Of a stretch of DNA of 64,000 nucleotides, positions 1 through 64,000 are shown one piece after another (within the stretch, counting starts at the first letter, position 1; every line of letters starts with the position of its first letter). The stretch is from positions 4,032,001 to 4,096,000 of the forward strand of contig CAVYRF010000002.1 of NCBI GenBank assembly GCA_963770895.1, read 5' to 3'. This stretch comes from an uncultured Acidobacteriota bacterium (GTDB lineage: Bacteria; Acidobacteriota; Thermoanaerobaculia; Multivoradales; UBA5704). The translations under genes and the position numbers were made by a program. The notes under the pieces were generated by a model, which worked only from the letters and a program-made list of their open reading frames with translations, was not told where the DNA came from and did no database searches.

Positions 1-1421
1 GGGTGGCCGCCGCGGGTGCCGTCATAGGGGACCAGGTTGGGGTTGTAACCGTCCGAGCCCGGCGCGTTGAGCGTCGGGTCGGTGATCAGGAACGAAAACT
101 GCTCGTTGATCGGGAAGCGCTTGGCCTGGGCGCCGGCCTTGATCTCGTTGTTGGCGATGTCCTTGGTGAGCGAAAAGTTGAAGCCCTGGTTGTCCAGCGA
201 GCGGTTTTGCGCCGCCAGGACCGGCGTGTCGTTGGGCGAGGAGAGCAGCTGCAGGTTGTTGTCGCGGGCATAGACCTGGGCTTCTCCCACCATGTCGCTG
301 CCGAAGATGTGCAGGTAGTCGGCGTTGACGTTCCAATCGCGGGTGTGGACGCGTTCGTCCTGGCCGGCGGCCTCTTGCGAGGGGAGGTTGGTGACGTCGC
401 GATCGGTCTGGCCGCCGTTGGTGGTGAGGCGGAAGGAGTCCTGCCCCTGGCCGTTGCCGGGCAGCAGGTCGTAGCGCAAGAAGCCGCGCAGGGTGTCGCC
501 GTGATTGTTGAAGTTGTCGAACGTCACCGGGTCCAGGAAGCGGTTCGACTCCGAGCCGTCAAGGTTGAGGTACAGCCCCTGCTGCTTGCCGCCGTAGCCC
601 AGGCCCAGGTCGGCGTCGTAGGTGTCGAAGCTGGCGGCGCCGGCGTTGACGTCGCCTTTGAACCCGTGCTGGCCCAGGGCGGAATGGGTGACCAGGTTGA
701 TGACGCCGTACGCCTTTTCACCGTATTCCGCCGGCACGCCGCCGGTGGTGATCTCGATCCCCTGCAGGATCGCCGGGTTGAGGGAGTTCGAAAAGGTGAT
801 GCCGACCTGGTCGCCGATCGGCTGGCCGTCGATCACCAGCAGCTGTTGCGAGTGGCCGCCCTGGAAGTGATAGCGGCCGTTTTCGTCCATGCTGAAGCCG
901 GGCGCCGAAGTGACGATCGATTCGAAGGCGCGCGAGGGGACGACGGAGGGCATGCGCTGGATGAGCGACGAATCGATATCGGTGTGGGTCGTCACCTCGT
1001 CGCGCTCCAGCGCCACGGATTCCTTTTGCGCCGTCACGGTGGTGGTTTCGGCAAACGCCGCGGTGAGGCGCAGGTCGCGCTCGACGGGGAGGTTGCCGCG
1101 CACGTCCACGTCGACGTGGGTCTCCTTGAAGCCTTCGAGGAAGGCCGTCAGGTGATAGGGGTTGTTGGGGACGTTGTACAGAGTGAAGGAGCCGTCGGCG
1201 CCCGACACGGCCTGCTGCGAATAGCCGGTCAGGTCGTTGCTCAGCGAAACGGTGACGCCGGGGAGCGGTGAGTTGTCGGGGCCGAAGACATGGCCGCGAA
1301 CCTGGCCGGCCATGGCGGCGACCGGTGCGGCAAAGGATAGGACCAGCAGGCAGACGGCGGCGACGAAGCGTGCGGCAATCGGGCGCCGCGCGCCGGCGGC
1401 GACCGTGAACGGATCAAGCAT
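1..1421 (-). CDS. TonB-dependent receptor with N-terminal carboxypeptidase-regulatory-like domain (3' end outside window)
   Basis: Translated by hand from ATG at 1421 with GGAGG upstream. Signal peptide, then GQVRGHVFGPDNSPLPGVTVSL...GSFTLYNVPNNPYHLTAFLEGF (CarboxypepD_reg-like) and plug motifs APGFSMDENGRYHFQGG...IDGQPI...IEITTGGVPAEYG...GVINLVT. The frame stays open to position 1. Confidence 0.88.
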   Translation of the reverse strand, partial: MLDPFTVAAGARRPIAARFVAAVCLLVLSFAAPVAAMAGQVRGHVFGPDNSPLPGVTVSLSNDLTGYSQQAVSGADGSFTLYNVPNNPYHLTAFLEGFKETHVDVDVRGNLPVERDLRLTAAFAETTTVTAQKESVALERDEVTTHTDIDSSLIQRMPSVVPSRAFESIVTSAPGFSMDENGRYHFQGGHSQQLLVIDGQPIGDQVGITFSNSLNPAILQGIEITTGGVPAEYGEKAYGVINLVTHSALGQHGFKGDVNAGAASFDTYDADLGLGYGGKQQGLYLNLDGSESNRFLDPVTFDNFNNHGDTLRGFLRYDLLPGNGQGQDSFRLTTNGGQTDRDVTNLPSQEAAGQDERVHTRDWNVNADYLHIFGSDMVGEAQVYARDNNLQLLSSPNDTPVLAAQNRSLDNQGFNFSLTKDIANNEIKAGAQAKRFPINEQFSFLITDPTLNAPGSDGYNPNLVPYDGTRGGH

Positions 1422-1631
1422 GAGACCTCCAAGGGCGGTGCGCGTCCGCGTCGGCGCGGGCCTGCCGCGGCGGCGAACACGTCGTGCAGCGTGGCTCGCA
1501 TGGCTCCGCGCGTCACGCCGAATGCGCGACGGCGCGGCCGCGCACGCGCCGGATACGCCATCGGGCGTACAGGCGGGCGCTGGGGTCCGGCAGTTGTCCG
1601 GACAGCCGCTGAAATGGGAAGAGCCGGGAGG

Positions 1632-2060
1632 TCAGGCGAAAGGCGGGGCGCGCGCGCCGTCAGGACGCAGCGAGCGCAGCAGCGGCGAAGCCGCGACGGC
1701 GGGAGGCAGCGAGTGGTCGGCCAGCCCGATCGAAAGCGCCGCGCCGCGCCCCGGCTGGGCGCCGAAACCGTTCAAGCGATTCAGGCAGACGGCGCAGATC
1801 GGGCGCTGCACCGGCGTCGCGTTTTCGGCGTGCGCCGGCTGCACGGGGTGGCTGGCACCCTGGAAAAACGTTTCGTCATGGTGGCCGGCGAGTGCCGCAA
1901 GCGGTTCCGACGCCTCGTTGGCCGGGTGGATCTCCAGCCCGCCGCCGAGCACCGTCGCCGCCAGCAGCGCCGCAACGGCCGCCTGGGCGATCACCCAGGC
2001 GCGGCCGCCGCGTCCGCGGCGTCGCAAGGTCCCGGCACCGCCGGGAAGCATCTCCATCAT
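1632..2060 (-). CDS. DUF2946/CruR-like leader protein (signal/TM segment, His-rich, CxxC, C-terminal RAPP)
   Basis: Hydrophobic N-terminal stretch, several His, CAVC (1785-1796), ends ...GARAPPFA*. Lies 210 nt upstream of and co-directional with the TonB-dependent receptor. Confidence 0.75.
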   Translation of the reverse strand: MMEMLPGGAGTLRRRGRGGRAWVIAQAAVAALLAATVLGGGLEIHPANEASEPLAALAGHHDETFFQGASHPVQPAHAENATPVQRPICAVCLNRLNGFGAQPGRGAALSIGLADHSLPPAVAASPLLRSLRPDGARAPPFA

Positions 2061-2145
2061 GGCGCCGAGATGCTAACAGAAACCCGCCGGTGACGAAAAT
2101 CTATCTGCGCCGCTCGTGGCGCCGGTCGTCCAACTTTGCCGTAGG

Positions 2146-4443
2146 ATGATGGGAATGCTTGTCAAAGGCTTGCTTGGCGGACGGGGTGCCGCGCCGGCGC
2201 GGGGAGCGGTGCTGGGGCGGCGGCTCGTCCTCGCGCTGGGGGTCGGGCTCGGTCTGAGCGGCCCCATGGCTGTTGCGGCGACGGCGGCCAGCGCCGCGGC
2301 GGCCGGCAGCGCGGCAGCGGGGGCAGAGCGCGCGGTTGCGGCGCAGTTTCCGGCCGGCCGGCTGCCGGTGATCGCGCCGCAGGGCCTGGCGCAGATTGCC
2401 GGTCTGCTGGCGGAGAAGGCGCGGCGCACGCCGGCCCAGGCGAAGCTCGATTCGCACCTGCTGTACGCGGTCAGGGCGGCGCGCGGCGAAGCGCCGGCGG
2501 CGGGGGTCGATCTGCGGCGGGCGATGGCGGCGACGGTCGGGGTCGATGCGCGGCAGCGGGTGGCGGTGGAGGTGCGAGGCGAGGTGGGCGGCGCGCTGCT
2601 CGGGGCGCTGGCGGGGCTGGGGGCCGAAAGTGTTGTGGCGCACGCTGAGCTCGGTTCGCTGCGGGCGAGCCTGCCGCTGGCGCGGCTGGAAGAAGCGGCG
2701 GCGCTGCCGGGGGTGCGGTTCATCGGGCCGCTGCCGCAGCGATCGGCGGCCGCCGGCCCGGATGGGAGCGGCGACGTCGCCCATGCGGCGAACCTGGTGC
2801 GGGTGGATGCAGGCATCGCCGGCGCCGGCGTCAGGGTGGGGGTGATCTCGACCGGGGTCACCTCGCTCGCGGCGCAGCAGGCCGCGGGATCGCTGCCGGG
2901 CAACGTGACGGTGCTGCCCGGCCTGGCCGGCAGCGGTGACGAGGGGACGGCGGTCCTGGAGGTGATCTACACCCTGGCGCCGGCGGCGCAGCTCTACTTT
3001 GCGACCAGCGGCGCCACCGACGCCGACATGGCGGCGGCGATCGCGGCGCTGCAGGCGGCTGGCTGCCAGATCATCGTCGACGACATCACTTTCTACGACG
3101 AGCCGGCGTTTCAGGATGGCCCCATCGCGCAAGCGGTGGATGCCTTCACCAACGGCGGCGGCCTGTACGTGTCGTCGGCGGGCAACGACGGCAACCTGGA
3201 CAGCGGCACGGCGGGCGTCTGGGAGGGCGATTTTGTCGCCGCCACGGCGTCGATCGCGGCGGTCAGCGCCAGCGACACCGGGGTTTTGCACAGCTTCGGC
3301 GCCGCCGACCATGCGACGCTGGTCGCGGGCACCAAGGCCTGGACCACGCTCGAATGGTCGGATCCCCTGGGCGCCTCCGCCAACGACTACGACCTGTTCC
3401 TGCTGAGCGGCGACCTGACGACGGTGATCGACTACTCGACCAACGTCCAGAACGGCACCCAGGACCCGTACGAGCACGTCGGCACCACCAGCGCCGGCGA
3501 GGCGCTGGTCGTCGTGCAGCACAACGGCGCGGCGCGCTACCTGCGGCTGGCCGCCAACCTGGGCCGGCTGAGCCCCGCCACCGCCGGCGCCACGGCGGGC
3601 CACAACGGCGGCGCCGCCACGGTGTCGGTCGCGGCGGTCAACGTCACGTATGCCGGCGGCGGGGCGTTCGCCGCGGCCGATGCCGCGCCGATCGCCAGCT
3701 ACAGCTCCGACGGGCCGCGCCGCCTCTTTTTCACCCCGGCGGGGGCGGCGATCACGCCCGGCAACTTCCTGGCGGCCAGCGGCGGCGGCAGCGTCCTGCC
3801 CAAGGTGGACCTGACTGCGGCCACCTGCGTGCCGACCACCGTCACCGGCTACGCCCAGCTCTGCGGCACCTCGGCCGCCGCACCGCACGTGGCGGCGATC
3901 GGCGCGCTGGCCTTGTCGCTGCCCAGCCACCCCTCGCCCGCCCAGGTGCGGGTGGCCCTGGAGCAGTCGGCGCTCGACATGGGCGCCGCCGGCTTCGACC
4001 GCGACTGGGGTCACGGCATCGCCATGGCCGACGCCACCATCGGCTACCTGGCCGCGCCGCCGGCGGTGCGCTTCTACACCGTCACCCCCTGCCGCGCGGT
4101 CGATACCCGCACCGCGGCCGGCCCGCTGGGCGGCCCGGCGCTGCAAGCGAACGCGGTGCGAGCGTTCACCCTGACCGGCGCCTGCGGCATCCCCGCCGGC
4201 GCCAAGGCCGTCGCCGCCAACGTCACGGTCGTGGTGCCCGGCGCCGCCGGCGACCTGCGCTTCTATGCCGGCGACGACAGCGTGGCGCCGCTCGCGAGCA
4301 CCATCAACTTTGGCGCCGGCGCCCTGCTGGCCAACAACGCCATGCTGCAGCTGGCCCACGACGGCAGCGGCACCGTCAACGTGCAATCCGATGCCACCGC
4401 GCCGGTCGATCTGCTGATCGACGTCAACGGCTACTACCAGTAG
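2146..4443 (+). CDS. Secreted subtilase (S8/S53-like, Glu at the His position) with C-terminal 'TPCR.VDTR' domain
   Basis: Signal peptide, GAGVRVGVISTG, DEGTAVLEVI, SSAGNDG (oxyanion Asn), GTSAAAPHVAA (catalytic Ser), GFDRDWGHG. The start could be 2146, 2149 or 2155. Confidence 0.85.
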   Translation: MMGMLVKGLLGGRGAAPARGAVLGRRLVLALGVGLGLSGPMAVAATAASAAAAGSAAAGAERAVAAQFPAGRLPVIAPQGLAQIAGLLAEKARRTPAQAKLDSHLLYAVRAARGEAPAAGVDLRRAMAATVGVDARQRVAVEVRGEVGGALLGALAGLGAESVVAHAELGSLRASLPLARLEEAAALPGVRFIGPLPQRSAAAGPDGSGDVAHAANLVRVDAGIAGAGVRVGVISTGVTSLAAQQAAGSLPGNVTVLPGLAGSGDEGTAVLEVIYTLAPAAQLYFATSGATDADMAAAIAALQAAGCQIIVDDITFYDEPAFQDGPIAQAVDAFTNGGGLYVSSAGNDGNLDSGTAGVWEGDFVAATASIAAVSASDTGVLHSFGAADHATLVAGTKAWTTLEWSDPLGASANDYDLFLLSGDLTTVIDYSTNVQNGTQDPYEHVGTTSAGEALVVVQHNGAARYLRLAANLGRLSPATAGATAGHNGGAATVSVAAVNVTYAGGGAFAAADAAPIASYSSDGPRRLFFTPAGAAITPGNFLAASGGGSVLPKVDLTAATCVPTTVTGYAQLCGTSAAAPHVAAIGALALSLPSHPSPAQVRVALEQSALDMGAAGFDRDWGHGIAMADATIGYLAAPPAVRFYTVTPCRAVDTRTAAGPLGGPALQANAVRAFTLTGACGIPAGAKAVAANVTVVVPGAAGDLRFYAGDDSVAPLASTINFGAGALLANNAMLQLAHDGSGTVNVQSDATAPVDLLIDVNGYYQ

Positions 4444-4607
4444 CGCCGGCAGCGCGCCGCAGCGTTGCCGGTTGGCGCCAGCCCCGCCGCCGCTCCCGGC
4501 GCGGGGCGCGCGCGATCGGCCATCGCCATGTGCAACACGATCGATAAGCTTCCTCGACCGGCGGACCCTCCATAGACTTGCATGAGACTCTTTTGGAGGG
4601 ATCTATT

Positions 4608-6320
4608 ATGAGCAAACGTAGGAACGAGGCCGGCGCGTCGAGCTCCATCGGCTTTCCCAGCTCGAGCGTCGCCACCTTGGGGCTATGGGCGTACCTGATC
4701 GTTTTCGGCGGCGGCTGCCTGGCCTTGTATTATCAGAGAATCCATTACATCCCGGAGCTGCATTGGGAAGATGCTCTGAGCGAGCTGTTTGTCCTGTCGA
4801 TCCTGGGCGGCTGCGTCTGGATCTTGTTCGGGCTGCTTCTGTTTCTGCCGGGTGCGATCTGGTCGCGAGAGCTGATATGGGATAACACGCTCCGCGACGT
4901 GCTGTGCTTCAACGGTGACGAGAAGGCCAGGGAGCCCTGCCTGTCCAGCATCTGGAGGAGCGTCGGGATGCCGTTCGCGGTGTACATGGGCTGCGCTCAC
5001 CTCGGCCTCATTTTGGGCAGGATCTGGCTGTGCGTCGCCTGCCCGGTGGGATTCGTGCTCGCCCTCTGGCTCTGCCTGCGCGAAATGCGCGCCGACCTTG
5101 GCTACCCGCGCACCCACCCCAAAAGGTGGCCCTGGCTGCTGACTGCCTGGCGCGACCCTGACGCCTCTCCGCAGCTTGCGGCCGGGTACGCCACAGCCGG
5201 CGACACGCAGGCGGTGGAGCTCACCGAGGCGACGGGCGCCCCGGCAGGCCAGGAGCCCACGGTTGACAAAACAGCGCCGCCCCACTCGCGGTTGTCGAAA
5301 TATTTGTTTTGGTTCGGTATCTCGATGGCGCTCGGTTCGATGTCGTTGTTGATCGACTTTGCCCTGAGCGGGAGGCAGAGCATGCGTGATTGGAAGCTCG
5401 CCCTCATCTGCACTGCTGTGATCATTTGCGCCAATCTTGGCGTCGCGCTGCGCTTTAAATCGCATCCACCGTCCGCCGTCGGCATCAGCGTCGTGGCCGG
5501 CCTGGCGTTGCTGGTGGTTGGGGAGGCAATCGAAGACAGGAACAGCATGTTGTGCCGGACCATGGAGGCCTTCGGCGTCGGCGACGACACCAAGGTTTCT
5601 TTTACGGTGAAGGCAGGGTATCGCGACGTGCTGTGCGGGTTACAAATCCCCTTTCACCAGGTGGGCGGGCCGCAAGGAGCGCTGGTCATCCGCAACGCCG
5701 CGATGCTGTCGCGGCTCGGCGTCAATTACTTTGCGCGCGCCGGTGACCGGCAGTTCCAGCTGCCGAAGACGGAGGTCCTGTCATGGTCCGCGATGACCGA
5801 TTCCACCGTCGCCCTGCGGCGGCGACACCGCGACGCCGATATCGCTATCCAATCTGGCCGGGTCTTTGCCGACAAGATCGTATTTGCGAATGAAGCCGCC
5901 GAGGTCACGACGGATAACTCCCAGGTGCAGCTCCTGGCGCGATGGGAGTCCGACGTGATGCCGGAGCTGGTACATCTTGAAGTCTGCGGCGACCAGAGGT
6001 GCTTGTACCTGGCGCCGGCATCAGGGAATGAGGAACTTCAACCGGCCTTGGATAGCTGTGTCTCAGGCGCGGGCAAGCCGCCGGCCACTGCCACGGCTGC
6101 GACGACGGCCACGGCTGCGGCCACGGCCACGGCCGAGACCGCGAATCTGTACAGCGCCGGCTTCCCTATAAAAAGGGAGGTCGTTCCATGCAAGGCGGTC
6201 TGGAACGGGCACCTTGGCGCATGGCAGGTCGCCTCTATCGGTGGTCTCGCTCCAGGGGAATATGGTCTGTGGAACCCGAGAAGTGGCGACTTCGCGGCAT
6301 TTGCGGTGGGCGCTCCGTGA
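4608..6320 (+). CDS. Hypothetical multi-pass membrane protein with soluble C-terminal region
   Basis: ATG at 4608 preceded by GGAGG. About 7-8 hydrophobic segments in the N-terminal 320 aa. Visibly lower GC than the flanks. No family recognised. Confidence 0.65.
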   Translation: MSKRRNEAGASSSIGFPSSSVATLGLWAYLIVFGGGCLALYYQRIHYIPELHWEDALSELFVLSILGGCVWILFGLLLFLPGAIWSRELIWDNTLRDVLCFNGDEKAREPCLSSIWRSVGMPFAVYMGCAHLGLILGRIWLCVACPVGFVLALWLCLREMRADLGYPRTHPKRWPWLLTAWRDPDASPQLAAGYATAGDTQAVELTEATGAPAGQEPTVDKTAPPHSRLSKYLFWFGISMALGSMSLLIDFALSGRQSMRDWKLALICTAVIICANLGVALRFKSHPPSAVGISVVAGLALLVVGEAIEDRNSMLCRTMEAFGVGDDTKVSFTVKAGYRDVLCGLQIPFHQVGGPQGALVIRNAAMLSRLGVNYFARAGDRQFQLPKTEVLSWSAMTDSTVALRRRHRDADIAIQSGRVFADKIVFANEAAEVTTDNSQVQLLARWESDVMPELVHLEVCGDQRCLYLAPASGNEELQPALDSCVSGAGKPPATATAATTATAAATATAETANLYSAGFPIKREVVPCKAVWNGHLGAWQVASIGGLAPGEYGLWNPRSGDFAAFAVGAP

Positions 6321-6555
6321 ACTGACCGGCCAATCGCCATTAGCTCAGCCTCGCCGAGCGCACTCCCTCGCCGCACGCCGCCAGCATCACCAAACCGTCG
6401 CTCGTGCGCCAGGGGGCGGTGCCAGGGGCGCGCACCACCGCCGTACGGCTGGGAAGCAGGCCAGCTTTCCGCTACGATGCAGGCGGGGTGGGAGCGCGAG
6501 GCGGGGGCGGCGCGATGCGATGGCGGCGGAGATCCTGCGCCAGGGGGCTGAAAGA

Positions 6556-6876
6556 GTGATTAGGCACATTGCCACGAGTTCGTCTCTCGACTTTGACCTG
6601 GATCGGCTCAACGAATTTTGCCGGCGTTGGAGCGTCACTGAGCTGGCGCTCTTCGGCTCCGTTCTGCGCGCCGATTTTGGACCCGAGAGTGACGTGGATG
6701 TCCTGGTCACCTTTGCGGCTGATTCGCCCTGGACCCTGTGGGACCTCTCCAGGATGCGGATCGACCTGGAATCCATCTTTGGCCGGGCGATAGATCTGGT
6801 CGAAAAAAAGGCATTGCGCAATCCGTATCGGAGGCGGGCCATCCTCGCTGATCATCAGGTCCTCTATGCATCCTGA
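6556..6876 (+). CDS. mntA: MntA-type minimal nucleotidyltransferase antitoxin
   Basis: LALFGSVLRADFGPESDVDVLV matches GSX10DXD, followed by LESIFGRAIDLV. Overlaps the downstream HEPN gene. Start is GTG 6556 or ATG 6520. Confidence 0.88.
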   Translation: MIRHIATSSSLDFDLDRLNEFCRRWSVTELALFGSVLRADFGPESDVDVLVTFAADSPWTLWDLSRMRIDLESIFGRAIDLVEKKALRNPYRRRAILADHQVLYAS

Positions 6877-7213
6877 TCGAGATCGGGCATGCCTCTGGGA
6901 CATGCTGAAGGCTGCCCAGGGACTTGCGTCTTCATTGCGCGGGCTGACCTTCGCGCAGTATGCCAGCGACGAAAACCTTCGTATGGCGACGGAACGCAGG
7001 ATCGAAATCATTGGCAAAGCGGCGCGCCGCATCTCCACGGAGCGTAAGGAATCTCATCCAGAGATCCCTTGGCGCCTGATCGTCGATCAGCGCAACGTGC
7101 TGATTCACGCCTATGACGAGATCGACAACGAGCGGATCTGGGCGTTGGCAGAGAAAGACATCCCGCGCTTGGCACAGCAACTCACAGCGCTTGTCCCACC
7201 TGACGAGGTGTGA
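6866..7213 (+). CDS. hepT: HepT-like HEPN RNase toxin (DUF86)
   Basis: 115 aa, with ERRIEIIGKAA...HPEIPW...RNVLIHAY (RX4HXY motif). Paired with the MNT gene. Confidence 0.9.
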   Translation: MHPDRDRACLWDMLKAAQGLASSLRGLTFAQYASDENLRMATERRIEIIGKAARRISTERKESHPEIPWRLIVDQRNVLIHAYDEIDNERIWALAEKDIPRLAQQLTALVPPDEV

Positions 7214-7399
7214 TGTTGGGCGTTCCTTGCCGCCACGCATAGACACGTGGTGTCCTCGATCGAGCAACTACGCCGTGGATGGGGGGCGTAGGCGGCGGCG
7301 AGCCGGGGATGTTGGTGTTTCTGGATCGGCTGGGAAGATGCCGGCTTTCGAGCTACGATCAGGGCCGGCCGGGTGCGAGTGGGCCAGGCCTGGGCAATC

Positions 7400-7837
7400 A
7401 TGGAATCTCGGACGCATTTGGCGATCGATCGCAGGCTTTGCGGCGTGCCTTTGGTGGTGCCGGGGGCGGCGGTGGGGATGGCTTGGGTGGGGCTGACGAC
7501 GGTTGCTGAGATGGCGGCGGATGGGCTTGGGTTGGTGCATGGCGGCTTCGTGTTCGGGCTGGCGGACTATGCGGCGATGCTGGCGGTCAACGATCCGTTG
7601 GTGGTGTTGGGGAGTGCCGAGGTGCGGTTCCTGCGGCCGGTCGTGGTGGGGGAGCGGCTGGTCGCGGAGGCGCGGCGGGAGGGGGAGGCGGGGCGGCGCA
7701 GCAAGGTGGTGGTGGAGGTGCGGCGAGCGCCGGATGATCGCGGCGATCCACGGAGCGCGGACGGGGAGGTGGTGATGCGCGGGGAATTCGTCTGCTTCAC
7801 GCTGGAACGGCACGTGCTGCAGACGGAGCCGGCATGA
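7400..7837 (+). CDS. PaaI-family hotdog-fold thioesterase
   Basis: [20 protein letters not shown]...[19 protein letters not shown]. The stop overlaps the next ATG (ATGA). Confidence 0.88.
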
Positions 7838-9801
7838 ACGGCGGCGAGCAGATCGCCGCGGTGCTGGCGCGGCAGGGCGTGCGTTTCCTGTTCACCCTGT
7901 GCGGCGGGCATATCTCGCCGATCCTGGTGGGGGCCAAGCAGTTGGGGATCCGCGTCGTGGACGTGCGCGACGAGGTGGCGGCGGTGTTCGCGGCGGATGC
8001 GGTGGCGCGCCTGACCGGGGTGCCGGGGGTGGCGGCGGTGACCGCCGGGCCGGGTGTGACCAACACGGTGACGGCGCTCAAGAACGCGCAGATGGCGCAG
8101 TCGCCGGTGGTGCTGCTGGGCGGCGCGGCGGCGACCTTGCTCAAGGGGCGCGGCGCGCTGCAGGACATCGAGCAGATGCCGCTGATCCGGCCGCACGTCA
8201 AGTGGGCGGCGAGCGCCCGCGCGGTGCGCGAGCTGGCGCCGCTGCTCGAAGAGGCGTTCCGCCAGGCGCGCGCCGGGGTGCCGGGGCCGGTGTTCCTGGA
8301 ATGCCCGATCGACCTGTTGTACCCCGAAACGTTGGTGCGGCAGATGTACGGCGCGTCCGCCGGCGACGGTGCCGCGGGCGAGGCAGGCGAAAGTGCGGCC
8401 AAGGACGGCGGCGGCGGACTGGCCGGCTGGGCGCTGCGTTTCTACCTGCGCCGCCACCTGGCGCGGCTGTTCCGGCCGGGGCGGGCGATCGCTGCGGGCG
8501 CCATCGCATCCGGCGCCGTGCCCGGTGCGCGAGCGAGCGCGGGCGATGGCGTCCAGGGCGTCACCGGGCGGGAGCAGGCGCCGTCGCGCGGGCAGGTGCG
8601 GCGGGCGGCGGCTCTCCTGGCGCGGAGCGAGCGGCCGGTGCTGGTGGTGGGGAGCCAGGCGGTGCTGGATACGGCGGCGGTGGGGGAGCTGGCGGCGGCC
8701 ATCGCGGCGATCGGCGTGCCCTGCTACCTGGCGGGTGGCGCGCGCGGGTTGCTGGGCGCCAGCCATCCGTTGCAGCTGCGCCACCGCCGCAAGGAGGCGC
8801 TGCGCCAGGCCGACGTGGTGCTGCTGGCCGGCATCCCCAACGATTTCCGGCTCGACTACGGGCGCCACGTCAACCGGCGGGCCGACCTGGTGATGATCAG
8901 CCGCAAGGCGGACGATCTGAGCCAGAACCGTCGCCCGCGCCTGGCGGTGCACGCCGATCCGGGCCGCTTTCTGCGCGACCTGGCCGCGTACGGCCGGCGC
9001 GCCGGCGGCGGCCCTGCCGGGGAGGGGCTGGCTGCCCTGCCCGGCGTGGCAGCTTCTGCAGTGCCGGCGGCGCCGCTGGCGGAGGGGACCGATACGGCGC
9101 CGACCGGTTCGACCTCGGCAGGGAACCGTGAGGCGGGGCCAGGCAGGTGGGCGTCGTGGCTCGGCGCTCTGCGCGGCCGTGACGACGACCGCGAGCGGGA
9201 GATCGCGGCGCAGGCGGCGGCCGCGGTCAGCGGCGGGCTGGTCAATCCGCTGCACCTTTGCCGCGAGATCGAGTCGCTGCTGGCTCCCGACAGCGTGATC
9301 GTGGCCGACGGCGGGGATTTTGTGGGCACCGCGGCGTACGTGCTGCGGCCGCGGGCGCCGCTGTCGTGGCTGGATCCCGGCGTGTTCGGCACCTTGGGGG
9401 TGGGGGGCGGCTTTGCGCTCGGCGCCAAGCTGTGCCGGCCGGGTGCGGACGTGTGGATCGTCTATGGTGACGGCTCGGCCGCCTACAGCCTGGCGGAGAT
9501 CGACACCATGGCGCGCCACGGCCTGGCGGTGATCGCGGTGGTGGGCAACGACGCGGGATGGGCGCAGATCGCCCGCGAGCAGGTGGAGATGCTGCACGAC
9601 GACGTGGGCACCGTGCTGGCGCGTACCGACTACCATCGGGTGGCCGCCGGGTACGGCGGCATGGGTCTGCGCATCGCCCGCCCCGAAGACGTCCGCCCGG
9701 TCCTGGAAGAAGCGCTGCGGCTGGCCCGCGCCGGCTCGCCGGTCCTGGTCAACGCCCTGATCGGGCGCACCGAGTTCCGCAAGGGCTCGATCTCGATCTG
9801 A
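7834..9801 (+). CDS. ThDP-dependent enzyme, ILVBL / 2-hydroxyacyl-CoA lyase-like (acetolactate synthase-like family)
   Basis: [62 protein letters not shown], and ThDP motif GDGSAAYS...VVGNDAGW. Confidence 0.88.
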
Positions 9802-9827
9802 GCCAGCCGGGTGGCGGGCCTGAACCC

Positions 9828-11624
9828 ATGAACGTGGGCGCCCGGCCGCGGGCGGCGCTGCCGGTGGCCGCGATGCTGGCGGCGCTGGCGGCGGTCGCGT
9901 CGGTCGTTGCCGGCGTCGTGCTGCGCCTGTGGGGATTGGCGGATCAGGTCCTGGGCGGCGACGAGCTGCACGCGGTGCGGGTGGCGCTGGCACAGCCGCT
10001 GTCGGCGGTGCTCACGACCTACCAGCTGGCGGACGCGTGCATCCCGCTGACGGCGCTCGATCGCTGGCTGCTTGACCACGGAGTTGCCCTGAGCGAAATG
10101 TGGCTGCGCCTGCCGGTGCTGACGTGCGGCCTGGCGGCGCTGGCGGCCATCCCGGCGCTCGCCCGCCGTTACCTGGAGCCCGCCGCCCGGCCGATCCTGT
10201 GGGCGCTGGTGGCGACGTCGCCGCTGCTCGTCCTGTACAGCCGCATCGCCCGCTCGTACATGCCGGCGACCCTGCTCAGCTTTGCCGCCGTCATGGCGTT
10301 CGGCCGCTGGTGGATGGATGCCGGCGCCAATACCGCAAGTCCCGCCGACGCCGCCAGTGCCGCCAGTGCCGCCGATGCCGCCGCAGCCGGCGCGCGCGGT
10401 AGCCGTGTCGCGCTGGCGTGCTACGCGGCGCTGGGGGCGCTGGCCGTTTGGTTCCACCTGGGGACCGCTCCTATCGTCGCGGCGCCGTTGGTCGTTGCGG
10501 CCAGCCAGATGAGTCTGGCTGCGCTGCGCGGTTGGCGAAGCGAGGGGGGACGTTTGGCGCCGGGGCGCCCTTCCCGATGGCGCGAGTTGGCGGCGGCGGC
10601 CGCGGGTCTGGCGTCGGGTTGGGCTTTGTTTCTGGTGCCGGCGGCCCCATCGCTTGCCCGCCTGGTGGCCGCCAAGAGCCAGGCGCAGCGGATACCGGCC
10701 GCGGTGTGGGGCGACGTGCTGCGGTTGCAGGCGGGATGCGGCGGGCGTTTGCCGGCGGCGCTTTTCTGGCTGAGCGCGGCGGTGGGGGCGGTCACCCTGG
10801 TGCGCCGGTGGCAGCGGTGCGGCATCTACCTGGTGGCGCTGGCGCTCGCCCAGGTGCTGGGCATCCGGGTGTTGTCGCCGCTGGGACTGGCGCGCGCGCA
10901 GGTGCTCGATCGCTACCTGCTGCCGGTGCTGCCGATCGTGCTGGTGTGGGTGGCGACGGGCCTGGCGCGGCCCTGGTGGCCGCGGCAGTCGGCGTTCGGG
11001 CGGCGCGGCCAGCGATGGGCCGCGGCCGGGCTGCTGCTGGTGTGGGTGAGCGCGGGGCCGTTCGGCGACGCCGATTTTCGGAGCAGCTCGTTCATGCACC
11101 ACAACGACATGGTGGCGTTCGCCCTGCCGCGCGCGGTGGCGCCGCCGGGCGCGGTGCCGCGCCCCTACCTGGCCCTGGGGGGGCCGCCGGGCACGGCGGT
11201 GATCGAGCTGCCCTGGCCGCCGGTGTGGGACTTTGGCCGCTCGTTCTACGTCTATCAGGAAGTGCACGGCCTGCGCGTCCTGGTGGCCGCTCCGGGCGGC
11301 GCCCTTCTCGCGGGCCGCCTCCGCTGGCGCAACCAGGTGGAGGCAGCGCCGGCCGCGCTCCTGGGCAGCGGCGCGCGCTATGTCGTGGTGCATCGCCACC
11401 TGGCGGTGGAGGAGAACCGCCTGACCCTGCCGGCGGGGCCGCCGGCGCCGCGCCACATGCCCGCCGCCGCAGCCGCGGCGCTGGCGGCGGCGGGGAATGC
11501 TGCAGACTCGCTCCTCGCTAGCGCCTGGGGGCCGCCAGCCTACGCCGACGCCGACGTCGCCGTGTGGGACCTGGCAAAGTTGCGCCGCGGTGGCGCGGGC
11601 GGCGCGCCGCTCAACGGCCGTTGA
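9828..11624 (+). CDS. GT-C fold (PMT/ArnT-like) membrane glycosyltransferase
   Basis: First TM followed by LRLWGLADQVLGGDE (DE motif), then LRLP, SPLLVLYSRIARSY and RYLLPVLP. Many TM segments. Confidence 0.7.
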   Translation: MNVGARPRAALPVAAMLAALAAVASVVAGVVLRLWGLADQVLGGDELHAVRVALAQPLSAVLTTYQLADACIPLTALDRWLLDHGVALSEMWLRLPVLTCGLAALAAIPALARRYLEPAARPILWALVATSPLLVLYSRIARSYMPATLLSFAAVMAFGRWWMDAGANTASPADAASAASAADAAAAGARGSRVALACYAALGALAVWFHLGTAPIVAAPLVVAASQMSLAALRGWRSEGGRLAPGRPSRWRELAAAAAGLASGWALFLVPAAPSLARLVAAKSQAQRIPAAVWGDVLRLQAGCGGRLPAALFWLSAAVGAVTLVRRWQRCGIYLVALALAQVLGIRVLSPLGLARAQVLDRYLLPVLPIVLVWVATGLARPWWPRQSAFGRRGQRWAAAGLLLVWVSAGPFGDADFRSSSFMHHNDMVAFALPRAVAPPGAVPRPYLALGGPPGTAVIELPWPPVWDFGRSFYVYQEVHGLRVLVAAPGGALLAGRLRWRNQVEAAPAALLGSGARYVVVHRHLAVEENRLTLPAGPPAPRHMPAAAAAALAAAGNAADSLLASAWGPPAYADADVAVWDLAKLRRGGAGGAPLNGR

Positions 11625-12119
11625 GCGCCACCGCGCTGGCCGCCCGGCGCCGGCGCCGGCCGATCTGCCGGGAAGGCGAGCTGGCCGTCGGTCGCCTTTG
11701 GGCAGCTTGCGGCACCATGAGTACGGCTATTGCGGGATAAAGGGTAACTACCGCCTCTGGCAGCGCCGCGCGCGCCGGCCTGCCGGGAAGACTTGGACCA
11801 GGGGTCGTCCCGGGCGCGGGCGGTTTCCCGGTTCGGGCTGGTGCAGGTGGTCGCAGGTGGTCGTTCGTTTTGGCAACCCTGCCCGACGGGTTCCGCGAAG
11901 CATGGACGGTGGAGTTGGCAAGAGCGGTCGTGGGAAACCAAAAAATGGTTCGGTTCGCCTTGGCCGCCGCCTTTGTGGGCTGGTGGCGGCTTTGGCGCAG
12001 CGCTGGCCGTGCCGGCGATGGCGCGGGCGGCGGCCGGGCTTCTGGTCCCGGTGGTGGCGGGTGCTGGCTCGGGCGGGCTACGGTATGATCGGCGGCCGAA
12101 TACGACAGGAGGATCGGGA

Positions 12120-14336
12120 ATGCACACGCGCACGTCGCCGACGGATGTTGGTCTCAGGAAGAGGCGGCTGGCGCCGCTGGCGTTGCCGGCCTGGCCGGCG
12201 CTGCTGGCTCTGGTGGTCGGCGCTGGCCTGGCGGCTCCGCCTGCGGTCCAGGCGGCTCCGGTTGCGGCGGCGGGTTCGGCTGCAGCCCCGACGGGGGAGG
12301 CCTCGGCCAGCCATCCCTTTGCTGCGATCGACATGCTGTCGATGCTGCGGGTTTCGCAGCCGCAGGCGTCGCCGCGCGGCGATTGGGTGGCGTTCGTGGT
12401 GCAGCGTCCCGATTTTGCCGCCAACAGCAACCATACGGACCTGTGGATCGTGGGCGGCGACGGCAGCGGCGAGCGTGCGCTGACGACGGATGGCGCGGGC
12501 TACGACAATCCGCGCTGGGCGGCCGACGGCAGCGCCTTGTACTTCCTTTCCAGGCGATCGGGGAACAGTCAGATCTGGCGGCTGGCCGCGGCGCAGGCGG
12601 GCCAGGCGGCGCCGCAGTTCGAGCAGGTGACGCGGCTGCCGGTGGAGGTGACCAGCTTCCAGCTGACGCCCGACGCGGCGCACGCGGTGGTGAGCGCCGA
12701 CGTGTTTCCCGACTGCCCGAACCTGGGGTGTACGCACGACCGGCTGGAGACGGTGGCGAAGAGCACGGTCAAGGCGCGGTTCTTCCCCGACGGGACCGGC
12801 TTTGTCCGCCATTGGGACACGTGGGAAGACGGCACCCGCTCGCACCTGTTCGCCGTGGCCCTGGGCGACGGCGGGGCGGCGCCGATCGACCTGATGCATG
12901 GCATGCAGGGTGACGCACCGTCGAAGCCCGAGGGCGGCCCCGAGGAGTACGCGGTGTCTCCCGACGGCCGGACGGTGGTGTTCGCGGTGCGTCTGGCCGG
13001 GCGCGGCGAGCCGTGGTCCACCAACTTCGACCTGTACAGCGTGCCGCTCGACGGTTCGCAGGCGCCGCGCGACCTGACCGCGACCAATCCGGCCTGGGAC
13101 AGCTTCCCGGTGTTCTCGCCGGATGGCAGGACGCTGGCCTATGGGGCGCAGACGCGTCCCGCCGACGAGGCGGACCGCTTTCACCTGGTGCTGCGCGACC
13201 TGGCGAGCGGCCAGGAGCGCAGGATCGCGGAGGAGTGGGACCGGTCGGTCGGGCCGCTGCTGTTCTCGGCCGACGGCCGGACGCTGTTCACCACCACGAG
13301 CGACATGGGGCAGAACCCGGTGTTCGCCATCGACGTGGCGACCGGGCACGTGCGCAAGCTGCCGCTGGCCGGCCACGTCGCCGCGCCGGGGCTGGCCGGC
13401 AGCAACCGCCTGGTGGTGACCATGGACGACCTGCGCCACCCGGCCGAGGTGTACACGCTCGGCACCGACGGGTCGGCGCCGGTGCAGATCACCCACCTCA
13501 ACCGGCAGCGCCTGGCGACGGTGCGGATGGGCGACTTCGAGCAGTTCCACTTTGCCGGCGCCGGCGGCGAGACCGTGTATGGCTGGGTGGTCAAGCCAGC
13601 CGACCTTGCGCCCGGCAAGCGGTATCCGACGGTTTTGATCATCCACGGCGGCCCCGAGTCCGCGATGGACAACCATTTTCACTACCGCTGGAACCCCGAG
13701 GTGTATGCCGGGGCCGGCTACGGCGTGGTGTTCATCGATTTTCACGGCACGCCGGGGTACGGCCAGGCGTTCGTCGACTCGATCGCCCACGATTGGGGCG
13801 GCAAACCGTTCGTCGATCTGCAGCTGGGGCTGGCGGCGGCGGTCGCGCGCTATCCCTGGATGGACGGCGAGCGGGCCTGCGACCTGGGGGCCTCGTTCGG
13901 CGGTTTCATGACCAATTGGATCGAAGGCAACTGGCCCGACCGCTTCCGCTGCGCGGTGACCCACGACGGTGTGTTCGATCAGCGCATGATGTATTACGCG
14001 ACCGAGGAGCTGTGGTTCCCGGAGTATGAAGAGGGCGCGCCGGAGTTTCAGGCGCCCGAGGCCTACGAGAAGTGGAACCCGGTGCGTTTTGTCGACCGCT
14101 GGAAGACGCCGATGCTGGTCGTCCACAGCGACCTGGACTTCCGCATCCCGCTCAGCCAGGGCCTGGGCGCCTATACCGCGCTGCGGCGGCGCGGCGTGCC
14201 CAGCGAGTTCCTGGAGTTTCCCAACGAGAACCACTGGGTGCTGAAGCCGGCCGACAGCTTGCTGTGGCACCAGACCGTGCTGTCGTGGCTGGCGCGGTGG
14301 CTCAACCCGCCGACCGGCACGCCCGTCGCGCAGTGA
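12120..14336 (+). CDS. S9 family peptidase (dipeptidyl-peptidase 5 / acylaminoacyl-peptidase-like)
   Basis: AGGAGG upstream, signal peptide, PD40-type propeller repeats, IHGGPE, nucleophile GASFGG, DFRIP (Asp), FPNENHWV (His). Confidence 0.92.
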   Translation: MHTRTSPTDVGLRKRRLAPLALPAWPALLALVVGAGLAAPPAVQAAPVAAAGSAAAPTGEASASHPFAAIDMLSMLRVSQPQASPRGDWVAFVVQRPDFAANSNHTDLWIVGGDGSGERALTTDGAGYDNPRWAADGSALYFLSRRSGNSQIWRLAAAQAGQAAPQFEQVTRLPVEVTSFQLTPDAAHAVVSADVFPDCPNLGCTHDRLETVAKSTVKARFFPDGTGFVRHWDTWEDGTRSHLFAVALGDGGAAPIDLMHGMQGDAPSKPEGGPEEYAVSPDGRTVVFAVRLAGRGEPWSTNFDLYSVPLDGSQAPRDLTATNPAWDSFPVFSPDGRTLAYGAQTRPADEADRFHLVLRDLASGQERRIAEEWDRSVGPLLFSADGRTLFTTTSDMGQNPVFAIDVATGHVRKLPLAGHVAAPGLAGSNRLVVTMDDLRHPAEVYTLGTDGSAPVQITHLNRQRLATVRMGDFEQFHFAGAGGETVYGWVVKPADLAPGKRYPTVLIIHGGPESAMDNHFHYRWNPEVYAGAGYGVVFIDFHGTPGYGQAFVDSIAHDWGGKPFVDLQLGLAAAVARYPWMDGERACDLGASFGGFMTNWIEGNWPDRFRCAVTHDGVFDQRMMYYATEELWFPEYEEGAPEFQAPEAYEKWNPVRFVDRWKTPMLVVHSDLDFRIPLSQGLGAYTALRRRGVPSEFLEFPNENHWVLKPADSLLWHQTVLSWLARWLNPPTGTPVAQ

Positions 14337-14435
14337 TTGCCGTCGTGCACTCGTAGACCTTGAAGGTGCGCGGTCGCGGCGTCCTGGGGGCGTCGGGGCC
14401 GCGCACCTGACCTCCCCGCTGCACACGCCGCGCAC

Positions 14436-14607
14436 CTGGCCTCCCTGGTGCACACCTGGCCTCCTGCGCCGCATACCTGGCCTCCCTGCCGCAGCCCTGG
14501 CCTCGCTGCCGCAGTCCTGGCCTCGCTGCCGCGCATCTGGCCTCGCTGCCGCGGCCCTGCGCCTCGCTGCCGCGCATCTGGCCTCCCTGCCGCGCATCTG
14601 GCCTCCC
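14436..14607. repeat. Tandem array of 20-21 bp units, consensus CTGGCCTC(C/G)CTGCCGC-N4
   Basis: Units start at 14436, 14456, 14477, 14497, 14517, 14537, 14557, 14578 and 14598, with a degenerate copy at 14407. Intergenic. Confidence 0.9.
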
Positions 14608-14863
14608 CTGCGCCTCCCTCGCCGCCTCTCTCGCTGCCTCCCTGCCGGCGCTGTTTGCCCCTGCTTTGGCCTTCGCTGAGGCCGGCGATCCCTTGTCGTG
14701 GTTGGGGTTGCGATTTCTTGATGGTCTTTGTCTTCAAAACCCGCCCTGCGGCAACTCTTCTTGTATAGGTGCCCCCAATAGGATGACGGGCCATCAAGGC
14801 ATCGCTATACGGGCATTAGAGCGATCAATCGGCAAGGACGGCACAGCAAGGAGAACTCGCTTT

Positions 14864-16930
14864 ATGGTTCCATTCCCCATCTCAATGCCCGGCGCTCTTC
14901 GGCTTCGCAGTGTGCAGCCTCTGATCGATTGGGACGGCTCCTGCAGCCTGGTGTACGACGTAGAGCGGGCGGCGGTGTTCGAGGTGCCGGCCGAGCTGCA
15001 GCTGCACATCGCGCCGGCGCTGGAAACGGGCGACCTGGACGAAGACCTGCTGGGATGGTTGGCCGGCGAAGATCTGCTGACCGCCGAAGGTTGGGGGGAC
15101 TGGAGCGTCTGGAGCGGCGCGGGCGCGGCGGGAGCCGATTGCGACTTCGGCGCGACGGGCGCCGCCGGTGGATTTGGCGTCTATCGTGGCGCGCACGACG
15201 ACGACGGACCGGCCGGGCGCACCGACTCGGCGGCCGGCCTGGTGGCGTTTCCGGGGATCGCGTGGCAGGCGGCCCTGCCGGTGGAAGGCGCCTTCGCCGG
15301 CGCGGGGCACCTTGGGGACGAGGCCCACGGCTGGATCAGCCAGGCCGGCGAGGGCGCCGCGCTCGACGCCCTGGAGACGCTCTTCAAACGCGCGCTGGGG
15401 GCGTCGCGCCTCAAGCTGCACTTCGATTGGGCGGGGACCGTGCCGGCCGGCGGCCTGCTCGACAAGATCGTGAGCGAGGCACGCCGCCGGGCGGTGGTGT
15501 CGCGCCAGGAGATCACTTTCGAAATCGCCGTCGACCCGGGCCAGGTCAGTGCCCAGGTTGCCCGCCGTCTGGCCGATCTGCCGGTGCACGTGCGCCTGCG
15601 GTGTGGGGAGTGCGATTCGGCCGCGCTCGCCGGCACGCCCAACGAAAACCGGCCTTGGCTGCTCGCCGAGCCGGCGGTGCAGCTGCTGCTGGAGGCGCAC
15701 GCGCAGGGGCCGCTCGCTCCCATGGCTCCGATGGCTCCGATGGCTCCGATGGCTCCAATGGCTCCCCTTGGCACCATGTCGCGGCTCGCGGCGCGGCCCG
15801 CCGAGCCGGCGCCGCTGACCGTGCAGTGCGTCCTGCACGGTGCGGCGCGGTTGATCGAGCTGTGGCGCTGGGCCAAGGGCCTGGGCCTGAGCAGCCTGGA
15901 CGTGATCCGCCTCGACGATTCGGATGCCGTCGGCTCCGGTGCCGGCGCTGGCGCCGGCATCGCCGCCACGGCCTCGGCGCCCGCGCAGGCCACGCACGCC
16001 GCGCCCGCCCCAGTCACCGCGGGCTCGCTCGTCGGCGGCGGCAGGGCAGAGTGCGCGGGCGCGGGCGCAGCGATGGCCGCGTTGCCGGTTGCGCCGGCCT
16101 CGTTCGTGGAGGCGCCAGGCGCGGGACTGCAAGGCAGCGGGGCCGGGCATCCGGTGGCGCCGGCGTCGCTGCCGCCGGCGGGCCTGGGCAGCGAGCTGTC
16201 CGAGCTGGCGGAGCTGACCTCGCGGCTGGCCTCGCGTGCCCGTGACTCGCGCCTGTACTGTCAGGACCTGGAAGCGATCTACGAAGAGACCTGCAACGAG
16301 CTGGTGGCGGGCCGCCTGCCGATCGACTTCCAGCCGCTCACCCGCATCGTTCGCCGCCTGATGCGCGGCGAGCTGCCGCGGCCGCTGGCCGGCGGCGCGG
16401 ACGACGGCGAAGCCTCGCCGGGGCTGGCCATGCGCTTTGGCGGCATCGAAACCCTGGATCCGCGCCAGCTGCCCGAGCTATGGTGGCTGCGCCTGGGCGA
16501 CCTGACGCAAGCCAACGTCGCCACCGTCGCGGGGGGAGCGCGCCTTGCGGACCTTGCAGGCGGTGCAAACGGTGATGGCGGCGCCGGCGCCCGCGCGGCG
16601 GCGGAAGCGAGCGAGCCGGAATCGGCAGTCCCCTGTGTCAGCTGCTGGGCGCGCCAGGTCTGCAACCACAGCGTCTATGTCGCTTCGCCGCTCGGCAGCG
16701 AAGACCCGCGCTCGCCGTCGCGCGAGCACTGCGACATCTGGTGCGCCGAAGTCGAAGCTGCGCTGCGCCTGTTCCATCGGCTCACCCAGATCGATCAGAC
16801 CACCCAGCTGCTGCAGTTCATCGAAGGCGACGGCGGCGGCGCGCACTCCTTCCACCCGCTGCACTCGCAGCAATCGACCATGCCCCAGCCCTTCAGCTAC
16901 ATGGATCTGCGCAGCATGAAGCCCTCGTAG
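14864..16930 (+). CDS. Degenerate radical-SAM/SPASM-like protein lacking CX3CX2C (putative pseudoenzyme)
   Basis: AAGGAGA RBS before ATG 14864. RRE-like N-terminus (LVYDVERAAVFEV...LLGWL). The segment ALETLFKRALGASRLKLHF...KIVSEARRRA...EITFEI follows the rSAM barrel pattern. C-terminal CVSCWARQVC-X22-C...ALRLF is SPASM-like. Confidence 0.7.
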   Translation: MVPFPISMPGALRLRSVQPLIDWDGSCSLVYDVERAAVFEVPAELQLHIAPALETGDLDEDLLGWLAGEDLLTAEGWGDWSVWSGAGAAGADCDFGATGAAGGFGVYRGAHDDDGPAGRTDSAAGLVAFPGIAWQAALPVEGAFAGAGHLGDEAHGWISQAGEGAALDALETLFKRALGASRLKLHFDWAGTVPAGGLLDKIVSEARRRAVVSRQEITFEIAVDPGQVSAQVARRLADLPVHVRLRCGECDSAALAGTPNENRPWLLAEPAVQLLLEAHAQGPLAPMAPMAPMAPMAPMAPLGTMSRLAARPAEPAPLTVQCVLHGAARLIELWRWAKGLGLSSLDVIRLDDSDAVGSGAGAGAGIAATASAPAQATHAAPAPVTAGSLVGGGRAECAGAGAAMAALPVAPASFVEAPGAGLQGSGAGHPVAPASLPPAGLGSELSELAELTSRLASRARDSRLYCQDLEAIYEETCNELVAGRLPIDFQPLTRIVRRLMRGELPRPLAGGADDGEASPGLAMRFGGIETLDPRQLPELWWLRLGDLTQANVATVAGGARLADLAGGANGDGGAGARAAAEASEPESAVPCVSCWARQVCNHSVYVASPLGSEDPRSPSREHCDIWCAEVEAALRLFHRLTQIDQTTQLLQFIEGDGGGAHSFHPLHSQQSTMPQPFSYMDLRSMKPS
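15716..15766 (+). repeat. In-frame 9-bp tandem repeat encoding (APM)5
   Basis: gctcccatg, gctccgatg x3, gctccaatg, gctccc. Confidence 0.9.
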
Positions 16931-17127
16931 CCCAGCTCGCGGCTTGTCCTGCAGAATTCACCAGCGGATGGCGCCGCCATTCGGCGGCGCGGGCCAGGCG
17001 TGCCGACGCAGCATCGTCGAAACGGTAGCGATGAGGAGGCGGCCGGGGCGGTCGCCTGTCTCGCGGTCGCGAAGGGAGGCGCACCGGCGCCCCCCAACTT
17101 GCAGGCGATGGGATACCGCCTAGATGC

Positions 17128-17158
17128 GGGCTGCGTGAGCCGGCGGCTCACGCAGCCC
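17128..17158. terminator. Perfect GC-rich hairpin between convergent genes (probable terminator)
   Basis: GGGCTGCGTGAGCC-GGC-GGCTCACGCAGCCC (14-bp stem), lying between the stops at 16930 (+) and 17230 (-). There is no long U-tract. Confidence 0.55.
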
Positions 17159-17229
17159 TTGGGTTGAGTGGGAGCGAGACGAGGGGTGCGTCGAGGCGCA
17201 ACGGGGGTTGGCGGCGCCGATATAGTGTG

Positions 17230-18114
17230 TCAATCCTTGCCGACGAAGACGCGCTGCATGTTCAGGTAGAGGCCGCTGGTCGGCAGCGTGCCGCTGATGG
17301 AGGCGCTGGCGGGCTCGATGTTGGCGGATACGTAGCCGGTCGCGGAGGCGATGCCGGTGCAGAAGCTGGGGTCGGCGGTGAGGATGTTGGTGGCGCCGTA
17401 GGCGGTGATGGGCGGGGCTGCCGCGAAGACCGGCTGGGTGGTGTTGCTGGCGGTGTACACCGCGATTTCGAACGAGCAGCTGCCATAGGCGCCCAGAACG
17501 GGATACATCTCGAAGTAATACTCGGTGTTGGGTTGGATGGTGACGCCGTTGCCCAGCACGTTGTTGGCGGCGTTCAGCTGCAGTTGCCCCTGCACCACCG
17601 AGGAGAGGTTTTCGTTGGTCCCCCAGTACGCCCAGACCGAGCTGTCGTAAGTGGCCAGGAAAAAGCCATATTCCCGGCCTCCGTTGTAGCACTGGTTGGT
17701 GTTGAAAAAGACCGACTGGAACAGGTTGCCGGTCAGGTTGTTCAACGGGTAGGGCGTGTTGAACGTTCCCAGGAATCCCACGCCGGTGACCCCGGTGCCC
17801 TGATTGCTTTCGATGAACGCCACCGGGAAGTTGGTGGTGTTGCCGCAGTTGACCGCGCCGCCAGTGCCGGGCAGCTGGGTCTGGGGCATGGACAGGGTGT
17901 TGGCGGTCGGCAGGATCCCGGCCAGGTCGGTGTTGAGGATGGGCGACTGGCTGCTGCCGGCATCGTAGTAGTTGCCGCTGGCCATGTTCGATTCGTTGGT
18001 CAGGTTCAGGATGTCGGTCCAGACCGGCGGATATTGCTGAGCGTTGGCAAGGTTTGCCGCCGCCAGCAACGCCAGCGCCACGGTCGAAAAAGCGATCGTT
18101 CGAGTCCGTTTCAT
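17230..18114 (-). CDS. Secreted hypothetical protein (N/T/G/Y-rich, probably beta-rich, 4 Cys)
   Basis: GAGGAAA RBS, signal peptide MKRTRTIAFSTVALALLAAANLANA-QQ, C/G-ending codon usage typical of a real gene. Confidence 0.8.
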   Translation of the reverse strand: MKRTRTIAFSTVALALLAAANLANAQQYPPVWTDILNLTNESNMASGNYYDAGSSQSPILNTDLAGILPTANTLSMPQTQLPGTGGAVNCGNTTNFPVAFIESNQGTGVTGVGFLGTFNTPYPLNNLTGNLFQSVFFNTNQCYNGGREYGFFLATYDSSVWAYWGTNENLSSVVQGQLQLNAANNVLGNGVTIQPNTEYYFEMYPVLGAYGSCSFEIAVYTASNTTQPVFAAAPPITAYGATNILTADPSFCTGIASATGYVSANIEPASASISGTLPTSGLYLNMQRVFVGKD

Positions 18115-18194
18115 GATGTCTTTCCTCAGCGTTTGTTGCATGGGCCTTCTGCGATAGCATTCCATATTTTGAATACTATCTATTGCGAAATTGC

Positions 18195-18223
18195 ATTATG
18201 TGGCATGACCGAATCTATGTCAA
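18195..18223 (-). promoter_or_regulatory. Sigma70-type promoter of the secreted protein gene
   Basis: On the minus strand: TTGACA (18223-18218), 17-nt spacer, CATAAT (18200-18195), within an AT-rich patch about 80 nt upstream of the ATG. Confidence 0.7.
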
Positions 18224-18417
18224 GCCAAACCGGGGCAGCCGAGGCGGGGGCCAAACCGAGGGTGTGGGATGCATCCGCTACCGGCCTTTGGAATCCGCGC
18301 GACGGATGGACTGCGGGGGCGTTGGCGGGGTAGGGGGTTCTGGTAGACTTCGGCGGCGGGTGTCCGCCTGGTGGGTGGGGTGGGACGTCTGCTTACCTTT
18401 CTGGCCCTCGATACGGC

Positions 18418-20250
18418 GTGCTGCTCGAAATCCACGTGCGCAATCTGGCGGTGTTGGCCGAGGCGTCGGTGACGTTCGGTCCGGGGTTCAACGTGCTTTC
18501 GGGGGAGACGGGGGCGGGCAAGTCGATCGTGGTGGATTCGCTGTTCCTGCTGGCGGGGGCGCGGGCCAGCGGCGATCTGATCCGGGCGGGGGCGGAGGCG
18601 CTGACGGTGTCGGGGGTGTTCCGGCCGGGGGGGGCGGGGTGGCGGCGGGTGCTGGACGCGGCGGCGATCGAGATCGAAGGGGACGAAGTGCTGGTGCGGC
18701 GGGAGATCGGGCGCAACGGCCGCAACCGGGTGTTCGTCAACGATCAGCCGACGACGCTGCGGCTGCTGGCGGACCTGGCGCCGCACCTGCTGCGCATTCA
18801 TGGACAGCGCGACGAGCTTGACCTGCTGGCGGCGGAGCAGCAGCGGGAGTGGCTGGACGCGGGGGGTGGGGCGGAGGGGGACGGGCTGCTGGCGCGGGTG
18901 GGCGAAGCGTTCGCGCGCCACGCCCGGCTGGTGGAGCGCATCGAGCGCCTGAGCGGCGACGAGCGGCTGCGGCGGGAGCGGATCGAGCTGCTGCGGTTTC
19001 AGGCCGGCGAGATCGATGAAGCCAAGGGGCGGGCGGGCGAAGACGACGAGCTGCGGCAGGAGCGCGAAGTGCTGCGGCATGCCGAGGCGATCGCCGCGGC
19101 CGTGGGCGGCGCGCAGGCGCTGCTGTCCGAAGAGGAGGGCGCGGCGGTGGAGCGGGTGGCGCGCGCGCATTCGCTGCTGGCCGGGGTGGCGTCGTGGGAG
19201 CCGCAGGCGGCGGCCTGGGCTGCCGAAGTGGAGGAGGTCCGCATCCGCCTGGCGGAGGTGGCGACCGGCCTGGCGCGGCGCCTGGACGGGTTGGAGGCGG
19301 ACCCGGTGCGGCTGGATGCGGTGGAGGCGCGGCTGGCCCTGCTCGAAAGGCTGTGTCGCCGGCACGGCGGCGACCTGGCGCAGGTGCTGGCGCGGCGGGC
19401 TGAGATGGAGATCGAGCTGGCGGAGCTGGAGGGCGATGCCGACAACCTCGAGCAGCTGGCTGGCGAGGCGGCGGCGGCGCTCGCGGACTATCGCCAGGCG
19501 GCCCTGGCGCTGTCGGCGGCGCGGCAGGGGTGGGGCCAGGCGCTGGCGGGCCGCATCGAAGAGGAGCTGCAGGACCTGGCGCTGGGCCGGGCGCGGCTGG
19601 CGGTGCGCCTGGACCGGCGGCGCCGGGCCGAAAGCGAGCTGGTGCTGGACGGCGAGCCGGTCGACTACGGCCCGCATGGCATCGACCAGGTGACCTTCCT
19701 GTTCGCTCCCAATCCCGGCGAGGAGCCGCGTGCGCTGGCGCGCATCGCCTCGGGGGGAGAGCTGTCGCGGCTGCACCTGGCTCTGCAGCTGGCCGCCGGC
19801 GCCGGCCCGCGGCGGGCGGCGGGGGACTTGGGGGCGACCGTCCAGGAGCGGGAGGACGTGGCGCCGACCTTGGTGTTCGACGAGGTGGACAGCGGCATCG
19901 GCGGCGCCGAGGCGGCGGCGCTGGGGCGCAAGCTGCAACGGCTGGCCGCGGCCCGGCAGATCCTGGCCGTGACCCACCTGCCGCAGGTGGCGAGCCGCGC
20001 GGACCTCCATTTTCGCGTGCGCAAGACGGTGGCGGAGGGGCGGACCAACGTGCTGGTGGACCCGCTGGGCGGGCCGCGGCGGGTCGAAGAGGTGGCGCGC
20101 ATGCTGGGCGGGGAGTCGCTGACGCCGCTGTCGCTGTCGCACGCCGAAGAGCTGATCGCGGCGGCGGCCCGCGGCGCCGCCCAGCCGCCGGACCAGCCGC
20201 CGGCGCGGGCTGCCAGGCCGGCGGGCGGTCGGCGTCCGGCGGCGCCATGA
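18418..20250 (+). CDS. recN: DNA repair protein RecN
   Basis: FNVLSGETGAGKS (Walker A), IHGQ, coiled coil, IASGGELSR signature, LVFDEVDSGIGG, VTHLPQVA, RVEEVARMLGG. Confidence 0.96.
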   Translation: MLLEIHVRNLAVLAEASVTFGPGFNVLSGETGAGKSIVVDSLFLLAGARASGDLIRAGAEALTVSGVFRPGGAGWRRVLDAAAIEIEGDEVLVRREIGRNGRNRVFVNDQPTTLRLLADLAPHLLRIHGQRDELDLLAAEQQREWLDAGGGAEGDGLLARVGEAFARHARLVERIERLSGDERLRRERIELLRFQAGEIDEAKGRAGEDDELRQEREVLRHAEAIAAAVGGAQALLSEEEGAAVERVARAHSLLAGVASWEPQAAAWAAEVEEVRIRLAEVATGLARRLDGLEADPVRLDAVEARLALLERLCRRHGGDLAQVLARRAEMEIELAELEGDADNLEQLAGEAAAALADYRQAALALSAARQGWGQALAGRIEEELQDLALGRARLAVRLDRRRRAESELVLDGEPVDYGPHGIDQVTFLFAPNPGEEPRALARIASGGELSRLHLALQLAAGAGPRRAAGDLGATVQEREDVAPTLVFDEVDSGIGGAEAAALGRKLQRLAAARQILAVTHLPQVASRADLHFRVRKTVAEGRTNVLVDPLGGPRRVEEVARMLGGESLTPLSLSHAEELIAAAARGAAQPPDQPPARAARPAGGRRPAAP

Positions 20251-20287
20251 GCGGCGGACGTCGCGGGCGCCGGCGGCGGCACCCGCG

Positions 20288-20995
20288 GTGACGCCTGCGG
20301 CGGGGGCGGTCTGGCGCTGGCAGTTCGGCTCGCCGGTCGGGCCGCTCGCGGCGCTGCTGGCGGCGGGCGGGGTGGTGGCGATCCCCACGGAATCCAGCTA
20401 CGGATTGGCGGCGGTTCCTACCAGCGCGGCCGGCGTCGAGGCGATCTACCGGGTGAAGGGGCGCGAGCGCGGCAAGGCGCTGCCGGTGGTCGTGGCGGGG
20501 CTGGCGCAGCTGGCTGGCTTGGGGATCGCGCCCGACCTGCCTATACTCATGCGCCTGTCGGCGTTCTGGCCCGGCCCGCTCACGGTGGTGGTGCCGCTGG
20601 CCGCCGGCAGCGGTGCGGCCGCGCCTCCGGCGGCGGCCGGCGGCACCAGCCTGGCGGTCCGTATCCCCGGTCATGCACGGCTGCTGGAGCTGCTGGAGCA
20701 GCTGGGGCACGGGCTTACCGCGACCAGCGCCAACCGCAGCGGTGGCGAGCCGATTCTGGACCCGGGCGAGGTGGCGGCGCTGCTGGGCGCGTCGCTGGGA
20801 GCAGCGGCGGCCGCGGGGGCTGGGACGGCAGGCGCGGCGGTGGTGGACGGCGGCATTCTGGCCGGCGGGCCGCCCTCGACGATGGTGGTCGCGGTGGCGG
20901 CGCCGGATGCGCCGGACGGCTGGGGCGTCAAGGTGCTGCGCGCCGGCAGTGTTCCGGTCGAGCGGTTGCGCGAGCAGGTGCGCGTACTCGCGTAA
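20288..20995 (+). CDS. tsaC: L-threonylcarbamoyladenylate synthase (TsaC/YrdC/Sua5 family)
   Basis: VAIPTESSYGLA, IYRVKGR...KALP, FWPGPLTVV, AVRIPGH, LTATSANRSG, PSTMV. Confidence 0.9.
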   Translation: MTPAAGAVWRWQFGSPVGPLAALLAAGGVVAIPTESSYGLAAVPTSAAGVEAIYRVKGRERGKALPVVVAGLAQLAGLGIAPDLPILMRLSAFWPGPLTVVVPLAAGSGAAAPPAAAGGTSLAVRIPGHARLLELLEQLGHGLTATSANRSGGEPILDPGEVAALLGASLGAAAAAGAGTAGAAVVDGGILAGGPPSTMVVAVAAPDAPDGWGVKVLRAGSVPVERLREQVRVLA

Positions 20996-21027
20996 GCGCC
21001 GGGAACAGTGCGCGGCACTCGGAGGTT

Positions 21028-23079
21028 GTGGTGACAGATATGCGGCACGGAACACAGACCCAAGGCACCCGCCGAAGCTCCCCGCTCTCCCCCTTGCTGG
21101 CGCTCACCGCGCTGCTGCCGCTGCTGGCGGTCCTGGGCCTGGCGCCGCGGCCGGCGCGCGCCGCCGACGCCGCCAGCGCCTCCAGGACACTGCCGACGAT
21201 CGATATCGACGAGGTGAAAGTGGGCCAGCGCGGCTACGGCCTGTCGGTGTTTTCCGGCGGCGAGCCGCAGCGCTTCGAAGTCGAAGTGATCGGCGTGATG
21301 CGCAACACCAGCCCGGACATGAGCTACATCCTGGCGCGGCTGTCGGGGCGCGGCCTGGAGTCGAGCGGGGTGGCGGCGGGCATGAGCGGCAGCCCGGTGT
21401 TCCTCGACGGGCGCCTGGCCGGCGCGGTGGCGTTCGGCTGGCCTTTTTCGAAAGAGGCGATGTGCGGCGTGACGCCGATCGCGGTGATGCGCCGCCTGAC
21501 GACGCTGGGGTCGCCGGTGCCGACGTCGGCGCCGCCGCCGGTGCCGCTGGCCGACCTGCTGGCCGGCCGCGTGCCCGCCGACCTGCTGGCCCGCCAGATG
21601 GCGCGCCTGCACCTCAGCCAGGGCGGCCTCCCCGAGGGAGCGCTGTCGGGGGTCGAATGGTCGAGCGTCGGGTTCGGCGAGCAGTCGCGCGCCCTTTTGG
21701 GGCAGGCGCTGGGGCGCGTCGCGTCGGCGGGCAGCCTGGGCGCGGCGCCGCTGGGAGCCGCGCCGCCGGCGGCGCGGCCCGAGCTGGTTCCCGGCAGCGC
21801 GGTGGCGGCGGTGCTGGTGGACGGCGACCTGCAGCTGGCCGCGGTCGGCACCGTGACCGATCACCTGGGCGACCGCATCCTCGCCTTCGGCCACGCCTTC
21901 CTGGGCTTCGGCGCGATCCGCGTGCCGATGGCGACGGCGGACGTGATCACCGTGCTGTCCAGCCAGTACAGCTCGTTCAAGATCGCCAACCTGGGCGCCA
22001 CCGTGGGCGCCTTCGAGCAGGACCGTCAGGCTGGCATCGAAGGGCGGCTGGGGGCGCAGGCGACGATGGTGCCGCTGTCGCTGCGCATCGGCGGCGCGCT
22101 GGCCAAGGCCGCCGGCGGCTCGTCCCCGGCTGCCGACGCCGCGTCCTCGGCTGCCGGCGCCGCGCCGGCGCGCCTGTTCCACGTGCGCATCGCCGACGTG
22201 CCCGAGCTGCTGCCGCTGCTCAGCGGCAGCACCCTGGCCGCCGGCCTGGAATCGGCCAGCTTTTCGAGCGGCCCCCAGGACCTGGACCTGACGGCCCGCT
22301 TCCGCATGGCCGGGCACGAAGACCTGGTGGTGCGGCAGAGCTTCGACGGCGAGGGCGCCACCAGCTCGATGGCCAGCTACCTGGTGGCGGTGGCGTCCTA
22401 TCTGGAGCAGAACCCGCTCGAGCAGGTGCACATCCAGGACGTCGACGTCAACATCGAGCAGACGCCGCGCCAGCAGACCGCGACCGTCACCGCCGCCTAT
22501 GCCGACCGCGCCATCGTGCACCCCGGCGATCGCCTGGGCATCCACGTCGAGCTGCAGGCGTACCGCGGCCAGCGCTCCCGCCATTCGTTCGAGCTGCAGC
22601 TGCCGCGCGACCTGCCGCTGGGCCGCTATTCGATGCTGGTCGGCGACGGCCCCAGCGCCGATGCCGCGCGCCTCACCCTGGCGCCGGTCGATCCGGGCAC
22701 CTTCGCCCAGGCCATGGCCCTGCTGCGCTCGCTCCATTCGCGCCGCGACCTTGCCCTGATCGGCTTTTACAGCGGCGCGGGGGTGGCGGTGGCGGGCGAG
22801 GTGCTGCCCATGCTCCCCGGCTCGCTGCGCTCGCTGTGGGCCGCCTCGGCGGCGCCCGGCGCGGCGCCGCTGCACGTCGCCATCGCCCAGGAGCGGCACG
22901 AGACCCTGGAGGTGCCGATCGAAGGCCTGGTGCGGATCGACGTCGACGTGCGGCGGCGCGACGCTCCGCCGGCAGCCGGCGGCGCCGAGCACCAGGGCGC
23001 CGGCGAAGGCGAAGGCGAATCTTCCGTCCAGCTTTACGATTCCGCGATGCCTGCGTCGGGCAGCGAGGGGGTGCAATGA
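21028..23079 (+). CDS. Secreted SpoIVB-like peptidase (S55 domain)
   Basis: Signal peptide, GQRGYGLSVFSG...FEVEVIGV, SGVAAGMSGSPV...GRLAGAVAFG, AVGTVT, ILAFGHAF, SSFK, QDRQAGI. Confidence 0.82.
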   Translation: MVTDMRHGTQTQGTRRSSPLSPLLALTALLPLLAVLGLAPRPARAADAASASRTLPTIDIDEVKVGQRGYGLSVFSGGEPQRFEVEVIGVMRNTSPDMSYILARLSGRGLESSGVAAGMSGSPVFLDGRLAGAVAFGWPFSKEAMCGVTPIAVMRRLTTLGSPVPTSAPPPVPLADLLAGRVPADLLARQMARLHLSQGGLPEGALSGVEWSSVGFGEQSRALLGQALGRVASAGSLGAAPLGAAPPAARPELVPGSAVAAVLVDGDLQLAAVGTVTDHLGDRILAFGHAFLGFGAIRVPMATADVITVLSSQYSSFKIANLGATVGAFEQDRQAGIEGRLGAQATMVPLSLRIGGALAKAAGGSSPAADAASSAAGAAPARLFHVRIADVPELLPLLSGSTLAAGLESASFSSGPQDLDLTARFRMAGHEDLVVRQSFDGEGATSSMASYLVAVASYLEQNPLEQVHIQDVDVNIEQTPRQQTATVTAAYADRAIVHPGDRLGIHVELQAYRGQRSRHSFELQLPRDLPLGRYSMLVGDGPSADAARLTLAPVDPGTFAQAMALLRSLHSRRDLALIGFYSGAGVAVAGEVLPMLPGSLRSLWAASAAPGAAPLHVAIAQERHETLEVPIEGLVRIDVDVRRRDAPPAAGGAEHQGAGEGEGESSVQLYDSAMPASGSEGVQ

Positions 23080-25481
23080 TGCGCAGGATTGCCGGCAGCG
23101 CCGGTCTTGCCGGGTTGGCCGCCCTGGGCTGGTTTGCCGCCCTGGGTACCTTTGGCGCCGTCGCCGCTCGCGCCACGCAGGTCAAGATCTTCGAGACGCG
23201 CGGCGCCGTCTCCTTCCTGGGCGGCAAGCTCTCGGGGGTCAACGTCGACGCCCTGGGACGGATGCGCCTGGCGCCGCGCGCCGAGCACCTGGCGACGCTC
23301 GAAGAGCCGTTTCTGTTCAGCGCCGCCGTGCTGCGCGACCCCGCCGGCCATGGCGCGACGAGCGCGGAAGACAGCTGGGTCGTCGGCACCGGCAACTCCG
23401 GCAAGGTCCTGGCGATCGATCGCCACGGCGCCGTGCGCGAGCTGTTCGCCGCCCCCGAGCCCGAGGTGTTCGCGCTGTGGGCCGATCCCGACGGCACGGT
23501 CTACGCCGGCACCTCGCCGCACGGCAAGGTGTACCGCATCCCCCCCGGCGGCAAGGCCGCACCGTTTTTCGACCCCGGCGAAACCTACATCTGGGCGCTG
23601 GCGCGCGACGCCGCGGGCAAGCTCCTGGTCGCCACCGGCGGCCGCGGCAAGCTCTATCGCGTCGACGACAAGGGGCACGGCGAGGTGGCCTTTACCGCCG
23701 ACGACCTGCACATCCGCTCGCTGGCGCCGCAGCCCGGCGGCGACATCCTGCTGGGCACCGCCGGCAAGGGCCTGATCCTGCGCCTGGACGCCAAGGGGCA
23801 CGCGCGCACCCTCTACCAGGGCGAAGCGCCGGAAGTGGCGGCGTTTGCCACCGCACCCGACGGCGTGACCTACGCGGCGCTGGTGGCCTCCGAAGCCAGC
23901 CTGGTGGATCTCAGCCCCGCCGCGGCCGCCGCCGCGGCCGGTGGCGGCGGGGGAGGCGGCACGGCGCCTGGCGCCGGCGGCGGACTGCCGGCGGCGGGCA
24001 CCGGCGGCGCGCGCCCCGGCGCCAAGCCGGGCAAGCAGCCGGCGGCCGCCGACGCGGGCGAGACGCCCAGCCTGGGCAGCCGCCATCCCGGCGCCACCGG
24101 CCCGCGCAGCGAGCTGCTGCGCATCGCCGCCGACGGGTCGGTGGAATCGCTGTGGACGTTCAACATCGACACCCTGTTTTCCCTGCTGTGGCAGAACGAC
24201 AAGCTGTGGCTGGCAACCGGCGTCGAAGGCAAGCTGTGGAGCTATGCGGGCGGCCAGCTGACGCTGGAAGAGGACCTGGACGACCGCCAGATCGTGACCC
24301 TGCTGCCCGGCGCGGCGGGCCCGGTGTTCGCCACCACCAACGGTTCGTCGCTGTACCGCGTGGTGGCCGCCACCGAGCAGCACGGCGTTTACACCAGCGC
24401 CGCCCTCGACGCCGGTCAGGCGGCGCGCTTCGGCACCTTCCGCTGGCTGGGCGAGGTGCCGGACGGCGCGTCGGTGCGGCTGTCGTTCCGCAGCGGCATG
24501 AGCGCGGTCCCCGACGACACCTGGTCGCCCTGGCTGACGCCGGAGGCCCGCTCCGCGCCGGCCGGCTCCGCGCCCGCGACCAACTGGCCCGAAGGCAAGA
24601 GCACGGCGCGCGTCGCCGGCCCGGCCCTGACCGAGGAGCTGCCGCTGACCGACCTGCCTCGCGCGCGCTACGTGCAGTGGCGCGCCGAGATCACCGCCGG
24701 CGGCCGCCACGGCCGTTCGCCGGTTGTGTACGCCGCCGAGCTGTCGTATCGCCAGGTGAACCTGCGGCCCCGCATCTCCATGCTGGCGGCCCTGGATCCG
24801 GGACAGATCCTGGTGCCGGTGTCGTTCAACCCGACCAACCAGGTGTACGAGCCGCCGCACCCCAACCGCGACGGCATCTTCGTGCCGATCGGCACCCCCG
24901 CCGGCGACGAGGGCGGCGGCGGGCGCACCAAGGTGCTGTGGAAGATGGGCTACCAGACCTTGCGCTGGAGCGCCGCCGATCCCAACGACGACCCGCTGCT
25001 CTTCGACCTGTACTTCCGCCCGGCCGAGGCGGCGGACGACGCCCCCTGGCTGAAGGTGGCGGGCGACGTGGACGACGACCATTTCAGCTTCGACGCCACG
25101 GCGCTGCCCGACGGCTACTACCGGTTCCGCCTGGTCGCCTCGGACCGCCTGGCCAACGACCCGGACGCCGCGCTGTCGGCGGAGCGGATCAGCGAGCCGG
25201 TGGCGATCGACCACTCGCCGCCGGCGCTGGTGGCGGTCGAACGCGAGGGCAAGCGCTGGCGCATCACCCTGCGCGACGCGCTCAGCCCCATCCGCGACGT
25301 GGAATACAGCGTCGATGCCGGACCCTGGAAGCCGGCGCGCGCCGCCGACGGCCTGCTGGACGCCGAAACCGAAACGGTGCTGATCGACGCCGACGACGCC
25401 GCGAACGCCAAGCTGCTGCTGCTGCGGGCGACCGACGCCGCGTACAATGTCGTCACCTTCAATCTCAGCCGGAGCCGGTAA
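23076..25481 (+). CDS. Secreted beta-propeller (WD40-like) protein with C-terminal Fn3/Ig-like domains
   Basis: ATGA overlap with the S55 gene. Signal peptide, repeated blades (VVGTGNSGKVLAI, VYAGTSPHGKVYRI, LVATGGRGKLYRV), then WSAADPNDDPL and LPDGYYRFRLVASD. Confidence 0.8.
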   Translation: MMRRIAGSAGLAGLAALGWFAALGTFGAVAARATQVKIFETRGAVSFLGGKLSGVNVDALGRMRLAPRAEHLATLEEPFLFSAAVLRDPAGHGATSAEDSWVVGTGNSGKVLAIDRHGAVRELFAAPEPEVFALWADPDGTVYAGTSPHGKVYRIPPGGKAAPFFDPGETYIWALARDAAGKLLVATGGRGKLYRVDDKGHGEVAFTADDLHIRSLAPQPGGDILLGTAGKGLILRLDAKGHARTLYQGEAPEVAAFATAPDGVTYAALVASEASLVDLSPAAAAAAAGGGGGGGTAPGAGGGLPAAGTGGARPGAKPGKQPAAADAGETPSLGSRHPGATGPRSELLRIAADGSVESLWTFNIDTLFSLLWQNDKLWLATGVEGKLWSYAGGQLTLEEDLDDRQIVTLLPGAAGPVFATTNGSSLYRVVAATEQHGVYTSAALDAGQAARFGTFRWLGEVPDGASVRLSFRSGMSAVPDDTWSPWLTPEARSAPAGSAPATNWPEGKSTARVAGPALTEELPLTDLPRARYVQWRAEITAGGRHGRSPVVYAAELSYRQVNLRPRISMLAALDPGQILVPVSFNPTNQVYEPPHPNRDGIFVPIGTPAGDEGGGGRTKVLWKMGYQTLRWSAADPNDDPLLFDLYFRPAEAADDAPWLKVAGDVDDDHFSFDATALPDGYYRFRLVASDRLANDPDAALSAERISEPVAIDHSPPALVAVEREGKRWRITLRDALSPIRDVEYSVDAGPWKPARAADGLLDAETETVLIDADDAANAKLLLLRATDAAYNVVTFNLSRSR

Positions 25482-25488
25482 GGGAGCG

Positions 25489-26025
25489 ATGAGCGTGCGC
25501 ATTGCCGTCTATCCGGGATCGTTCGACCCCATCCACAACGGCCACCTCGACCTGATCGAGCGCTGCCGCCCGATGTTCGACCGGCTGGTCATCGCGGTGC
25601 TGAACAACGAGGTGAAGCGGGCGCTGTTCAGCGTCGAGGAGCGGCAGGAGATCATCCGCGAGCTGGTCGGCCACGGCGACGGCTGTGCCGTCGAAAGCTT
25701 TTCCGGCCTGCTGGTCGACTTCATGGACCAGGTGGGCGCCCGCATCGTGGTGCGCGGTCTGCGCGCGGTGACCGATTTCGAATACGAGTTCCAGATGGCG
25801 CTGATGAACCGCCGCCTCAACCCGCGCGTCGAAACCGTTTTCATGGCGCCCAACGAAGAGTACAGTTACCTGTCGAGCCGCCTGGTCAAAGAGGTGTTTT
25901 CCCTGGGCGGCGACCTGACCGGGCTGGTGCCCGACGCCGTGCTGGCGCGCCTGGGAAAGCGCCTGCCGCGGCGCTCCAAGGACGCCGGTGCGGCGCCGCC
26001 CGCGGGCCGGGCGGCCGACCTGTAG
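25489..26025 (+). CDS. coaD: Phosphopantetheine adenylyltransferase
   Basis: AVYPGSFDPIHNGHLD, LFSVEER, VRGLRAVTDFEYEFQMA, LSSRLVKEV. Confidence 0.97.
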   Translation: MSVRIAVYPGSFDPIHNGHLDLIERCRPMFDRLVIAVLNNEVKRALFSVEERQEIIRELVGHGDGCAVESFSGLLVDFMDQVGARIVVRGLRAVTDFEYEFQMALMNRRLNPRVETVFMAPNEEYSYLSSRLVKEVFSLGGDLTGLVPDAVLARLGKRLPRRSKDAGAAPPAGRAADL

Positions 26026-26026
26026 G

Positions 26027-27112
26027 ATGCTGGATTCTCCGTCGCCGCGACGCTCCATGAGCCTCGATCGGTTCCTCCTGCGGATGCCCAAGGTTGAGCT
26101 GCACGTCCACCTGGAGGGGGCGATGCGCCCCTCGGTGCTGATCGAGCTGGCCCGCCGCAACGGCGTCGAGCTGCCCGCGGCGGACGAAGCGGGGCTCAAA
26201 CGCTGGTTCCGCTTCCGCGATTTCGAGCACTTCGTGCAGGTCTACCTGACGTGCTCGCGCTCGCTGCGCGCGCCCGAAGACTTCAAGCTCCTGGCCAGCG
26301 ACTTTCTCGCCGAGCAGGCAATGCAGAACGTCGCCTACAGCGAGGTGCACTTCACAATCTCGACTCACCTCGCCAACGGCGTCAACGGTGGCGAGGTGCT
26401 GGACGCGCTGGCCGAGGCGATCGCCGAAGGGGAGAGCCGCTTCGGCGTCGTCATGCGCCTGATCCCCGACGTGGTGCGCAACGTCGGTCCCGAAGCGGCG
26501 GACAAGACGGTGGAATGGGCGCTGGCCGGGCGCGGCCGCGGTGTCGTGGCGCTGGGCCTTTCGGGCAGCGAAGCGCGCTTCCCCAACGCGCCGTTCCGCC
26601 CCCACTTCGAGGCGGCGCGGGCGGCGGGCCTGCACCGCGTGGCCCACGCCGGCGAGCACGCCGGACCCGATTCGATCCGCTCGGTGATCGAAGTCTGCGG
26701 CGCCGAGCGCATCGGCCACGGCATCCGCGCCTGGGAGGACCCGGCGTTGCTCGACGAGCTGCGCTCCAACCGCATCCCGCTGGAGGTCTGCCCTTCGTCC
26801 AACCTGTGCCTGGGCGTGGTGCCGGACCTGGACCATCACCCCTTCGACCGCCTGTACCGCGCCGGCGTCCACCTGTCGGTCAACTCGGACGACCCGGCGT
26901 TCTTCAATACCAACCTGACGCGCGAGTACCTGCGCCTGGGCCAGACGTTCGGCTACGAGGCCGCCGACCTGGCGGGGCTGGCTCTGGCCGGCCTGCGCCA
27001 GTCGTTTCTGCCGGAGCCGGAGCGCATCGCCATGGAGGCGCGCTTCCAGGCCCAGCTGGCGAGCCTGGGCCACGAGCTGTTCGGCGCCCCCATCCAACCC
27101 GCCATCAATTGA
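26027..27112 (+). CDS. add: Adenosine/adenine deaminase
   Basis: PKVELHVHLEG, AHAGE, ERIGHG, LEVCPSSN, VNSDDP. Start is 26027 or 26057. Confidence 0.92.
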   Translation: MLDSPSPRRSMSLDRFLLRMPKVELHVHLEGAMRPSVLIELARRNGVELPAADEAGLKRWFRFRDFEHFVQVYLTCSRSLRAPEDFKLLASDFLAEQAMQNVAYSEVHFTISTHLANGVNGGEVLDALAEAIAEGESRFGVVMRLIPDVVRNVGPEAADKTVEWALAGRGRGVVALGLSGSEARFPNAPFRPHFEAARAAGLHRVAHAGEHAGPDSIRSVIEVCGAERIGHGIRAWEDPALLDELRSNRIPLEVCPSSNLCLGVVPDLDHHPFDRLYRAGVHLSVNSDDPAFFNTNLTREYLRLGQTFGYEAADLAGLALAGLRQSFLPEPERIAMEARFQAQLASLGHELFGAPIQPAIN

Positions 27113-27223
27113 CGGCGGGCCGCGATTGCGGGATTATTCCCCGCAGATCTCCGTGTTGTAGAGCAGGTTGCAACAGGGTTGAGACATCACGTCAGGACCG
27201 GTGATACCCGGAAAGGCTGCATC

Positions 27224-27940
27224 ATGGTGAATTCTTCTGAGCTGCGGCACCACGCGCCGCGCCGGCACGCCGTCGGAATTCTAATGCTGGCGCTGGCCGC
27301 CTCCACCCTGACCGCGGTCGGCGCGCTGTCGGCGCCGCTGCACAGCGTCGGCACCTTGGTGCCTGGTGCTGTGCAAGCTCTGCGCCAGGTCCAGGGTTTG
27401 TCGCCGCAGGCCCTCGCCGGCGCCCTGGACGCCATGGCCGCCGCCCGCGCCCGCGGCATCGACGGCCGCGACGACGTGCTGACGGTGATCGACTACTCGC
27501 TGCCCTCGACGCAGCCGCGGCTGTGGGTGCTGGACCTGGCGCACGGCACGGTGCTGTTCAGCGAGCTGGTGGCGCACGGCGCGGGCAGCGGCGACAACTA
27601 CGCGGTGCACTTTTCCAACGAGATGAACAGCCGCCAGACCAGCCTGGGCCTGTTCCTCACCGGCACCACCTACGAAGGCGGCAACGGCTACTCGCTGCGC
27701 CTGCAGGGGCTGGACAGCGGCGTCAACGACCTGGCCGCGGAGCGCAACATCGTCATGCACGGCGCCTGGTACGTCAGCGCCGACCACGCCCGCCGCTACG
27801 GCCGGATCGGCCGCAGCTGGGGGTGCCCCGCGCTGCCCCAGGATGTCGCTCCAAGGGTGATCGACACCATCAAGGGCGGCAGCTTCATCTACGCCTACGC
27901 GGTCGCCAACCCGACGTCCGTCCAGCGCACCGTCGACTGA
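27224..27940 (+). CDS. Murein L,D-transpeptidase catalytic domain family protein (YkuD_2)
   Basis: LTVIDYSLPSTQPRLWVLDL, VAHGAGSG, FSN, TSLG, YSLRLQGLD, IVMHGAWYV, GRSWGCPA. Confidence 0.9.
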   Translation: MVNSSELRHHAPRRHAVGILMLALAASTLTAVGALSAPLHSVGTLVPGAVQALRQVQGLSPQALAGALDAMAAARARGIDGRDDVLTVIDYSLPSTQPRLWVLDLAHGTVLFSELVAHGAGSGDNYAVHFSNEMNSRQTSLGLFLTGTTYEGGNGYSLRLQGLDSGVNDLAAERNIVMHGAWYVSADHARRYGRIGRSWGCPALPQDVAPRVIDTIKGGSFIYAYAVANPTSVQRTVD

Positions 27941-27954
27941 ACCGGCAACCCCTC

Positions 27955-27990
27955 AGACCCCCAGACCCCCAGACCCCCAGACCCCCCAGA
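27955..27990. repeat. (AGACCCCC)4 octamer tandem repeat
   Basis: Four exact copies at 27955-27986 plus a partial copy, between convergent genes. Confidence 0.9.
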
Positions 27991-28076
27991 TCGTCAAGCC
28001 CGCCTGGCGTCCCGCCGCCGCGCCGGCGCGCCCCCCTGCCGATTGGGAGGTGCCGGCCGGGCGCCGCCGGTACTTT

Positions 28077-28694
28077 TTACATGCTGGGGATCTCTTCGAG
28101 GTGGGGGAGCGGTGCGTCCAGGACGTCGGAAAACAGCGTCAGGACGCGCAGCGTGAGGCCCCACAGCACCTGGCCGCGGCAGCGGATGGCCGGATAGAGC
28201 ATCTGGCGGCCGTCGCGCTGCCAGTGCACGCTGCTGGCGTTGGCCGGGTCCCAGAGCTGGGTCAGCGGCTGCCAGAACGCCTCGGCCACCTCGTCGCTGC
28301 CGGCGAGCGGCGCCAGGGCGGGGCCGAGGTAGTAGACGAACGGCGACAGGATCAGCTGGCGGTCGGCCGGTCCCAGGCGCACCGGCACCTGCGACAGCCC
28401 GCCCAGGTAGTGCCGCGGGCCCAGCGCCAGGCCGACCTCTTCCAGCGTTTCGCGCTCGGCGACCGCCTGCGGGTTGGGGTCGCCGGCGTCGGCGTGCCCG
28501 CCGGGCAGGGCCAGGTGCCCCGACCAGGGATCGCCCAGCCGTTCGGCGCGCCGGATGAGGCACAGCGACAGGTCGTCGTCGGCGCCGGCCAGGACCAGCG
28601 CCACCGAGGCGCCGAGGTGGTGCGGCTGGGGTTCGACCAGGCGCGGCTGATGGCCGGCGAGGGCCTGCCTGATCTGATCGAGAAGGATGCGCAT
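28077..28694 (-). CDS. Nudix hydrolase, CoA pyrophosphatase subfamily
   Basis: IRRAERLGDPWSGHLALPGG-HADAGD...AERETLEEVGL (Nudix box with the upstream CoAse motif), then EVAEAFW and LWGLT. Alternative start GTG 28799. Confidence 0.87.
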   Translation of the reverse strand: MRILLDQIRQALAGHQPRLVEPQPHHLGASVALVLAGADDDLSLCLIRRAERLGDPWSGHLALPGGHADAGDPNPQAVAERETLEEVGLALGPRHYLGGLSQVPVRLGPADRQLILSPFVYYLGPALAPLAGSDEVAEAFWQPLTQLWDPANASSVHWQRDGRQMLYPAIRCRGQVLWGLTLRVLTLFSDVLDAPLPHLEEIPSM

Positions 28695-28875
28695 CGCTGC
28701 TCCCGGGCGGCGCGGCCGCCTGCCACGCGGCGTCATTTCCGCCGGAACCGCGCGGATAACTGACGCCAGATCGGAATGCCGCGCCGCGGCGAGGTCCACT
28801 GCCGGTTGCTATATTGCCGCTGTAGTCCCGCTGGATCGTCCACCGCCGTGCGCGGTGGCGACACTCTCATAATCG

Positions 28876-64000
<35,125 letters not shown>

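Follow-up and report, generated by a model that had tools for sequence, protein, structure and literature searches.

A degenerate radical-SAM/SPASM homolog with an RRE-like N-domain and only the AuxII cysteines, a near-universal gene in one family of uncultured Acidobacteriota

The gene and its predicted product

The window, i.e., the whole stretch of 64,000 nucleotides that was analysed, contains on its forward strand an intact ORF (14864..16930) encoding a degenerate radical-SAM/SPASM homolog of 688 aa, protein P0002. The sequence AAGGAGA (14848..14854, +) is read as its ribosome-binding site and lies 9 nt 5′ of the ATG, so that the intact ORF with a good RBS described earlier is indeed there, and the peptide strings quoted from it are all found in the translation. 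Upstream on the same strand lies a gene for an S9 peptidase of the prolyl-oligopeptidase family (11793..14336, +), in which Pfam recognizes PD40 and S9 domains and which bears an N-terminal signal-like segment.

The protein, whose parts are all given here on the forward strand, begins with an RRE-like N-domain (residues 8–75; 14885..15088) made up of three to four strands and then two helices. A Gly/Ala-rich low-complexity linker (residues 76–150; 15089..15313) comes next; it is predicted to be disordered (pLDDT <50) and is far longer than in most homologs, which have gaps at this place in alignment A1. Residues 151–352 (15314..15919) are assigned to a partial (β/α)6 barrel on the basis of secondary structure, fold matches, and hhalign columns; a low-complexity (PMA)n stretch inserted at residues 283–315 breaks up the barrel. 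An Ala/Gly/Pro low-complexity insert (residues 353–440; 15920..16183), predicted to be disordered and missing from most homologs, leads to a conserved helical segment (residues 441–503; 16184..16372), supported by alignment A1, the model, and the per-domain identity, with D468, L469, E475, P486, P491, R494, and R498 invariant. The SPASM remnant, PCVSCWARQVCNHSV...C...EVEAALRLFHRL (residues 589–655; 16628..16828), is recognized by hhalign and by a match of the family profile to the SPASM region of CteB, and the extreme C-terminus reads MKPS (16916..16927), in keeping with a family pattern [KR]-x-[PA]-[FSC]-COOH.

Cysteines occupy positions 27, 93, 247, 250, 322, 397, 466, 477, 591, 594, 600, 623, and 627 of the protein. 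Four of them, C591, C594, C600, and C623 (16634..16732, +), are invariant in the 33 rows of alignment A1 and stand at AuxII ligand positions. The arrangement C591-X2-C594-X5-C600-X22-C623, with the CNHSV given after it in the preliminary description, matches the sequence exactly, and the AuxI position of the motif (Cys 4) is taken by V604. The CX3CX2C motif is absent throughout P0002.

The full-length AF2 model speaks for the fold that had been proposed: an RRE-like N-domain, a partial (β/α)6 TIM barrel of six strand–helix units (residues 153–349), and a SPASM-like C-terminus are predicted. CteB is the top match (Z 16.6, rmsd 4.5 over 330 residues, model 12–641 against chain 1–450), followed by anSMEcpe (Z 14.8), ChlB (14.3), and TigE (12.1), with the next match at 9.9. 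When the full model was compared with the PDB by Foldseek, the best E-value was 2e-3, and radical-SAM enzymes were mixed among generic TIM barrels; a phmmer search of the PDB with the single protein gave no match.

Descent, cluster ligands and selection

In total, 133 homologs have been found, all of them unnamed and devoid of Pfam domains. The gene is present in 89 of the 92 genomes of one family of the class Thermoanaerobaculia, as a single match in 75 of these 89; for the high-quality genomes of that family the count is 55 of 56, and all 11 genera possess it. Among 299 other genomes sampled from the Acidobacteriota phylum, it was found in none. No Pfam family matches the protein at E ≤ 10, PF04055 and the PqqD/RRE models included, NCBIfam assigns it no membership, and no description of the family was encountered in the literature searched, all of which is consistent with the earlier idea of an undescribed family.

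The origin of the family can be followed through profile comparisons. Alignment A1 matched 15 active relatives in hhalign with a probability of 100% and an E-value of 7.6e-45 over 432 columns, from the N-domain to the C-terminus, and the C-terminal region aligned column for column with the SPASM domains of these enzymes. A profile search of 1.84 billion representative sequences returned 242 matches at E ≤ 1e-3, which grade into bona fide enzymes bearing CNxxCxYC and CxxCWARYLCGGGC (e.g., P0159, E 9e-68). The NCBIfam families closest to these active relatives are TIGR04064, TIGR03906, and PapB, with E-values from 1e-45 to 1e-63, all below the family cut-offs. The protein itself scores 17.5 bits against TIGR03906 (cut-off 453, E 0.0013) and 15.1 bits against TIGR04064 (cut-off 518.7, E 0.0071), too far below the cut-offs to be a member of either; both weak matches fall on the SPASM remnant, covering residues 583–645. 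The family profile also aligns its CxxCWAxxxC...C segment with the SPASM region of CteB (E 0.099), and TIGR04085 gave no match to the protein at E ≤ 0.01 in a scan of its own genome.

The assignment of cysteines to clusters in the SPASM motif follows anSME as well as AhbD. In AhbD, mutagenesis places Cys 1–3 of the motif with AuxII and the following Cys with AuxI (PMC10452713). In the active relatives, 18–20 of 20 sequences have Cys at each of the three radical-SAM, two AuxI, and five SPASM columns. The radical-SAM loop of the protein, when aligned to them, has no Cys, and within the seven-Cys pattern of the SPASM region only four positions are Cys, both upstream AuxI columns and Cys 4 being replaced; the column comparison thus agrees with the claim that exactly Cys 4 had been lost and that no AuxI cysteines lie upstream. 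The CX3CX2C motif is gone, as had also been noted, but the accompanying statement that GGEP has disappeared holds in part: in hhalign, the vestigial sequence DWAGTVP lines up with the FGGEP found in active relatives; G191 and P194 are invariant (A1), and the Glu is lost. In the 120 homologs listed, CX2CX5C is universal (120/120), CX3CX2C never occurs within the first 250 aa, and the fourth SPASM Cys is found once (P0068).

The 35 sequences lacking CX3CX2C have Cys only at the four AuxII columns, save for four exceptions: P0150 and P0153 are each without one AuxII Cys, while P0068 and P0144 possess Cys 4, and P0144 has lost the radical-SAM cluster with all five SPASM Cys kept. A quick IQ-TREE analysis sets these 35 sequences apart from the others by a single branch (SH-aLRT 100), and in this tree the loss maps to one branch, i.e., it has a single origin.

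It might be supposed that such a protein is simply a decaying gene without function, the more so since four long inserts of low complexity interrupt the window copy, which exceeds most of its relatives in length by about 200 aa. However, its ORF is intact, the family residue is present at all 47 columns that are invariant in A1, and the gene is kept in nearly every genome of the family, as described above. The dN/dS values are 0.12–0.43 (the 40 closest of 195 locus pairs, 70–97% identity), and the branch of the window copy is not longer than that of its sister (0.30 vs. 0.27, quick IQ-TREE). Parts of the ORF are covered by short-read contigs from two studies, which match it without indels. Conservation is distributed unevenly, mean pairwise identity being 0.77 in the N-domain, 0.62 in the SPASM remnant, 0.50–0.64 in the barrel, and 0.28–0.30 in the linkers. 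Judged by these substitution data, selection on the family is purifying, and the close homologs have lost CX3CX2C as well, so that decay, already disfavoured, can hardly be entertained.

The N-domain, its short forms and the neighbouring genes

No other part of the protein is as conserved as the N-domain, which is strongly acidic, with 14 acidic and three basic residues; C27 within it is invariant in A1, and R13, R15, D32, R35, and W65 are further invariant residues of the domain. Modelled in isolation (pLDDT 87), it finds its best structural matches among RREs, namely TbiB1 (Z 4.7), PbtF (4.3), and McbB and MccB (4.0 each), and, going by their titles, about 10 of the 15 top-ranking chains are RREs, with Z-scores that are low throughout (4.7–3.0 over 59–64 aligned residues). 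Foldseek against the PDB returned nothing significant for the isolated domain. The RRE-like N-terminus postulated earlier is thus upheld at the level of modelling, and, with the low Z-scores in mind, the domain is predicted to adopt the winged-helix fold of RREs, in which helices come after a sheet of three strands.

Five genomes possess only a form of 94–130 aa, which consists of the N-domain and a short C-terminal tail, and at a sixth locus (L058) the match is limited to residues 6–91. At the protein level, the tails of the short proteins resemble those of full-length genus-mates, the likeness extending over six residues in one of the two lineages and over about 14 in the second, and the pattern [KR]-x-[PA]-[FSC]-COOH is retained in the stand-alone forms too. 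In blastn comparisons of both short-form lineages, only the N-domain was aligned, and the downstream methyltransferase flank was aligned for L075 only. The existence of these forms means that some lineages can do without the barrel and the Cys site, and hence that the cluster is not essential to the core function everywhere.

That the Cys site can be dispensed with might suggest a structural Zn site, since Zn can be bound by four Cys; the protein would then be a module that binds peptides or proteins in a purely structural way and has no Fe-S chemistry. Nevertheless, every column of the site, with its CWAR and WxxEVE surroundings, has its homolog in the AuxII [4Fe-4S] site of the active relatives, and an engineered AhbD variant deprived of its radical-SAM and AuxI ligands retains a [4Fe-4S] cluster (PMC10452713). 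The Zn reading is regarded as very unlikely.

With the CX3CX2C site, the Glu of GGE, and the AuxI ligands lost, the protein cannot perform radical-SAM chemistry, but it may still be asked whether it is an enzyme of another kind, in which a remodelled barrel would act on a peptide bound by the N-domain, the cluster possibly serving as a Lewis acid or redox centre. The barrel and the helical segment are clearly constrained (mean identity 0.50–0.64), and the polar strand-end residues H155, H186, E220, R244, C247, and D346 are nearly invariant in the core subfamily (A1); of these, H155, H186, E220, R244, and D346 could form a new active site. However, the more divergent subgroup does not conserve these residues of the barrel. 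In alignment A3, which covers that subgroup and includes two active enzymes, invariant and near-invariant columns are confined to the N-domain, the Cys/WRAEVE region, a Pro, and a W/A helix that follows strand 5. Furthermore, natural forms without a barrel are maintained, and no Pfam or NCBIfam enzyme family matches the protein. A non-radical enzyme is therefore regarded as unlikely.

The genomic neighbourhood brings up still another possibility, that of an accessory subunit or chaperone of a neighbour, either the S9 peptidase (for peptide presentation or pre-export holding) or a downstream methyltransferase. The S9 gene immediately precedes the gene, in the same orientation, in 59 of 61 genome loci when the window S9 serves as the query and in 60 of 61 with the S9 of L027, as well as in both divergent metagenome loci (L078 and L079), and a class-I SAM methyltransferase is encoded within 2.5 kb downstream in 43 of the 61. 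The short-form loci checked (L075–L077) are similar: the short ORF comes directly after S9 in 3/3, and the methyltransferase is next in two of them (L075 and L076). S9 enzymes cleave after Pro, and many C-termini of the family have Pro at the penultimate position.

On the other hand, of 121 genomes from the class, 110 have an S9 ortholog (53–63% identity), counts that include the unpublished genome G024, and families lacking the gene under study have such orthologs too; at five S9 loci outside the family, neither this gene nor the methyltransferase follows downstream. The signal-like segment of S9, judged by eye, has no counterpart in the protein, and in most loci the two genes are separated by 80–400 nt containing a conserved motif of its own. 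S9 was rejected as a co-evolving partner, being widespread without the gene, and is probably merely a positional neighbour. In the own genome of the window, the methyltransferase query found only partial matches (38–44% identity) and a 128-aa neighbour protein found none; both were rejected as obligate partners because good matches are lacking there. Altogether, the role of an accessory subunit seems quite unlikely.

A Pfam scan of 15 ORFs across 3–33872 revealed neither a radical-SAM gene nor an obvious precursor. In this respect, the view that no precursor and no active radical-SAM enzyme lie nearby stands, although it had overlooked the S9 gene directly upstream. The nearest match to a SPASM model in the own genome is about 1 Mb away, and a search with the A1 profile brought up no close active paralog there, which leaves the proposed role of a partner subunit of an active radical-SAM enzyme unsupported.

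A possible role and known systems

Since the catalytic site is lost while the docking domain and the four-Cys site are kept, the protein is probably a binding or sensing one. On balance, we lean towards a lineage-specific RRE-bearing former maturase that works as a single-cluster, non-radical adaptor or sensor and not as an enzyme. The ancestor would have been an RRE-bearing radical-SAM/SPASM peptide maturase from the neighbourhood of QhpD, nif11-rSAM, and PapB, in which one ancestral series of steps would have removed the CX3CX2C site, every AuxI ligand, and the Glu of the SAM-contacting GGE motif. The RRE-like N-domain was retained and is today under the strongest constraint; the full four-Cys AuxII site was kept as well, and so was the barrel, which apparently serves as a scaffold. 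The product would most likely be a cytoplasmic protein with a single [4Fe-4S] cluster, whose acidic RRE-like domain may bind a short basic stretch of peptide. This stretch could belong to a partner or be the conserved C-terminal [KR]-x-P-[FSC] tail of the protein itself, and the cluster may stabilize the binding or gate it in response to redox, O2, or Fe status.

A more specific version is offered only tentatively, as a possibility that remains doubtful: a RiPP-type maturase would have been domesticated as a non-catalytic core protein, in which the RRE-like domain and the tail make up the working unit, these being all that survives in the short forms, and the AuxII [4Fe-4S] cluster acts as a redox, O2, or iron switch. 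If true, no Fe-S-gated adaptor with a peptide maturase as its ancestor would have preceded it, and nature would have supplied an AuxII-only protein.

Among proteins of known structure, CteB (a sactipeptide thioether synthase, 5wgg), TigE (8vpo), and SuiB (5v1q) show the same order of parts: RRE, partial TIM barrel, bridging helices, and SPASM. Unlike them, the protein is without CX3CX2C, the Glu of GGE, the AuxI ligands, and the fourth SPASM Cys, and no precursor gene was found in the 15 ORFs scanned; moreover, its gene behaves like a core gene, present almost throughout one bacterial family, and not like a gene of a sporadic biosynthetic cluster. With anSMEcpe (4k36), it shares the barrel and SPASM (278 residues, model 152–658), but anSME has no RRE and three clusters, in contrast to the RRE-like domain and the AuxII-equivalent site alone. 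QhpD (TIGR03906), the nif11-like maturase (TIGR04064), and PapB represent the nearest named families of the active sister sequences, even though these sisters themselves fall below every cut-off.

Stand-alone RREs, such as PqqD (5sxy), the lasso-peptide B1 proteins TbiB1 (5v1u) and 6jx3, and the PbtF RRE (8t19), are the top matches of the N-domain, and the family resembles them in having natural N-domain-only forms. It differs from them in that no RiPP gene cluster surrounds the gene, the N-domain is strongly acidic, and the domain is paired with a C-terminal tail motif. Twitch radical-SAM enzymes carry their single auxiliary cluster at the AuxI-equivalent position and keep the radical-SAM cluster, while the protein described here has instead kept the AuxII ligands and lost the radical-SAM site. 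BtrN and MoaA are such enzymes, with a truncated SPASM-type domain and a single auxiliary cluster (PMC9012708). AhbD heme synthases offer a parallel to the ligand loss, since natural AhbDs lack AuxI and keep AuxII (PMC10452713), but they retain the radical-SAM cluster and remain candidate enzymes, whereas the present family has lost that cluster as well. HxsC was considered as a precedent for a cluster-less radical-SAM paralog and set aside, as it is treated as a real radical-SAM enzyme with a first-cluster motif (PMC13128918).

What AuxII does in SPASM enzymes is still described as unclear (PMC9012708), and a natural AuxII-only protein in a CteB-like fold would allow the properties of this cluster to be studied without the other two. 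The sequences line up in a graded natural series, from the active enzyme through P0144 and the AuxII-only form to the N-domain with its tail, which would document a radical enzyme turning into a binding protein. The family would also provide a case of an RRE-type domain used outside a recognizable RiPP gene cluster and near-universal in one uncultured soil lineage. At present, its members are labelled only “hypothetical protein” and have no Pfam or NCBIfam model, so that both a model and a name could be added.

Finally, the spacer between S9 and the gene deserves a comment. The motif it contains, TTGTC-n4-AAA-n6-C-n-GCGG-n-AAC with TAnAGG 8–9 nt further on (14728..14769, +), was defined by the invariant columns of an 18-locus alignment, lies about 95–135 nt 5′ of the ATG, and is a candidate promoter/operator. 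With up to two mismatches allowed, it occurs once in the own 8.16-Mb genome and was for this reason rejected as the mark of a regulon; an RNA element was likewise rejected, there being no Rfam match and no consensus RNA fold, and simple scans for sigma-70 promoters and terminators gave no sites. In many loci a short ORF runs across the conserved motif, but such precursor-like small ORFs in the spacer were dismissed because their frame and stop differ by clade and the variable positions span whole codons. As the short ORF is not conserved in frame, the conserved motif is read as a DNA-level signal.

Cysteine pattern and descent from radical-SAM/SPASM enzymes

The GC content of the window is high (0.65–0.78), and frame +1, which carries the target gene (14864–16930, +), is open already from 14666. 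The ATG at 14864 is the start supported by homologs; it is preceded by the ribosome-binding site AAGGAGA (14848–14854, +), and the first seven residues of the product are identical to those of P0003, its closest homolog. All peptide strings quoted in the preliminary description are found in the 688-aa product, and the motif C591-X2-C594-X5-C600-X22-C623, then CNHSV, is confirmed at nt 16634–16732 (+). Cysteines occupy positions 27, 93, 247, 250, 322, 397, 466, 477, 591, 594, 600, 623, and 627. The protein exceeds most of its relatives in length by about 200 aa, due to four Gly/Ala/Pro-rich inserts (residues 76–150, 283–315, 353–440, and 504–588), which are disordered in the AlphaFold model.

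The target has no match in Pfam even at E≤10, and its NCBIfam matches are weak and confined to the C-terminal 60 residues: TIGR03906 (QhpD) with E 0.0013 and a score of 17.5 bits (cut-off 453), and TIGR04064 (nif11-type rSAM maturase) with E 0.0071. A word-indexed search at E≤1e-3 yielded 133 proteins; the 120 of them listed have 437–586 aa and no Pfam domain, and the named entries among these 120 are all "hypothetical protein" from Thermoanaerobaculia MAGs. An alignment of the target with 32 of the 120 (A1) contains 47 invariant columns, among them C27, C591, C594, C600, and C623, with C247 nearly so. CX2CX5C is found in 120/120 listed homologs and the fourth SPASM Cys in only one, P0068. The radical-SAM motif CX3CX2C, described earlier as lost, is present neither anywhere in the target nor within the first 250 aa of any of the 120. 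In the ESM Atlas, a compact homolog falls in an unnamed 88-member Acidobacteriota cluster whose next neighbours are radical-SAM clusters. Judging by this conservation, the target is a member of a real, conserved, nameless protein group.

When the A1 profile was compared with 1.84 billion representatives, 242 matches were obtained at E≤1e-3. CX3CX2C is missing from full-length matches down to about E 1e-66, and bona fide enzymes bearing CNxxCxYC and CxxCWARYLCGGGC appear from P0159 (E 9e-68) on down. By NCBIfam, these active relatives are nearest to the nif11-rSAM, QhpD, PapB, and SCIFF maturases, every one below the cut-off. A profile–profile comparison of A1 with 15 active sequences gave a probability of 100% and E 7.6e-45 over 432 columns, from the N-domain to the C-terminus.

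The fate of the ligands can be followed in a 55-sequence alignment of 20 active proteins and 35 without CX3CX2C. Cys occurs in 18–20 of the 20 active sequences at each of three radical-SAM, two upstream, and five SPASM columns, the two upstream columns (motifs CGAG and YPC) being AuxI ligands. The other 35 have Cys only at the columns of C591, C594, C600, and C623, except that P0150 and P0153 each lack one AuxII Cys and P0068 and P0144 still carry Cys 4. Thus, the column comparison bears out the view that only the AuxII ligands were kept and that Cys 4 and the upstream AuxI cysteines are gone. In anSME, the first three Cys of the motif and the distal one bind AuxII, and the fourth binds AuxI. 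By analogy, the same assignment would hold for the target, in agreement with mutagenesis of AhbD, where C312, C315, and C321 are attributed to AuxII, and C324 with upstream Cys to AuxI (PMC10452713).

The SAM motif, previously taken as absent altogether, survives as a vestige: FGGEP of the enzymes aligns to DWAGTVP, in which Gly and Pro persist and the Glu has gone. Since both the cluster site and the SAM-contacting Glu are lost, radical-SAM chemistry by the target can be regarded as excluded on sequence grounds. A quick IQ-TREE reconstruction separates the 35 sequences lacking CX3CX2C from the rest by a single branch (SH-aLRT 100), which would be compatible with one single loss of the motif. 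The architecture resembles that of the CteB/TigE-type RRE-rSAM-SPASM maturases, although by defining motifs or cut-offs the target lies outside the radical SAM, SPASM, QhpD, and nif11-maturase families; we class it as a pseudoenzyme derived from rSAM/SPASM maturases of the RiPP type. The full-text literature searched, with subscription journals largely outside it, yielded no account of rSAM/SPASM homologs that are cluster-less, and together with the Pfam and NCBIfam results this is consistent with the suggestion of an undescribed family.

Predicted fold and probable role

The full-length AF2 model built on A1 has a mean pLDDT of only 62 because the disordered inserts lower it; the ordered parts reach 80–95. 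It comprises an N-terminal unit in which two helices come after the strands (residues 9–68), six strand–helix repeats (153–349), long helices (442–501), and a C-terminal helical region bearing the Cys. The proposed fold, an RRE with a partial TIM barrel and SPASM, gained little from Foldseek, where the best E-value for the full model was 2e-3, rSAM enzymes were interspersed with generic TIM barrels, and the isolated N-domain gave nothing significant. It emerged clearly from a second, Foldseek-independent structure search over 48,161 chains. CteB (5wgg_A) came out with Z 16.6 and rmsd 4.5 over 330 residues, model residues 12–641 aligning to chain residues 1–450 with the N-terminal RRE included, along with anSMEcpe (4k36_A, Z 14.8), ChlB (9gm3_A, 14.3), TigE (8vpo_A, 12.1, model residues 6–642), Elp3 (5l7j_A, 9.9), PqqE (6c8v_A, 9.4), and generic barrels of various chains (8–9).

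For the N-domain modelled separately (31 sequences, pLDDT 87), the top match was TbiB1 (Z 4.7, rmsd 2.9, 61 residues), followed by the PbtF RRE (4.3), McbB and MccB (4.0), TbtB (3.9), the TigE N-terminus (3.7), lasso B1 (3.6), CteB and LynD (3.1 each), and PqqD (3.0). OmpR-type winged helices come after the RREs (2.2–3.0). The RRE scores (3.0–4.7) are low in absolute terms, and the assignment is based on RREs being enriched among the top matches and on the full-length CteB and TigE alignments.

What the target retains is a strongly acidic RRE-type domain (14 Asp/Glu vs 3 Lys/Arg in residues 8–75), a scaffold barrel, and an intact AuxII-type four-Cys site. A single cluster seems plausible by analogy, since [4Fe-4S] binding persists in an AhbD variant engineered to keep AuxII alone, and AuxI is missing from natural AhbDs (PMC10452713). 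The four cysteines might instead form a Zn-structural module, which we regard as distinctly improbable. A new, non-radical enzyme is unlikely; the barrel is apparently kept as a scaffold, and few of its polar residues stay invariant when a divergent subgroup is added. We lean, with some reserve, towards a non-catalytic Fe-S protein whose acidic RRE-like domain would dock a short basic stretch, either in a partner or in its own tail, and whose cluster would have a structural or sensing role. The extreme C-terminus of the homologs follows the pattern [KR]-x-[PA]-[FSC]-COOH, being MKPS in the target.

Selection, distribution, and natural short forms

A decaying gene is a practically negligible prospect: relaxed selection, which had been named as a sign against a repurposed protein, is not seen. 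dN/dS is 0.12–0.43 (NG86; the 40 closest of 195 locus pairs, 70–97% amino-acid identity), values that lean upwards because strong GC3 bias probably deflates dS, and the terminal branch of the target (0.30) equals that of its sister (0.27) in the quick tree. Mean pairwise identity is 0.77 in the N-domain, 0.62 in the SPASM remnant, 0.63 in the helical segment, 0.50–0.64 in the barrel, and 0.28–0.30 in the linkers and tail.

The window's own genome (8.16 Mb, three contigs) has a single target copy; none of the sequencing runs listed as carrying the sequence is an RNA run. The SPASM-model matches of this genome, four above the cut-off and one weaker, are either on a different contig or at least about 1 Mb distant, so that the statement that no active rSAM is nearby holds. 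In a phylum sample of 301 genomes (E≤1e-10), the only matches were the own genome and one other, from the same GTDB family. Within this family, the target is matched in 89/92 genomes, 55/56 high-quality genomes, and 11/11 genera, with a single match in 75 of the 89; the unpublished genome G024, which is part of the 301-genome sample and of the class-wide survey of the upstream S9 peptidase gene, is a non-match in the former and positive in the latter. Such a distribution is that of a lineage-specific core gene, unlike a sporadic biosynthetic cluster.

Two genera include at least five genomes in which the full-length gene is replaced by a short form of 94–130 aa, depending on the start, that consists of the N-domain and a short C-terminal tail. 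Genomes G366, G367, G370, G373, and G389 match the first 80–88 profile positions only, in open frames of 106–178 aa; a sixth N-domain-only locus among the genome contigs, L058, matches residues 6–91 alone. The short ORFs in three of the five, L075 (2030–2422), L076 (1982–2287), and L077 (2061–2345), all lie directly 3′ of S9, followed by a methyltransferase in L075 and L076, with no methyltransferase match in L077; L129 and L130 encode the same short protein. Most A1-invariant N-domain residues are kept. The short-form tails are similar to the ends of full-length proteins from the same genus, reading ...STKAPC vs ...GSKAPC in one genus and ...LGRREDLDDPKRVC vs ...FRRGDLEVSKLVC and ...LGWREDLGFTKQPS in the other. 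Judging from the proteins, the short forms look like two independent in-frame internal deletions sparing the N-domain and tail. In blastn of the DNA, the N-domain alone aligns in both lineages, and the downstream methyltransferase flank aligns for L075 only. The existence of the short forms suggests that the core functional unit is the N-domain, perhaps joined by the tail, and that the barrel and Cys site contribute something dispensable in some lineages.

Gene neighbourhood and the upstream motif

Upstream of the target lie a TPP enzyme (7738–9801), a second 688-aa ORF (9558–11624, +), and the S9 peptidase with PD40 repeats (11793–14336). The ORF at 9558–11624, conserved upstream of S9 in about 21–25 related loci, has no Pfam match, and its sole NCBIfam match is a weak one, below the cut-off, to TIGR03663 (Agl23-like, flippase-associated protein; E 2.9e-6). 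In many relatives (L025:4114–5472, L027:12754–13791 and neighbours), the wider surroundings include an M48 peptidase upstream of S9 and, further downstream, a CrtC-like lipocalin, an FtsX permease, a spore-photoproduct-lyase-like protein, and an oppositely oriented second S9; the genus of the window conserves none of them.

Downstream, a 311-aa ORF (17230–18165, −), strongly biased in GC3 (0.85), matches nothing in Pfam or NCBIfam and is without counterpart across 61 related loci. Since RecN directly follows the target in six related loci, including L002 and L003, this ORF and the adjoining lower-GC stretch (0.65–0.67) look like an insertion. RecN itself (18418–20250) is followed by other housekeeping genes. 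The frame at 28873–64000 (+), of more than 11,700 codons and open past the window end, belongs to a giant NRPS, as Condensation, AMP-binding, and PP-binding domains are found in its first 1,666 aa.

S9 lies immediately 5′ of the target on the same strand in 60/61 genome loci, the exception being L035 (59/61 when queried with the S9 of the window itself), and in both divergent metagenome loci, L078 and L079; a class-I SAM methyltransferase occurs within 2.5 kb downstream in 43/61 loci, usually with a 128-aa ORF next. This constancy would favour the target as an accessory of S9 or the methyltransferase, which is nevertheless quite unlikely. The N-terminus of S9 is signal-like by eye and the target has no such segment; S9 orthologs (53–63% identity) are found in 110/121 genomes of the class, target-free families among them, and both the target and the methyltransferase are missing downstream of S9 in five loci outside the GTDB family. 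In the own genome, the methyltransferase query gave partial matches only (38–44% identity) and the 128-aa query none. All this argues against a functional link between the target and its neighbours.

The S9–target spacer measures 80–400 nt in 48/53 loci. It contains a DNA motif, TTGTC-n4-AAA-n6-C-n-GCGG-n-AAC ... TAnAGG (14728–14769), conserved in 18/18 aligned spacers and preceded in most of these by the 7-bp inverted repeat TTCGGGA-n6-TCCCGAA. The motif occurs once in the own genome and has neither an Rfam match nor a consensus RNA fold; it is likely the target's own promoter/operator, on which some regulator would act. The window's spacer is unusually long (about 530 nt vs about 250 in relatives) and, within 14336–14700, bears CT-rich near-tandem repeats (ctggcctccctgccgcgcat...). 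Just past the target stop codon begins a repeat about 120 bp long (16941–17064), with a fold no better than that of shuffled sequence (z −0.27). It is dispersed: all three contigs of the own genome carry copies, about 30 more in total, full or partial, at 75–95% identity, and short-read contigs of four runs break at 16963–16966.
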